From positions 372,001 through 436,000 of the forward strand of contig CM074821.1 of the NCBI GenBank assembly GCA_037447605.1: a stretch of 64,000 bases of DNA, written 5' to 3'. The notes beneath the pieces are model-generated. The model did no database searches. It saw only the letters and a program-made list of their open reading frames with translations, and was not told the origin of the DNA. The translations under genes were made by a program, and so were the position numbers. The number at the start of each line of letters is the position of its first letter. The first letter of the stretch is position 1. The stretch is from Zygnema circumcarinatum SAG 698-1b (lineage: Eukaryota > Plantae > Zygnematophyceae). Positions 1 to 64,000 of this stretch are shown piece after piece.

Positions 1-377
1 TCAAAATTCCAAGTTAATCTCTCAAACTTAAGGTACTTTGCTTATGCAGTGACTATTCGATGAACTATAAAAGTTTGATACAAAAAGACCTTCACTAATT
101 CACATCAGAGGATAGTACAGGAATATAAATTTCCCCCTCCTCTTAATCACCAAAAGACAAGCTTTTCTCCTCGCCTTCGGCATCTACAAAGGGAAAACAA
201 GAAAACCCTTCTGAGGAAAATATTGACATGCTTTACCTCAGAAGAAACTTCTTCTTCTCCTTTCCCCCCCCTCCCCTCTCCCTGTACGCCAAACATCAAA
301 CTTACTTTCCGCAAAAAAAATCACGAGAGGCGTCTCTCTGTCTATTCAAAACTCGAGAAGACTCTCCCACTGGTTCT

Positions 378-417
378 CCAATGGTTGCCAACCATTGGAA
401 ATCGTCCAACCATTGCC
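378..417. repeat. Dispersed ~40-bp palindromic motif (CCAATGGTTG-C-CAACCATTGG core), copy 1
   Basis: Perfect 10-bp inverted arms with a 1-nt spacer at 378-398, followed by AAATCGTCCAACCATTGCCA. A near-identical copy lies at 18630-18667 and degenerate copies at about 7156-7300. Confidence 0.75.
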
Positions 418-670
418 AACTAATGGTTGGATGGTAGACAAAGGACCCCTTCTTCCTGTAAGCTCTCATGGCAGAATGTTCTAAGCTCCTTCTGGGACCA
501 ACATCTTCACCCTTTTAAACTTCCCCTGAGGAGACAACAACATTCAGCCAGGATTGCTTCCCACGTATACTCCCTTATCTCTTCTTTAACTTTTACTCAC
601 ATATACACTAATATATTACAACCGAATCTCCAGTCTAAAACTCTGGAAAGATCGGTGCTGACTGGTGATT

Positions 671-2209
671 TCAGAGGATGCAGGATTTCATAAGACCCTT
701 TTCAAGAGCCAAGCTTTCAGCGTATGTGGCGAGGTATCGCAGATTGAGACCTGACCAAAAATTGATGAATGTGAGAGCATCGTCTTTTGTGCTTCCGGGA
801 GGCAGAGGGAGCCAATAGCATTGCTGCACAAGGCTCATTTCTCGCCCTCCAATTATGACCTCCTTCACATGTGTAGCCACAGAAGCGTTCTGCATCATTT
901 CAGGAGAGATAAAAAAAAAAAGAACAGTTTTAGAAAAAAAGCGGAAAATAGGGCACCCCAGAAAAGTAACCAGAGGAAGACCTGAAAACTAACCAAGGTC
1001 CCAAGACCTTGGTCAGAAAAACTTCAAAGGCACCCTAGACCATGCTAACCCTCAACACCTCAAAACAGCAAACAAAGCAAGAATCATCCAAAGTAGTTCA
1101 ACCCAACAGACCCCAATTCAAACAATCCAAAATACTCCCCATTGCAAACGAAAAGAAATACCAACCAATCCAGAAAGCACCCCGAATCTTCCCCAATCCT
1201 CCCAAATCACTCCAGAAACCCCCCCTCCAAATCTAGAGTTACCCCCACCCTTCACCCCCCCGTTCCAAGTGCCTCAAAAAATCAAGCCTCTCCCACCCGA
1301 TTCAAATTTCTCTCCGATTCTAGCCCCCTCATCCAATTCCTCCCCAAATCTAGACCCTCCCCCCACCTCCTTAAAATTCCGCCCGCAAATCCTCACCAAA
1401 CCCACCGACCATGCCCCCTCCCCAAACGCCCCCCCCACCCCCCCCCCTCTCCCCTCACTTACTCTCCCCCCGCTCCCTCTCTACCTCTCTCTCCCACCCC
1501 CGCCCATTTCTCTCCCCTCTTCCTCCCCCCCCTCTCCCCTCACTTCCTCTCCCCCCGCTCCCCTCTCTTCCTCCCTCCCCCCCCCCGCCCATCTTCCTCT
1601 CCCCTCTCCCACCCCCCCCTATCCCCACTCTTCCACTCCCCCCTATCCCCTCTCTTCCACTCTCCCTCTTCCTCTTCCCCACCTCCCCCTCCCCCTCCCC
1701 CTCCCCCCCCCGCACCTCAAGTCCCGAGTCCCCCGCCACGACGGAGTAGAGCAGCGCTCTCGCCGCGTCGTCGCACGTGCGGACGCGCTCGCGGCGCCAC
1801 GTGCCCGCCCCGCCCGAGGCCTGCCGTACGACGCGCTGCTCCGCGCCGCCGCCCCCGCGCTCCGCCTCGCAGCGCCGCACAAGTGGGGCCCACCGCGCCG
1901 CGCCGGCGAAGTTGCGCACCACGCCCCACACCTGCATGCATGGGCATGCATGCAACCGGCCCTCACTGTTACAGTTACAGTTACAGTTACGCTTACGGTT
2001 ACTGTTACTGTGTGTGGTCTAGGGCGGCGGCTGGAGATTGAAAGAGCTCTGTCTCAGTTTTAGGGGCTACTCAGAGCACTACATTGTTGCACGTTGTGGG
2101 TATTGAAGCGTCTGTGAGGGTTCTCTAAAGAAAGATTGAAAAAAGGTATAACAAATGTGCAGTTTTTTCTTATTTGTTTTACTGGAAGAAGTAGGGAGGG
2201 AGAGAAGAG

Positions 2210-2269
<60 letters not shown>

Positions 2270-2301
2270 AGAGAAGAGAAGAGAAGAGAAGAGAAGAGAG
2301 A

Positions 2302-2368
<67 letters not shown>

Positions 2369-2504
2369 GTACGAGGTCGGGGGGGGCGTTGATCTGCTGC
2401 TCGAGGACGCTGCAGACGGTCTCCGCCTCGCCAGGGCCGCCGAAGGTCTCGGGTTCGATCCTCGCGGCCGCGCTTGGGACGGAAGAGGCGACAGCCATGG
2501 CCAT
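671..2504 (-). CDS. PYL: PYR/PYL/RCAR-like START/Bet v1-fold protein (188 aa, 3 exons), with divergent ligand pocket
   Basis: Exons are 2504-2373, 1931-1716 and 889-671, all phase 0 with GT-AG introns. The spliced protein ...CSVLEQQINAPPDL|VWGVVRNF...QRVVRQASGGAGTWRRERVRTCDDAARALLYSVVAGDSGLE|NASVATHV...SLVQQCYWLPLPPGSTKDDALTFINFWSGLNLRYLATYAESLA aligns colinearly with PYR1/PYL9 as recalled (APPELVWSIVRRF; SGLPA..TER..LDD; GGEHRL-NY; ESYVVDMPEGNSEDDT..F.....LNLQKLATVAE). Confidence 0.85.
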
Positions 2505-3460
2505 AGACCTCTCTCTCACCCCTTTCTCTCTCTCTCTTTCTTCTCTCTCTTCTCTCTCTCCCTCTCCCTCTCGCCCTCTCCCCCCCTCTCTACCTCTCTC
2601 TCTCTCCCTCTCTCCCTCCTTCTCTCCCTCTCTCTTCCTCTCTCCTTCTCCCTCTCTCTCTCCCGCTGTCACTTTCCCTCGTTCTCTCCCTCTCTCTCCC
2701 TCACCCCCTCTCTCGCTCTCTCCTTCAAAAAACGGATCAAGACAGAAGCTGGATGCTTCAGATTTGTTTTAAAGCTTCCAATTTTTTTTCCAAAAGCGAG
2801 CGAGGCCAGTAACGGATTCTGCCAGACCGTATTGTTCGTACACTATGTACGGATAGTCGTTATTGGTCGCCACGTGGAGGGCGACGGTCAAACCGACAAG
2901 TCAACAGTTGCCAACAGCGGGTCGTTTTCTCACACGTGCGGGTGACTACTAGAACCTTAAAAATGCAGTCAGGGACCAATCCGAAGTTGCCATGTGCGTA
3001 TTAATCAACGTGGCCATCGGTAATTGGATAATTTTTGCCACTCGACAAAACAAATTTTCAGGAGTCACAAAACGACAATACTGGATTTTTCGGTTTTTCC
3101 GGGCAGCAGAAATTGTTTCTGATTGGTCCAAATATTTGAGGCTCGGAGCAGTCCGCGACCGCACGTGTTGGCGAAGATTTTGAGGCCGAGATATGTGGAC
3201 ACATGCCACGTGACGAGCTTTGATTCGACTATTTTGTGACAATACCACGTGGTAAATTGTGATTCGTCATTTTCAGCACGGCCGTGCATGCCGAGATTTT
3301 GATTCGCTTATTGAGATATCGGCACGTGGCCTGCCACGGTGTCCCAATAATATCCAGCCGCAAGGTCATTTGTCGCGACTCGCGACCCATGTACTAATAT
3401 GTACGAAGTCACGTCTAAACCGACACGTTTCCATTACAGTACCCGCCCCTAATATTTTCT

Positions 3461-4526
3461 GGGTAGTGTTATTTCCACCCCTTTTTGGGATCCAAACACC
3501 CGTTCCCGACCGGGCAGATGTAAAAAAGGATTAAAAACGGAAAATGCTTTTTTCAGTCCTTTTTGGAATCGACACACACCTTTTCCGTCGGGCAGATATT
3601 ATTTTTGCAAAACATGGAAAACGATACCCGTCACCCCATTTTCAATATCTCGCTCCCCTGATTTTTTTTTTTGAGAGAAAAAAATATCGGCCTGCCCGAA
3701 TCCGCTCGGAGCGGAAGATCCGTCCGCCACGAGATCGTTCGCGGTTGGCCGTCCTTTACACGTGCAATCCATCTCAGCCGTCGATTTTCACGCATATCGC
3801 ACCAGGGCAGATCACCGTTAGATCTGTCGCCGGGCTCGGTCCAGCGAATGGCACGTGCCCACGTGTCCCGCCAAAGCCGGCTCGCAACTGCGAGTGCGCG
3901 CGTCCTCGGCCCGAGATCTCTGCAAAATTATGAGCTGGACCGGCCATCCTGTGGCGGCTCGCCATTGATAGCTGACAGCCAATCACCACCTGCCACATAT
4001 TCGATTGGATGACATGGCAATATGTGATTGGTCCAGGCTCTTAATATTTTTTTTTACGACATTTTGCGTTTCCTCGAAGTTGTGACAGTACGGATCCACT
4101 TTTTGACGGCTTTGGTGGGACACGTGGGAACGTGCCATTCGCTGGACCGAGCCCGGCGACAGATCTAACGGTGATCTGCCCTGGTGCGATCTGCGAGAGA
4201 ATTGACGGCTGAGATGGATTCCACGTGTAAAGGACGGCCAGCCGCGAACGATCTCGTGGCGGACGGATCTTCCGCTCCGAGCGGATTCGGGCAGGCCGAT
4301 ATTTTTTTCTCTCAAAAAAAAAAATCAGGGGAGCGAGATATTGAAAATGGGGTGATGGGTATCGTTTTCCATGTTTTGCAAAAATAAAATCTGCCCGACG
4401 GAAAAGATGTGTATCGATTCCGAAAAGGACTGAAAAAAGCATTTTCCGTTTTTAGTCTTTTTTTTACATCTGCCCGGCCGGGAAGGGGTGTTTGGATCCA
4501 AAAATGGGGTGGAAATAACACTACCC
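3461..4526. mobile_element. Non-autonomous foldback / long-TIR (MULE-like) DNA element
   Basis: Inverted arms of about 420 bp (3461-~3880 vs ~4107-4526) start GGGTAGTGTTATTTCCACCCC. The flanks are tattttct / tattttcg, an imperfect 8-bp direct repeat. No coding capacity. Confidence 0.75.
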
Positions 4527-4554
4527 TATTTTCGCCATGGTTTCAGCTGATATT

Positions 4555-4710
4555 AGGGGGTGTCAGACTTAACAAAATCTTACGAAAAGCGTTACGAAAA
4601 AAAAGGTTACGAAAGTACGCCGCAGGAGGATCGCGATTATACTGGAGTACTCGTTCTGATGTCAAACTTACGAACACGCGTACTGAAATTTTTTAAGTCT
4701 GACACCCCCT
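4555..4710. mobile_element. MITE family A (TIR AGGGGGTGTCAGACTT), ATT target duplication
   Basis: Terminal inverted repeats are visible, with ATT on both sides (4552-4554, 4711-4713). A second copy lies at 51203-51337. Confidence 0.8.
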
Positions 4711-4713
4711 ATT

Positions 4714-4914
4714 AGGGGGAGTCAGACCACGACCATCGCCAAATCAATCTCGTAAGCCTGTCGGGCGAATTAAGCATTGCTAGGTACGCATTTCAGTACG
4801 GCTGGCCTCGGCGGAGCCGCGGATCCCGACCCGGAATTCGTACACGAAAGAAGTGACTTTTAGTATAAGGAATTCGGGAATCTCAAAAGCGATGGTCAAG
4901 GTCTGACTCCCCCT
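4714..4914. mobile_element. MITE family B (TIR AGGGGGAGTCAGACC), ATT target duplication
   Basis: TIRs and ATT flanks are present. The interior is the reverse complement of the copies at 5775-5976 and 6295-6497. Confidence 0.8.
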
Positions 4915-5034
4915 ATTAGGCGGGCGGTCGTGGTTTCTCGAGACCGGCCTGCGGCCGTACTGTTAATCTCTGTACGGAGGCACATGACCGCCCGACGGGC
5001 CCTGTCGCGAGCTCCTATTGGCGTCGTACATTTA

Positions 5035-5583
5035 CCTACAAGGACCCCATGATATTTTCCACCTTCAACAGTGCGTCACCAATAAATTCGCACCGATTTT
5101 GCCGAAACCACCATTTTGTACGGTAGCTTTGTGTTAGCCGTACTATTCGTACTATTCGTACTAACCGTACTAACCATACTAACCGTACTATCTGTACTAG
5201 CCGTTACGGGCTTACGCAGAACTCACCTAATCTCCCCGCACGAGCCGCCGTAAGAGGCGCTCGCTCTTCTCCCCTTCTTCTTGGCGTCGATACGATACGA
5301 TACAATCAGATACGTCCCGATACCGTACTATCCGTACTAGCCGTACTAGCCGTACGATCTGTAGTACAGTAGTAGCCACCATAGTGTCAGTTGTCACGAT
5401 ACGATACGGTACGATGTGGTACTATTTGACAGCAAACGATACGATACGATATGTACGAGCCTACATAAACACTTAACATAATTCCGCTCGCCTATTGGTA
5501 ACACGGACCTTATATTTGCCAAATACAATATTTTCGCCCGAAGTTTGCCAAAACCATGGCGAAAATATCATGGGATCCTACTG
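5035..5583. mobile_element. Degenerate Tc1/mariner-like MITE (relative of 12351-13047)
   Basis: The interior matches the 12351 element (gatattttccacc...cagtgcg...ccgattttgccgaaaccacc...gccgtactat; tacgatacga runs; cgcctattggtaacacg..ccttatattt). The right end is ...gggatcctactg|TA; the left TIR is decayed. Confidence 0.6.
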
Positions 5584-5774
5584 TAATTAGTGCTCGTACA
5601 TATACCGTACATTTTAGAGAATTTATTCGTAAGTATCGTACAGCGGAATAGCGTGACCCATGTTCGAAAGTCGTTTCAATTAACAGATTTTGTATGAAAA
5701 ATAGGTCAGGTTAGGTTAACACCCCTAACACATTAACTTTGACTAAGTGCGGAGAAAAGTGGTTTCCTCCAAAT

Positions 5775-5976
5775 AGGGGGAGTCAGACCTTGACCATCGC
5801 TTACGAAGTTCCCGAATTCCTTATACTAAAAGTCACTTCTTTCGTGTACGAATTCGGGGTCGGGATCCGCGGCTCCGCCGAGCCCAGTCGTACCGAAATG
5901 CGTACCTAGCCAATGCTTAATTCGCCCGACTGGCTTACGAAATTGATTTGGCCATGGTCAAGGTCTGACTCCCCCT
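5775..5976. mobile_element. MITE family B copy
   Basis: Runs from AGGGGGAGTCAGACC to GGTCTGACTCCCCCT. The left flank is AAT; the right flank is not duplicated. Confidence 0.8.
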
Positions 5977-6294
5977 TGGGTAACGAAAGTACTCGGGTGG
6001 AAAATAGTAGGATGGGGGGGCTACTGTACTGAATGTTGCACCGACCAGAACGTCCAAAATCACCATGCGGACAGATTTGGATGCTTGCCAGCAAGCGCGC
6101 AAAACGACAGACGTGACGAGACTATCGGACGGTGGGAACTTGGGAAAAATCACGTCGAACGTGGCGCCCGATAAGTGGTTGCTCGTCTTTTGTCGGAAGC
6201 TTCTACGAAACAGAGAACCTGGCTCGAAATTCGCTTCGATTGTTGACGTCATCAATCACTGTTCCATAAACAGTTTCGGAAATTCTCGACAAAT

Positions 6295-6497
6295 AGGGGG
6301 AGTCAGACCTTGAACATCGTTTACGAAATTCCCGAATTCCTTATACTAAAAGTCACTTCTTTCGTGTACGAATTCCGGGTCGGGATCCACGGCTCCGCCG
6401 TACACATTTGTACCGAAATGCGTACCTAGCCAATGCTTAATTCGCCCCGACAGGCTTACGAAATTGATTTGGCGATGGTCAAGGTCTGACTGCCCCA
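6295..6497. mobile_element. MITE family B copy
   Basis: Near-identical to 5775-5976, with AAT on both flanks (6292-6294, 6498-6500). Confidence 0.8.
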
Positions 6498-7621
6498 AAT
6501 TTACACTTTTTTTTGGAGGCAGTAGAGCCTTCCTCACCTCGCGACAGGCTGTCCGTACGATACTCTGTATCTTCAGGATGTGCCCCTAACCTTAATTCCT
6601 GCTCGAGCTCGCAAATGCCACACCAAGTCACAGTTGTGAATGCGCATATCGACTGGTTTCCGTACATGGATGTGTCTTTAGCGGATAGACCGAGTCTATG
6701 CGGCCCTCTGATTGGTAAATCACAATTGGAACGTGCGGCTAGCACCGCTGTTGAATGAAAACAGGACAGGACTGTGAACGCATGTGCATAGATCACCAGA
6801 GTTTGCGCTGACTTCCGTTGACCGTTGGCCGGCCGGCCCGATTTCCTGCCGGCCACCCCGATTTCCTGCCGACCACAGACATTATTTCGCACCGACAAAA
6901 TTTCCCGACCGCATTATCCGGCAGCACGCAGCTTCCAGGAAACGTCTGTTCCAAAACGTTGAAGCTCCAAATACCGCGCAGAAACCCACTTCAAACAAAA
7001 AGCTTGCTCACGTCACCAAACATGAAACGTGTGTCATGACGGTGTCGACCATTGGATCGATTCTTTTGATCGGAAAGATGGGAAGCTGTGGAACCATCCG
7101 TTGGTGATCGATCGAACCAATGATTGGCAGCCATTAGATCCGCAAGGATGGCTAGCAACCATTGACAATCACTGCAACAACTGATGGGTGGACAGCCAAC
7201 CATTGGCAATGGCTGGAATCATGAGATTCAATGGTAGCCAACCCATTAGCAATGGTTCAAACCGTTGTCAACATACGTAGCCAACCACTGCCAATGGTTG
7301 CACCAGCAATGGCCCCACTGATTGCCGTACAGTTCGACATCGGTACAAGCGTTGTCAGTATTCAGTACAGTATTCACTAAACGTATTCAGTAACGTCCGT
7401 AACATCTGTCCTTACAATGACGTCACTTGCCGGCCGGCCTCAGTAACTGCCGGCTGGCGGTCCTCTGCCGGCGGGACCCTGGGCGGCATAAAGCCGCAGC
7501 CGGCCGGTGGGCAACTCCAGCGCTCTCCCGCCCTCCCTTCCATTTCAAATCGTTTTTATTTTATTATATATCGTAATTTTTTTGTTATCATAGAGAAATT
7601 TCTCCTTCTACGAGCTGCGAG

Positions 7622-10600
7622 ATGGGGACGGCGGACATTCTTGAAGCGGGTCAGCTCGAAGCTTAATTTAACCCATTTTCTTTCAGACGAGTGTGTGGGT
7701 GTGTTGGGGAGGGGAGGCTGAGAGACACGGGGAGGAGTGAGGGAGAGGGAGGGATACGAGAGGGAGAGGAGGGAGGGAGAGGGAGAGGGAGAGGGAGAGG
7801 GAGAGAGGATTTGGGAGGGAGTTGGAGTCCTGTGACATTGAGGAGAGAGAGCGAGAGGGAGGGAGCGAAGGGAGGGAGGGAGGGAGAGGGAAGGAGCTAT
7901 AGGGTAGGGGGTGGAGGGAGAGAGGTCCGAGAGGGGGAGGGGTGGAAGGAGTGGGTTGGAGGGAGAGGGAACGAGGTGGATGGGAGGATAGGAGAAAGGT
8001 GTGAGGAAGCGGGAGGGTGGTATCTAAGTGGAGGGGAGCAGAGGGAGGGAAGGGGATAATGGTGGGTGAGGGAGAGCCGAAGGGTAGAGGAGGGTGGGGG
8101 AGGGAAATTGTGAGTGGATAGAATCATAATGCGTAAAGTGAGAGAGGTAGGAAGTAGGGGAAGGAAGTGTGTGAGCATGTAGAGAGGGGTTCGTGGGAAG
8201 GTGAAGGCGACAGGACGGTGGAGGCAGAGAGAGAGAGGGGGAGGGAGAGAGAGAGAGAGAGGGAGAGAGTGGAGAGTGATATTGGGGGAGGGAGACAGGG
8301 AGAGGGGGAAATAGACATATGCTGATGCTCTCTAAGCGCCGGCAAAGTTGGGAGGAACGTCAATGGCTCCTCTTACTTGCCTTGGATGCATGCCAGTTCT
8401 CTCTCCCTCTCTCACTCACCCTCTATCCCCCCCTCCCTCCCTCCCTCCATAGTGAATTTTCACTTTATGTACAGTGTATTTTTTGTTGTACATCGTTATC
8501 GAGTATATTACAGAAAAGCGGGAAAAATGTGAGCTTGAAACTTATCTACGAATGTTTGCTCTACAGATTTCATAACAGCGGTTCCGTTCAATTCAACAGA
8601 AACTGAAACTGCCCCAAATATCGCACCAGATTTTACAACATTGATCGGCAATACGCCTCTGGTTTATATCAACAAGGTTTGAACGGTGGACTCTACTCAT
8701 AAAAATCATCAAACAATGTTATCATCATTATTTCTTTGCTTCCTTCTATTACAACCCCCAACCTTTGTCAATTTGTTTACGTGAGTTAAATTAGCACAGT
8801 TTTGGAATGTGAATCTTTCTTAAACGCGGAGATTAATCGTCATTTCATGTCCTGCGTATCTTAAAATATTTTATTATTTTTACTGATCTATCTCGCAGCT
8901 CGCTGAAGGATTGAATGCGAGAATTGCGGCGAAACTGGAGTATCTAAGTCCTGGAGGGTCTGTGAAAGACCGTATTGCTTTAAAGTGAGTGTTCCTCTCT
9001 CCTCTCTCACGCTCTTGCTTTCCTCCTAACTCCCCGTGTCTCTCCTCCCTATTCTCTCTCTCCCTCCCTCTTTTTCCTCCTCCTTCTCCTCCTCTCCCTC
9101 CCCCCCTTCGCTCCCTACCTCTCGTGCTTTCCTTCGGTCTCTCCGCCGCTCTTCTTCCTTTTCTCTCTCGCTTGTCCCTCCTTCCCTCCCCCACCGCTCC
9201 TCTCGCCCCACCCCCGACCCTTTCTTCTCCCTCCCTCAATTCCCAACATCCCCAAAACCTCCCCCTCCCCCTCCCCCTCCCCTTCCCCTTCTCCCTCCCC
9301 CTCCCCCTCCCCTTCCCCTTCCCCCTCCCCCTCCCCCTCCCCCTCCCCTTCCCCTTCTCCCTCCCCCTCCCCCTCCCCTTCCCTTCCCCCTCCCCTCCCT
9401 CCTCCTCCCTCCCCCTCCCCCTCCCCTCCTCCCCTCCCCTCCCCTCCCCCTCCCCCTCCCCCTCCCCCTCCCCCTCCCCCTCCCCCTCCCCCTCCCCCTC
9501 CCCCTCCCTCCCCTCCCCTCCCCCTCCCTCCCCTCCCCCTCCCTCCCCTCCCCCTCCCCCTCCCCCTCCCCCTCCCCCTCCCCCTCCCCCTCCCCCTCCC
9601 CCTCCCCCTCCCCCTCCCCCTCCCCTCCTCACAGCGCTGGCTGGCTGACTCCCTCCCTCCCTCCCTCCCTCCCTCCCTCCCTCCCTCCCTCCCTCCCTCC
9701 CTCTCTCAGCATGGTGGATGCGGCCGAGCGCGAGGGCGCGATCTCCCGCGGGCGGTCGGTCCTGGTGGAGGCGACCTCCGGGAACACGGGCGTGGGCGTG
9801 GCCGCGCTCGCGGCGGCTCGTGGTTTCCGGACGGTCCTGGTCATGCCCGACTCGGCCAGCGTCGAGCGCCGCCTCCTGCTGCTGCAGCTCGGGGCGAGGA
9901 TCGTCCTCACCGACCACAAGAAGGGGGTGGCGGTCAGTGCTCTCTCTCTCTCTTTCTCTTTCTCTCTCTCTCTCTCTCTCTCTGTCTCTGTCTCTCTCTC
10001 TGTCTCTGTCTCTCTCTCTATCTCTCTCGCTCTCTCTCTCTCTTTCTCTCTCTCTCTCACCTCTCGCTCTCTCTCTCTCACACACTTCTCGCTCGCTCTC
10101 TCTTTCCTCTCTCTCGCTTTCGCGCCCTCTGGATGGGTCCCCTTCCCTTCCCTACTCTCCCTCTCTCTTTCTCTTTCACTCCACCTCGCTTCCACTTGTC
10201 ACACGCGTTCACGCGTTGTTGCTTCGTTTCCTGAGAATTGTATCCACTCGTTCTGTGGGTCTCACTCTCTGTGTCTGCATTCGCATCCCTTCGTTCTCTC
10301 TTCCGTTCTCTCTCGTACTCTCTCCCTCTTTCTCACCTTGTTGATCACCGTTCTGCTGCATGCAGTCCCTAACCCTTTCCAGCACTCCCCCCCTTTGCAG
10401 GGTGTCTTTGAAAAACTTGAGGAGGTTATGCAGAAGACCCCCGACGCATATTCCTTGAATCAGTTTGAAAATCCGGTGAACGTGGCAACGCATGAAAGGA
10501 CAACCGGCCCTGAAATTTGGCGAGATACAGCCGGAAAAGTCGACATTTTTGTAGCGGGAGTGGGGACAAGCGGCACTATCGGTGGAGTTGGAAAATATTT

Positions 10601-11490
10601 GAAGTGAGTCACATGTGAAACTCGAACAGTTCCACTGTCACAGTTTCTGTTTCGAACTGAAATCATGGAAACGGCAAGAAACTGAAGGGGTTTGTTCTCT
10701 TTTTAAAGTGGTCTTTGGGTAGAGCTTATGGTCTGTTACCTTTTCTTTTCATTTTGAGGTTTTGAATGCAGGAGCCAAAACCCTAATGTTAAAATAATCG
10801 CTGTGGAGCCAGCAGAGAGCGCTGTGCTTTCAGGCGGTCCCCCGGGCCCTCACAAAATTCAAGGAACGGGAGCGGGAATTATTCCTCCCCTTTATAAGCG
10901 CGATGTCATCGACGAAGTGTTTGCGGTAAATTCGGAGCATTTCCTCTCAATGAGAGAGCGAGGAAATGTTGAGATTCCTTCTTCTTGAAGGAAGGAATGC
11001 TTTTATTTTCATTTTTTATTTTTTTAAGAGTAGAACTGGTGATCTGTGTCAACTGTTCTATGTCGAGAACTGAAGCTCGTTCCGTGGTTTCTATGTGGCA
11101 GGTAAAGAGTGATGACGCAATAGAAACGGCGAAGCAAATGGCTCTCCAGGAAGGCCTCATTGTGGGCATCTCCTCAGGTAAAGACTTCACAACCTCCAGC
11201 CCAAAAAAATTGAAATTTTATAAAAAAAGATTCACTTTATTTTTTTCTTTTTTTTAAGCAGATATGATCCATCTGATTCTTATGATCGAATTCAGTCTTA
11301 TTCTTTTACAGGCGCTGCTGTGAAGGCCTCTTTAGAGATCGCCAAGAGGGAGGAGAACAAGGGGAAGCTCATAGTGACTCTGCTCCCGAGCCTGGGCGAG
11401 AGGTACCTCTCCACGGAACTTTTCGCGGAGGCCAGAAAGGAGGCGGACATGCTGCAGGTCGAGGACGAGTACACGCATGTTCCGTTTTGA
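7622..11490 (+). CDS. OASTL: O-acetylserine (thiol) lyase / cysteine synthase
   Basis: Exons are 7622-7649 (tentative first exon, phase-compatible), 8568-8676, 8899-8984, 9710-9932, 10401-~10604, ~10771-10924, ~11102-11178 and ~11311-11490. Motifs: [13 protein letters not shown] (PLP Lys), [47 protein letters not shown]. Confidence 0.95.
9259..9625. repeat. (CCCCT)n / (CCCTCC)n intronic polypyrimidine tract
   Basis: Directly visible low-complexity tract in cysteine synthase intron 3. Similar R/Y tracts fill many introns and UTRs in the window. Confidence 0.95.
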
Positions 11491-11498
11491 GTGTTGTT

Positions 11499-11620
11499 CA
11501 ACAACATGTTGTTCTACAACCAAGGTCGCATGGGTGGCCAACAACATGTTGTTCTACACACAAGATCGCATGGTTGGCCAACAACATGTTGTTCTACATG
11601 CAAGATCGCATGGGTAGCCG
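11499..11620. repeat. 40-bp tandem repeat x3 just 3' of the cysteine synthase stop codon
   Basis: The unit is caacaacatgttgttctacannncaag(g/a)tcgcatgg(g/t)t(g/a)gc and contains the perfect palindrome AACAACATGTTGTT. Confidence 0.85.
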
Positions 11621-12350
11621 CATCTCGCTCATGTGCTCTAGGCGTTTGGGCATTGTTGGGCGTAGACATTGTAACATTGTACATAGATAGCAACAGGCAT
11701 CACGTGGTGTTGCATGTTGGGATGTTGTTTTTAAAGGGGGCATGAAGTTAGGTTTCGTTGTTGTAGAGGGCTTGGATGGGCTTAGGATGCGACTGAGGAT
11801 GTTGTTGTGTTGGGATGGCGACAAGTTTTCATGTTTTCATGTACAATGTTTACCTTAACTGATTTCTTTTTTGGGAAGAAAATAAGATGAACTGTGAATC
11901 TCGGAGGCTGCGGCTCCATGTGTCGCCTCTGTTAAACTGTAATTGGAGCCTTTTATTCTGCACGCGATCACGTGACATGGAACACTGGCCCTGAATTAAA
12001 GGGCGGGAAAACAGCTGGCGCGATAGATCCAATCCGCGACTGACACGTGATTACCGCCAATCCGCTCGTCCTCCGGAAGCAGGGATTCCGTACATTGACA
12101 CATTGGGATGTGACAAAACTTGGGTCACTTCCGCCAATCAGGGACCATCTACAGATCTTCTTGACTCGACAGTATCGCCACGTCACTAATGCAGATTCGA
12201 TTATCTTCGTATTAATTCGAATCGGAAAATAATGCGATACGCCGTACTGCCCACGAACCAATCAGAGGCCGCTGCTGGCCGTCAAGAAGTTGTCGGAACT
12301 CGGAGTCGCGAGCTCTGGTCGGTTACCGTACAGGCTGGCTTGTTTTCGTA

Positions 12351-13047
12351 CAGTGGGGGGTCCTCATATTTTCCACCCTGTACAGTGCGCTCCCAAGAAA
12401 TTCGCCCCGATTTTGCCGAAACCACCTTTTTGTACGGTAACTGAATGTTAGCCGTACTATCCGTACTATTCGTACGAGTTGTAGAATCTTCCTACAGGTG
12501 TCCGTCGTAAGAGGCGCTCGCTCCTCTCCTCGTCTGCTCCATATGCCATCCACATCAACCATCTACACGGCAAGCATATTGACTTTAAGAGGTGTTTTGG
12601 TATTGAGCGTCGTCCAAGTCGCACAAGGCACCCGTTTTGTTTCATTGCCGTGGAAGCCCGTCAGCCCCCAGCCTAATATTAACTCACTCATTTACTTTAT
12701 CATGGGTGTGCTCTTCCACTATTGATAATTATAGCATCATCAATGAGACGAACAACGCGACGAGCGGAAAACTACGTGTATGCGATACGATACGGCATGA
12801 TACGATATATACTGCACGATACGGTACGATACGATACGGTATTAGACGATACGATACGACACGGTACGATAGATACTGAACGATATGGTACGATGCGATA
12901 CGAAATACGATACGATACATACGGACAAACATGAACTCTAACACGGTACCGAAAGCCTATTGGTAACACGAACCTTATATTTGCAAAATCAATATTTTCG
13001 CCCCTTTTTGGCCAATACCATGGCGAAAATATGAGGACCCCCCACTG
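12351..13047. mobile_element. Tc1/mariner-type MITE
   Basis: Perfect 23-bp TIR CAGTGGGGGGTCCTCATATTTTC, with TA on both flanks. The interior has a (TACGA)n-like simple repeat and no transposase ORF. Confidence 0.85.
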
Positions 13048-13585
13048 TACAGTAACTGGCCGGTTACCGTACAAAAATGAAAGGCGTCAAGAACGCCCTC
13101 TCATCGCATGTGCGACATCGTATGACGTCGTGGTATGCCTATGGTACTCGAGTCGCACTATGGAAAAAAGTGTCGCACTATGGGAATCAATAATTTTCTT
13201 TCTCACGAATTTCGGAATTCGGAGGTCCCATTCGACCCCAGTTTGAAGCCTTGAAACTTGGGCTGGTCAGCGCCAACCAGAGATAGCCACGTAGCATAGC
13301 TACGTCATCACATTCTGAGTGGCGTCAGCCACACGTTTCAGTTGCTTCAGCCAATCGAATGCACGCCGTACTGTATGAATTTGACACGTGATATCAACGA
13401 CTTTCTGAAAGTCAACCCGTGGGCTCCGATTTGATTTGTCGGGCGGCTCTGCGGGGGAGAGGGGCGTTCGGGAGGAGGGAAGGGCATCCATCCATGGGGG
13501 AGGAGGGGCAGGCAGTCGGCCGCTGGAGGGAGAGGGACAGGGGGGGGGGGAGGGGGAGGGAGAGGGGGAGGGGGANNNNNNNNNN

Positions 13586-16218
13586 GGAGAGAGAGAGGGA
13601 GAGGGAGAGGGAGTGGGAGAGGGAGAGGGAGTGGGTGAGGGGAGGAGAGGAAGAGGTTGAGGGCGAGAGAGAGGGAGTGAGAGGGGAAAATAAAGGAAAA
13701 GGGGGGGCGAAGGAGGGATAGGAAGGGGAAGAAAAAGAGAGGGAGGGTGAGATAGGGATAGGGAGAGGGAGAGTGGGAGTCGATGATTGGTACGTTTCGG
13801 CAGAAAGCGTTGGTGCTGCTGACTGGCTTGTGCTTCGCCGCGCTGATCCCATCCATCCTGCAGAGTTGGGGGAGACGGGGCTCCTTGGAGGAGTTGAAGG
13901 TGGGGGCGACGCCGAGAGGAGGTAGGGGGGGGAGAGGAGAGAGAGGAGAGGGAGGTAGGGAGGTGGAGAGGCAATGGAGGGGGAGGGAGGAGAGAGGGGG
14001 TGGGGATGGCAGGCGGAAGGAGTGGGAAGGCCTCTGTCTCTCTCTCTCTCACCTTTCTCTCTTTTTCTCGCCTTTGAATCTCTCGGAGGGTTTTCTGAAC
14101 CTTTGTTTGCGATTGCAAGCCCCATACTTTCTTGAGCATGCAAAAGAAACACAACGCTTATCTTTGAGCACATCCATAAAATGGAAGAGAGAGGGGGGGG
14201 AGGTTGGAGACGGGAGGGCCTCTTATGGAAGAGTGGAAGAGACGAAATGGGGGGAGGGAGGACGGGGGGAGCGGGAGGGGGTTGGTGAGGAGGAAGGGGA
14301 GAAGGTGGGGGGGGAGGGGGTGAGGGGAAAGGGGAGAGGGGGTAATTCAGCTACTTCGTAAACTTTCCTTCTGTATTTGAATATAAGATCGACTGTCTTT
14401 GTAGGAGGAGATAATGGTGTAGAGACGACTGGGGAGGGTGAGAAAGGGTCGACTGCCGAGCCGTTGGAGGGGGAGAAAGGGGAGGTGGGCAGCCCTGCCC
14501 TCTCGCCTCTTAGAGCTTTTCACAAGCCTTGGTACTTTGACCTGATAGCCAATTGAATGGAGAGGTAGGTACTCCTGTTGTATCAGATGTACCCTTATTG
14601 TGTTAACTTTTGCTCATTTTCTAATGGAAAATCTCCCATCCCGCTCTCATCTTCCTCATCTCCCTCATCTCACTCGCTTGTTCTCTTTCTTCCTCTCTTT
14701 CTCGCTTTCGCTCTCCCTCTGTCTCTTTCTTTCCCTCTCCTCGTCCTCATTTTCCCCTCTCTCTCTTTCTCCCGCTCTCTCCAACTCCCTCCCCTCCCCT
14801 CCCCCTCCACCTTTCCCCCAACTCCCTCCTGCTTTTTCCAGCCCCCTGCCTCCCCCTCCCCCTCCCTCTCGCTCTCCCTCCCCAGCGGAGAGTCAGCNNN
14901 NNNNNNNGGAGAGAGAGAGGGAGAGGGAGAGGGAGTGGGAGAGGGAGAGGGAGTGGGTGAGGGAGGAGAGGAAGAGGTTGAGGGCGAGAGAGAGGGAGTG
15001 AGAGGGGAAAATAAAGGAAAAGGGGGGGCGAAGGAGGGATAGGAAGGGGAAGAAAAAGAGAGGGAGGGTGAGATAGGGATAGGGAGAGGGAGAGTGGGAG
15101 TCGATGATTGGTACGTTTCGGCAGAAAGCGTTGGTGCTGCTGACTGGCTTGTGCTTCGCCGCGCTGATCCCATCCATCCTGCAGAGTTGGGGGAGACGGG
15201 GCTCCTTGGAGGAGTTGAAGGTGGGGGCGACGCCGAGAGGAGGTAGGGGGGGGAGAGGAGAGAGAGGAGAGGGAGGTAGGGAGGTGGAGAGGCAATGGAG
15301 GGGGAGGGAGGAGAGAGGGGGTGGGGATGGCAGGCGGAAGGAGTGGGAAGGCCTCTGTCTCTCTCTCTCTCACCTTTCTCTCTTTTTCTCGCCTTTGAAT
15401 CTCTCGGAGGGTTTTCTGAACCTTTGTTTGCGATTGCAAGCCCCATACTTTCTTGAGCATGCAAAAGAAACACAACGCTTATCTTTGAGCACATCCATAA
15501 AATGGAAGAGAGAGGGGGGGGAGGTTGGAGACGGGAGGGCCTCTTATGGAAGAGTGGAAGAGACGAAATGGGGGGAGGGAGGACGGGGGGAGCGGGAGGG
15601 GGTTGGTGAGGAGGAAGGGGAGAAGGTGGGGGGGGAGGGGGTGAGGGGAAAGGGGAGAGGGGGTAATTCAGCTACTTCGTAAACTTTCCTTCTGTATTTG
15701 AATATAAGATCGACTGTCTTTGTAGGAGGAGATAATGGTGTAGAGACGACTGGGGAGGGTGAGAAAGGGTCGACTGCCGAGCCGTTGGAGGGGGAGAAAG
15801 GGGAGGTGGGCAGCCCTGCCCTCTCGCCTCTTAGAGCTTTTCACAAGCCTTGGTACTTTGACCTGATAGCCAATTGAATGGAGAGGTAGGTACTCCTGTT
15901 GTATCAGATGTACCCTTATTGTGTTAACTTTTGCTCATTTTCTAATGGAAAATCTCCCATCCCGCTCTCATCTTCCTCATCTCCCTCATCTCACTCGCTT
16001 GTTCTCTTTCTTCCTCTCTTTCTCGCTTTCGCTCTCCCTCTGTCTCTTTCTTTCCCTCTCCTCGTCCTCATTTTCCCCTCTCTCTCTTTCTCCCGCTCTC
16101 TCCAACTCCCTCCCCTCCCCTCCCCCTCCACCTTTCCCCCAACTCCCTCCTGCTTTTTCCAGCCCCCTGCCTCCCCCTCCCCCTCCCTCTCGCTCTCCCT
16201 CCCCAGCGGAGAGTCAGC
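13586..16218. repeat. ~1.31-kb tandem duplication bounded by N gaps (13586-14897 vs 14908-16218)
   Basis: The copies are essentially identical; I saw a 1-bp indel. Each copy begins immediately after a 10-N gap. Confidence 0.9.
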
Positions 16219-18597
16219 ACTGCATGTGGCCGGCCAGTCTCCCGAAGGGAAGGGAACGCCCACGCGTACGCCCTTCGAGGCTCCTCCCTCCCTCCCCCTC
16301 CTGCGCGCTGTGAGTCCAAAACTACGAGCTACTCCTCCTCCTCCTCTCCTCCTCCTCTCCTCCTCCTCTCCTCCTCCTCTCCTCCTCTCCTCCTCCTTTC
16401 CTCCTCCTCGCCTCCTCCTCCTCCTCCTCCTCCTCCCCTCCTGCTCCTCCTCCTCCTCCTCTCCTCCTCCTCCACTCCTCCTCCTCCTATCCTCCTCCTC
16501 CTCTCCTCCTCCTCCTCCTCCTCCTCCTCCTCTCCTCCTCCTCTCCTCCTCCTCCTCGCCTCCNNNNNNNNNNTCCTCCTCCCCCTCCTCCTCACCCCCT
16601 CCTCCTCTCCCCCTCCTCCTCTCCTCCTCCTCCTCTCCTCCCCAAAGCAGGAAGCAGTGGTAGGCTCAGCCCCTCGGCCCCTCCGACATGCTTCTAAGGA
16701 CCTTTCCGAATTCCGATGCAGGACAACCTTCGGGGAGCAATTTGCCTTGTGGGCGGTGCGAGGGAATTTGAACTGACGGGGCCGTCCATCAGAAAGCACC
16801 TTCTTGGAGCTTTCAAAAATGCGGACGTGTTTGTGAATATGGGACTCGATGAGAACAGCTACAAGCTCATGATGTTCAGAAAAGTTCCCAATCTTGCAAA
16901 AGTGCGAATCTTTCCGCAGTCGCCGATTAGTGTTGGGCCCGAAGTAAGAGCAGTAAGTGCGGTAAATTCGCCGAATGGGATTCAGGTATGGAATGGTTCT
17001 GCTTTTCATCTGGAGATAACCCTCTTGATAGCTTCTTTTTTTCGCTTTTTATAAGCCTAACTGAACGAGCATCATAAACTGGCAAAGGGTCAGCTTCATA
17101 TATTGTGTCTATCTGTGCCCAATTCAGATTTCTGCAGAGTTTTAACTGAACTTGCAGTTGCTGGACCTTTTGTTGCAGGGCATATTGCAATATTTCAACC
17201 TTGTGGAAGGGTGCCTTGACTTGATTGATAGCTACAGCTTAATGCATTCTGTGAAATATGAATGGATTATTCGAACTCGAGTAGACTCCTTTTGGACCGG
17301 ACCTCCCCCTCCCCTCTTTCTGCAAGAAGGGATCTATGTAGTGCCCAAAGGCTCAAGGTTTGGAGGTTTGAATGACCGCTTTGGGTTCGGAAACTACAAT
17401 GTTAGTCAAATTGCTCTTAGTCGACTAACCATGCTCGACGAGTTGCGCAAAGCGGGCATGTCGAGACTCAACTCAGAGAAAGCATTCCGAGGGCAACTAA
17501 GTGTTCGGAAAATCAAGGCTTCATTACAGGAATTCGATTTTTGCATAGTTTCCAGACGAACATATTCCTGGTTTGCCAAAGATAGGCTCGTTCCTACCGT
17601 TGCTATGTCCTCTAAAGGTCCTATGAATGGGGCTAAATGCAGGCCCTGCACTCCACTTGTTTATGCAGGGAAATCAAAAGAATTTTTAAAGCAATGTAGC
17701 TGGGATTGGGGGTGGCCTGGAGGAAACCCTAATTTAGAGCTCTGCTATGCACAGGGCCCCTGGGAAGAAGGCTGGGAAGTAATCTTTGATCGAATAGTGG
17801 GCACAGAACTCGCTGCAGAACGAAAGGAAACTAAAGTTCAAACTTTGGACGATTGTATTGAGAAGTTTGATATGCTGAGGAGAGTCTCCGGGATGTATGA
17901 AGGGCCTTCAGGAAGAGTAGTCTGCCGATTATCGGAGTTGGGACCATTCAAAGTCTTAGCAAAGCGCGTTCCCATCTACATGAGCCAACTGGTTAAGTCG
18001 AGTATTGTATATTCCTTCGAGTTCAGCAGAAACTGGTCAGTGGAATTGCAGATCTATTCACTGACCGAGTGTTCCATCTATCTGTTTCAGAATGATTTTT
18101 CAAAGGTGGCTATGATTCAGGAGACCCCTGCAGTCTTCAAAAACGGAGTCGTGTGGGACGTTGAGAAGAGAGAGAGGGCGGAGTCTGCTGCTCTCCCGCT
18201 GCCCCCTCCGATGGCGAAGAGATTCGAAACCCTAAACTCTGCAATGGCAGCGTTGGGTCACGAAACCGTTGACTTATTGATGCTGCGAGTGACTGAAGAC
18301 AGTCTGCCTGCTGCAATGTCTATGCTCTCCGGTTGGAAAGGGAAGGAAAGGGGAAGCACAGAGGGAGAGGGAGAGGGAGAGGGAGGGGGAGAGGAAGAGG
18401 GAGTGGAGAGGGGAAGAGAGGCGCCTGTTTGTCAAATAGTTGTGAGATTAGAGATGGGCGTCAATGGAACCGTCAGAAGTGAAGTGAGTAGTGTGAGAGA
18501 GGTGTTGGAGGAGGTGGGCCTCTTCCTGGTCCATTGCAGGGGGCGGTTTGGGGGGGAGACATGCGTCTTTGTAAGAGGAAGGCCTTGTAGAAACTGA
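15104..18597 (+). CDS. Plant DUF7796-like type II membrane protein with extra C-terminal methyltransferase-like (Methyltransf_21/22-like) domain
   Basis: Phase-consistent exons are 15104-15242, 15726-15852, 16207-16309, 16722-16985 and 17179-18597; the first three are less certain. It has an N-terminal hydrophobic anchor (KALVLLTGLCFAALIPSIL). Family motifs: AICLVGGAREFELTGPSI, NSPNGIQGILQYFNLVEGC, WIIRTRVD, GGLNDRFG, AKCRPC, WEEGWE.IFD. Confidence 0.8.
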
Positions 18598-18629
18598 GAG
18601 CCTTTACTTTTTAATTTTTAGTTTAATGG

Positions 18630-18667
18630 CAATGGTTGCCAACCATTGGAGCGTCCAACCACTGCCA
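18630..18667. repeat. Dispersed ~40-bp palindromic motif, copy 2
   Basis: CAATGGTTGCCAACCATTGGAGCGTCCAACCACTGCCA, about 30 bp after the stop codon at 18597; it matches 379-417. Confidence 0.75.
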
Positions 18668-19441
18668 TTGCCTTGTCCAGTGGTTGCCGATCCAAAGGTC
18701 TGACCTCTGCATGTCTGCTAACAAGGTGGCTTTGTGTGACATGCGTCACACTCTTGGAGGAGCAAATTTGGATACATGGACATGCTGTCTTTTTTTTCTT
18801 TTTTTGGATCAGATATTGTCTAGTGAGGGCATGTCAGAGAGGCTGAGGAGTCAACATTAGATTATGTTTTATGCCATTGACGATGGCCTCAATGCGACCA
18901 AACTCACAGAGCTCCAATNNNNNNNNNNAAAGAAAGCGAGGGGCAAGGAGAGGGAGGCAGGGATATAAGGAAGAGAGGGGGGGAGAGAGGGAGGGGAGAA
19001 AAGGGAGAGAAAGGAGGGAGAGGGAGAGATCGGGAGGCAAAGGGGGAAAGAGAGAGGTGAAGGGAGAAGTGTGATCCTTGCGGGTTTGCTACAAACTAAC
19101 CATAGAAGAAAGAAAAAAGGCTCCCGAGACTAATGCCTTCGACATGCACCAGTGGGACAGACAACCAGGTGTCAGAACGTAGGAGCGTTCACTGGACACA
19201 GAGCCAAGTGTAAGAAACTTCTTTTGAATTGTGTAAAACGGCAAAATTGGTTGCCAGAAATGATAGTTTCACATAGCAAGTGCCTTCTACTGCGTTACTA
19301 CCTTAGCGACTCAGCTACCCCCTAGAGAGCCGCCTGTGCAGCCCTCGCCACTTCTGCCCTTGCATAAAGCAGCAAGAAAATAATCTACAGTAAGCTTGAG
19401 TAGCCCGTAACCCCAGGCTGCCACCTCCTCAAGGACTGCTC

Positions 19442-22400
19442 TCACAGCTCATCATGCTCCTGCGTACAGACAGACAGACAGACACACACAATCAGACATG
19501 AAGCTCCCCACGGTGGGCATACAAAATGACAGCACTGTCAGATTACTCTTGATACAGTGTGTCACAGCTGGGAAAGGAGCACAACACAACCTTGATAAAA
19601 ACACACCGTTGTCAATGTATCAAAGGAAAAGTTCAATCGTCCTACTCAAGCATAGTACAATTTCCTTCTAGACTCTGCATGAGAATCTCTACACACTCGC
19701 AGCCTTCACAGTTTCTGTGTGCCAATCATTCACTTCACTTCACAGGCAACGTCAACCGCTCTACTTTCATAGCGTTCAATGCTCGATAAGTTCCGTGCCT
19801 GAATGTAGCTCCGTCATCTAAGCAGTTGAAAGGTCGTTTTAACAATGGTTGTTAAAAATTCAGCTTTCGAGGAGACAGATTCATGAGAAGGGGCTTACAT
19901 CTGATGGAAGCTCCTCGTCATCTAAGTCGTCTGCAGCAGCCGCATCTTCCTCCCCATCCTCCGGCTCCTGCACATCACGGTCAATCACCTAATTAGGACG
20001 AAGTAGCCAATCACATAAAGAAGAAATAGTTGGAAGGAATTTCTTATCAAAAAATGAAGGTGCTCAGCACCAGAAATACAGTGACCGAGGAAGTAAAGAC
20101 AGGAAGTAAAGGGTAAGACAAAAAAACGCAAGACGACACAAAAAAGGCTTTCCTAGGCAAAATGAAAAACGACAGAGACAAGGAGAACGAGAAGATAAAG
20201 AAGAAAAAACACGCAGTAAGCATGCAAAGAGACTACTGTATATAATAACCAGGTTGCAGGATTCCATGCAGTCACACAAATCAGATTCTAACTGGAAAAA
20301 CGTGAAAAAGTGAACTCCCAGAGCATAACTACTATAAATTTGATTTAGTGGAGCTACCTCGAGGTTTTTCACATTCAACTCAAATCCTACATGCCTAACT
20401 GCAGTGCTGTCAGTACTCTACCCTCAGCCCGCCAGCCGCTACCTCACTTGCTCTTATCACAGCACTAACAGCCAGCAATATAGAATTTGGAATACCCTTC
20501 GATCTGCAATTTGTGTCAACTCCCAAGTTATTTTTCTAATACTTTAAAATTCCATCCGATGCCACAAATGGCCAGGCTATCCGGATATAGTCTGCTCGAT
20601 TCATAAGCCATTCAAGCAAAACCAATGAGCAGAAGCAGTGCTTAAAGCAGATAATGGGAGGACAACTGCACATTAGTCATCACTCACCAGCTCCTCATCC
20701 CCATCTCTCTCTGCCTCAGCTTCCGACTTTTTCCTCTCCTCCTGCATTCACGATCAGGAGAATTTCGGATCAGTTAAACCGCTTAAACGACACATCAACT
20801 TGGACTTCAGATTAGAAATTCCTTTCGATAACCCAAACGCTGGAGGGTAACCAAATGCACCATGCTTAACAACATTCTATACCTTGGGCGACAATAGACA
20901 TTCTCAGCAACACAGTGCAAATATCTAGATGATAACATCCATTTGTACATTGAACAATAAAGTAGCAGCTCACCTCTTCCGCTGCTTCCTCTACTGACTT
21001 GGCAGCCTGTACCTTCTCCTTCTCAGCCTGCAACTCCAGAGCAATCACTTTCAAACTTTAATTCATCGGCAATTCCAAAATGTGATTACAAAATTTTCGA
21101 CTGTAGCTAAACATGAGAATTCAGAAAGCTTTAGATCAAGTTTTAATCAACTCACGTCCTTAAACTTGCCCCATGTCTCACTTCGGAATGCCTCCGCTTC
21201 GCTCTCATCGTCTGTGAGAATGATGTTATCGAAAATAGAGCCGGCCTTGACCTGCCCATCCACACGGAAAAAACAATCACTATCAGCAGCATACATAACA
21301 CAGAATAAAGTCAAGTACAAAAGAGAATAGAATATAAACTTCTCAACGCAATGCAAATTGAGTGCTACTCAGGACTTCCAATTACCTGCCATAGCTCAAA
21401 GCCAACATATTTCATTGTTGGAAGTACGTACACCTCAGGATCATCAAAATAATCTGCAGTGATGACAAAACACACAGAAGTCAAAACAGTCTGTAGGAAT
21501 TGGTGTACACTGCCTGATGCAACATGAAAGACTTAAGTCCCACGAGAGGTTTTCATAAATGATGTCCTACCTGGATTATCAATCTCTGGAGCGACCCACT
21601 TGCCCTTGTACTCAGGGTTCTTAACTTTCTGCATACAACAAATCCACAGAATCATGATCGGTTAAACAACATAGAAAAACAACTTCCAAACCATTAAGAG
21701 GAAGAGAAAACTATGATGATTTCATTTCATAATGATTTTCAAAATTCCTGAATTCGGCAAACATGAATCGACAGATTCCGCATACTGACCTTAGGCTTCC
21801 ATTCGCCCTTATATTCCGGATTGGGGATTGCGGGGGGCTCCCATTCTCCATCATCTTCATCATTCCAGTCATCGGGCTGTACAGACAACACAAGATTCAA
21901 CACCACTGTGAAAATCGCTTTGCCAAATCACGAACCAATCCCCCGAGCCAACGGCTGACAAGTTCAAGGAGGACATCATAACACAACGGAATTCAAAACA
22001 CTTTCAAACTCCCAGAAACGAAGTATACTGAAGTCCTCACCTTCTTGGCCTCTGGGTCCACAATCTCGGCAGGAATATCATCATATCCCTGCAAAGGGCG
22101 AAAACTAGGCTGTGTCAGTTGGAAGGAAGGAACACAGTCGCCCTCTGTCACAATAACTGGTGAACTACAGCAATTCAGCGCGAATACATAGGAACAATTA
22201 GCTCGCTAACAACTGTAGCGCCCTCACCTCCGGCTTCTTGTCCTCTGGATCATCCATGTACTCCTCGTCAACCCAGTCAGCGGGCTGCATACAAAGTCAG
22301 CACCAGGGAAGTGAGCAAAGCTAACCTGAACTGGCAACTGAACTCCACTATTGCTTCCTGCCAGATTCTGATACAATAATGTCCTCAGTTGTATGGCACC

Positions 22401-23699
22401 AAAAAATAGAAGAAAAAAAAAGCAAAGCGGGTCCATGACAAATTCAACGAGCCATCGTATTCCACATTGGAAAAAAAAAGGATGATGCACTGTAGCAAAC
22501 ATTCGCCTGCTCATGCGGACCTTCTTTGCAGAAGGATCCTTGATCTTCTTGGGGGGAAGGAAGTCCCAGTCATCATAGAGTGATCCTGCCTTCTTCTCCT
22601 CTCCATCAATCAAGATCTTGTATGTGTTGTCTGGCTTGATGATCCAAGTATAGACGTGTGACAGCTCATCCGTCTCACAGGTAACAGTTGGCTTCATCAG
22701 CAAGTTCTTGCCTTTGTAGGTAAAGATTGCATGGACACGCTTCGTGCTGTATCCGCAAATGTCCGGGCCAAACATGAGGCTGCAACACGAATAAACTATG
22801 CATATTTGTTAGTTTCTAAGATACCACTCCATGCAAGATACACAACATCACTTTAGAAGTCTATAAAAAAGCCTTTGCACACCAATGTAAGAGTGAGCAA
22901 CCACATTCCATGTCAACGCTGTATATTCCTTAAAAACTGTTAAACATGCATTGAACATACGAAACGGATGTCGAAAAATGAGAGACGATAGTTATCACGC
23001 ACCCGTAGGGAGTGTCTCCACCAAATGACTTGGCCTCCACCTCAGGCAACAGCTTGATGTATCCACCTCCACAGTCAATCTTTTGCTCATGCTTCACCTG
23101 GAACTGCAGGACCAAGTCCTTCCCCTTGTTGCTGAACTCCTCAGTCAGTGGGGCAGAGATGGCGTAGAACCGCGCATCAGGAGACGTCTGAATACCTGCG
23201 CCACTCCACAGCTAAAAAAATGTTAAGTAATAAAATCACTCGTGCAGGGCGAACCGACATTGAGCTGCACAACAAGCAATCAAAATTATGAAACAGCAAC
23301 TCACCCTTTTCTGCCTCCTCATCAAAGTGAAACTTCCCTGCCGAGTGCAGCCACTCTCCAGCTGCATCATCCGACTTCTTCCAGTCGGACACAGCCCATC
23401 TCTCCTTGTACGTATCTGCACAGCCCGACGAAGCACAAAGCAGCCACTGCCACAATCACTATCAATCAATGTGCACTATCAGACATCGACCAGATCCTGC
23501 ATGTGTCACTCATCTTTCAGATGAATGCCATCAGAGAAATGACGAGATCAGAAAACTGCACATCTCTGCTTCACGCCTTCCCCAACAACTACCATCTCCT
23601 TGGACACCTACCGTCAAATGTCTCCTTGAAGTAAACCTTCGCAGAAGCTGCGGAAAAACATCCCAACAGCAGAACCAACAGGCCGTATACCCTCCCCAT
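19442..23699 (-). CDS. CRT: Calreticulin
   Basis: Signal peptide [20 protein letters not shown]|KVYFKETFD (exon 23699-23612). Motifs: [37 protein letters not shown]-domain repeats ([28 protein letters not shown]), [10 protein letters not shown] and an acidic tail. The last exon is EHDEL-stop (TGA at 19444-19442). Confidence 0.97.
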
Positions 23700-25307
23700 C
23701 CTGCTTCCTCACAATTTCGTTCCCAACTCTCCTTCCCTTTCCCTCTTTCTCCTCTCTAACTCCTCTCTCTCTCTCCGCCGCCAATGTCCCTCACACAATG
23801 CAGAATTCCTGCCCTTGAGAGGCTCCAAATCACAAGAGGCTCTGCCGGACTCTTTCTGGAAGATTGCAAGAGATTCGCAGCGTTCACACGTGCCGGTCCA
23901 CTTCACCCCTGCGAGTTCAACATCTTGACTACTGCCCAAATGTTAATCCTGTTTTGCGAGAGTTAAACCTACGAATAGACCTCCACGCCTGCCCACAGCC
24001 GTCGATTGAGCCTATGAATGCACGAATCGAGGGCCTAACATTCGTCACGTGGACGACCAAAGATTCCCTTACGAATCTTCTCCCGAGTAGATCCAGGGAC
24101 CAGCCTGTGAACCGAGAAGTCCGGCCGTTGATCCGTCGTCCACTGTTTTGACCGAGCCGGCCGTCGTCCAGGCAAGAATTTGGGCAGTGCCGCCCGGGGC
24201 CGGTTTGGCGGAAGTGGTCGGTGCAGCCAATGGGAGGCACGGTCAGCGAGCGGTCGACCAATGGGGGGCCGCGTGACGTGCAGAGGAGGCGCTGATTGGC
24301 GGAGAGAGAGGCCGCCCGACGTGGAACCTCCCACGGGGGAACAGGCTTAACTGCCCCGACGACAATTCGCGACTACGAATTGGGGGAGATCTGATTCTGG
24401 GAGTGAGTTTGGGAGAGCACATGGTTGTTGTTGACAAGTGTTGATGTTGTTGTGCAAGTTTTCTAGACATGAACTGTGTGGTAGCCATGTACTATGTACG
24501 TTCTAACAGCCACAACATCGTCGGAGGAGGACATTTGGGCCCTATGAAAGCAACCTTATCCACATGATCCAGTTTTTCTACAATCCCCAACAAAATTCAG
24601 AGTACTCCACAACCCCATTGTACAATGTTATTGCAGTACGTGAACAACAACAAACCCATGGTTCCTCACATTGTCCTCCCTGCACATGTGAGAGTTTCAT
24701 GCCTCTCCTTCCCCCCCAACACGCTCTAGGAGCATGGGGACGACCGAACTGCCCATGCCAACCCTCGACAAAGTAAAGTTTGGTCCGTACAAAAATTCAT
24801 CTCGGAAAGGTTTATTTTTTACAAGTCATCGAAATCCCGCCAATTAGAATGTGCCACGTGGAATTGTAACGAATGAGTGTCTTCCAAATGCTGACCGCGG
24901 GCAGGTTGAAATCTATCCTGGTTATGTCAGCTACACATGACTTTATCAAGGATCCATCGATAAAGTACTATCAGAGCTCGCACCATCATATTGACATGTG
25001 TTTTACCCTTCTAAAATGTTGACATTCTGTCGCTGAAATTTTAGGGTTAAGATCCTCTCGGGACTGTGCTGAAGAGGTATCCAAATCATATGCTATATAG
25101 TTACTTCAGTGAAAAATTTTCTTTCTCGGAGCATGGAATTTGGCTTCCTTCAAACTACAAAATTTACAGTTTGAAGAGTTTTGAAGCTGGAGTCATTACG
25201 TTTTAGGGTTAGGGTTACGGTTTGGGTTAGGCTCTTGAGAGCATAAGAGATTTTAGAAGAAGGGTCCGGGGTCCAAAGCAAAGATTTTGGGGTTCAGGTG
25301 GTCTGCT

Positions 25308-27130
25308 ATGGCGCAGATGATAGGGAAGGCGCAGGTGGATGCTTCACTCACGTATTCAGGTGACCCTCCTGCCGATCATGGCTCCCAGAACAGGAAAAAT
25401 GTCACCATTTTATGAGCTAAAAAAAGAAAAAATAAAAGAAAAAACAAAGAAAACTGAAAAATTGGGCAGAAAAAGTCGCCTTTTGTGTGGGCATTTTTTT
25501 TCTGAGACCTTCATGTGCTTCTGCTCCCACCACCCCCCTTCCCTCCCTCCTCCCTACCACCCCCTCGCCCCCTCCTCTCCCCCCCCCCCCTCTCCCGCTC
25601 CTGCATTTCTCCCTCTCGGCCCACAGCCTTCATCTTTCCCACTCTCCGTCTCTCTTCTCCTCCCCTCATCTCCTTGTCCCCCCTCTTCCTCTCCCTCTCC
25701 CCCTCTCCCTCTCCCTTCCCTCCCCCCCCGCCTCCCTCTCTTCCCCCTCCCAACACCCCCCTCCTCCCTCCCTACAACCCCCTCCCTCCCCCATCCCTCC
25801 CCCCATTCCCTCCCCCCTCCCTCCCCCNNNNNNNNNNCCCTCTCTCCTCCCTCGTCCAATGCCTGTTTGCATGAGCACATGCAGGTCTCATAGAGAAGCT
25901 GCGAGAAGCCTTTTCTCATTCCCATACTTACCAAGTCCCTGCGCGCCATCATCACACCGTTGCAACATCCGCCGGTCCGGACGGAACGCTCCTTCTCATG
26001 CCTGCGTGGACCAATCGCAGCCCGACAGGTGGCGCATGCTCCCCACCCAAGTTTTCACCTCCAAATGAACATTTTCTTTCCGCGAAAAGGATATTCTTTT
26101 TGCTCGCTCATTCCTGTCAAAAATGCGCCTTTCTATGAATTTTCTTGACCATGCTCCCTGTCATGACATCCATTTTCCATTTGTGAGAACAAATTTTAGT
26201 TACTTTTGCCCTTCCCCCACTTCACCTGTTTCTCTCTCGGTCTTTTGGTCGGATAGGTTTTATGGGCGTCAAGCTTGTTACTGCATTTCCGGGAAATTCA
26301 AATCGAGGTCTTCCAGCCATCATGGGCTCCTATTTTCTATGCTCCGCTGAAACTGGCGAACCGTTAGCTGTTATCGACGGAACTGCGTTAACTGCATGGA
26401 GAACAGCGTGTGCGTCGGCTCTTGCAGCAGATTACCTTGCAAGGTACTCGTTTTAGACACTCCTTTTCTATGATCTCTCACCCCTCCATTATATGAACAT
26501 ATCACAGAACTGTCTCTGTGGGTTTTCAGGAAAAAACCGGAAATTTTAGTGATGGTCGGAGCCGGGACCTTGGCTCCCCATTTAATCAAAGCACATGTAT
26601 CCGTCAGAAAGACGATTCGGGAAATATTGATTTGGAATCGGACCCATGTGAACGCTCTATCTTTGGCTTCGAGACTCAAGGAAGAGAACTGCCCCCTCTT
26701 GAAAGACGTTCAGATTCGAGCTATTTCCAACCTCGAAGACGGCGTTCGCATTGCAGATGTGGTTTCTTGCGCCACTCTCTCAGTGGAGCCAATCGTGAAA
26801 GGGGAGTGGCTAAAAAGGGGGGTCCATATCGACCTTGTTGGGTCCTTCAAAAGGACTATGAGAGAGGTGGATGACTTAGCGGTCCAGAAGAGTAAAATTT
26901 TTGTGGATACAAGGGAGGGGGCATTGGGAGAAGCAGGGGATTTGGTGGATCCAATGTCTCGGGGGGTTATTAAGACTGAAGATATTATCGGGGAATTGAC
27001 AGATTTGACGAGTGGAAGCACGGCGGGTCGATTGCATGAAGATGAAATTACTTTATTCAAGTCTGTGGGCTATGCTTTGGAGGACCTCGTGGCGGCGGAA
27101 CTCGTGTATGAGCAGGTGCTTGCAGAATGA
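25308..27130 (+). CDS. SARD4: Ornithine cyclodeaminase / mu-crystallin family protein (SARD4-like)
   Basis: Phase-consistent exons are 25308-25359, 25885-26028, 26257-26443 and 26530-27130. Motifs: LLLMPAW, GVKLVT.FP.N, DGT.LT..RTA..SALA, Rossmann VGAG.LA, IWNRT, SCAT, VDTREGAL.EAGDL, FKSVG.ALED. Confidence 0.9.
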
Positions 27131-28134
27131 CTAAGTCTGTGCTTATGTTTTTTTTACAGATTCAGCTAGGCCTATAGTCTTCTCAGTTTCTTTTAACTTT
27201 ACAGGTTTAGAAGTTAGCATAGTCCTTTAGTCTCCGTTTCTTTCTTATTGTTTAAAAACTTGAACTGGTCCTTTACAGGTTAAGTGATTTAGGTTTCAGT
27301 ATGTAACCTGTCACGATGTGGAAGTGATGTAAGTGGTTTACTTAATTGTATGTAGTTTTTGAGAAATCAGTCTGTAGTGGTAGAAACCAGCTTCATATTT
27401 TTATAGCTTCTTACTTGCAGCCTCATCTTTGACTTTCATCCAAGGCCTTCCGGTTTGCTGTTAGAAACTGAGTCCTAAATGGGAGCAAACTCCGGTTTTT
27501 TGGAGTTTGTAGGGTTAGGAGCCATGCCATGTAACAATGGGGCACATTTGTACATGCCATCCATGTCCATCTCATGAGTTCAAACCCAAACAAACTTGCA
27601 TGCCCAAAACCCAAACGGAAAAACCCTAATTGTAGTCTGCAGTTTTGCTTTTGGACCTTTTCTTTTGGGTACCGTTCCTCCTTCCCCATTGCCATTTTTT
27701 GCTTTTGAGCCTTTTGACAACTTTTGATTAGACAACAAAAAAAGGAAAATGATACTCCGCACCCCCATTTTGGATTCCCACCCCCCCTGTTTCGAATTTC
27801 CCGCCCTTTTATTCTGGATATATCCCCCCCTGTTTTTTCCTTTTCACTAGTTACTTCCAACATGGTGCAACAAAAGAGAAGGGGATTTGCATTGATCTCA
27901 CGATGGCGAGGCCATCAAATGTACATGGACAAAGTTAGCATGGGAAACTACGAAGAACTGGTTACAAAGGACCTAAGCACAAAAGAAGAAAACTAAGAGC
28001 AGAAAATTATGCCTATGCACAAAGATGCAACCCTAAAAGCAGCCGCGAAGGTCATTGATGTGGGGGAACTATTACTCTTTGTTTTAGGGATAGGATCATG
28101 GGTCATAAAGACAGGGAAAAGCATTCCTTTTCTA

Positions 28135-28944
28135 TTAATTAGGGCAAGTTCTTAAGTTGTGGCCTGGTTGCTTGCAATTAGAACATTTGTTACCCACAAT
28201 GTTGTCGAAATGGCTCTTGTCCTGGTTGATTGCCAGATTTCGCTCGCCACTATTTCGACCTCGTTTCATTGAAACAGGAACAGGGTGAGGGTTCTCCAAC
28301 TGCAGTGGTTCGCAAGCCAAAACTTCATCTACCTTCGATGCAAGGGCCAAAGTTGCTGAGGAATCGTTTGCATAAAGCATGCTTGTCAATGCCTTGATAG
28401 TCTTTGCCCGTGGTGATAACGATGGTTCAGTTTCAGGGGGTCTCGTTTTTTCCACAATAGAGGTTCGACCAGCTGAATCTCTCCTCATTGCAGCAATCTC
28501 ATTGTACACTACTCTTTTGGTTGTATGGTGGTTATTGTACTGGGATCGTAGAGTAGACATAATGGATGAAACGCTGTCGCCGTTTCGTGCCATCTCTCGA
28601 ACACATTCCTTCTCGCGAGTATCCAAGCGCTTATTCTCGGCGTACCCACTGGAAATTAAATGGTTGTGCTCTTCAACGACAGATGTTACAACCCAGACGT
28701 CCTTCTTCTTGGAAAATGCCGCCCTAATGTTGAAAGGGCAATTTTTCAAGCGGGTGGAGGTATGCCTCTTCTTGCTACTCCCTTCCAGACCTCTATCCTC
28801 GTAGGTCCCCCCGCTTAAGCATTGCAAGAAGAGTCGGCGACTGTCGCTATGCCTGCCGATCTTGATGTGAACTCCTTCCTGCTTGTAGTGCTCGGTGATG
28901 ACTTGTACAAGCTCATCGCGGGTCTTATACTCAGGTGGTGGCAT
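28135..28944 (-). CDS. MULE-transposase-derived protein (269 aa): FAR1/WRKY-GCM1-type DNA-binding domain plus C-terminal CCHC knuckle, no DDE/SWIM core
   Basis: Uninterrupted ORF from MPPPEY. It contains LQC..GG.Y...[16 protein letters not shown]...[12 protein letters not shown], then a helix-turn-helix-like segment, and ends KRGR...[17 protein letters not shown]. Confidence 0.75.
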
Positions 28945-29589
28945 TTGTGTGGAGATTGCAAACCGAGAAGAGGAGAGAAGAGGAGGGGAGGGGAGGGCAC
29001 GGGAGAGAAGGGAACGGAAGGGGAGGGGAAGGGAGAAAAGAGAAGAGAACGGGAGGGGAGGGGAGGGGAGGGAACGGGAAGTGAGGGGAGGGGAGGGGAA
29101 GGGAGGGGACGGGAGGGGAGGGCAGGGGAGAGAAGGGGGAGAGAAGGGAACGGGAGGGGAGGGGAGGGGAGGGAACGGGAAGGGAGGGGAGGGGAGGGAA
29201 CGGGAAGGGAGGGGAGGGGAGGGGAGGGAGGGGAGGGAACGGGAAGGGAGGGGAGGGGGAGGGACGGGAGGGGAGGGCAGGGGAGAGCAGGGAACCGGAG
29301 GGGAGGGGAGGGACGGGGTATGATTGTCCCCAAAAAAAGTTGAAGTTTGAAGTTCAAAGTCCGTTTGTCCCAAAAATTCGAAGTTTACTGAAACTCCACA
29401 ATCGAAATTCATGATTTCAGAATTCTCAAGTCCATCTGCCCCGGATTTCGCACAATAGATGCGGGTTTTGCAGAATACCGTACGGTACCAAAACGTTCAC
29501 ACGCTGAGGCTGTATGGTGTTGCGAGTCTCGTCAGGCGCTACTTTCAAGTTCTTTCACCGATTCGGTTCGCATTTTCCGCATGTTGAGC

Positions 29590-29673
29590 TCGGAATTCAG
29601 AATTCAGAATTTGGAATTCAGAATACGGAATTCAGAATTTGGAATTCAGGATACGGAATTCAGAATGAAATTC
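29590..29673. repeat. GAATTCA-based 7/14-bp minisatellite
   Basis: Directly visible (ggaattcagaattcagaatttggaattcagaatacggaattc...). Confidence 0.8.
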
Positions 29674-29882
29674 GGCCCTTTTGGCGGAGCGCCCCTCAAT
29701 CTGAACTTTCCCGCCCTCTCCATCTCCCTCTCCCTCTCCTCCCTCTCCATCAGCTCCTCTCCTATCCTGCTCCCCCTCCCTCTCTCTCCCCCTTTCGATA
29801 ATTTCTCGGCCCTATCTCCCTCCTTCTCTCTGTCTCTTTCCTTTCCTCTCTCTCTCCCTCCTCTTTCTTCCGATAAGCCCAA

Positions 29883-31294
29883 ATGCAGCAGGGAAAGCGA
29901 CAGCTGTCAGACGGTGATTGCGTGTTTGACAGAGGGGATTCAAAGCATCGCAAATACGACCAGCCCGCCATCTTCGGTGCTCTCTCTCTCTCTCTCTCTC
30001 TCCCCCAACCACCTGCTATCCTTCTCTCCCTCTCTTCTCCCTCCCTCTCTACTTCTTCACCCTCTCTTTACTCCCAACTCTCACCCCCCCCCCGCCCCCT
30101 CCCCAACGCCTCCCTCCAACATCCCTCTCCTTCTTTCTCTGCAATTGTGCAAGATTAATTGTTCCTCTGCTTTACTTTAGCACTGCTTTGGATTCTTCTC
30201 CGCAGAGCACACCTTGAAGCTTCTCAGAGAAGGCGCTCGTCTCAGCTCCTCTTGCTCCTTCCCCTTCCCTTCAACGTCTCCCACTCCAAGAAGGGAAGCT
30301 CTTCAATTTCAGAAAAGTGGGGTCTTGAAATGTGGGAAAGGAGTCCATTTCGATGGACCGCAAATCAGAGAAGCACTCCTGCAGGCGCAGGACATTGGCT
30401 GTGATTGCGCTCAGGAGAGCGGAGGAAGCGTGAGGAGGGAGCCCGTTTGTTCCGTTTGTGAGCGACAGGCGGGAGGGGTTCCTTGTGCGCTCTGCCCGTA
30501 AGTATTCAGAGCACACTTTTTTTCCCTCTTGCATTATACATTGGCCTTTCTCACATTTCTCTCTCTCTCTCTCCGTCTCCGTCTCCCTCCCCCCTTCTGC
30601 CCTCCCTCTCTCTCTCGTTTTCTCTCTCCTCTCTGTCACTCCGATTCCTTTGCCTTCCTTTACTCTCTCTCCCCTTTTCTGGCCCTCTTACTCTCACACA
30701 ATATGGGGTATGCTTTGCAGGAGAAGCATTTGTGAAGCGTGCACTCGGCAGTGTGAAGCATGTGATGGGATGTTCTGCCCTGCCTGCTCCACCACCAAGT
30801 GAGCTGCGCTGCCTTTTCCTTCATAGTCAATTGTCCTATGGATTTTTCGACATTTATCAGTGTCTAGCTCATACACAGAAAGCTTTCAACGTCATGCTGA
30901 GAGTCTGGAAGCAAGTTGTGAACAGTCGTAGACGTAAAGCAAGTAGTTCTTCACGACAAGGAAGTTGTGAACTACTAAGCTTGCTCAATACTATCATTCT
31001 TTACTTTTTCATTCAGAAAGTATAGTAGAATTTGAAATCAGCGTCTGATTTGGTTTACTTGGGGTTTAATTTCATTTTATGCATCGCAGTTTTGAGGAGC
31101 GATTTGATCGAACGTTCTGCATCGACTGCAACTTGGAAGAAAGTATTATCCGGAAGGCGAATGAAAAGCATTCCAATGTTATAGAAGGCAATGGTGTTTA
31201 TCGCGGTACTCCATGTCACCAATTAGGGTTAAATAAGGCGTTCTTTACCTCTCTATCACAAAAATCTTGCTCTAGAAACTCCACCTTGTCGTAG
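29883..31294 (+). CDS. SIVA: SIVA-like zinc-finger protein
   Basis: Phase-consistent exons are 29883-29976, 30206-30497, 30721-30798 and 31090-31294. AIFEHTLKLLREGA resembles SIVA1 EVFEKTKRLLFLGA. The C-terminal CSVC..CALC..ICEACTRQCEAC...CPACSTTNFEERFDRTFCIDC has the SIVA cysteine spacing as recalled. Confidence 0.75.
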
Positions 31295-32099
31295 CTCTAA
31301 TGCTTTTAGTTTTAGTGAGTGCTGATGCCCCTGAAGTTCACGATATTCGTTATTTTTTAGATCTGTAGGTTGCAGCATTACTGAGTATCCTGTGTACCCT
31401 TAGTCACCTTCTGAAGATTTCAGAAGAATACTGCACTGCAATCAATGCACTGTGTGCCAGCATAGGAGCTTTCTGGGTTTCAACGATCATTAACGATCAT
31501 AACTGGTCATTGTCTAATTAGGTTTTAGGCTTTCTTACTTTTTAAGAAGCTTTGGAAAAAGCATGTTCCTGTTTTTGTGTTCCTTCACAAAAATAATCCT
31601 TTTTTGTACCCGTTCTTTGTATGGGAAACAAAATGATGCGTTCGTTGTATGAAGTCTAGACGAGCGGATGTAATGCTTCTGATATACATGTTGTACGTTT
31701 AAAATTGTGTGATGTCTCAGCTACGTAATGAAGGCAAGGTCTAATAAAGTGCAGGTAACATAGCTTCCAGAACCTCCTCGTCTTTCAGAGTTGGGCCATT
31801 TCTGAATGGAGCCTTTGCTTCCCTCTTGTCTCCTGCTCTTCTGGGAGCAGTCGCTACTCTCTACTAAGAGAGGCTCTGAATTCTACTCACAGACTCGTGG
31901 TTTCCCTGCCTGTGCTACTAATTCACATGCCTTCTATCCCCTCTTCTTCTCTCCTTGTCCAGCTGCCGATTTGACTGACCAATTGACCAATCACAACCCC
32001 ACAAGGCAGCTATCCCCCAAAGCATGCCTCTAGTACCTCCAAAATGTCTCATAACTGCTCCCTAACAAATCTTACTCTCCTCTGCTCTCTCACATTTTT

Positions 32100-35000
32100 T
32101 TATGAGGCGTGGTAGACTGTAGACCTTAGAAACTCCGCCACTTCTTTATAAAGAGCGAACCGGTTGAGTACCGTCCGGTTACCTTCAAGAAACCTAAAAT
32201 TCGCCTCCTCAAAAACGAATTCAAGAGGAGTGTCCGGACGGAGGAGACTGAGGGCTTGCCTTATAGTAAACCCAAAATCTGTCTTCATAGGGAAGGGTTT
32301 GGGAGCCAAGGGATGGGTCTCAAGACCAAGCATCTTCACCTCCTTCATTAGCTGCGGGAGAGAGAAAGACTGTCCTCCTCCCGTACTCTCCACTCCCATA
32401 GGAATGCTTTGAATCCCTCCCACTGCTATAGTGCGAATGCCTGCTATCTCCTTCAGAACAGCCACAAGGAGGGCGCAGGTAGACTGACAGAGCCCATTTG
32501 TGAGAAGGAAAATGTTGTTCTTCTCAAACACTTGAAGCTTCATCTCCAAAACACTGCGAATCTCCTCTTGAAGCTGGTCGTAGAACTTGCTTGAAAAATT
32601 CTCTTTCACCCCTCCCCAACTCTGAACGACAGTGGGAAAGAAAAAGTCACTTGCCTTTGTGAAGGGCCTTCCGGAAACGTCGGACCATTCTGACCAATGG
32701 AAGAGAGAGTTGGTCACGTTGTCCTGAGTAGCTTGGTTGACAAAAGAGAGCATGAGAGGGGAGGCTCGGAATTGGGTCGGAAAAACGGCGAAGTTTTGGG
32801 GGGAGAGAGCGGCTGCTATAGAGTAGCCGTCACTAATCCTCCCTCCGCCATTGTTGCTCAGGTCCAATATAAGGTGGTGGGCTCCCTCGGAGCTGGAAAA
32901 GGAGAAGAAGCAAAGGGAGGGAGGCTCTTAAATAGGGCGTCAAGCTCATAGAGAACAGCTCGTTTGGAAGGGGTTTCAGCATTCAGTAATGTGGTTAGAG
33001 AGAGATTGGGTGAGGGGGAGAGAGGAGGGAGAGGGGGAGAGGAGGAAGGGGGGAGGGGGAGAGGGAAAGGGGGTGGGGTGAAAGAGAGAGAGGGATCGAA
33101 AGAAAGAAAGAGAGAATGTGTGTGGGTGTGTGAGAGAGAGAGTGAGAGAGAGAGAGAGAGAGGGAGGGAGGGAAATAACCTGAGTCGTGAGAGTGCTTCT
33201 GCGAACTGGCGGACCAGTGCGGAGGGCTTCAAATTGGAGGGAGTGGAGAGCTGCTCGCTGGGGACTATGAGCACGCCCACGTCCGTGTTCAGCACAAGGC
33301 CACCCTGCGGGACAAAGGGAAGGAGGGAGAGAGATAGGAGAGGGAGAGTGAGAGGAGAGGGAGGGAGAGAGGTAGGAGAGGGAGAGTGAGAGGAGAGGGA
33401 GGGAGAAAGATAGGAGAGGGAGAGGGAGAGGAGAGGGAGGGAGAGAGATAGGAGAGGGAGAGTGAGAGGAGAGGGAAGGAGAGAGATAGGAGAGGGAGAG
33501 TGAGAGGAGAGGGAGAGTGAGAGGAGAGGGAGGGAGAGAGGGGAGGGAGGGAGGGAGAGAAATAGTGGGAGAGAGTGGGGGAGGGGGAGGGGAAGGGAGG
33601 GGGAAAGGGGAGAGAAGGGGAGGGAGGAAAGGAGGTCTCACTCATGAAGACATTGAGACAGAGTTCTACCAAAATAGAAAGATAGAATCATTACAGGAGC
33701 AAGGCATGCAAACATTTAATGGCAAACCCGAAGAACTATAATCAGAGATCGCAAATTTAACATGTAAAGGGCATACGAAAATAGATTGCTCGCACCACAA
33801 AAAGCAAAAAACGAGCCTCACCTTAACATACTCGTTGTATAGGAATCTGAAGTTGTCCTTTTCCGACATTCTCGGCGGAACAGGGTTGTGCTCCGACTTC
33901 AAACGTCGCCTATGCATGCGAAACTCCTCTTCCTCTCCCTCTCCCTCTCCCACACTCTCCCTCTCCCTCTCCTCCTCGTCGTCACTCTCCTCATCGCTCC
34001 CCCCTTCGGGCACAACACAGTTGAGATTGTAATATTGTGCAGCGGAAAAAAAAGGCTCTCCCCAATACTCCACCACCCAGGGGGCTTCCAAAACCTCAAT
34101 TTTCTCTTCTCCCACTCTGTAACACAGCAATAATAATATTAATAATGATAGTATATTATTTCCAAAAAAAAAAAGGATCACCTTTTTTGAGCTTATGAAG
34201 CCCATCACTGAATGCAAAGGTTGAATTTTAAAACTGAAGTTATAAAAGGTGGAGGCAGAGATGAAGGTTTAGGGTTTTTTTTTTTTGGGAGATACCTTTT
34301 TACATGCATCCGAATTGAGTCATTTTTTGGGACAGTCCGGCGCGATGCGAAACTTCCCGGATTTGTAAATTCGGAGCTTCTGAATTGATTTTCTCGATCC
34401 GCTCTACATCCAAAAATTAAAAATACAAAAAAAAGATTTCATGATACTTTCGACCTCGTGACATACAGGAGAGACCCAGTACTCAAATATTTCCCAAAGA
34501 AAAAAAAAAGAAATATGAAAAGTAAAAACAACTCAAAGAAACACTGAGAACTCCGAAGCAGGAGTAAGCTTGTACTCGATAAAAAATAATAGAAACAAAA
34601 AACATATATAAATACATCAAATGTGAAAACGAAATATGCTTTTTTTTCACAATAATTTGAAGCTGCTCCCACCTGTAAAAGTTGCGAGCGAGTACAAAAT
34701 TAAAACGTGAATTTACGTCCCTTGTATTCCCTCCCTCCCTGTCCGCCCACAGCGCCACGTGGCGCCCTGCAGGCTCGCCCTCTATGAGGACCACCTCCGC
34801 ATTCCCATAGTCGCTCACATTTACGTCCAAACGCTTCTCAGTTTCAGTTACGACTTCCGTTCCAGCATCTGTTGAACAGCACGGGACATAGAAATGGCTT
34901 TTCTTGGAACTCCGCCTTCGTTCATCTCTCGAGGGAATTGACTGAGAAGTGAGATGGGAGAAGGAAGGAACAAGAGGAAAACTCAAACCGCAACTCTCTC

Positions 35001-36461
35001 TCGCTCCCTCTCCCCCTCCCCCCTCTCTCTACTACTTGCCCCCTTCTCTCCCACTCTCCCTTCTCCTCCCCTCCCTCTACCACTCCCCTTCTCTCTCTCT
35101 CTCTCGCCACCTCTTCCCCTTCTCCCCATGTATTCCTCCCCCTCTCCCGCTCCCTCTATCTCCCTCTCCCTCTCCTCCCCCATTCCCTCTTTTCCCCTTC
35201 TTCCCTTCTCTCCTTCTCCCTCCTCCGCCTCCCTGTCCGTCCCATTCTCACACTCTCTCTCACGTTCTTTCTCCCTCTCCCCCAACGTGAACTACATTTC
35301 CTTTTTGAACAAATACTCTTCTTAAAAAAACCACAGAAGTTCGTTCAACTCACATTCAACCGGCGACGGTACAATCCTAAGTTTCTGCTCCCCTCCTTCC
35401 ATCACACTGACTAACGGAAAAGCCAACCGAACTCGACCGAACGACTGAAAGCAGCTGTTGATGTAGAACGTGTGCCCATCATCCAACCGGTTGAAGAGGT
35501 CGTACAAAGCATCGTGAAAAGCGCGCTTTGTTCTCCATGTCCCTGTTTCTATGCCTGCCAGTTCTGTCCTCAGTTCCACATTTCCTGTAAGTCGAGCACT
35601 GGGAGATGCTCCGTCGATGTTTTCAAACACATAGAGAGAGAGAACGCGGTTGATAGTTTCCAAAGTTTCGTTCGCTTCTTCAGCATCAAAAGGGAAGAAG
35701 TCGAGACAGAGAGCGAAGGCGGAGGGGGTAATAGTTTCGCCTCTTTCCATGGCAAAACCAACATCGGTACATGGGTCCTGCAGGGAGAGGTGATATATGG
35801 CAAAGAATTAGGGTGGGTTGGAGCTTCTATTTCAGTCTAATCTAGTGAAAAGGAAAGAGATTCAGAGGCCATTTTCTTACCCTCTGCTTTCGGTGAATCT
35901 GAACTGCTTTTGCTTTTGCTATTTTTAATATTATTCCAAGTTCTTGTGTCTTTGAGAACCACCCTCTGCAAGCATCCAGAGCAGCTCCTTCATTCCATCC
36001 AATTTCTTGATGCTTTCATAGCCTGCTTCTAGCATGCAGACTGTCTTACTTTTGCTTTATAAAGTAGAAGGTTGACTGTGACAAGAAAGAAAAGCATAGA
36101 GACATAATATGTATCTGAAACAAAAGAATGTAAAACGTATCATCTTTTCCTGCCTTGATCTTTCCAAACGTCTGCTTCATCAAATTAAGAACAGTTAACC
36201 ATCACATTTTCCTGCGCTTCATTCAGCGAAGTGAAAGCCGTGAGTGCAGCTTTGAACCAAAACGTCACAAACCCGAGCTTCAATTGTTAATGGTTTTGAT
36301 ATATTTCGAGAAAAAAAAGATAAAAGATTTCCTCTCACCACGCCTTTAGGCTGGTCCCGAAGGTCTCGCATGATGCGACATTCCGCCAAAGAGAGCAAAC
36401 AAAGTCCCAAAAGAAGCCATAGCCAAAAGTTTCTAAAGAAAGTGAGATCTTTTCCCTTCAT
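32100..36461 (-). CDS. Secreted S41-family (tail-specific/CPAF-like, fungal-type) serine peptidase
   Basis: A signal-peptide-like start at 36461 (MKGKDLTFFRNFWLWLLLGLCLLSLAECR) is tentative. Exons near 35750-35345 carry LYVF...FHDALYDLFNRLDDGHT.Y..SC, and further exons lie near 34890-34670, 34110-33820 and 33300-33180. The terminal exon has LILDLSNNGGG, LLTNGLCQSTCA, AVGG, GGQ and PLEF..E.ANFR. Some internal junctions are unresolved. Confidence 0.8.
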
Positions 36462-36744
36462 TTCTCCTCTCCCTTATATGAAAACTCTTGCTCTCACTTT
36501 CCTCCTTCAAGGCGGGCTCAGTCTGTGCAGAATGCCAGACCGGTATATGCACAAACTAAAACATATAAAAGGACAAATCTCTGCAATGGAGAAATGGGTT
36601 GCAAACGGAAGGAATTTGAAGCCAGTATTAGGGTTCTGAAGCTTCTAGGAAGTCAGAATACGAGTGATTCTGGTCAAACATTCTGCTCTTCATTCAGGAA
36701 TCGCCGATCGCCGTGCATGCTCCTGCAAGCGGAGACTTCGGCAA

Positions 36745-36988
36745 TGCATGCCGTTCGTACATATTAGCTGAAAGGGAAGTGGCAAACCGTACCTTTTTCG
36801 TACCGTTTCCTGTTCGTTCACAAGCGCTGACCCTTTTCCGTGCAGGCAAGCGGGGACTTCGGTACCGTACAGTAATGCATGTCGTTCGTACATTTCAGCT
36901 GAAAGGAAAGTACCACTGTATTGGCAAACCGTACCGTACCGTACCTTTTTCGTACCGTTTCCTGTTCGTTCACAAGCGTTTGACCCTT
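36745..36988. repeat. Imperfect direct repeat x2 (~90-110 bp units) upstream of the S41 gene
   Basis: gttcgtacat..agctgaaagg.aag...ggcaaaccgtacc...tttttcgtaccgtttcctgttcgttcacaagcg occurs twice. Confidence 0.75.
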
Positions 36989-38055
36989 ACTCTCGTTTTA
37001 GGAATCCTCGCCAGGCAGAGGCGCCGTCGAGCAGCTCAACTTTTGGTTTGACTTTGGTCAACTCAATTTTCATTGTTCAGAACTTTCCATTGGTCAGTCG
37101 CCACTGGTCAGTTTTCTGGCTTATTCAAATGTTTTTCGGTCAGCTCAAAACTTTTGTTGAGCGGGCCATGGCCCCAAGGGCGATGAAGACGAATCTTGGC
37201 CGTCGATGTTCCTGAAAAATCCTCAGTCGACAGTTTAGATCACGCCACGTGGCAGAATAGCACTTGTTTACCGTACAAGAGTTATAACCCTAACCGGACT
37301 ACTGTACTCTTCTACATGTGACGGTTTGATCTGTCCGTACGCGTCACATGTGACAGGCGGCGTGGAAATTCAACGGGACGAGCCACCTCGAATTTGGGTT
37401 TAAAATTAAAAATAAAATAAAGAACCCGCCACAAATCACAGGCTTCCACGTGGAAAAACGGGTTCAGGTGTCGTAATTTACGACCCAGCGTTTAACAAAA
37501 TGGAACTACTATTCACACACCTTTTTTTTTAAGATACACACCTTCAAAAGAAAAATCCTCCTCCTCCTTACCATAAAAACCCTAATGAAATCTGACCGGC
37601 GAAAAAAGGTGTGTATTTATACAAAGAAGGTGTGTCACTTGCATTTTCCTTAACAAAATCGCGTTATAATTTACCTCCTTGTGCTTATTCGTACAAAGCA
37701 GATGTACAGAAATGTACGACCTTGTACGGTTTGTGTACGGCTGCCCACGTGCACGATCGAAATTTGAGGTCCTCGCGTCGGGCAGCTCCGTCGGCTCCCA
37801 GCGCGCCACGTACCCCCTCCCCCCCGCGGGCGCCAATTTTTTTTAGCATCCACGACGGCCAGAAAGTTTTACATATCATTCGGAAAACATATTACAGGTC
37901 TGGTCTATCCGTAACTCCCCCTGGCGCCTGTTTTTTTGAGCATCCTGAACGGCCAGAAATTCTTACATATCATTCGGAAAACATATTACAGGGTTGTTCC
38001 CTCCGAAAACAGAAACCAAAATGTTTCGGCTTTGTATTGCCACCGACATCCCGAT

Positions 38056-38178
38056 TGACACGTGGCAGTAATCGGACGGTTGGGTCTAGTCGCGTTTCAG
38101 ATCCAGCCAATGGGAGAGCCGAAACTTGCGCCCCACACGTGTCACATCCGCAGGAGCGGCATTCTATGCCACGTGGCA
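38056..38178 (+). promoter_or_regulatory. G-box cluster upstream of THF1
   Basis: TGACACGTGGCA (38056-38067), CACGTG (38136-38141) and the palindromic TGCCACGTGGCA (38167-38178) lie 300-430 bp before the ATG. Confidence 0.5.
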
Positions 38179-38481
38179 CCTTCCAATGCCCGAACCTTAA
38201 AAACAAGTTTAAATTATTTTTCCCCTGCCCGGCTTCAATGCTTCCGAATTTCTTCCGAAACCATTTTCCAAACTATCCTTTCTGCCCGTTACAATTTTTT
38301 TCACTGCCTTGTAAATATTTTCCAAGCTGGACTCCCTCTCCCTAATGTTCTGCCAATTCTATCCTTCCACAAGAGGAACTTTTCTGAAGCGGACTTCTCC
38401 ACTCCCTCTCCCTCTCCCTCTCCCTCTCCTTCTCACTCCCTCGCCCCTCTCCCACTCCCTCTCCCTCTCCCTCCCGCAGCC

Positions 38482-41400
38482 ATGGCAGCAGCCACGGCTG
38501 CGCGCGTCGCTGCGCGCTCTATGGCCGCCATGGCCGAGAGGTCCGAGCTTGCATCTAGCAGCCACGGCTGCTCCAGCCCCAGCCTCTCCTGCATGAGCTC
38601 TGCCTCGAGCTTCAATGGCTCCACTTCTCTGCGCGTGAAGAGCGCTGCTCCATGGCGGCGGAGCTCCGTTAGGTCAAGGAGCGCCGTCACATGTGCCGTT
38701 GGAACTCCCGGTAATCTGCCTTCTGTCGTCTGTGACGGTGCCCTGCACCGCCCTGTTGGCAGCAGCTGTAGCTATATTGCCATGGCATTCATGGAATGCA
38801 CTCCGTTGATGTCTTTTTTGGTACATTCGTGCCACAATGTCTGTATGCGTTTTCTGTTAAATTCTGCAACGCCTTGATTAGGGTTTGGTCCAATGCAGTG
38901 ATGACCTGCTTCTCTTCCTCTTTGTGACTTTTCGCCGCTTAATTGTGGCTGTCGTCTTCTTCTGAAGCCATTTTAGGGTTTCAGGGTCGGGGGCTTCGCA
39001 CCGCTCCTGTAGTTTCAGCAGCCTCTCTTTTTATTTTCGAAGTTCTCAAACCCTAAAAGCTCTCGTTGAATCAAATTCGCTTCTGCAGTTCAATCATATA
39101 TCTCACCTTCCGTCTTCCTCTCTCTCCCTCTCACTCTCTCTTCTTCATTGCCAGAAGCTTGTCTCATCCAGCTTGCACTTTTGGCATCCTCTTCTTCAAA
39201 ATTTTCGATATTTCCATTAATTCCATCTTCTCTCTTGTTGTAATTGCCTGTTTTTCTCCGCTTCTCGTTGTCGATCCCTTTTCGATTTTCTTTCTTTTTT
39301 TCTCACACTTTAGGTTTCCCATACATGCCAAAAAGACCGCCCTCATCGGTTAGTTGTTCAATGATAATAGCAGACAGAACCCCATGCTAAAATGTAACGC
39401 ATTCATGCACATTGTCTTTGGTGAGGTGGACTGGATATCCATGTATCTTTGAATTGCGCCTTTGCATTCTGCCGTTTATTCACATCTTCACTTATATCTG
39501 CTCTACTTACATGCCAATTGCCCAATCATAGGATTCTCCTTATTCACCAAAGCAGCTACTTCTTCATTAATTTAGAAGCTGTCCTTTGTTGTTGTTTCTC
39601 TTCAACGAGTTAATGCAAAAACTTCACTTTTTGGTCTGATTGGAAGTATTATGTTTCACAACTTAAATCTCCTCCACAAATTCGTCTCTGAAGAATTGAA
39701 AAGTAACAAATTTTCCTTTGTTCGGCTGTTCAGCAGTGACGCCCCCAACTGTCGCTGACACAAAGCAAGCCTTCCTGCTAACATACAAGCGACCTATCCC
39801 TACATTGTATAACAAGTACGTTCAGTTGCTATCTTCCCTTCCTCCTGCCGACCTGCCATTCTCTCTTTCTCTTTCCACCTCCCTCTCCCTTCGTTCTCTC
39901 CTTCCCGTTCTCACTACACCCCTCCTCTCTCTCTCTCTCTGAGTCATTTCTTAATTGTTTCTAAAGAAGTCTGCCACGTGTGGTGTCATATATATCTTTT
40001 GGCTTTCACGTAAATTCTACTAAGTGAACAGCTGGCACTGGGCAGAGCAGGTTTGTGTCTATTGTATACGTGTGTCGTTTGTTCCATTCTTAGGCTTATG
40101 AGCTTTATGTTTTATGTCTCCAAAGCATTTCTATGAACAGCATCTCCTTGTGATTCCTTCTCACATATGAACTTCTCGTCATCTCCCCCGATATCTGTTT
40201 CATCTTTTAACGCATTGATTTGAAGAAAGTTATCACGCGTGCAAATTCAGACAGGGGGGCTGTTGGAGTTTGTTTTACTTGTGATTTTTCTGAAAAATGT
40301 TTGGGTATTGTGCGGCAGTGTGATTCAGGAACTCTTAGTACAACAGCACTTGATTCGATACAACTCGAGTTACAAATACGATCCTATTTTTGCCCTCGGA
40401 TTTGTGACTGTTTATGATCAGCTCATGGACGGATATGCAAATCCGGATGATGTTGATGTTATCTTTCGATCTTACATCGGTATCCCTCATTTCCATCACC
40501 TGAGTCAAAATAGTTGGAGTACTTACTGTACCTTTCATCTATCAAATGAGCGTTGTTTTAAGATTCAAGTGTGGCCCTCTGAGTGGATTTAAGCCATCTA
40601 AGCCAATCAATATAACTCACTAGCCAATACCTAGCCGATTCATGATGCAGAATCCCTAGGAGAGCTGTAATTTAACAGGAACGTCTAAACTGAAGTCGGA
40701 CACATGACGTTGTTCCATGAAAATGAAACCTGTGCAACTGATTTTTGCAAGTTGTTGCTGTTCTACTGCTCAGAGGCACTGAAGGAGGACCCTGAGGCAT
40801 ATAGACGCGATGCAGCACAGTTGGAAGAATGGGCTGGTCAATTGGACGCAGCTGCTTTAGTCGAATTTCCATCGAGAGATGGTCCAGTAGAGACCATCTT
40901 AAAGGTGAGTAGATGTGAGAAAAAACGAACAGAAAACGGAAGAAAATTTCTATTTCATGTGGGAGACTCTCACCTTCAGAGGAGGAGCTGTGAAGACTAC
41001 CGCTGAGGTGTATTGATTCCGCATTCAAGTTGCGAGAAAGCATTGTTAGAGGGGAGATAAAGGATGGAAGTATGTCGATATGTATGCAGTTTCTCGACAA
41101 GGTGGATGTTTGGCCTTCAGTTTCATGTATTTTTTTAGGTTACGAATGTTGTTTTGTTGTCCATTGGGGAGGACAGGATATTGCTGCAAGAGCTGGAGGC
41201 AGTGGTGGGGGTTTCCATTATTCTCGGCTTTTTGCTATTGGGCTGTTCCGGCTAATGGAATTGGCAAAGGCCTCCGAGCCAGCAACTCTTGAAAAGGTAT
41301 CCCTTCTCAGTCCTTTCTTTTGAAATTTTGGAAGCCTCTAACGAAGCCCTGAAATCGGCATTACTGCTAGTAAGGCGTGGGGCTGGATAGTTTTTTGGGA

Positions 41401-42165
41401 AGAATCGATGAATGGATGTTAGAATCTGTGCTTTTAGTAATCTGACCGAGGTCGAGAGAATCCTAACTTCTCAGCTTTCCTCTCCTTGCCACTTTTCTCG
41501 CCATCCTCGCGCTTCTCTTCCCTTTCGATTTCCTCTCATCATTCATTCCTCTCTCCGTTCCTTTCTCCCCTCCCTTCCCCCCCTCCTCCCTTCTCCTTCC
41601 TTTCTCTCCCACTCTCTTTCGCCCTTCTGACGTTTACTCTTGGGAGAGAGTTGTGCTTTGCAGTTGTGTGCAGCCCTGCAGGTAAACAAAATGAGTGTAG
41701 ATCGTGATCTGGATGTGTACCGCGGCTTGCTCAGTAAGCTCTCACAAGCGAAGGAGCTCCTCCAAGACTTTCTGCTCAGGTGAGTGCCATATGATATGAT
41801 ACGCGTGTTCTGTGTGTTCTTTTATCATGTTGAAATCTGCAGTTGCTTTGGTCAAATAATGCCTCGGTTTGGGCTGAGTCGGTCGACCTCGTGATCGCAT
41901 TCAACAGTGTGTTTTAAGAATCAAGCATCATCCAATGCGACTGCGCCACGTACACACATTTTTGTACAGGTGTCTAACTGTCATTGGAAGATGCTCGAGT
42001 ATTGTTCGCATGGGGAAAGGCTCTAAGGCTTTGCATGGACTTTGAAGTCGATATGGTACTATGGGTATGTTGTGGTGACATGCATGAGGGTGGGTTTCGG
42101 GATGCAGGGAGAAGCAAAAGCAGGCGGAGAGGGAGAAAGAAAAGGCGCAAGTGAAGGCTGAGTAG
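38482..42165 (+). CDS. THF1: Thylakoid formation 1 (Psb29/THF1)
   Basis: A Ser/Ala/Arg-rich transit peptide exon (38482-38710) is followed by PTVADTK.AFL..YKRPIP..YN, VIQELLVQQHL.RY...Y.YDP.FALGFVTVYDQLM, F.YSRLFAIGLFRL.ELA, SVDRDLDVYR.LLSKL.QAKELL. TAG at 42163-42165. Confidence 0.95.
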
Positions 42166-45150
42166 AGAGGTGGCTGCTTTGCAGGCAGGGGGGGGTCTCT
42201 TAGCGCTTAGTCTCAGTTTTGTGCTTCTGTTTACGGAGACGGCTCAGTTGCAACTTTGTTCAGCGAGTTATTAGTGGTTCTCTCACGCGAGCTTAATGTC
42301 TTAGGGGGGGCTCTCTCCCACTCTCACATCCTCTCTTTATTTCTGTGGGAAGTTTTGTCAAAATGAATGAAAAAGCATTGTAGCCTTGCGTTTCGCTGTT
42401 AAATGTTTGCGTCGCAGTTCGCAGTTAAACGGGAAATTCGTCTCAGTTCGATCAAGTTGCGTAACGCGTTGGGTCGAACGATTTCATCTCGGACATGTGA
42501 ACGAGACCCAGTTCCGTTTGAACCTGGTCACATCCGTACGATTGTTGACCGTACCGTTTTGTTCTTTCCTGCTACAGCACGAGATTTAGCTCTGAAAGTA
42601 ATGTCGGCGCGGCCACGTGGCGCTTCCAGAGAGCTCCTGAAACCGTACATGCGAAATTCCTTTTCTTTTCCTTATAATTTGTGGGTGCCCAATCACAATA
42701 TGCCACGTATGTGACTGACACGTGGCGAGATTTAAGTGGCTCTTCTATTAAAAAATGTTTGGATTGCTGCACGCGGAAGCCCGCATTGCCTGTCCAGCAG
42801 GCGGCCACGTCGTCCCCACCAGAATATCTTACCTTTGTCGTTTTCGTTAGCGCTTTTACGACGACGGACAGGAAATTGTACGGACATAAAAACGTACGGG
42901 CAGAAAAAAATATTGGCATGGACAGTTACGGTCAGAAAACATTTTCTGGCACACTTGTATGGCATGTTGTACGGTTGCATAAAGTGACAAAAAAACCGTA
43001 CCATAGGATACGACAGAGTTCCTTTTTTCTTCTTTCGCGTAATGGGCACACCCGTTTATGCTATTTCCACTTTCCAGTTAAAATAATCCGCTAATCAGGA
43101 CCCGACACGTGTACAAACTGGCCACGTACGCATAAATTGCACACCTGTGTTCTGGAATGTCCAGTTGGGGCACCCGTTTGTGACCTGATTTGACACATCG
43201 CAATATTCATTGCAATATCTGGATATCCCGATACACGAGGAAATAACGGGAGGAGGGTGCGCGCACCCGACATCGAATTTTGAAGTTGGTTACTTTAGAT
43301 ACGGCTTGAAAATATCCGTACATGTTCGTACATCGATCACGTACGGTCTATGTCGGTGGATCCCGAATTCCAAACTCTCATGGTACGGAAACGCAACCGT
43401 CGACGCGAATTTGCAAGCGCGTTTGTACGAAAGAGCGGGTACATGTACGAAATTCGTACAATTCGTACTATCACGGCCGTGTTTGGTGTAGAAAGTACGA
43501 AAACAGTACATAACGGAACGGGAAAAAATAGAAAAAAAGTAAAGAAACCAACTTTGGGGAGAGGAGGGGGACATGTTTGAAATTAAAATATCTTCCAGAG
43601 GCCACGTAGTCTGCAGGTGAGGGAGGTATAGCGGTGCGGGAGAGAGCGGGAGAGAGAGAGAGAGAGTGAGAAAGAGAGTGACGCAGGGAGAAGAGAGGGA
43701 GAAGAGAGAAAGGAGGAAAGAGGGAGGGAGAGAGAGAGGGAGGGAGAGTGAGAGAGGGAGGGAGAGTGAGAGAGGGAGAGAGGGAGAGGGAGAGAGAGAG
43801 AGAAGGCAGGCGAGGTGTAGAGGCTACGATTTCCTAAAAGGGCCTTTGATTGTGGAAAGGAGGCTATCGAGAGTGGGACGCTTCTTGGACGATGGAGGAG
43901 GGAGGGAGAGGGAGACGGACGTGAGCCCTTTTGCTGAATATTGGTGAGGATGTTGATTGGATTGATGTGGTTGTATGGCTGTCATGTTCCTTTATCGGAT
44001 CATTGGAAGCTAGGTCTTGGTTATGTTTAAGCTGTTCTGGACGGTAATGTGATGACGGAAGTTGGCATGCTGCTGCATGTTTGCCTGTTGCGAGGACTCT
44101 TGTGCTTCAAGGTGCTCTGGAGTTTCATGAGGTGATTAGGCTTGAAGGCGGAGAAGCAGGCTACACATACTTGCATGCATGCATGCATATATGGTCCTGA
44201 AACTATGGCTACTTTTATGTTTATCTGGCATTGACCCCTTGTTTCTTACCATATTGAATGCTTACTGAAACATGTAGCGGTATGTAGTCAGTCAGCTGGT
44301 CGCTTGGGGATTTATTTCTGAAAAGAGTATTTCGGATGTTTCACATTTTGCTGGAATGCTTGTGCTGATTTCGAATGCCGTTTGTTTGGCAAATGCCAGA
44401 GATTGTCACGTCCTTGTTGTCAACACACAGCTTCGCATGCAACCCTGCTGGCTGCCTGCTTTGAGCCGATTTCTAGACAGACTAACTAGTAATTTCTGCA
44501 GTGTGTTCCTCTCTTGTCTCATATTGTTCGAGCTAACTCGTGAGCTCCCATTCCATGGTCCATGGAATTGTTGGAGAATGGCAAGCGCATGTCTGGCATG
44601 CATGCAAAGGTTTGTTGCCGGTCGAGAGCCAGGGCTAGTCTTTGCCTATAGAGGAGGATACAGTCTGGTAGGAAGGACTTGGAACAGTTGGTCCTCGCGT
44701 ATGGATTGCATTTCCTTTCATTGTCCGCGAAACACAGTAAAAATGTTCAATACCATCGACTCAATATCAGAAGCAGCTGCTTAGAGGGGGTGTCCATAGC
44801 TTAAGGTAGGCTCGGTAAGTTGATCAGTTTCCACATCTCTCTCATCTTTCGGGAAAGTTAATCTTTCCAATCCCCTAATACTGGTGCTCTGACTGTCACG
44901 TTCCTGTCTATCCAACCCTCGATCTCATCCCAATCTCACCCAGCCCAATCTCTAGCTGTTCTATTCAGCTATCGACGAGGCATACCTGCTTGTCCGATTG
45001 TGATGATGCTTGTGGGAAAAAAGCTCTTGCAGAAGCATGATTTCAGAGAGTATGTGATTCTAAAGCATCTTGTTGAATGCCTGCTCTTTTTCTCCCTGCG
45101 TTCAGGTGCCATACATCCTATGCTCATCGCACGCTTACAGCTCTGCTATT

Positions 45151-46521
45151 ATGTCCCGCTTTGCAGTCAGTTCCGCTCATCTCGGCCCTGAAACTGCCTC
45201 CCTCACATATAACGATCCGGCATCTATGAGGCAACAGGGAAATTCCGAGCAGCCCTCCAGTCACCATTCCAAGTTGGACAAAAGCTCAAGTGAGGGAGAG
45301 ACAGATAGTGATGATGAAGGTGCGAGCAGCTTTGCGAGCTCAGACAGTGATGAAAAGAGCCATCAGACTGAGTCTACTTCCAAACAAGAACATGGAGGAG
45401 TCACTACTCTGAACCCTCAGATCGTAGCTTCTCCTCTTGTAGGAGCTGTCCCAAGGAGAGGCTTTGGAAATTTCCTGCCCTTGCAGCAGGGAGTGGGTAT
45501 TGGCTCTCCTTCTGCTTTCCCCCCCTACTTCCCTCAACCACATGGGGGGGGACTTGTAGTAGCTGGAGGACATCCAGGTACATGCTCTAATTTCAAGCAT
45601 TGCCCTATTTTTCTATTTCTTTGTTATATATAGCTATGGTTATGTATGAAACGCATAGACATAGGCAGGGCACGTTTCTATATATGCATGCAAATTGACT
45701 TCAATATCTCGCGCTTATCTATGTGTATTTTTCTGTTGGAAGCAGGCCATGCAGCTTATGGAGGCATGGCATTTCCGGGGCAGACAGCGACAAATCAGCC
45801 TCCTTATCCAGCGCCGTATCTTCCCATTTCTTACAAGGATAGGGCTAATGCATTTTTCGTTGGCTACTTTTTAACCTCACTGTCAATTTGTGTCTCTCGA
45901 AAATCGGCTACACCCCTTTTTTTTTTTTTTTTACGTTCATAGTCTTTTCGATAGGCATTGTGTGGGGTAGTTCAAAAAAGAAGCTTCCTTGACTTGAAAC
46001 TCTTGAGCAGATCCCTTTTGAATCCTGGAGCCATTGCTCGACAGCAGAGGGCTTCCGCGGATGAAAGAAAGGGGAAGAGGAGGAGACCGACTGCAGATGC
46101 AAAACCCGCTGAAAGTGAGAGTTCTGATTCTTCAGAAGCCCACCCTCTTATTTTCGGATGTACATTCCCCAAATACCTTCCAGGTGGAAAGTATAAACTT
46201 GTGAGGATGGGTTGAAGTAGTGCCAACAGACGAGAATTCAGATTTCAGATCATTTTGCTTAGGTTAAAGTTGTTAGCAATTTTCTGGTATATATTACTTT
46301 AATTCATTTGCGGGAAATATAGTACGGGAAGAAAAAAAAAAAAAAACTGAACTGAACTGAATTGGTGAACCTTCTAGAGTGGAGGTTAAGGTCGAGTTAG
46401 TTGAACGGTTGCTTAACCTATCGACTACTCCCTCTCCCTCCCTCTTTCTCTCTCTCTAGTTAGTCAGCTAGCTAGCCAGCTAGTTAGTCAGTCTTAAAAA
46501 ACCTATCTTTCCCTCCCTCTC

Positions 46522-46579
<58 letters not shown>

Positions 46580-48224
46580 GTTAGTCAGCTAGTTAGTCAG
46601 TCTTAACCTATCGACTACTCCCTCCCTCTCTCTCCCTCTAATTAGTCAGCTGGTTAGTCAGCTAGTTAGTCAGTCTCTAACTGCTGGTTGTGATGGTTGG
46701 CAGCCCCTGCAGCTCCCACTGAAAGTGCTTCAGCAGATGCGACAGCTGGCACTGTCCAAGTGGTCCCAAGCAGCGGTACGGCCCCAGGAGCAGCAAAAGC
46801 AGGGCCTCCAGTTGTGAAGGTGAAGGAAGAGCGAAGGAAGAAAAGGTAATTCCAATTCATCATTTTCAACCTCACCCCACAAAGCTTGGGCCGTTTTAGA
46901 GGAAAAGAACATCTGCAGAACTGGGTTTGAGTAGAGACGGCGATCTCTAAAGTCACTAAATGTCGAATCAAGTGGTTCAATTGCTGCTATGGCTGAATGA
47001 AAGCACAAAGTAAGTGGAAGTTGTTTGAATGGTCTTGCGACTTTTGCAGGCTTTTGAGGAATCGAGTTAGTGCTCAGCAAGCGAGAGAGAGAAAGCGACA
47101 ACACGTTGTTGTGAGTTGGGGCTTTTCGGGCTCATTTTATTAGTGGGGGTTTCCATATCATAGTAAACTAGTGCAGGACTGGTTGTATGGGGGAGGGAGG
47201 CTGGCTGGAAATGAAAGAAAGGACGGGTCTTTGTCTTCATCTGTGCATGTATGCTGAATGCTGTGCTAGAAGGTAGAGATATTGTTGATGCTCTAAAGAT
47301 TTGAAAAAAAAAGGCCTGTGGTTCGGAAGATTGGAAGATTCTTCATCGGACATGAGTGTGTTTTCATGAAAGCTGTTATGAAACGGGAATAAGATAATGT
47401 AGACAAGCGGATTGCGAGATGATTGGTTATGCTTGCTGTTTTTTATGGCAGTTAAGACGCGACGTAATAGTGTTTGCAAATTGGATGATACTGTATGTGG
47501 TAAAATTTGTATGTATTTGAAAGGATTTTGATTGCAAAGGTATGCATGTTGGGATGCAGGAGCTGGAGGAGCGGTGCAACAAAATGGAGAGCAGCAATAC
47601 GGAGTTGGAGCAGCGTGTGGTTTCTCTCACTCGGGTAAGAGAGTAAAGCAGATGGTGTTTCTTTTATCCAGCTATCTAGAGTTTTTTAGATTGAATGCAG
47701 CTCTAGATTTAGGCTTTAGTACGCTACGCCCTTCCAACTTATAGTTTATAATGTGGTGGGTAATTCATGGATCATCAGTAGTGAACTACTTGCGGAGTTT
47801 TTATCGTTTGTTCGTGTATCCTGAGATAGACTTCGTGGCATAGCAATTACTGATAAAAGTGACAAACTTAAAAGCTAAGATAAGTCCACATTTGGAGGCA
47901 CTCATTCTCAGCAAGTCCGTAACACATTTGACCATACCGTCATGCCATTGATCTTCACTACAATCCTGTACGGACATTTTCACAGTTTCTTTCCAAGTAT
48001 GACCTCCCCCCACCTATTGTTAATCACCCCAGATCATATGGCATGTTGAATTTCAGGAGAATGAGGAACTCCGACAGGTAGTGCGTGATAATATGAGGGC
48101 AAGTGCCAGTGCTGTGGGGGCGAGTGCGGCTTCTATTGGAAGGGCGATGGGGAGTGAGCTTGGAGCCCCTTCAGGGATGCAGTACATGTATGGGGGCATG
48201 GATGTGATGGCGGAAGATAGCTAG
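45151..48224 (+). CDS. HY5: HY5-family bZIP transcription factor with long N-terminal region
   Basis: Exons 46704-46845, 47050-47110, 47560-47634 and 48057-48224 splice in phase to KKR|LLRNRVSAQQARERKRQHVV|ELEERCNKMESSNTELEQRVVSLTR|ENEELRQVVRDN, the HY5 basic region and zipper. The 5' exon 45151-~45578 is likely. The middle exons (45745-46183) could not be phased. Confidence 0.85.
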
Positions 48225-48460
48225 GACCCGAGAGACTAGACAAGGCCTTTCATTTTGAGTTTGTGGGGACGCAAAGAGGGAGCCAAGATGTGGAGGGAAA
48301 GATGGGAGGACGGCTCTTTCGTGCAGCGAAGATCGGAGGTTTGGTCATTCGTATGACTGAGTTCTAAGGGAAGGGGAAGGAAGGGGAAGGGAAGGATATG
48401 AGACGTGAAGGAGAGGACTGAATGCGGTCAGGCACGCAACGGAACGGAAACCAAACGGGT

Positions 48461-49826
48461 TCATGGAACTGCAATCAGAAATTCGAGATATGGGACCTTG
48501 CAGCCCTCTGGTGGGCAGTCTCCCGGAACTCGGAGCCCCTCTCTACAGTGGTTTCCATTTCTAGGTGGAGCACTGTGTATTGTGGACATACATACATCCA
48601 TGCATACATAGGAGTGCACGGCTGGAAGCTCCTTCACCTTTTTGGAAGAGATGAAGGGACTCGGAAGAGGTTGCGCCCTGCTGCTTGAGTGAGAAACAGA
48701 ATCGGTATACATGGAATCATTACAAACAAGGGCGAGCTCCATGTGCGGAAAGTGCTTCAGTGCTTCATCATTCTTATTCCCTCACTTTTCGCACTCTAAT
48801 TTTGTAAGTTTCAGCATCGTGACATGTAGAACAGTAGTGCTGTTGGGGCATTCTTGTCTTGGGGGGGCCCTCCTTTGTGGGTCCTTCGACAATAAAAGGG
48901 AAGCCGGCGCGGTGTAGGGGGAGGAAGGGAGGCCCTGCCAGCTCAGAGAGGCGCTTCTTACTACTACTGGTTATTGCAGTCTGTAAATACGATATCATTA
49001 TCAATATGAATATTAATATTCATGGAAATGGACATTAAATGGAAATGGAAATGTCAGTATTATACTGAGGTTGGTGCAAAAATTGGCGGACTTCTGATGT
49101 TTGGAGCTGCGAGATTTTTATAAGTGCAGGGTTTAAGGGTTGAAGGGATGCATGTACGGTGGGGCCGTGGCGCTAGTTAATAAGTAGGATCAGGAATTTT
49201 CTTTTTACAAACGTTGACTTGAAAGGTTTTAAAGTTTGGTGTATCCGATTTGACGAAATTAAAAAAAAAAGTTACTGAAGAACTCCACTACAAGCGTATC
49301 GCGATGTCACTGGAGAGTTGTTTTGGTGTCAAACATACGAACATCTTGTTCATCTTGCCCTACACCCTACACCCTAGACCCTACACCCTAGACCCTAGAC
49401 CCTAGACCCTAGACCCTAGACCCTAAACCCTACACTCTAGACCGTACACCCTAGACCCTACACCAGACCCTAAGCCTAGCCTGACCCCTAAATCTTTTGA
49501 TTGCTACTTCTCCCTCTTTCTTTCTATTCTTCCTCTACCTCTTCCTCTCTCGATCCCGCTACCTCTCCCTCTCCCTCGCCCTCTCCCTCACCTTCCACCT
49601 CTCCCTCTCCCGCCCTCTTCCTCTACCCATTCGGTCACTCGGTCACTCGGTCACTCTCCACTCTCACATCTCTCAATCTCGAAACAACGTTACATCCGAG
49701 CGATTGCGGCAGCGCGACATCGGCGAGGAATCCGATGGAGCCGCCCGCCTCTTGCAGCAGCAGCGCCCTGTCAGCCATGGCCGCCAATAGGCCCCTCCGC
49801 TCCGCCGAAGACACGACCAGGCCCAT
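48461..49826 (-). CDS. Candidate small unknown spliced gene
   Basis: A GC-rich exon from ATG 49826 (MGLVVSSAERRG...SRLRD|gtgaga) is phase-compatible with an exon near 48980-48790 (TAITSSKK...HYCSTCHDAETYKIRVRK|gtgagg). It has a GA-rich 5' leader and G-boxes upstream. The 3' end is unresolved and no family was recognised. Confidence 0.35.
49361..49494. repeat. Interstitial telomere-like repeat (CCCTAGA / CCCTACA / CCCTAAA)
   Basis: More than 12 7-bp units that are variants of the plant telomere repeat CCCTAAA. Confidence 0.85.
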
Positions 49827-50188
49827 CTCTCTCCCTCTGCGCTGAAGACCGCGTCGCTCTCTCTCTCGCTCCCTCCTGTCCCTCTCCCACTCCCTCTTCC
49901 TCTCAGCCCCCACCTCAGAGCTGTTGACCGCGCGCCCGCCCGCCGCCCCGTCACTCGCGCTGCGCCACGAGGAAGCAAATCGTAATGGATCTCTCACCAC
50001 GTGGTGGCATCGCAGCGGTCGATCGTGCCACGTCGGACGCAGAGCGCGGTCGAGATCGCTTTTTGGTACCACGTCAGCAGCCCGCAGGCGGGCCCGTCCG
50101 TACGGTCGGAGGGCTCCCTCGCGAGGGCGTCAAAATGTGCGCAGCTTTTGCGCCGTTTCGTTTCGTTCGCCAAGTTCGGGCAGTGAGG

Positions 50189-50681
50189 GTTGTTGTGCCT
50201 AGGCGTAGTTTTCCGCTCCTAGCTTCGTGTTATTGTGTTTTGGTCCTTTGTGACCAGTCCTTCGTGGTTCCACATTTTGCCTTTGTCCATGTACATTTGA
50301 TGGCCTCGCCATCGCGAGTTCAATGAAAGTTTCCCCCTTTTACTCTTCTACTATTGATAATTATGGCATCATCAATGAGACGAACGACTCACAATTTCCG
50401 TCGCCCTTCAGCGTTGCCTCGCTTCTACGCTTCTTCGGCGTGCTGCAGTTGTTGGTGACCGTGTTGGTGGACTTCCGCCGCTCCCTCCTCGCGACGTGCC
50501 TCACATCGGTGACCTTCGCGGCTGCTTCTAGGGCTGCGTTGTTGTGCCTAGGCGTAGTTTTCCGCTCCTAGCTTTGTTTTATTGTGTTTCGGTCCTTTGT
50601 GACCAGTCCTTCGTGGTTCCACATTTTGCCTTTATCCATGTACATTTGATGGCCTCGCCATCGCGAGTTCAATGAAAGTTT
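50189..50681. repeat. ~144-bp direct repeat x2 (50189-50332, 50538-50681), homologous to 27870-28025 (minus strand)
   Basis: The two units align directly. 50281-50314 is an exact 34-bp reverse complement of 27901-27934. Confidence 0.85.
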
Positions 50682-51202
50682 GCTCCACTCACAATTTGAT
50701 ACAGGCGTTTGATACATACGGATCTATACCTCCGCCAAATGTCTCGCGAGGTGCCTTCATCTTTGTCACGAGAGATGGCACTGAGTTTGTTTAAGAACCA
50801 GTACTTTGCACATGACTTTAACAATATGAATAATGATACGCACAGTACGTATTCTATAAAGCTATCAACTATGTTGTCGCAAGGTGTTGGTACCGGCCAT
50901 AGTCCAGATACGTCCAAGCGCGCTTTCGCTAAGGACAAAATGTTACAATAGCCGCCGGGAGATTGGTCAATCAGCGTGCGCCAACCCCGCCTTCCCGGGA
51001 CCACTTTATGCAACGTGGTGATTTTTAGGACCACGTGGCACGCTGTGATAATGCCACGCTTCGCTCTTCTTCATTCGTTCCGCTACGCGACAGTTTTATT
51101 TGTAGGTGGTACTGTACTGTAGCAGGATTTGGCTTCTTGATTTCTTCAGTTGGGCGACCGCCCGACGAACCACCCATCATCAACAAACTCAGCGCTTATA
51201 AT

Positions 51203-51337
51203 AGGGCGTGTCAGACTTAACAAAATCTTACGAACAAAAAAGTTTTGTAAGTACTCCGCCGCACCAGGATTGCGATGTCACCGAAGTACTCGTTCTGGTC
51301 TCAAACTTACGAGAATTTTTTAAGTCTGACACCCCCT
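51203..51337. mobile_element. MITE family A copy
   Basis: Runs from AGGGCGTGTCAGACTTAACAAAATCTTACG to TTAAGTCTGACACCCCCT, with AAT on both flanks. Confidence 0.8.
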
Positions 51338-51802
51338 AATACAATACAACAACACAATACTATATAGAGGGGGTCAGACTTGGCAGAACTTCGCTAATAA
51401 ACGGACGAACACGACTAGCTCTAGCTTGATAACAATAATAATGAACGAAGTTGAACCATGAAACGCACTTTTACAAGCCCCATTGAACGGCCGTACAATT
51501 TCTCCTTTCCGTTTGCCTTCAAAAAATGACCACGTTAGCGCCACAAGGCAGTGATGATCCTCAGGTCCACTTCTCAAATAAAACTTTTAACTTTCTGATT
51601 CCACCTGTTTACCTTCTGAAGTTAAACCGAACCAGCACAGCAAACCAGTAACCGCCCTTAACCGGAGATGAAACGAAGGGCATCGTTTATTTGTCTGTGT
51701 GCCGTAAAACTAAATCTAAAGCTGTTCGGTTTCACGGTACATGTTAGATAAATAATTGAAAGGTTCTCTTCCCTTCTAAAGAGACCTTACATTGTCTTCC
51801 TG

Positions 51803-52050
51803 AGACTTGACTGAACTTGACCAGACTGGACTCAGACTCAAATTGACTTTATCGACTCAGCTTGTCTTGACTCAACTTGACTTCACTAGACTTGACTTAG
51901 ACTTCAAACTGACTTTATTGACTCGGCTTGGCTCGCACTTCAAAAAGACTTTATTGACTCGACTTGTCTTGACTCAACCTGACTTGACCAGACTTGACTC
52001 AGACTCAAATTGACTTTATTGACTCGACTTGTTCTTGACCGAACTTGGCT
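51803..52050. repeat. GACTT/GACTC-based minisatellite with higher-order repeats
   Basis: Directly visible; the block ttgactttattgactcg recurs. Confidence 0.8.
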
Positions 52051-52300
52051 TGGCACGAGAATTAGCTAACTTTCGCGAACCACGAGCAGCAGGGCCCTCC
52101 CTCCAGGCCTTCCCTCCCTCCAGGCCTTCCCTCCCTCCCTCCCTCCCTCCCTCCCTCTCCACAAATTAGGTCACTGCTGGTCAATGGCTGCCTCGCGGGA
52201 GGCTCGCTCTTGGAGGGCAGCAGAGCAGGTCCCCCTCTTGCGATGGCGCCCTCGTCCTCGGCAGACAGGAAGGGGCGGAAGGAAAAAGGCTCCATCATCA

Positions 52301-55300
52301 CTAGGGGGCGCAGGTTGAGAGCTTTGGGATGCATATGTTGCTGCCCAGGCTGACGAGCTTCTTGAGAGAAACGGGTTTGCATGCGAATCCGTTCAGCTTT
52401 TTGAAGGTTTCTTTCTTGGTGAAGCATTTCTTCAGACTCGCGCACGTGTCTGTAGTGAGGACCTTGTAGGCCTTCCCCGTGCACTTTCCTGCGGCTCCCG
52501 CGTCGTCAGCTCGGAGGCACACCTGGGAGAGGCAGCAAGCTGCATCAGCATGCTGAACTGAACGCCTTTCTTTCTTGGGGATGCAGAAAGTAATGATGCG
52601 TTACAAGATGCGACATACATATCACACAAACACATACACATAGACATGTACGCATCTGGATAAGCATTCATGTCACACCTACACACACATACATAGCACA
52701 TATCACACATATACACCGTACATATCACATGACGCTATCAATGACACCTCGATGGGCAAACGATTCTTCTCAACATGCAGGAAAACACACCAGACGAGTA
52801 TGGAACACCCTGGCGATGGGAGAAGGAGAGGGCGAGACTTATGAGCAACTGTCAAAACGTGACGTGACATGCACCAGAACCATCAAGTAAAGCATAGACG
52901 CTTATTTCTTAGATCTTTAAGGTCGTTTTCGCAAAAAAAGAATTGGGGAGAAGCTGGGTAATGCCTCCTCACCTCCTGCCCGAAATTTTTGTTTTCATTC
53001 CCTCCCATGAGCAGGCGGCCGCAGTACACTCCGGGGTTCAAGTAGTAAAACTCTCTCACGTCTCCATCCATGTAAGTGTCGATGATGTCGGAGCACGACT
53101 CATTGGCGGGCACTAAATACTGCCACGTGCAGGGTCCCGGGTAGGCAAGGGGGCCGCGCTCAATGCACACCTGTAAAGGATCATAAGAAGGAAAGGAGAG
53201 CAGCTTCTTAAAACGGACCCTTATCAATATATCCTGGAAACTCTACAGTCGAATGAAGGGGTTTGACGGAGTGGTCAATACGTGAGCTGTCTCCATGAGC
53301 AAGGACATCATTGAATAAGATGCACATAAAAAGTTGTATCTCAATGCTGTCCAATTCCTGTGGAGAGACTGGAGAGAAACTTCAGAAACTGGAGAGAGTG
53401 AACACCCCATGTATTCAACCAGGACGTCGAAATAAATCGAATTTTGAAGATGCAAGTTTGTCTTGATGAGCGACTAATTGTGAGTCTAATTAGCTAATTG
53501 CGAGTGCAGGGTGCCCCCCCGCACCTGCTGAAATGGCTGCAGAGCGGAGCAGTCGAGGTCAGGGTTGGGCGAGTCGCGGCCGGCGAGCGACGAAATGTTG
53601 AACTTCTCCGCAATGGACGAGCAGCTGTCACCCTGAAGGGGAATAAGGACAGAAGTGTGAGGGGGGAGAGAGAGACAGGAGGGAGAGGAGAAGAGGGTCA
53701 GGAGGGAGGGAGGGAGGGAGGGAGGGAGCAGCTGTCATGATAGCAAAGGAACTGCAGCAAAATTGCTGGGTGTAGGCAAAGTCGAACCTCATTCACGGCA
53801 TACAGGACGGTGCAGTTGCTGAAATTCGTGACATTGACCAGCTGTCCAGCGGGCAGCACATTGCTGCAGTCAAGGCCCTGCAATCCCACGCTTTGTGTTC
53901 ACTAACTTTGGCAAGGAAACGAGACAGATAAACGGCACGAGGCTGCAGCCAATCATCACGCTCTCTCTCTCTTTCTCACTCTCTGTCTCTCTCCCTCTCT
54001 CTCCCTCGACTGTGCAGTAGGGACCAGTGGACCAGTGATGTAACCCTGAAAAGGAATTACCATGTTTTGTGCGAAAAAGGCAGTTTTGTCGACACCGTAA
54101 GTTTTCTGAACCAAATCGCATGTGACATTGAAGCCGGTTGGAACTGCAAAGTATTGAAGGTCCGAACTTGGGATGCCAACTGCACAAATTGATCAAAAAG
54201 GCTTTCTGATGAGCTCTCATGGGACGTAGATTCAGAAAGGTATTCAACACTGGCATGAAAGAATCTCAAAACAAAAAATCAAACATGACGCAGATCAAGA
54301 AAAATGACGACCTGATAGAAGTTACTTTACAAACAATGGGGTTATTGTTATTATAATGTTTCTACACGGTGAGAGTGTGAGCCTCTCTAATACACAGCCC
54401 TGCACATTCCCTGCCCCCTGCATTGAGTGCTGCAAATGGATGACGGCAGTGATGTCTCTCCATTGCCTATCCTCTAGACATCTCTCTCTTCTCTCTTCTC
54501 TCTCTCTTCTCTCTTCTCTCTTCTCTTCTCTCTCTTCTCTCTTCTCCCTTTTCTCTCTCTCTCTCTCTCGCTCTCTCTCTCATGAGCAGGCCGAGCCAAA
54601 AAGGGTGAAAGCGGAGCACCTGGAATGCAGGTGATGACACCTTCGCTGACGTCATCGCGATACCCCATTGGGCACACGCAGGAGTACGTGCCCGGAGCCG
54701 CCACGGAGTCAAGACACGTGCCGACACCGCAGGGGTTGCTCGTTGTGAATGTGCACGGAGAGGCTGCAGACCCGCCCCCTCTACCATATGTATGTGAACA
54801 ATTTTATGTAATATATGTACATAATGTCATGTATGTATGTAATAGTCAGCACAAGATGAGCCAGCAGGAGCCTCTCAGAAAACATCACTACTGCACCTCT
54901 CAATGCCTGTGTACTCCAGTTCCCACTCCCATTCCTACTCCTATTCCTACTCCAGTTCCTACTGCCACTCCTATTCCTACACCCACTCACTCCCACCACT
55001 TTCATTCATTTCCACTCCCACTACCACTTCCCCTTTCAAGTTTCCATGGGCTTTCAGTTGGACCCACGGCGGACACAAACGTGAGCAAGCTTGCTTGCTT
55101 GGGGATTTAATAAGACAGGAACCATATAGAAACGAGGTCACACTTTGACCAGTACCCATAGTAACTTGAAGCCGGCTCCATGGCCTGCCAGCTCTCTTCT
55201 TGATGCTAATTCTGGAAAGGTTTCAAGGCGTGAAGGTTTGTATGGCGAGGAGGCACCTGGAGAGCATGTTTGCGTGGAGTTGCTGTTGTTGACCGCCACA

Positions 55301-58300
55301 AAGCCTGTTTTGCAAATGCAGACATTGCCAGATCCGCTTGGTTTGCATTTGCCGCCCCCGCAAGGGTTCATGCGGCCGAGAGAAGAATCGGAATCCAAAA
55401 TCTTCTGGGAATAGCTGTTCGTGTTGCAGGGGTCGTCAGCTGCCACCCCAGTTTGAAGTGAACACTTCATAAGATAAGACAGGCGTAACTAGTTGAACAC
55501 CATCGAGGTCTGAAGGCTACATCGTCTGAATCGTAATTCGCAGCAATATGGTGAATTCGCACGTGTGAGTGAACTGATTGAACATTTAAAGCAATTACAA
55601 AAAACTTCAAATGCTCAACTGGAAAAGCTCGCAAGCCTCTGCATTTCATGTTCAATTCAATATCATTAGTTTGAGACAACAATTACTGCCCGAAAACGTG
55701 TTCAAATGTCCAAAAAAAGGTTAGCATTTCAGTACTGTACATGGTGGTTGCACGATCGGTATGAGGGCCGGCAGACTGTTTATGCCGCAAATGCCCCCTC
55801 CCCCCGTCATCTTTAAGCGCATGTACCCGCGCTCCCCCCACGTGTCGCCCCACGAGTTGCGGACGACCCAATGAGGGGGGTCGTAGGTGAGGTCGTAGCC
55901 GACCACCACCACCGTGTGGTCAACGCCGGCGGAGAAACACTCCTCGTCGTCCATGATGCCCTGCACACCGCCATGGATCGCTGACCTCAAATGCTGGGCA
56001 GCAAATGGTTTATGTAACAAGAGAGCTTTGGCCCCTCTGCCCTAACTCTCTCAGATGTGATGCTCCTGCTGGAGGCGGGTTTGCAACAGTTTAGGTACAG
56101 GGCCGGGACTTGGAAAGTCAATCCATGGCATTCGTACAATGTTTGAGTGTAGATAGAACGTATTCACTGACAATCCCATCCAAGGTACTCATAGCTCATA
56201 TTTGAGCGGGCGACACATGTTCCACACAGTTCCCCAAATGATGTGTGGCATAGCTACATTATTTTGACAATAATGTCATTTTTTCATGAAGCAACAGAAA
56301 AAGGAGGTCAAATGACAAAAGGCCACGAGAGCTTACACTCTTATAGTTGATGAAAGCGTTGCTGCTGCCTTCTACATTGACAATGGCGGGTTGTTGCTGA
56401 AGGGCCAGCAAGAGACCCATCCATCCGTTGAATTGAACTTGTTCAAAGGAGGTGATTTTAAAGACATTACTCCCCTGCAAAAAGAAGGCCTATGATGAAT
56501 GGCAGCTTTGTGCAAGCATAATAGTTGTCATACATTCTTAAGAGGCATACAGAAGAAGGAAATGCCATTGCGAAGAGTGAGCAGTGATCATGTGCGTTGA
56601 ACAAAGCCTTAGATATGCTTGAAGACTCAAATCGTTGAAGTCCTGGAACACAACCATTTCAAATAGAGTATGCCATTAATAGTAGGACCAAAGGTGTAGT
56701 TCAGGACTTCAAAATGCTTACTGTGCCAGAGGGGCAGCTGTCAGGGCCAACATAGGGGGTGATGAGACCATTGGTTGCAGCAAAATCAAGAGTTTCAGTT
56801 GGCCAGCCTGTGGAGTCGCATGTCTTGTTCTGACCACCGCAATCCAAAACCTGCGTTTCTGCGAAGCTCGGCTGCTGATCACCTCCACTTGTAATGTAAA
56901 ACGCGCTCTCAATTGCAGCGACTGGTCCAAATATCCAACACGAACCTGCAATGTGTACATTTTCCCCAGTCAACACACATACCGAAACCCCAAATTCTAT
57001 CTACAACTGATGTATAACCAAATCGCAAGGGGAGTGGGCCTACTGCACGAGTCTTGGTCCTTTATGCCCTGCACCGCTCCCCTCTTCGCCCAGTTCCAAT
57101 CGGCCGCCACCAGCCACGTGGCGGAGGCCTCCCCGGAGGGGACCACATACCCCGAACTCGCGTATCGGAAATAAGAGCTCAGGAAGGGAGAGTCGTTGGG
57201 CTGCTCCGGGGAGAGGCCGAGACCAAAGTTTGCTGCACGGGCCAAGGAGGAGGGCTGGTTTCTTTTACTATAGACGCTTTTGTGCTATCGGACGGGAGGA
57301 AAGAATGAGGAAGGGGCCTTTCCTAAGGCGAACACATGCTTATCAACCTCTGCAGATATTGGACCAGCTGAACTTCTTGATCCAAATTAAGACGTAGTTT
57401 CGCAGCAGTCTCAGTCATCGTCATTGGTAAAACAATTTGATGGAAAGAAAGTAAAGACCAGATATCCTACGAAATACTAAGACGACCAACAAGCATATAC
57501 AGTTGACAACACGTAGCTTCCCGCAGATTGGCAGGAACCTATCACTTATGCCATGGTTGCTAGTATTTTATACAATAACGTTAGCAGTAAACCGGATGTT
57601 GCGAATGAACTCGAGAGAACTTTCAATTAGTGGAACTTTCATTCAAGCAAAGCAATCCTGCCTAGCACAAGCATTATGGAGACTGCACAAGCAATACAGA
57701 ATGTAATGTAGTAGACGTTACCCAGAGGCAACGGATATTATTCTTCACACAACGTGCAGGCTCGTCTATGAGAGAAGAGAACCTACAAAAGATGCAAGTT
57801 GTATTGACGTCCACGTTGGTGTACCCTCTGTCGCATACACATGTTGGAGAGCTCTGATTGTAACACGAGCCATGGCCGCCGCAAGCACCCAAAGGCTGCG
57901 TCGCATTGCAGAAGAACAGGCACGCCGAGGTGTCTCTCTGAGAGTCTTGGGTGCATGGGAAGGAACTGTTGAAAAAGTCAAAGCAGTTCGTCGTCAGATA
58001 GTAGCAGGTCTCGTCGGTGATGGGTATCTGACTGCCATTCTGAACGATGAAGGGCGTGCCGGAGAAATAGTTGTCGGAGATGTCAATTTCCGGGTCAGTG
58101 ATAGTAGTGTTGAACTCCAAAACCACGGGGCCAATTAGCAGGTTGCTGCTCACTTTGCTGCCACAAACACCAAGCCTTGCATGTTCAATATAAGCCTCCC
58201 CAACTGCGTGAACAGCACTGCTGAAGCTGCGAAAGGGAACGAGTAATACGATTCTATACCAACAAATGTGGAGTACGTAAACCGCATACATGCAGCAATG

Positions 58301-61300
58301 TAGCTGGCTAAGTATTCAAACGAGCATCGCTACTTAGAAAGAATTTAAAAGACAAATTCTGAGAGTGCAATCAACGGTCTCTGCATTAAGAAAATTTAAT
58401 GACCTCGTGGTCACTTATGGATGATAATGAAAAGTGTATCTATCCTTTGTCAAGCGATTGGAAAAATGAATGTACTTATATATCAAGCTGCCACTGCTGC
58501 ATCACTGCCATATTGCTAATCATGCCATTGCCACGTCGTTTTTTTGATAACTATCGTGCGCAAGTAAAGGGAAAGGTGATGAGGAATTACAAGTCAGTGA
58601 GAGAAGGGAGGCCGTCCAAGTCTGGAGGTATGTTACCCGTCAACTGATTCGAGTGCAGAAATCTGCATCCAACAAAGCAAATTTAACGAAGGTTTCTAGC
58701 TTCAATATTCCTGGCATATAGACCTGTTGCTTAGCAATACGACTTTTGGTTATCTTAAGGCTTTGTGGTGCGAACGCAATAGCTGCTGCGTTGTAGCTCA
58801 CATTTTTCGCAGAACTCTTAGATTTCCAAAGATCGGAGGGATGCTGCGGGTGAGCATATTCCCATTCAGATGCCTGCAAGAAAAGAACTTAACATGCGTT
58901 AATCCACAGAATATTAAAGTTGCAATCAACTTTTCTCCAACTTTCCCGACGCTCCCAAATCTTGCAATTTTCCTCCTTTCAAATGCTACAACCTCTTAAT
59001 TCGACCTTTCAACCAATCCTGAATGTTCTGGTTACCTCGGCGTATAATTCTTCGGAAGTTAAAGGGTATTAAGCAACACCCTTACGACTTCTGCATGCCT
59101 AAGGACGAATTCGGCACATTGTCGCCAGCATTCATTTTACATTTTGCATTTTTTTCATTTCTTTTCTGTGAATGGAGGCTGACTCAAGGCAAATGGAAGC
59201 CGATGGAAGAAGATTTAGGAAGTTGTCTATAATTCATATGTGAGGCTGAGTGTCGTGGCGTACAGTTCTTCAAGAAGCGTAAGGGCTTTGAAGGATGCTG
59301 GAATTTCTCCACTCAGCACGTTGTCTGATAGTTTCCTGCCTCACACAGTTTCACCCAATGATACTTTTGAGCATTGGGTCTGCCCCATCAATCCCGCCAA
59401 GATGACACCAAGTCTATAACTTCACAAGAGGTGGCCACTTCAAAGCAAAAAGCGTTGCAAGATCATGATGAAGGGCCTTACAAGATTTTGAGGTTGCGAA
59501 GATTGCCGATTGAATCTGGGATGTTGCCAGACAACCGATTGGAGCCAAAATCCCTAACATACAGTTCAACAAAAGACAAGTTAGTTGCAACATTCGATCG
59601 CAAAGCGATGGAGCTATTATGATCAATGCCTTTATTTGCATCGTTATGTAATGTTTGAGCTTATGGTAGAGAGAAATTAGAACCTTCCAAGTGAGGTGAC
59701 TCACAGCTCTTCCAATGTCAACAAGTTGCCGATGGCCGACGATATTGAGCCACCTAACGACCAACCGCTCAAGTCGCTGTTCTCCATGACATGCACAACA
59801 CAGAATCATGTCACAACCTTATCTTGCTGCTGCCAAAATTCTAGATAAAAAGAGAATTAAAAAAATGCCAAATGGAGGTAGTCATGGAGCGGCATCAATA
59901 ATCAACGGCGACTGTCCAATGCATGCAAAATCCTTCCCCCAATTTTCGGGGATTGTGCAGCATCTGGAAGGAAGCAGAGGGCATGACATGCTGCAGGGGG
60001 AATCCCTACATGCTTCCGTCAACCTACATGTAGCAAGTAAGAGTGTACTCTCCAATCCAAAGTTGACCAGCAAATGCAAAACGACACGGACATGAAGTCG
60101 ACGAGACTAAGCGTTTGTCAATGAAGAAGGTCACACGTGGGCAATGTGCTGCTAGATCAATCTGTCTTTTGAGACATTCGAATGGCTCCCAAAAAAGCAG
60201 ACAAGTAGTCCCCCTCTATGAAGATGGCCAATGGAAATGATATCAATGAATCCTGAATCCTTTCCTGTACTGTCACCTCCAAGTTTAGACTCGATCATTT
60301 CAAATGAGGCGAGGGGCAAAAAGTTACAGCTTTACGACTTGATTGCTGTCCGAACAATATACGCCATTCCAAAAACAAATTGCCCGAGTTGTACGCCAGT
60401 TTGCCAAGAGTAGGCGAGGGTCAACGATTTCTTTTTTGATCTGCAAGAGCCAAAAGTCTAAGCACACAAAAAACCGAATAACATGGTTCAATCATTAGAG
60501 GCCTATAATATCAGAGAAATGCCTGAAATAGACCAACGTACTAGTTGTCTAGCCCATGAAATCTCTTTCCAAATTAATTCAAAGAATGTCATATGCTTTT
60601 ATGATAAAGAGATAGATTAGGTCAGTCTCCATGATATTGTAGAAGGTAAATAGGTGCATGCCTGCGAATTATAAAAGTTGATCCGTTGCCTTCAGCTACA
60701 ACTATTAACAATATGTTCTAGTTTGCAGAATGGATAACCCGAGAAAGAGCAAGATTCTCAACAACTGTATGATACAGTATGACATCCTCATGCAGAGTTG
60801 CCCAAGAAATGCATACGTCAAAACTTCAAAATTGAAAACGACTCAATTGACATAAAATCAAATGAATGTGGGTAAGGATGGAATTGAACACGGAGGAAGG
60901 GAAAGTTTCACCCATATGAAGCTATAAGGGCGAAAGGGGGGTTCACAAGCATGCCATGTGAAATTAGTTTACTGCACCTGAAGTAGGAGGTGGCGGGGCT
61001 ATCGGTGGAGGGGGAAAGCTTGGAGGCAGACAAGGTTCGCCTGACGTTGATTGAGGTGAAGGTGAGGGTGAAGGTGAAGGAGAATCCATGCAAGGGTAAG
61101 GCGTGAGTGGCCCGTAGGGTGGACTAGGGGGAGATGGTAGCGGTAATAATCCAGTCGGGGCTGGGGCTGGGGCTGAGACTGGAGGTGGGGCTAATGATGG
61201 TGGCAATGGCAATGGTGGCGGTTGCAATGTAGGAGGATATGGTGGTGGTTGGGGCGGTGATGGTGAAGGACTCGGAGGAGGTGATCGTGGAGGAGGCGAT

Positions 61301-64000
61301 GGTGGGGAAAGTGGTGGTGGCCTTACCGGTGGTTTTGGTGGTGGAGGGCTTGGTAGTGGTGATCCCAGAGGCTTTGGAGGAGGCGATGGTGGAGGCAATG
61401 GAGGAGGTGAAGGTGGGGAAAGTGGTGGTGGTTTTGCCGGTGGCTTTGGTGGTGGAGGGCTTGGTGGCGGTGGGCTAGGAGGGCTTGGAGGAGGTGATGG
61501 TGGAGGCAATGGAGGAGGTGAAGGTGGGGAAAGGGGTGGTGGCTTTACCGGTGGCTTTTGTGGTGATGATCTTGGAGGCCTTGGAGGAGGCGATGGTGGA
61601 GAGTTTGGAGGAGGTGAAGGTGGGGAAAGTGGCGGTGGTTTTATCGGTGGCTTTGGTGGTGGAGGGCTTGGTGGTGGTGATCTCGGAGGCCTTGGAGGAG
61701 GTGATGGTGGAGGGTTTGGAGGAGGAGAAGGTGGGGAAAGTGGTGGTGGTTTTGCCGGTGGCTTCGGTGGTGGAGGGCTTGGTGGCGGTGGGCTAGGTGG
61801 GCTTGCAGGAGGTGCAGGCGCTGCTTAACATTCCACAGCAATGACTGTTAGTTTTGTGTACTCAATAAGCCGTCATATGCACACGTGGGATTCTTTCATG
61901 CGATTCAACTCTACACTGAACATCGGATTCACCAATGAAACTTGATTCGAGACGAAAAGGTACGAAAGGAGTCAGTTGTCCCAACAGAGTTCGACAGTTT
62001 TAGTTGCCTGCTAACAATATACAGGGAGGGAGGGAGGGAGGGAGGGAGGGAGGGAGGGGAGGAGGGAGGGAGGCAGGGAGGGATTGCATCTGTTAGATCT
62101 AGGAATCAGTCCAGTCGAATGTTAAATCTAGGAAGTTCACGCTCGTCTCGCTGTTGCTTTGACGCTATGCGCCCTAGACTGGGTGAAAATTCGGACTCTG
62201 CACCATTAACTTGAATGCAGATTGGGAAGCCACGTGAAGACTCCACAACTTACTTGTTTGGGCCCTATTTCCACTTCATGCAACATTTTTATGCTAAATT
62301 CATGCCCCTACCTCAAGGGGGAAGGCAAAAACTAACAGATGTGATTCAAGGTGCCGGATCCAACCCGTTCCTTTACATGACTCTTGAACATTACGCAGCG
62401 CACATGGAGTTCGTAGAAAGGATTGCAACCAAAAACCAGGTGAAGCCTCACCAGGTGAACAAGTCCAGGGTTGATTTGATATGATGAACCCTTGGTCACA
62501 TACACATGTCGCAACACCACTCGAAGTATTGCAAGCACCATGACCACCGCATGCGCCGCCTAGCTGCTTTGCATTGCAAAAGTTTTGACATTCAACGTCA
62601 ATCCTTTGCCTTGATAACGAACATCCGACAATGCTTCCAAAAAAACAGTTCATTCGAACCAAAGGACAAAAAGTTTTATAATCGAGAGTGACGTCAACAG
62701 GGCTTGAGATGTAGTTTGCCGACATGTTGAGTGTGAGTGTGGAGTTGAAACCAAAATAGTCAGAATAGAATTTTAACGTCACTGATCCCGAGAGAAAGTT
62801 ATCATTCAGCATCCTGCAATCAGAAACGACATAAGCGATAAATAGTCTGTAATCCCAGCTGAAATGGGGAAACGGCACATAAAGCTGCCAGTAGAACACA
62901 ATTTAAAATTGAAAAAATAGAGACGGAAATAGACACGGAAAAAAAAATAGAACGTAGACGACGACTACTGATATTGATATTGCGTTTATTCAAATAAGTG
63001 AGTTCATACATGAAGATGCAGATGGCTTAGTAGCAGAAAACCATCGCACGTGACTTCACGATTAAACTATGAGTAGCCATTGTAGCCTTACAGACCACCA
63101 TTCATTATGTAGTTCTATCTCACAGACTGCACGGCTCGTATCCTGCCACTTGTCTCAGACTGCTTCACCACATACACTACAAAAGTATTGATACAATGCG
63201 TTGTTCAACTGAGAACCACAAAGAATTTGCTCACACACGCTTCAGTGACTACGCCAAATCAATGTAACTTGACTATGATAAGATGGATCAGAATTCATTG
63301 CCGGAAAATGAACTTAAGGCCATTAGCAATCAGTACCAATAAGTCGTTGAATTTTGTGAGAAGGAGACTTACACGTATGCGAGACGAGGCAGGTTGCCAA
63401 TGCAGGTAGGAATGCTGCCCGTGAGGTTGTTCTTCCCCAAGTCTCTGCCAGGAAGCCGATACAAAGAATCTTAACGAGCTAATTTTAAAATTCTTTTACA
63501 ACTAGAAAAGGGTAAAGACAAGGAAGAAGTAAGCCTAGAGCACAGAAAAAAGAAAGCTTTGCAAGTACACGTGGTAAGGGAACGTGACGTTGTATCAAAA
63601 TTATGGTTCGCAAAGGAGTCGTTTTCAGCTTTACTTTAGTTCAGAGACCAAAAGATGGTAAAGATGGGTTTCAAGCTCACAATCGGGAAAGGAGAGAAAG
63701 GCTGCAAATGGACTGTGGAATTGTTCCCGTCAACGCATTTCCTCGAAGCTCTCTGCAAATCGATTTATGGCACACGGTATCTGGTCATTCAGACGGCCGT
63801 CTCTACATTTGGTTCATTTAACGTTACATTAATCGGAACAAATCATTCCGACTCGGATTTCATATGTTTGAAACGAAGGAAATTATTACAGGCGATCAGC
63901 CGCCTTCATAGGTCATGATTCCAAAACACGGGAAAAACGAAAGTATTGTGAGGGCAGGAAAGACTAAAAGTTGATGAAGACTTACAGAGCCAAAAGGTTG
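52301..64000 (-). CDS. Large mosaic extracellular protein, 5'-partial: LRR-EGF-extensin-LRRNT-LRR-EGF-papain(C1A)-EGF-EGF-LysM x~4
   Basis: One phase-consistent GT-AG chain: 63752-63681, 63444-63373, 62813-62452, 61820-60978, 60764-60739 (inferred micro-exon), 60440-60328, 59776-59705, 59553-59482, 59335-59264, 58873-58802, 58662-58591, 58157-57787, 57232-57044, 56945-56722, 56474-56337, 55960-55741, 55439-55257, 54763-54620, 54179-54061, 53877-53788, 53632-53525, 53170-52973 and 52522-52301. Motifs: L..N.L.G.IP..IGNL, KDQDSCSSCW, VDH, RNSWG, EGF cysteine patterns, and Y.V..(G)DSC..I..F...NP.L.C. Confidence 0.85.

What the first reader, a model, noticed from the sequence alone, without database searches (positions are those of the whole stretch)
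671..2504. PYL ABA-receptor homologue with a completely rebuilt ligand pocket, gate and latch
Seen: a 188-aa three-exon protein whose exon 2 aligns without gaps to PYL9/PYR1 as recalled, with SG, ER, DD, GD and L in register. Established: ABA binding uses PYR1 K59, E94, Y120 and E141, the SGLPA gate and the HRL latch, and a Zygnema PYL was reported to inhibit PP2C independently of ligand. Here K59 becomes A, Y120 becomes A, E141 becomes Q, the gate is SGGAG and the latch is SGL; only E94 is kept. Inference: this protein probably neither binds ABA nor docks PP2C in the usual way. It may be a receptor or enzyme for a different small molecule, or an intermediate between polyketide-cyclase-like START proteins and land-plant ABA receptors.
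Basis: partly seen in the sequence, partly recalled or inferred. Interest (0 to 1): 0.82.

Follow-up and report, generated by a model that had tools for sequence, protein, structure and literature searches.

The report
Divergent PYL-like START gene in alga
This alga, from the sister group of land plants, carries an intact three-exon gene for a protein clearly related to the plant drought-hormone (abscisic acid) receptors, but it lacks the hormone-binding lysine and the gate and latch loops, so it is probably a receptor-like relative with another, still untested job.

Summary
On the minus strand, exons 2504-2373, 1931-1716 and 889-671 are joined by two phase-0 GT-AG introns and encode 188 aa.

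- **Homology.** The spliced protein scores 79.8 bits (E 9e-27) against an HMM of 112 angiosperm PYLs. Residues 29-178 align with one 1-residue gap, and the alignment runs straight across both junctions. Shuffled controls reach 3 bits at most.
- **Closest solved structures.** Exons 2 and 3, searched separately, hit only PYL ABA receptors in the PDB apart from two chance-level partial matches.
- **Difference from described algal PYLs.** Those keep an S/TGL/IPG gate, and the three Mesotaenium ones have Arg at the Lys site. This gene has neither.
- **New point.** Its CL1 loop (RWAPLVRRC) matches bacterial SRPBCC proteins rather than PYLs. Yet it has lost the NYRST motif that bacteria and PYLs share, so it is a mosaic, not a clean intermediate.
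- **Absence elsewhere.** No orthologue or self-copy was found in public protein or contig collections.
- **Transcription.** Support is indirect, from word shares in sequencing runs only.
- **Not done.** No structure, phylogeny with algal PYLs, or biochemistry.

The scan also noted a second divergent PYL-like gene elsewhere in this genome, which I did not test.

Verdict: a new, more extreme variant of the known ABA-independent PYL-like proteins, of moderate interest.

The parts
2373..2504 (-). Exon 1 (ATG at 2504-2502; 44 aa). Its last 16 residues carry the PYL-type motif C-S-x-L-x-Q-x-I-x-A-P-P-x-L.
   Evidence: It adds about 16 bits to the PYL-HMM score when joined to exon 2 and tiles on the PYL alignment.
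1932..2372 (-). Intron 1, GT-AG, phase 0, 441 nt, rich in (GA)n and (GTTACA)n-like repeats.
1716..1931 (-). Exon 2 (72 aa). Contains CL1 (RWAPLVRRC), the gate equivalent SGGAG, the retained E-R motif, D-D, and the latch equivalent S-G-L.
   Evidence: Pfam Polyketide_cyc2 E 2.5e-7. The 20 best PDB hits are all PYLs, best E 1.1e-3; two chance-level partial matches (E 0.48 and 0.71) follow. PYL HMM 28.9 bits alone.
890..1715 (-). Intron 2, GT-AG, phase 0, 826 nt, C/CT-rich low complexity.
671..889 (-). Exon 3 (72 aa plus TGA). Holds the beta-sheet end and C-terminal helix with the PYL-type pattern Y-x5-P-x-G-x4-D-x3-F-x7-N-L-x2-L-A-x3-E.
   Evidence: PDB hits are all PYLs, best Marchantia MpPYL1 at E 2.9e-5. 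The only hit among 1.84 billion representative proteins is a Quercus PYL. RNA-type run X16 and six further small runs of unrecorded type, listed by the RNA-run search, hold 100% of the sampled words of 560-889.
2871..3328 (.). Cluster of six CACGTG G-box cores, 370-820 nt upstream of the ATG. Putative promoter elements; the function is inferred.
   Evidence: 44 sites in the window against 7.1 expected, and six of them lie within these 458 nt.

Best explanation
A real, probably transcribed, lineage-specific member of the PYR/PYL/RCAR branch of the START/Bet v 1 (SRPBCC) superfamily in a zygnematophyte-type alga.

**Kept from PYLs (shown).** The helix-grip core, the PYL-length gate loop with its Ser-Gly, the pocket Glu (E94 equivalent) and the PYL-type C-terminal helix.

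**Missing (shown).** The ABA-carboxylate Lys, the gate Leu-Pro-Ala, the latch His-Arg, and Tyr120, Ser122 and Glu141.

**Inferred consequences.** It cannot sense ABA. It is unlikely to clamp the PP2C tryptophan lock through a closed gate and latch as ZcPYL8, MeenPYL3 or land-plant PYLs do. Most likely it is a receptor-like paralogue that has left the PP2C-inhibiting role, carrying a remodelled cavity (small residues at 59, 87-89 and 120; new Gln, Arg and Trp at 83, 92 and 163) for another small hydrophobic or acidic ligand. At most it is a weak, non-inhibiting PP2C binder like MeenPYL1 or bacterial PrPYL.

Homology and substitutions are shown. Everything about function is inference.
For: - The gene model has canonical splice sites.
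- The full-length protein scores 79.8 bits, E 9e-27, against the PYL HMM, continuous over both junctions, with shuffles at 3 bits or less.
- Pairwise scores to 112 PYLs are 44-81 bits (median 62), against 27-35 bits to the bacterial SRPBCC homologues.
- Apart from two chance-level partial matches, PDB searches with exons 2 and 3 return PYL receptors only, and no LFS, Bet v 1, MLP or bacterial cyclase entries.
- Exon 3's only hit in 1.84 billion proteins is a PYL.
- The residue substitutions are mapped.
- Literature: the Lys and the gate Leu are both required for ABA dependence. The CL2 Ser mediates PP2C contact and is retained here. Described algal PYLs are ABA-independent and keep S/TGL/IPG.
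- RNA-type run X16 holds 0.34 of the words of 600-2600, where exons alone predict 0.28-0.33, and all words of exon 3 plus the 3' flank.
Against:
- No orthologue was found anywhere, so purifying selection is untested.
- Pocket changes are not significantly more frequent than changes at other conserved positions (p = 0.07). General fast divergence would therefore explain the pattern as well as directed remodelling.
- The retained gate Ser-Gly leaves PP2C contact possible.
Confidence: 0.62

Rival explanations
1. It is still a constitutive, ABA-independent PP2C binder or inhibitor like the described zygnematophyte PYLs, using the retained gate Ser-Gly and the C-terminal helix surface.
For: S83-G84 (the PYR1 S85-G86 equivalents) are kept. 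The CL2 Ser is the key PP2C contact, and even bacterial PrPYL with a different CL2 binds PP2Cs weakly. MeenPYL1 binds PP2Cs without activating signalling.
Against: The gate Leu-Pro and the latch His-Arg that shape the docking surface and the Trp-lock site are replaced by Gly-Ala and Ser-Gly. All active algal PYLs keep S/TGL/IPG.
Confidence: 0.2
2. It is a duplicate drifting without constraint: a transcribed but functionless young pseudogene that still has an open frame.
For: - Many family-invariant residues are lost, including NYRST, which is conserved from bacteria to PYLs.
- Changes are spread over the whole protein rather than confined to the pocket.
- No orthologue was found.
- A second divergent copy was noted elsewhere in the genome (unchecked).
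Against: - The 188-codon frame is intact across three exons with canonical splice sites.
- 29 of 50 near-invariant PYL core positions are kept, and the alignment is almost indel-free.
- GC3 of 0.89-0.92 in exons 1-2 resembles coding exons nearby.
- Exon 3 is present in seven small transcriptome-sized runs; only X16 is labelled RNA, and that provisionally.
Confidence: 0.15
3. It is not of the PYL clade at all, but a generic plant or bacterial-type SRPBCC/Polyketide_cyc2 protein (LFS-like or similar) that resembles PYLs by shared fold.
For: - Pfam sees only Polyketide_cyc2, and only in exon 2.
- The CL1 motif R-W-x-P-x-V is the bacterial/generic form.
- Language-model look-alikes of exon 2 are generic SRPBCC/Bet v 1 clusters.
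Against: - The top 20 PDB hits of exon 2 and all 48 of exon 3 are PYLs, and no other SRPBCC family scores above chance.
- It scores 79.8 bits against the PYL HMM, versus 37-44 bits for bacterial PYL-like SRPBCC proteins, which also align over the N-terminal half only.
- It has a PYL-length gate with Ser-Gly and a PYL-type C-terminal half.
Confidence: 0.08

Closest known systems
Zygnematophyte ABA-independent PYL homologues (ZcPYL8; MeenPYL1-3; MekrPYL1; ZyspPYL1), PMC12717121, PMC13099562, PMC5899452
   Same: - Same lineage (a zygnematophyte-type alga) and same family by sequence.
- Similar size (ZcPYL8 is 186 aa; this protein is 188 aa).
- Not expected to bind ABA.
- Some of the described proteins (MeenPYL1, MeenPYL2, ZyspPYL1) also fail to activate signalling.
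   Different: The described ones keep the S/TGL/IPG gate, and the three Mesotaenium ones have Arg at the K59 site. This one has SGGAG and Ala, an S-G-L latch, and a bacterial-type CL1. No biochemical data exist for it.
Land-plant PYR/PYL/RCAR ABA receptors (PYR1, PYL2, PYL9, MpPYL1; PDB 3K3K, 3KDH, 3W9R, 9TB5)
   Same: - Best and essentially only solved relatives.
- 25-34% identity.
- Co-linear over about 150 residues.
- Retained: C-S-x-L-x-Q-x-I-x-A-P, V-W, R-x-F, S-G, E-R, D-D, G-D, L117, N119, F159, N167-L.
   Different: Lost: K59, L87, P88, A89, S92, H115, R116, Y120, S122, E141 and V163.
Seed-plant pseudo-receptors (AtPYL13 and PYL13-like), PMC12717121
   Same: PYL-family proteins made ABA-independent by loss of the invariant Lys and the gate-region Leu.
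   Different: PYL13-type proteins differ at only those two key positions and keep the gate and latch. Here both loops are replaced.
Bacterial PYL-like SRPBCC proteins (PrPYL of Paraburkholderia; here Acetobacteraceae plasmid proteins L001-L003)
   Same: CL1 motif R-W-x-P-x-V-(K/R)-x-C, no Lys at the K59 site, and no SGLPA gate.
   Different: - The bacterial gate is 3 residues shorter.
- Their C-terminal half does not align with PYLs or with this protein.
- They keep N-Y-R-S-T, which this protein has lost.
- They score only 27-35 bits against this protein.

Membership tests
SRPBCC / START-Bet v 1 superfamily (Pfam Polyketide_cyc2) | Significant match to PF10604 above the gathering score | tested here: met
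   Exon 2 alone scores 31.5 bits against a cut-off of 27.4, E 2.5e-7.
PYR/PYL/RCAR family (homology) | Closer in sequence to PYLs than to any other SRPBCC family, and co-linear over the whole domain | tested here: met
   PYL HMM 79.8 bits over residues 29-178. Apart from two chance-level partial matches (E 0.48, 0.71), PDB hits are PYLs only. The representative-library hit is a PYL. Bacterial homologues reach only 37-44 bits against the same HMM.
PYR/PYL/RCAR family (clade) | Monophyly with algal and land-plant PYLs in a tree that includes bacterial homologues and other plant SRPBCC proteins | not tested
   No canonical algal PYL, bryophyte PYL or LFS-like sequence could be obtained. The searches returned only angiosperm subfamily-II-type PYLs and three bacterial proteins.
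PYR/PYL/RCAR ABA receptors (function) | Invariant Lys in CL1 (PYR1 K59) that binds the ABA carboxylate | tested here: not met
   Ala at the aligned position; CL1 reads R-W-A-P-L-V.
PYR/PYL/RCAR ABA receptors (function) | Gate loop S/T-G-L/I-P-A/G (CL2) with the invariant Leu | tested here: not met
   The loop is S-G-G-A-G; only Ser-Gly is kept.
PYR/PYL/RCAR ABA receptors (function) | Latch H-R-L (CL3) | tested here: not met
   S-G-L; only Leu is kept.
PYR/PYL/RCAR (algal, ABA-independent type) | Binding or inhibition of clade A PP2C | not testable with these tools
   Needs Y2H, pNPP or SnRK2-release assays, or at least a complex model. The spliced protein could not be submitted for structure prediction.
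PYR/PYL/RCAR gene structure | Introns at the two positions said to be typical of subfamily I PYLs | not tested
In this gene the introns fall between L44|V45 (just before V-W) and E116|N117 (just after the latch). No land-plant PYL7-10 genomic sequence was available to compare.

The most novel reading that the evidence does not exclude
The gene is a surviving early branch of the PYL family. On this reading it split off after the streptophyte gene had acquired the PYL-length gate, the PYL-type C-terminal half and introns, but before the Lys-bearing Y-K-x-F CL1 and the S/TGL/IPG gate arose. That would make it a living intermediate between bacterial SRPBCC proteins and PP2C-regulating PYLs. Its pocket, with the basic charge moved from position 59 to the S92 position (Arg90 next to the retained Glu92), might bind a different acidic small molecule.
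Probability: 0.13. Interest if true: 0.75.

Novelty: new variant of a known kind. Interest (0 to 1): 0.42.

Why it matters
How the ABA receptor arose from a ligand-independent START protein is an active question (Sun 2019; Lu 2025; the PNAS 2026 MpPYL1/ZcPYL8 work). Every algal PYL studied so far already has the PP2C-docking gate.

This gene is clearly PYL-related, yet it lacks the gate, the latch and the Lys, and it has a bacterial-type CL1. Two outcomes are possible:
- It may be an earlier evolutionary state, which would be valuable for ordering the steps PP2C binding, then inhibition, then ABA binding.

Either outcome can be tested with assays already established for ZcPYL8 and the MeenPYLs. 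If it turns out to be a drifting duplicate, it is of little importance.

Tried and rejected
- **The search for homologous proteins** with stop-free ORFs around exon 2 and exon 3 found no hits and no self-match. This gene is therefore not in the public protein collection within the length ranges searched (91-290 aa for exon 2, 58-183 aa for exon 3).
- **The search of protein representatives** with exon 3 returned a single PYL hit and no orthologue.
- **Contig scans** with exons 2 and 3 in metagenome contigs, and with exon 2 and a PYL alignment in prokaryote genomes, returned nothing, so there is no close bacterial donor.
- **tblastn** of exons 2 and 3 against plasmids found no match. A PYL query did find Acetobacteraceae SRPBCC genes, which I used as bacterial comparators.
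- **Atlas look-alikes** of the exon pieces gave generic SRPBCC clusters for exon 2 and noise for exon 3.
- **Exon 1 alone against the PDB** was too short to detect anything.
- **The look-up of encoding contigs** with the 75-aa exon-3 ORF found nothing on record.
These places lie in the CT-rich 5' flank outside the coding sequence.
- **Structure prediction and fold search** were left out.
- **Literature search** for PYL intron positions gave nothing usable.
- **Second copy.** I rejected the idea of a second PYL-like copy in this window.
- **GC3 jump.** I rejected the idea that the GC3 difference between exons 2 and 3 marks a chimeric gene, because a neighbouring PALP ORF shows the same kind of GC3 island.

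Full report
**Gene model.** The finding lies on the minus strand. Reading the reverse complement gives an ATG at 2504, a donor CTC|GTACGT after 2373, an acceptor ...GCATGCAG|GTG before 1931, a donor GAG|GTGCGG after 1716, an acceptor ...GATGCAG|AAC before 889, and a TGA at 673-671. Both introns are GT-AG and phase 0 (441 and 826 nt), and both are filled with GA, CT or C-rich microsatellite. GC3 is 0.89 and 0.92 in exons 1-2 but 0.49 in exon 3. The same kind of GC3 island occurs inside a neighbouring PALP ORF, so I do not read this as a sign of a chimera.

**Is it more than chance, and are the junctions right?** I fetched 119 PYL proteins (all angiosperm PYL4/5/6/11/12-type) and built an HMM from 112 of them.
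- The spliced protein scores 79.8 bits (E 9e-27). Residues 29-178 align to HMM positions 25-175 with a single 1-residue gap, and the alignment runs uninterrupted through both splice junctions.
- Scores grow as exons are joined: e2 28.9, e3 23.4, e2+e3 63.3, e1+e2 44.7, all three 79.8. Two hundred composition shuffles reach 3.0 bits at most.
- In the tool alignment A1 the three exon pieces tile end to end on the PYLs.

Homology therefore supports each exon and each junction.

**Which family?** Pfam reports only Polyketide_cyc2, in exon 2.
- Against all PDB sequences, the 20 best hits of exon 2 are PYLs (PYL2, PYL13, PYL9, PYL3, PYL5, PYR1, PYL10 and rice PYL 4OIC). Two chance-level partial matches follow (E 0.48 and 0.71).
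- All 48 hits of exon 3 are PYLs, with Marchantia MpPYL1 best at E 2.9e-5.
- No LFS, Bet v 1, MLP or bacterial cyclase entry appears above chance level.
- Exon 3 searched against 1.84 billion representative proteins gives one hit, a Quercus PYL.
- Pairwise, the protein scores 44-81 bits (median 62) against the 112 PYLs, with 25-34% identity.

The claim that it is a PYL homologue is well supported, and the rival reading of a generic SRPBCC protein is weak.

**The residues.** HMMER and MAFFT agree. In PYR1 numbering:
- K59 to Ala and F61 to Leu
- V83 to Gln
- gate S-G-L-P-A to S-G-G-A-G
- S92 to Arg
- E94 kept
- F108 to Tyr and I110 to Val
- latch H-R-L to S-G-L
- Y120 to Ala and S122 to Val
- E141 to Gln
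- F159 and N167 kept
- V163 to Trp

The PYR1 residue numbers come from my knowledge of the published structures; the motif equivalences come from the alignments. Lu et al. 2025 (PMC12717121) show experimentally that the invariant Lys and the gate Leu are both needed for ABA dependence. They also show that the CL2 Ser contacts the PP2C. The Lys and the Leu are gone here, and the Ser is kept.

Two caveats apply to 'completely rebuilt'. First, 29 of 50 near-invariant PYL columns are retained. Second, changes are not significantly concentrated in pocket columns (p = 0.07).

**Comparison with known algal PYLs.** Earlier notes of this scan describe the genome as an alga from the sister group of land plants. 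PYL homologues are known in Zygnematales and Serritaeniales (PMC13730384).
- ZcPYL8 is a 186-aa, ABA-independent PP2C inhibitor.
- Mesotaenium has three homologues, of which MeenPYL3 is active, MeenPYL1 binds PP2Cs but does not activate signalling, and MeenPYL2 also fails to activate it.
- All of these are reported to keep an S/TGL/IPG gate, and the Meen proteins have Arg at the Lys site.

The present protein has neither feature, so it is not one of the described proteins. It is a more extreme variant.

**A new observation.** A tblastn search with a PYL against plasmids found SRPBCC genes in Acetobacteraceae. Aligned with these, the window protein shares their CL1 motif: R-W-L-P-G-V-K-S-C in bacteria, R-W-A-P-L-V-R-R-C here, and A-Y-K-x-F-V-K-S-C in PYLs. 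This looks like retention of the pre-PYL state.

Other features point the other way. The bacterial gate is three residues shorter, their C-terminal halves do not align with PYLs or with this protein, and they score only 27-35 bits against it. Both bacteria and PYLs keep N-Y-R-S-T after the latch, whereas this protein reads N-A-S-V-A. The protein is therefore a mosaic: PYL-type overall, ancestral-looking in CL1, and uniquely diverged in gate, latch and beta-5. Only a tree that includes the canonical algal PYLs can decide, and I could not bring those sequences into the session.

**Expression.**
- An RNA-type run of the same organism (X16) holds 0.34 of the sampled 31-mers of 600-2600. Exons plus UTR alone predict 0.28-0.33, while DNA runs hold 0.64-0.90.
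- X16 holds all words of exon 3 plus the 3' flank. Six further small, transcriptome-sized runs of unrecorded type, listed by the RNA-run search, also hold all of them.
- This is indirect support for a spliced transcript. Several runs of unknown type hold 0.56-0.75 of the words, so intron-containing RNA or DNA is also present in some libraries.
I sent nothing from those places to search tools afterwards; they lie in the CT-rich 5' flank outside the coding sequence.

**Uniqueness.** No self-copy or orthologue was found in the 5.8-billion or 1.84-billion protein sets, in metagenome contigs, in prokaryote genomes or in plasmids. There is no second copy in the window. The scan has noted another divergent PYL-like gene elsewhere in this genome (s1-319565, unchecked).

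**Mechanism.**
- Shown: PYL-family homology, an intact gene, and loss of the ABA-binding and gate/latch residues.
- Inferred: no ABA perception and no canonical closed-gate PP2C inhibition. Most likely it is a receptor-like paralogue with a remodelled cavity. Arg at the S92 position, next to the retained Glu, could replace the lost Lys as the pocket's charged group.
- Alternatives: a weak constitutive PP2C binder, or a drifting duplicate.

Upstream of the gene, six G-box cores lie within 458 nt. This suggests bZIP or bHLH control, but G-boxes are enriched throughout this window.

**Verdict.** This is a new variant of the known ABA-independent PYL-like proteins, of moderate interest. Its value depends on the phylogeny and on PP2C assays.

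Noticed in passing
window 3488-4499: Large inverted repeat about 1 kb upstream of the gene. Arms 3522-3879 and 4107-4464 are 358 nt long, 96% complementary and separated by 227 nt, with outer 40-nt arms at 3488-3527 and 4460-4499. It looks like a foldback or MITE-like element, or a hairpin-RNA source.
   Followed up: no
window, whole; clusters at 2871-3328, 3759-4227 and 37246-38175: CACGTG (G-box) occurs 44 times against 7.1 expected from shuffles, and the sites are clustered. An earlier scan note reports G-box-containing arrays elsewhere in this genome.
   Followed up: partly
window 671-2504 and 9036-10607: Sharp GC3 heterogeneity within genes. The PYL-like exons 1-2 have GC3 of 0.89-0.92 and exon 3 has 0.49. 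The PALP ORF goes 0.5, then 0.94, then 0.5 along its length. This may reflect GC-biased gene conversion islands or a 5' GC gradient.
   Followed up: partly
window 1200-1715, 1965-2010, 2200-2370: The introns are almost entirely low-complexity sequence: a C/CT-rich tract, (GTTACA)n-like hexamer repeats and a long (GA)n array.
   Followed up: no
window 9036-10607 (+), 17152-18597 (+), 28135-29412 (-): Neighbouring coding regions: a PLP-dependent enzyme (PALP, E 1.4e-29), a DUF7796 protein (E 6e-91) and an AFT/FAR1-type DNA-binding protein that may be transposase-derived. None has an obvious link to ABA signalling.
   Followed up: partly
L001-L003 (Acetobacteraceae plasmids): The bacterial PYL-like SRPBCC genes sit between an SDR oxidoreductase gene and an aldo/keto reductase or oxidoreductase gene in two of the three plasmids fetched; in the third only the SDR neighbour is listed. 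This suggests a small-molecule redox operon context for the bacterial relatives.
   Followed up: no

What the first reader, a model, noticed from the sequence alone, without database searches (positions are those of the whole stretch)
52301..64000. Giant LRR-extensin-papain-EGF-LysM mosaic: a candidate wall-anchored pattern-recognition protease
Seen: one continuous splice-phase chain of at least 23 exons (>1350 aa, 5' end outside the window). It joins plant-type LRRs, an SP3/SP4-rich hydroxyproline-type rod of about 280 aa, a second LRR block, a papain domain with intact Gln/Cys/His/Asn (KDQ..C..CW, DH, RNSWG), four EGF-like modules and about four LysM repeats. No transmembrane or kinase domain precedes the stop codon. 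Established: LysM binds GlcNAc polymers (chitin, peptidoglycan), extensin domains anchor LRX proteins in the wall, and papain-like proteases are apoplastic immunity hubs. I know of no described protein combining all of these. Inference: a secreted sensor-effector that docks on microbial walls or wall glycans and cleaves a target, or that remodels the wall during division or conjugation.
Basis: partly seen in the sequence, partly recalled or inferred. Interest (0 to 1): 0.88.

Follow-up and report, generated by a model that had tools for sequence, protein, structure and literature searches.

The report
Mosaic LRR-extensin-papain-LysM algal protease gene
This is a real, expressed gene of a green alga close to land plants: sugar- and ligand-binding modules and a proline-rich rod are joined to an intact papain-type protease, it belongs to a family so far known only as unnamed predicted proteins, and its function is untested.

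Summary
On the minus strand I get 22 exons, all GT..AG, encoding 1347 aa that are open at the window's 5' edge and end at TAG 52303-52301. The order is LRR, LRRCT/EGF-like, a 281-aa SP-rich rod, LRRNT_2 with six LRRs, LRRCT/EGF-like, papain C1A with Gln/Cys/His/Asn intact and no I29 prodomain, two EGF-like modules and four LysM repeats. There is no TM segment and no kinase.

RNA contigs from three runs of two studies splice the rod exon straight to the LRRNT exon (60978 to 60457, in frame). The doubtful junction therefore holds, but the 26-nt micro-exon does not. The junction 62452 to 61820 and exons 18-22 are inferred; homology supports exons 18-22.

The novelty claim is overstated:
- The C-terminal 898 aa align end to end with stand-alone proteins of Mesotaenium. 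About 69 relatives occur in Mesotaenium and Closterium, all unnamed.
- C1A+LysM(+EGF) mosaics were already catalogued in Chlamydomonas.
- This scan already noted paralogous loci in the same genome.

New here is an LRX-like head joined by a splice 11 nt before the rod's stop codon, across an intron that holds a signal-peptide-like ORF. That suggests a fusion of two neighbouring genes. The defence or wall-remodelling role remains inference.

The parts
63681..63752 (-). Exon 1 in window: one 24-aa plant-type LRR (72 nt, phase 2). The gene continues upstream of 64000.
   Evidence: AG/GT sites and LRR consensus; weak LRR_ComC hit. No RNA test.
63373..63444 (-). Exon 2: one 24-aa LRR (72 nt)
   Evidence: LRR_1 E=0.06. 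No RNA test.
62452..62813 (-). Exon 3: last LRR, LRR C-terminal cap and EGF-like module 1. It ends in phase 1 at donor 62452.
   Evidence: EGF_2 17 bits, below cut-off. 36% identical to exon 11. 0.95-0.97 of its sampled words are held in contigs of 7 runs. Junction sequence.
60978..61820 (-). Exon 4: SP-rich hydroxyproline-type rod (281 aa, 111-nt tandem unit x4.9). The donor at 60978 lies 11 nt before the in-frame stop TAA 60966-60964.
   Evidence: RNA contigs cover 60978 to about 61645 and splice to 60457.
60710..60791 (-). Signal-peptide-like ORF inside intron 4 (MRMSYCIIQLLRILLFLGLSILQTRTY), followed by a phase-1 GT. It may be a relic or alternative first exon of the downstream unit.
   Evidence: Sequence. 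Zero RNA depth in 4 runs. Homologues start with signal peptide plus LRRNT. Inference.
60328..60457 (-). Exon 5: LRRNT_2 cap of the second LRR block
   Evidence: Pfam LRRNT_2 3.4e-8; RNA joints on both sides.
58591..59776 (-). Exons 6-10: five 72-nt LRR exons (59776-59705, 59553-59482, 59335-59264, 58873-58802, 58662-58591)
   Evidence: RNA joints; translation.
57787..58157 (-). Exon 11: last LRR, LRR C-terminal cap and EGF-like module 2
   Evidence: RNA joints; EGF_2 19.6 bits; homologues only in Mesotaenium, Closterium and unnamed Logan contigs.
55741..57232 (-). Exons 12-15: conserved ~45-aa pre-segment and papain C1A domain (57232-57044, 56945-56722, 56474-56337, 55960-55741). Codons: Gln 57056-57054, Cys 56940-56938, His 55918-55916, Asn 55858-55856. 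No I29 prodomain.
   Evidence: Pfam; PDB alignments to ficin and actinidin; RNA joints; coordinates; pre-segment.
55257..55439 (-). Exon 16: EGF-like module 3
   Evidence: RNA joint; EGF 14.8 bits, below cut-off, six Cys.
54620..54763 (-). Exon 17: EGF module 4
   Evidence: Pfam EGF 25 bits, above cut-off. The 30-nt loose end of RNA contigs maps to 54734-54763. Donor inferred.
52301..54179 (-). Exons 18-22: four LysM repeats and the stop codon (54179-54061, 53877-53788, 53632-53525, 53170-52973, 52522-52301; TAG 52303-52301)
   Evidence: Splice sites inferred. Aligns to the C-terminus of P0035. Family LysM HMM finds 4 repeats. AF2 plus Foldseek for repeat 4. Pfam LysM 21.3 bits for repeat 2.

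Best explanation
The locus is one expressed gene, whose start lies outside the window, for a large extracellular mosaic protein of a zygnematophyte-type alga.

Core. The C-terminal 898 aa run LRRNT, six LRRs, LRRCT/EGF, C1A papain, two EGF and four LysM. This is a member of a family that in Mesotaenium and Closterium exists as stand-alone secreted proteins.

Head. Here the core has no first exon of its own in the mRNA. It is reached by a splice from the last exon of an upstream LRR-EGF-extensin (LRX-like) unit. The donor sits 11 nt before that unit's stop codon, so the head and a ~281-aa proline-rich rod are fused in frame to the core.

Inferred working:
- The protein is secreted.
- The glycosylated rod acts as a stiff spacer in or on the wall.
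- The four Cys-bridged LysM repeats hold the C-terminus on a GlcNAc-containing polymer (chitin, peptidoglycan or a related glycan).
- The LRR blocks bind a protein or peptide partner, as an exosite or address.
- The prodomain-less but catalytically complete papain domain cuts nearby proteins.

The output is therefore proteolysis at a recognised surface, not kinase signalling. Defence against chitin- or peptidoglycan-walled microbes is the role I think most likely.

Shown: the exon chain for exons 4-17, the domains, the catalytic residues and family membership. Inferred: secretion, ligand, substrate, biological role and the fusion history.
For: RNA. Three assemblies (X1, X3, X4; two studies) carry the joint 60978->60457 with 106-130 nt on the shorter side. 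X1 record 1 (2510 nt, depth 103) is colinear with exons 4-17. The frame is continuous.

Core homology. blastp of residues 450-1347 against Mesotaenium P0035 (901 aa) aligns q30-891 with s55-895 at 36% identity, E=1e-146. P0004 gives 1e-134. Both carry LRRNT/LRR + Peptidase_C1 + EGF + LysM by Pfam and start with a signal peptide followed by LRRNT.

Family. 69 Mesotaenium and Closterium proteins. The window's papain domain falls in the group with the LysM-annotated, lectin-free members, apart from the Closterium lectin clade.

Active site. Intact.

LysM x4..

No TM segment..

Fusion signs. The stop codon lies 11 nt past the donor, and a signal-peptide-like ORF with a phase-matched GT lies in the intron.

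LRR type. The LRRs of the family resemble plant receptor ectodomains such as FLS2, GSO1, PEPR1 and PGIP.
Against: - The 5' end, and so the signal peptide, is not in the window.
- Assembled contigs show presence, not proportions. A stand-alone transcript from the intronic ORF, or a short LRR-EGF-extensin mRNA ending at TAA 60966, cannot be excluded.
- There is no prodomain, so folding and latency are unexplained.
- 11 of 35 family papain domains, including P0035, have Ser at the nucleophile position. Catalysis is therefore not universal in the family.
- Pfam itself recognises only one LysM, at 21.3 bits against a cut-off of 20.9.
- No expression, binding or activity data bear on the role.
Confidence: 0.7

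Rival explanations
1. There are two genes. One is an LRX-like LRR-EGF-extensin gene ending at TAA 60966-60964. The other is a separate LRR-EGF-papain-EGF-LysM gene with its own promoter and signal-peptide exon (ATG 60791). On this reading the spliced junction seen in RNA is a minor read-through chimera.
For: - Homologues of the core are stand-alone, with signal peptide plus LRRNT.
- The stop lies 11 nt after the donor, and intron 4 holds a signal-peptide-like ORF with a phase-1 GT.
- An LRRNT_2 cap normally sits at a mature N-terminus.
- In run X2 no contig carries the 60457/60978 joint.
Against: - In X1 the fused contig has the same depth (103) over exon 4 and the core exons.
- X3 and X4 carry the same joint.
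- Depth between 60601 and 60800 is zero in all four runs, so the proposed own first exon is not seen.
- The scan reports RNA-joined fusions at a paralogous locus (unchecked by me).
Confidence: 0.15
2. The gene structure is the same, but the role is in the alga's own wall and matrix: remodelling during growth, division or conjugation, or processing of matrix proteins or peptide signals. The LysM and LRR modules would then bind endogenous glycans and proteins rather than microbes.
For: - The head resembles LRX-type wall proteins, and the rod resembles volvocine HRGP spacers.
- A Volvox C1A protease is induced by the sex pheromone (PMC2474614).
- No microbial ligand has been shown.
Against: - The LysM domains solved so far bind GlcNAc polymers. 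Every top structural match is a chitin- or peptidoglycan-binding LysM.
- Zygnematophyte walls are not known to contain such polymers (my own knowledge).
- The large, architecture-swapping expansion in Closterium looks more like a recognition repertoire.
Confidence: 0.25
3. The protein is mainly an adhesin or lectin, and the papain fold serves as a binding or scaffold module rather than as an enzyme.
For: - There is no I29 prodomain, which C1A enzymes normally need for folding and latency.
- 11 of 35 family members have Ser in place of the catalytic Cys.
Against: - In this gene Gln, Cys, His and Asn, and the flanking motifs CW, DH and NSWG, are all kept.
- His159 (34 of 35) and Asn175 (35 of 35) are kept across the family, and Cys is the majority residue at position 25.
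Confidence: 0.1

Closest known systems
Zygnematophyte LRR-C1A-EGF-LysM predicted proteins, e.g. Mesotaenium endlicherianum ME000065S09001 (P0035, 901 aa) and ME000166S01720 (P0004, 1139 aa), and Closterium 'unnamed protein product' entries
   Same: Same order of LRRNT/LRR, LRRCT-EGF, conserved pre-segment, Peptidase_C1 without I29, EGF and 3-4 Cys-containing LysM repeats. The alignment runs end to end at 36% identity.
   Different: They begin with their own signal peptide. The window's core is instead preceded in the mRNA by an LRR-EGF head and a 281-aa SP-rich rod. P0035 has Ser at the nucleophile position, while the window has Cys. None has been studied experimentally, as far as the paper library shows.
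Chlorophyte C1A-LysM mosaics: the Chlamydomonas architectures catalogued by Van Holle & Van Damme 2019 (PMC6362431, Suppl. Table 3), and the Volvox pheromone- and wound-induced protease (Amon et al. 1998, cited in PMC2474614)
   Same: A papain C1A domain combined with 2-3 LysM repeats, in some cases with EGF-like and other lectin modules. The proteins are extracellular algal mosaics. From my memory only: the Volvox enzymes carry an extensin-like spacer.
   Different: No LRR blocks are listed in the C1A rows shown, and the partner domains differ (SRCR, galactose-binding, C-type lectin). No sequence relative from chlorophytes appeared in my searches. Independent assembly of similar parts is therefore possible.
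Land-plant LRX (LRR-extensin) proteins
   Same: The order is an N-terminal plant-type LRR, then a Cys-rich segment, then an SPn rod. An LRX2 structure is among the PDB matches of the family's LRR.
   Different: The Cys-rich part is EGF-like. The rod lacks YXY cross-link motifs. The protein does not end with the rod but continues into a protease-LysM unit. RALF binding was not tested.
Plant papain-like cysteine proteases (papain, ficin, actinidin, RD21/Rcr3 type)
   Same: C1A fold and catalytic Gln/Cys/His/Asn. The best solved matches are ficin and actinidin.
   Different: There is no I29 prodomain and no granulin tail. The domain is embedded between EGF modules in a >1347-aa mosaic.
LysM proteins: the Volvox, Pteris and Equisetum chitinase LysMs, fungal Ecp6, and plant CEBiP/LYK ectodomains
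   Same: The beta-alpha-alpha-beta fold is predicted for repeat 4, and the top Foldseek matches are these LysM domains (TM by target 0.64-0.69).
   Different: Each repeat carries about four Cys (GD[ST]C ... LDC ... QVC ... C). Sequence similarity to Pfam LysM is marginal. There is no TM segment, kinase or GPI signal.

Membership tests
Peptidase C1A (papain family) | Match to the Peptidase_C1 profile above the curated cut-off | tested here: met
   41.8 and 62.1 bits against a cut-off of 20.7, on two exons.
Peptidase C1A (papain family) | Catalytic Cys25/His159 dyad with Gln19 and Asn175 | tested here: met
   SCW aligns to ficin residues 24-26. DH and NSW align to the actinidin His and Asn.
Peptidase C1A (papain family) | N-terminal I29-type inhibitory prodomain | tested here: not met
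   There is no Pfam hit on the exon before the mature domain, and none in P0035 or P0004. Only about 45 aa lie between EGF2 and the mature start.
Peptidase C1A (papain family) | Proteolytic activity sensitive to E-64 | not testable with these tools
   This needs recombinant protein.
LysM domain proteins | Match to Pfam LysM at the gathering score | tested here: inconclusive
   One partial hit at 21.3 bits against 20.9, for repeat 2. There was no hit at E<=1 for the pieces that hold the N-terminal half of repeat 1, repeat 3 and repeat 4. Introns split repeats 1 and 2.
LysM domain proteins | Repeats homologous to validated LysM, with a beta-alpha-alpha-beta fold | tested here: met
   A family HMM seeded on Pfam-validated LysMs finds 4 repeats. 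The AF2 model of repeat 4 (pLDDT 70) has E-H-H-(H)-E, and its top matches are all LysM.
LysM domain proteins | Binding of GlcNAc-containing glycans | not testable with these tools
   A pull-down is needed.
Extensins / LRX proteins | Repeated Ser-Pro3-5 motifs | tested here: met
   17 SPPP and 6 SPPPP motifs, and 58% Pro over 281 aa.
Extensins / LRX proteins | Tyr cross-linking motifs (YXY / VYK) | tested here: not met
   0 YXY motifs and 3 Tyr in 281 aa.
Extensins / LRX proteins | LRX layout: signal peptide, LRR, Cys-rich hinge, and a C-terminal extensin that ends the protein | tested here: not met
   The order LRR, Cys-rich, rod is present. However, the mRNA splices on into the protease unit. 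The signal peptide lies outside the window.
Zygnematophyte LRR-C1A-EGF-LysM family (unnamed) | End-to-end colinear similarity with the same domain order | tested here: met
   E=1e-146 to P0035 over 862 of 898 residues. Pfam architectures are, and the tree placement.
Plant LRR receptor kinases / receptor-like proteins | Transmembrane helix, with or without a kinase, after the ectodomain | tested here: not met
   There is no hydrophobic stretch (maximum KD19 1.38) and no kinase hit. The stop follows LysM4.

The most novel reading that the evidence does not exclude
The locus may be one instance of a combinatorial head-swap system in the closest algal relatives of land plants. On this reading a conserved effector cassette (LRR-EGF-papain-EGF-LysM x4) is repeatedly captured by upstream genes. 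The capture works through a splice donor placed just before the stop codon of a proline-rich last exon. This would yield a repertoire of extracellular proteases addressed by different recognition heads: LRR-EGF here, and NIDO or PAN/FTP at paralogous loci according to unchecked scan notes. It would be a receptor-free, protease-output form of surface immunity or cell recognition.
Probability: 0.2. Interest if true: 0.8.

Novelty: new variant of a known kind. Interest (0 to 1): 0.55.

Why it matters
Zygnematophytes are the sister lineage of land plants, so their extracellular recognition machinery bears on how plant surface immunity and wall sensing arose. This family puts plant-type LRR ectodomains and LysM modules, the two main pattern-recognition folds of land plants, on a protease instead of a kinase. 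It has expanded to dozens of copies, and no paper in the searched library describes it. The locus also gives a clean, RNA-supported example of how such mosaics are built: a splice that bypasses one gene's stop codon and the next gene's signal-peptide exon. If the protein does act on chitin- or peptidoglycan-walled microbes, it would be an unexplored type of algal defence enzyme.

Tried and rejected
1. Two-gene reading. It was my first guess, because an LRRNT_2 cap follows the rod and a stop follows the donor. I downgraded it after the RNA joint 60978->60457 appeared in three runs.

2. Rejected, because depth there is zero and the joint is direct.

3. RNA-level proof of junction 62452->61820. 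Read laying allows one call, so I searched the protein database with the 200-aa piece of exon 3 to find transcript-derived ORFs. Nothing was found. A run search shows only that exon 3 is present in contigs of 7 runs.

4. The window's own protein in the 1.84-billion representative library. It is absent. The best hits are 39-45% identical. The longest hits (P0010, P0029, and probably P0001, which I did not scan) are unrelated repeat proteins.

5. 'LysM replaced by legume lectin' in Closterium members. Rejected. A family HMM finds LysM repeats in nearly all of them, and Lectin_legB sits between the LRR and the papain domain.

6. ESM Atlas. It holds no cluster of 50 or more members with C1+LysM.

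7. Genomic neighbourhood of Closterium P0038, to look for an upstream head gene. The gene spans 32 kb and no neighbour lies within 10 kb, so this was uninformative.

8. Rfam on 52000-64000. No hits.

9. The Amon et al. 1998 paper is not held in the library. Its details on chitin-binding repeats and the extensin spacer in the Volvox protease rest on my memory.

Full report
**What is in the sequence**

The region is eukaryotic, and its coding pieces lie on the minus strand. Reading the three minus-strand frames gave stop-free pieces with these hits:
- Peptidase_C1: 1.7e-10 and 1.1e-16.
- LRRNT_2: 3.4e-8.
- EGF or EGF_2: one hit above Pfam's cut-off and three below.
- LysM: one partial hit at 21.3 bits.
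- Single LRRs: weak hits.

I built a model from splice sites and RNA. It has 22 exons, and all 21 introns are GT..AG. It encodes 1347 aa, open at the 5' window edge and ending at TAG 52303-52301.

The order of modules is:
- two LRR exons;
- an exon with the last LRR, the LRR C-terminal cap and EGF-like module 1;
- one 843-nt exon for a 281-aa rod (58% Pro, 17 SPPP, 6 SPPPP, built from a 111-nt tandem unit);
- an LRRNT_2 exon;
- five 72-nt LRR exons;
- a second LRR-cap/EGF-like exon, 36% identical to the first;
- four papain exons;
- two EGF exons;
- five exons carrying four LysM repeats.

No 19-residue stretch is hydrophobic enough for a membrane helix (maximum 1.38), and no kinase is found.

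**RNA evidence**

Five runs labelled with the same organism hold 34-41% of the sampled words of 54000-61000, which is about the exon share. I laid the contigs of four of them on 55201-61200. This gave 12 canonical spliced joints that define exons 4-16. A loose end maps to 54734-54763, the start of exon 17.

One contig, X1 record 1 (2510 nt, depth 103), is colinear with the whole stretch. The 490 nt between its pieces equal exactly 130 + 5 x 72 nt.

It runs from 60978 to 60457 with 106-130 nt on the shorter side. It is GT..AG and keeps the frame (...PPPPTS-D-FWLLQIKKEIVDP...). Depth between 60601 and 60800 is zero in all four runs.

**What RNA did not test**

Only one read-laying run is allowed, so three things remain untested: the junction 62452->61820, the linkage of exons 1-3 to the rest, and exons 18-22.

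For the junction, the sequence evidence is as follows:
- The sites are canonical, and both sides are in phase 1.
- The rod exon has no ATG before its last 40 codons, so it cannot open a coding sequence.
- Exon 3 is present almost completely in contigs of seven runs, including X1.

A protein-database search for transcript-derived ORFs spanning this junction found nothing.

For exons 18-22, the support comes from homology, described next.

**Relatives**

A search of 1.84 billion representative proteins with exon 11 returned only 32 hits, and none was the protein itself. One hit, P0004 from Mesotaenium endlicherianum (1139 aa), has LRRNT_2, LRRs, Peptidase_C1, EGF and LysM.

Searching with P0004 returned 69 proteins from Mesotaenium and several Closterium strains, plus two anonymous contig ORFs. 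All are unnamed or hypothetical. By the precomputed Pfam lists, 37 have LRRs, 24 have LysM and 11 have both. Many Closterium members also carry a legume-lectin domain, which sits between the LRR and the papain domain.

Residues 450-1347 of my model align end to end with Mesotaenium P0035 (901 aa). The alignment covers q30-891 against s55-895 at 36% identity, E=1e-146. This validates the inferred 3' exons and the stop codon.

An HMM seeded on three Pfam-validated LysM segments and iterated within the family finds four repeats in the model (3e-12, 7e-13, 2e-11, 1.5e-4). It finds 2-7 repeats in nearly every family member. I modelled the weakest repeat, which lies wholly in exon 22, with AlphaFold2 on a 21-row alignment. 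The model has pLDDT 70 and the pattern strand-helix-helix-(helix)-strand. Its top ~30 Foldseek matches in the PDB are LysM domains, among them Ecp6, fern and Volvox chitinase LysMs and LYR4. The E-values are weak, as expected for a 50-residue fold.

**The protease**

The exon with SCW aligns to residues 24-26 of ficins. The last papain exon aligns DH and NSW to the His and Asn of actinidin. Gln sits six residues before the Cys. All four catalytic residues are therefore present (coordinates).

There is no I29 prodomain here or in P0035 or P0004. Instead, a conserved ~45-aa segment (..YLNxxFRHxSxGF..NW..VDW) links EGF2 to the mature domain.

Among 35 family papain domains, His is kept in 34 and Asn in 35. 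The nucleophile is Cys in 23 and Ser in 11, including P0035. In a tree, the window's domain sits on a long branch in the group with the LysM-annotated, lectin-free members. It lies apart from the Closterium lectin clade (100/100 support), and its best identity is 45%, to P0004.

**Signs of a gene fusion**

Homologues of the core begin with a signal peptide that runs directly into the LRRNT cap. In the window, the LRRNT exon is instead reached from the rod exon.

Two features point to a fusion. First, the donor of the rod exon lies 11 nt before an in-frame TAA (...TSGAVN*). Second, the 520-nt intron contains an ORF, MRMSYCIIQLLRILLFLGLSILQTRTY. This ORF looks like a signal peptide and is followed by a GT in exactly the phase of the acceptor at 60457.

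The simplest reading is that an LRX-like gene and a stand-alone core gene lay in tandem and became one transcription unit. Under that reading the old first exon is now skipped or used rarely. This is inference. Contigs show presence rather than absence, so a minor stand-alone transcript is not excluded.

**How it probably works**

Shown: an expressed mRNA encoding a protein with no membrane anchor, with plant receptor-type LRRs (the family LRR matches FLS2, GSO1, PEPR1, MIK2 and PGIP ectodomains), an intact C1A site and four LysM repeats.

Inferred:
- The protein is secreted. The signal peptide is outside the window.
- The rod is hydroxylated and glycosylated and acts as a long spacer. It lacks YXY motifs and has only three Tyr, so covalent extensin-type cross-linking is not indicated.
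- The LysM tail tethers the protein to a GlcNAc polymer.
- The LRR blocks select a partner or substrate.
- The papain domain cuts proteins at that surface.

I put about 0.4 on defence against chitin- or peptidoglycan-walled organisms and about 0.25 on remodelling or signalling in the alga's own matrix. The rest goes to other or non-catalytic roles.

**Comparison with what is known**

The combination of C1A with LysM is not new. Van Holle and Van Damme (PMC6362431) state that C1A peptidase domains occur with LysM in non-vascular lineages. Their Supplementary Table 3 lists Chlamydomonas architectures such as 'Peptidase C1A/LysM (3x)', and a mosaic with LysM, SRCR, EGF-like, fucolectin, C1A and galactose-binding domains.

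A Volvox C1A protease outside the cathepsin groups is induced by the sex pheromone (PMC2474614, citing Amon et al. 1998). The LysM of a Volvox chitinase has been solved (PDB 5k2l, seen). That the Volvox protease also carries chitin-binding repeats and an extensin-like spacer is my recollection, because the paper is not held.

I found no paper on LRR-papain-LysM proteins or on this family in zygnematophytes.

The scan itself has already noted paralogous loci in this genome with the same core behind other heads (s1-343947, s1-321692, s1-378308). It has also noted an LRR-EGF-extensin reading that overlaps the window's upstream edge (s1-358293). I did not check those notes beyond what this window shows. 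A note on a PYL homologue in the same window, together with the best hits in Mesotaenium and Closterium, suggests a zygnematophyte. The organism is coded in the tools, and I did not identify it.

**Verdict**

The locus is a new variant of a family that exists in databases but is undescribed: an LRX-like head and rod spliced onto the core. It is of moderate interest, mainly for the evolution of plant surface recognition and as a clear case of gene fusion by splicing.

Noticed in passing
window 60710-60791 (minus strand), inside intron 4: A signal-peptide-like ORF (MRMSYCIIQLLRILLFLGLSILQTRTY) is followed by a GT in the same phase as the acceptor at 60457. It may be a relic or alternative first exon. 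No RNA depth was seen there in four runs.
   Followed up: partly
window 55553-55587 and 55687-55714 (intron 15): Abundant contigs (depth 75-119 in X2-X4) share only these two short blocks with the window. The blocks are joined by a non-canonical skip (AA..AC), and the contigs run on into unlike sequence on both sides. Rfam finds nothing. This is probably a short dispersed repeat, but it is unexplained.
   Followed up: partly
window 57810-58157 and 56831-56902: Runs X2 and X4 hold second contigs of exons 11 and 13 with 6-9 base differences from the window. These are an allele or a very close paralogue that is also expressed.
   Followed up: no
family proteins P0035 and others: 11 of 35 papain domains of the family have Ser at the catalytic Cys25 position while keeping His and Asn. 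This recalls silicateins and suggests either non-proteolytic or Ser-nucleophile members.
   Followed up: partly
window 57044-57190 (exon 12), P0035, P0004, P0038: A conserved ~45-aa segment (..YLNxxFRHxSxGF..NW..VDW) lies between EGF2 and the mature papain domain, in place of an I29 prodomain. It could be a short latency or folding element.
   Followed up: no
window about 53690-53740, 62010-62120 and 52065-52170: (CCCT)n-type microsatellites lie in an intron of this gene and just beyond its ends. In some frames they read as GGREGGRE or LPPSLPPS.
   Followed up: no
L001 (Closterium sp. Naga37s-1, CANJKZ010000139.1:537152-589483): The homologous Closterium gene for P0038 is annotated over 32 kb for 1195 aa, so it has very long introns or an over-extended model. 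No other gene was called within 10 kb on either side.
   Followed up: no
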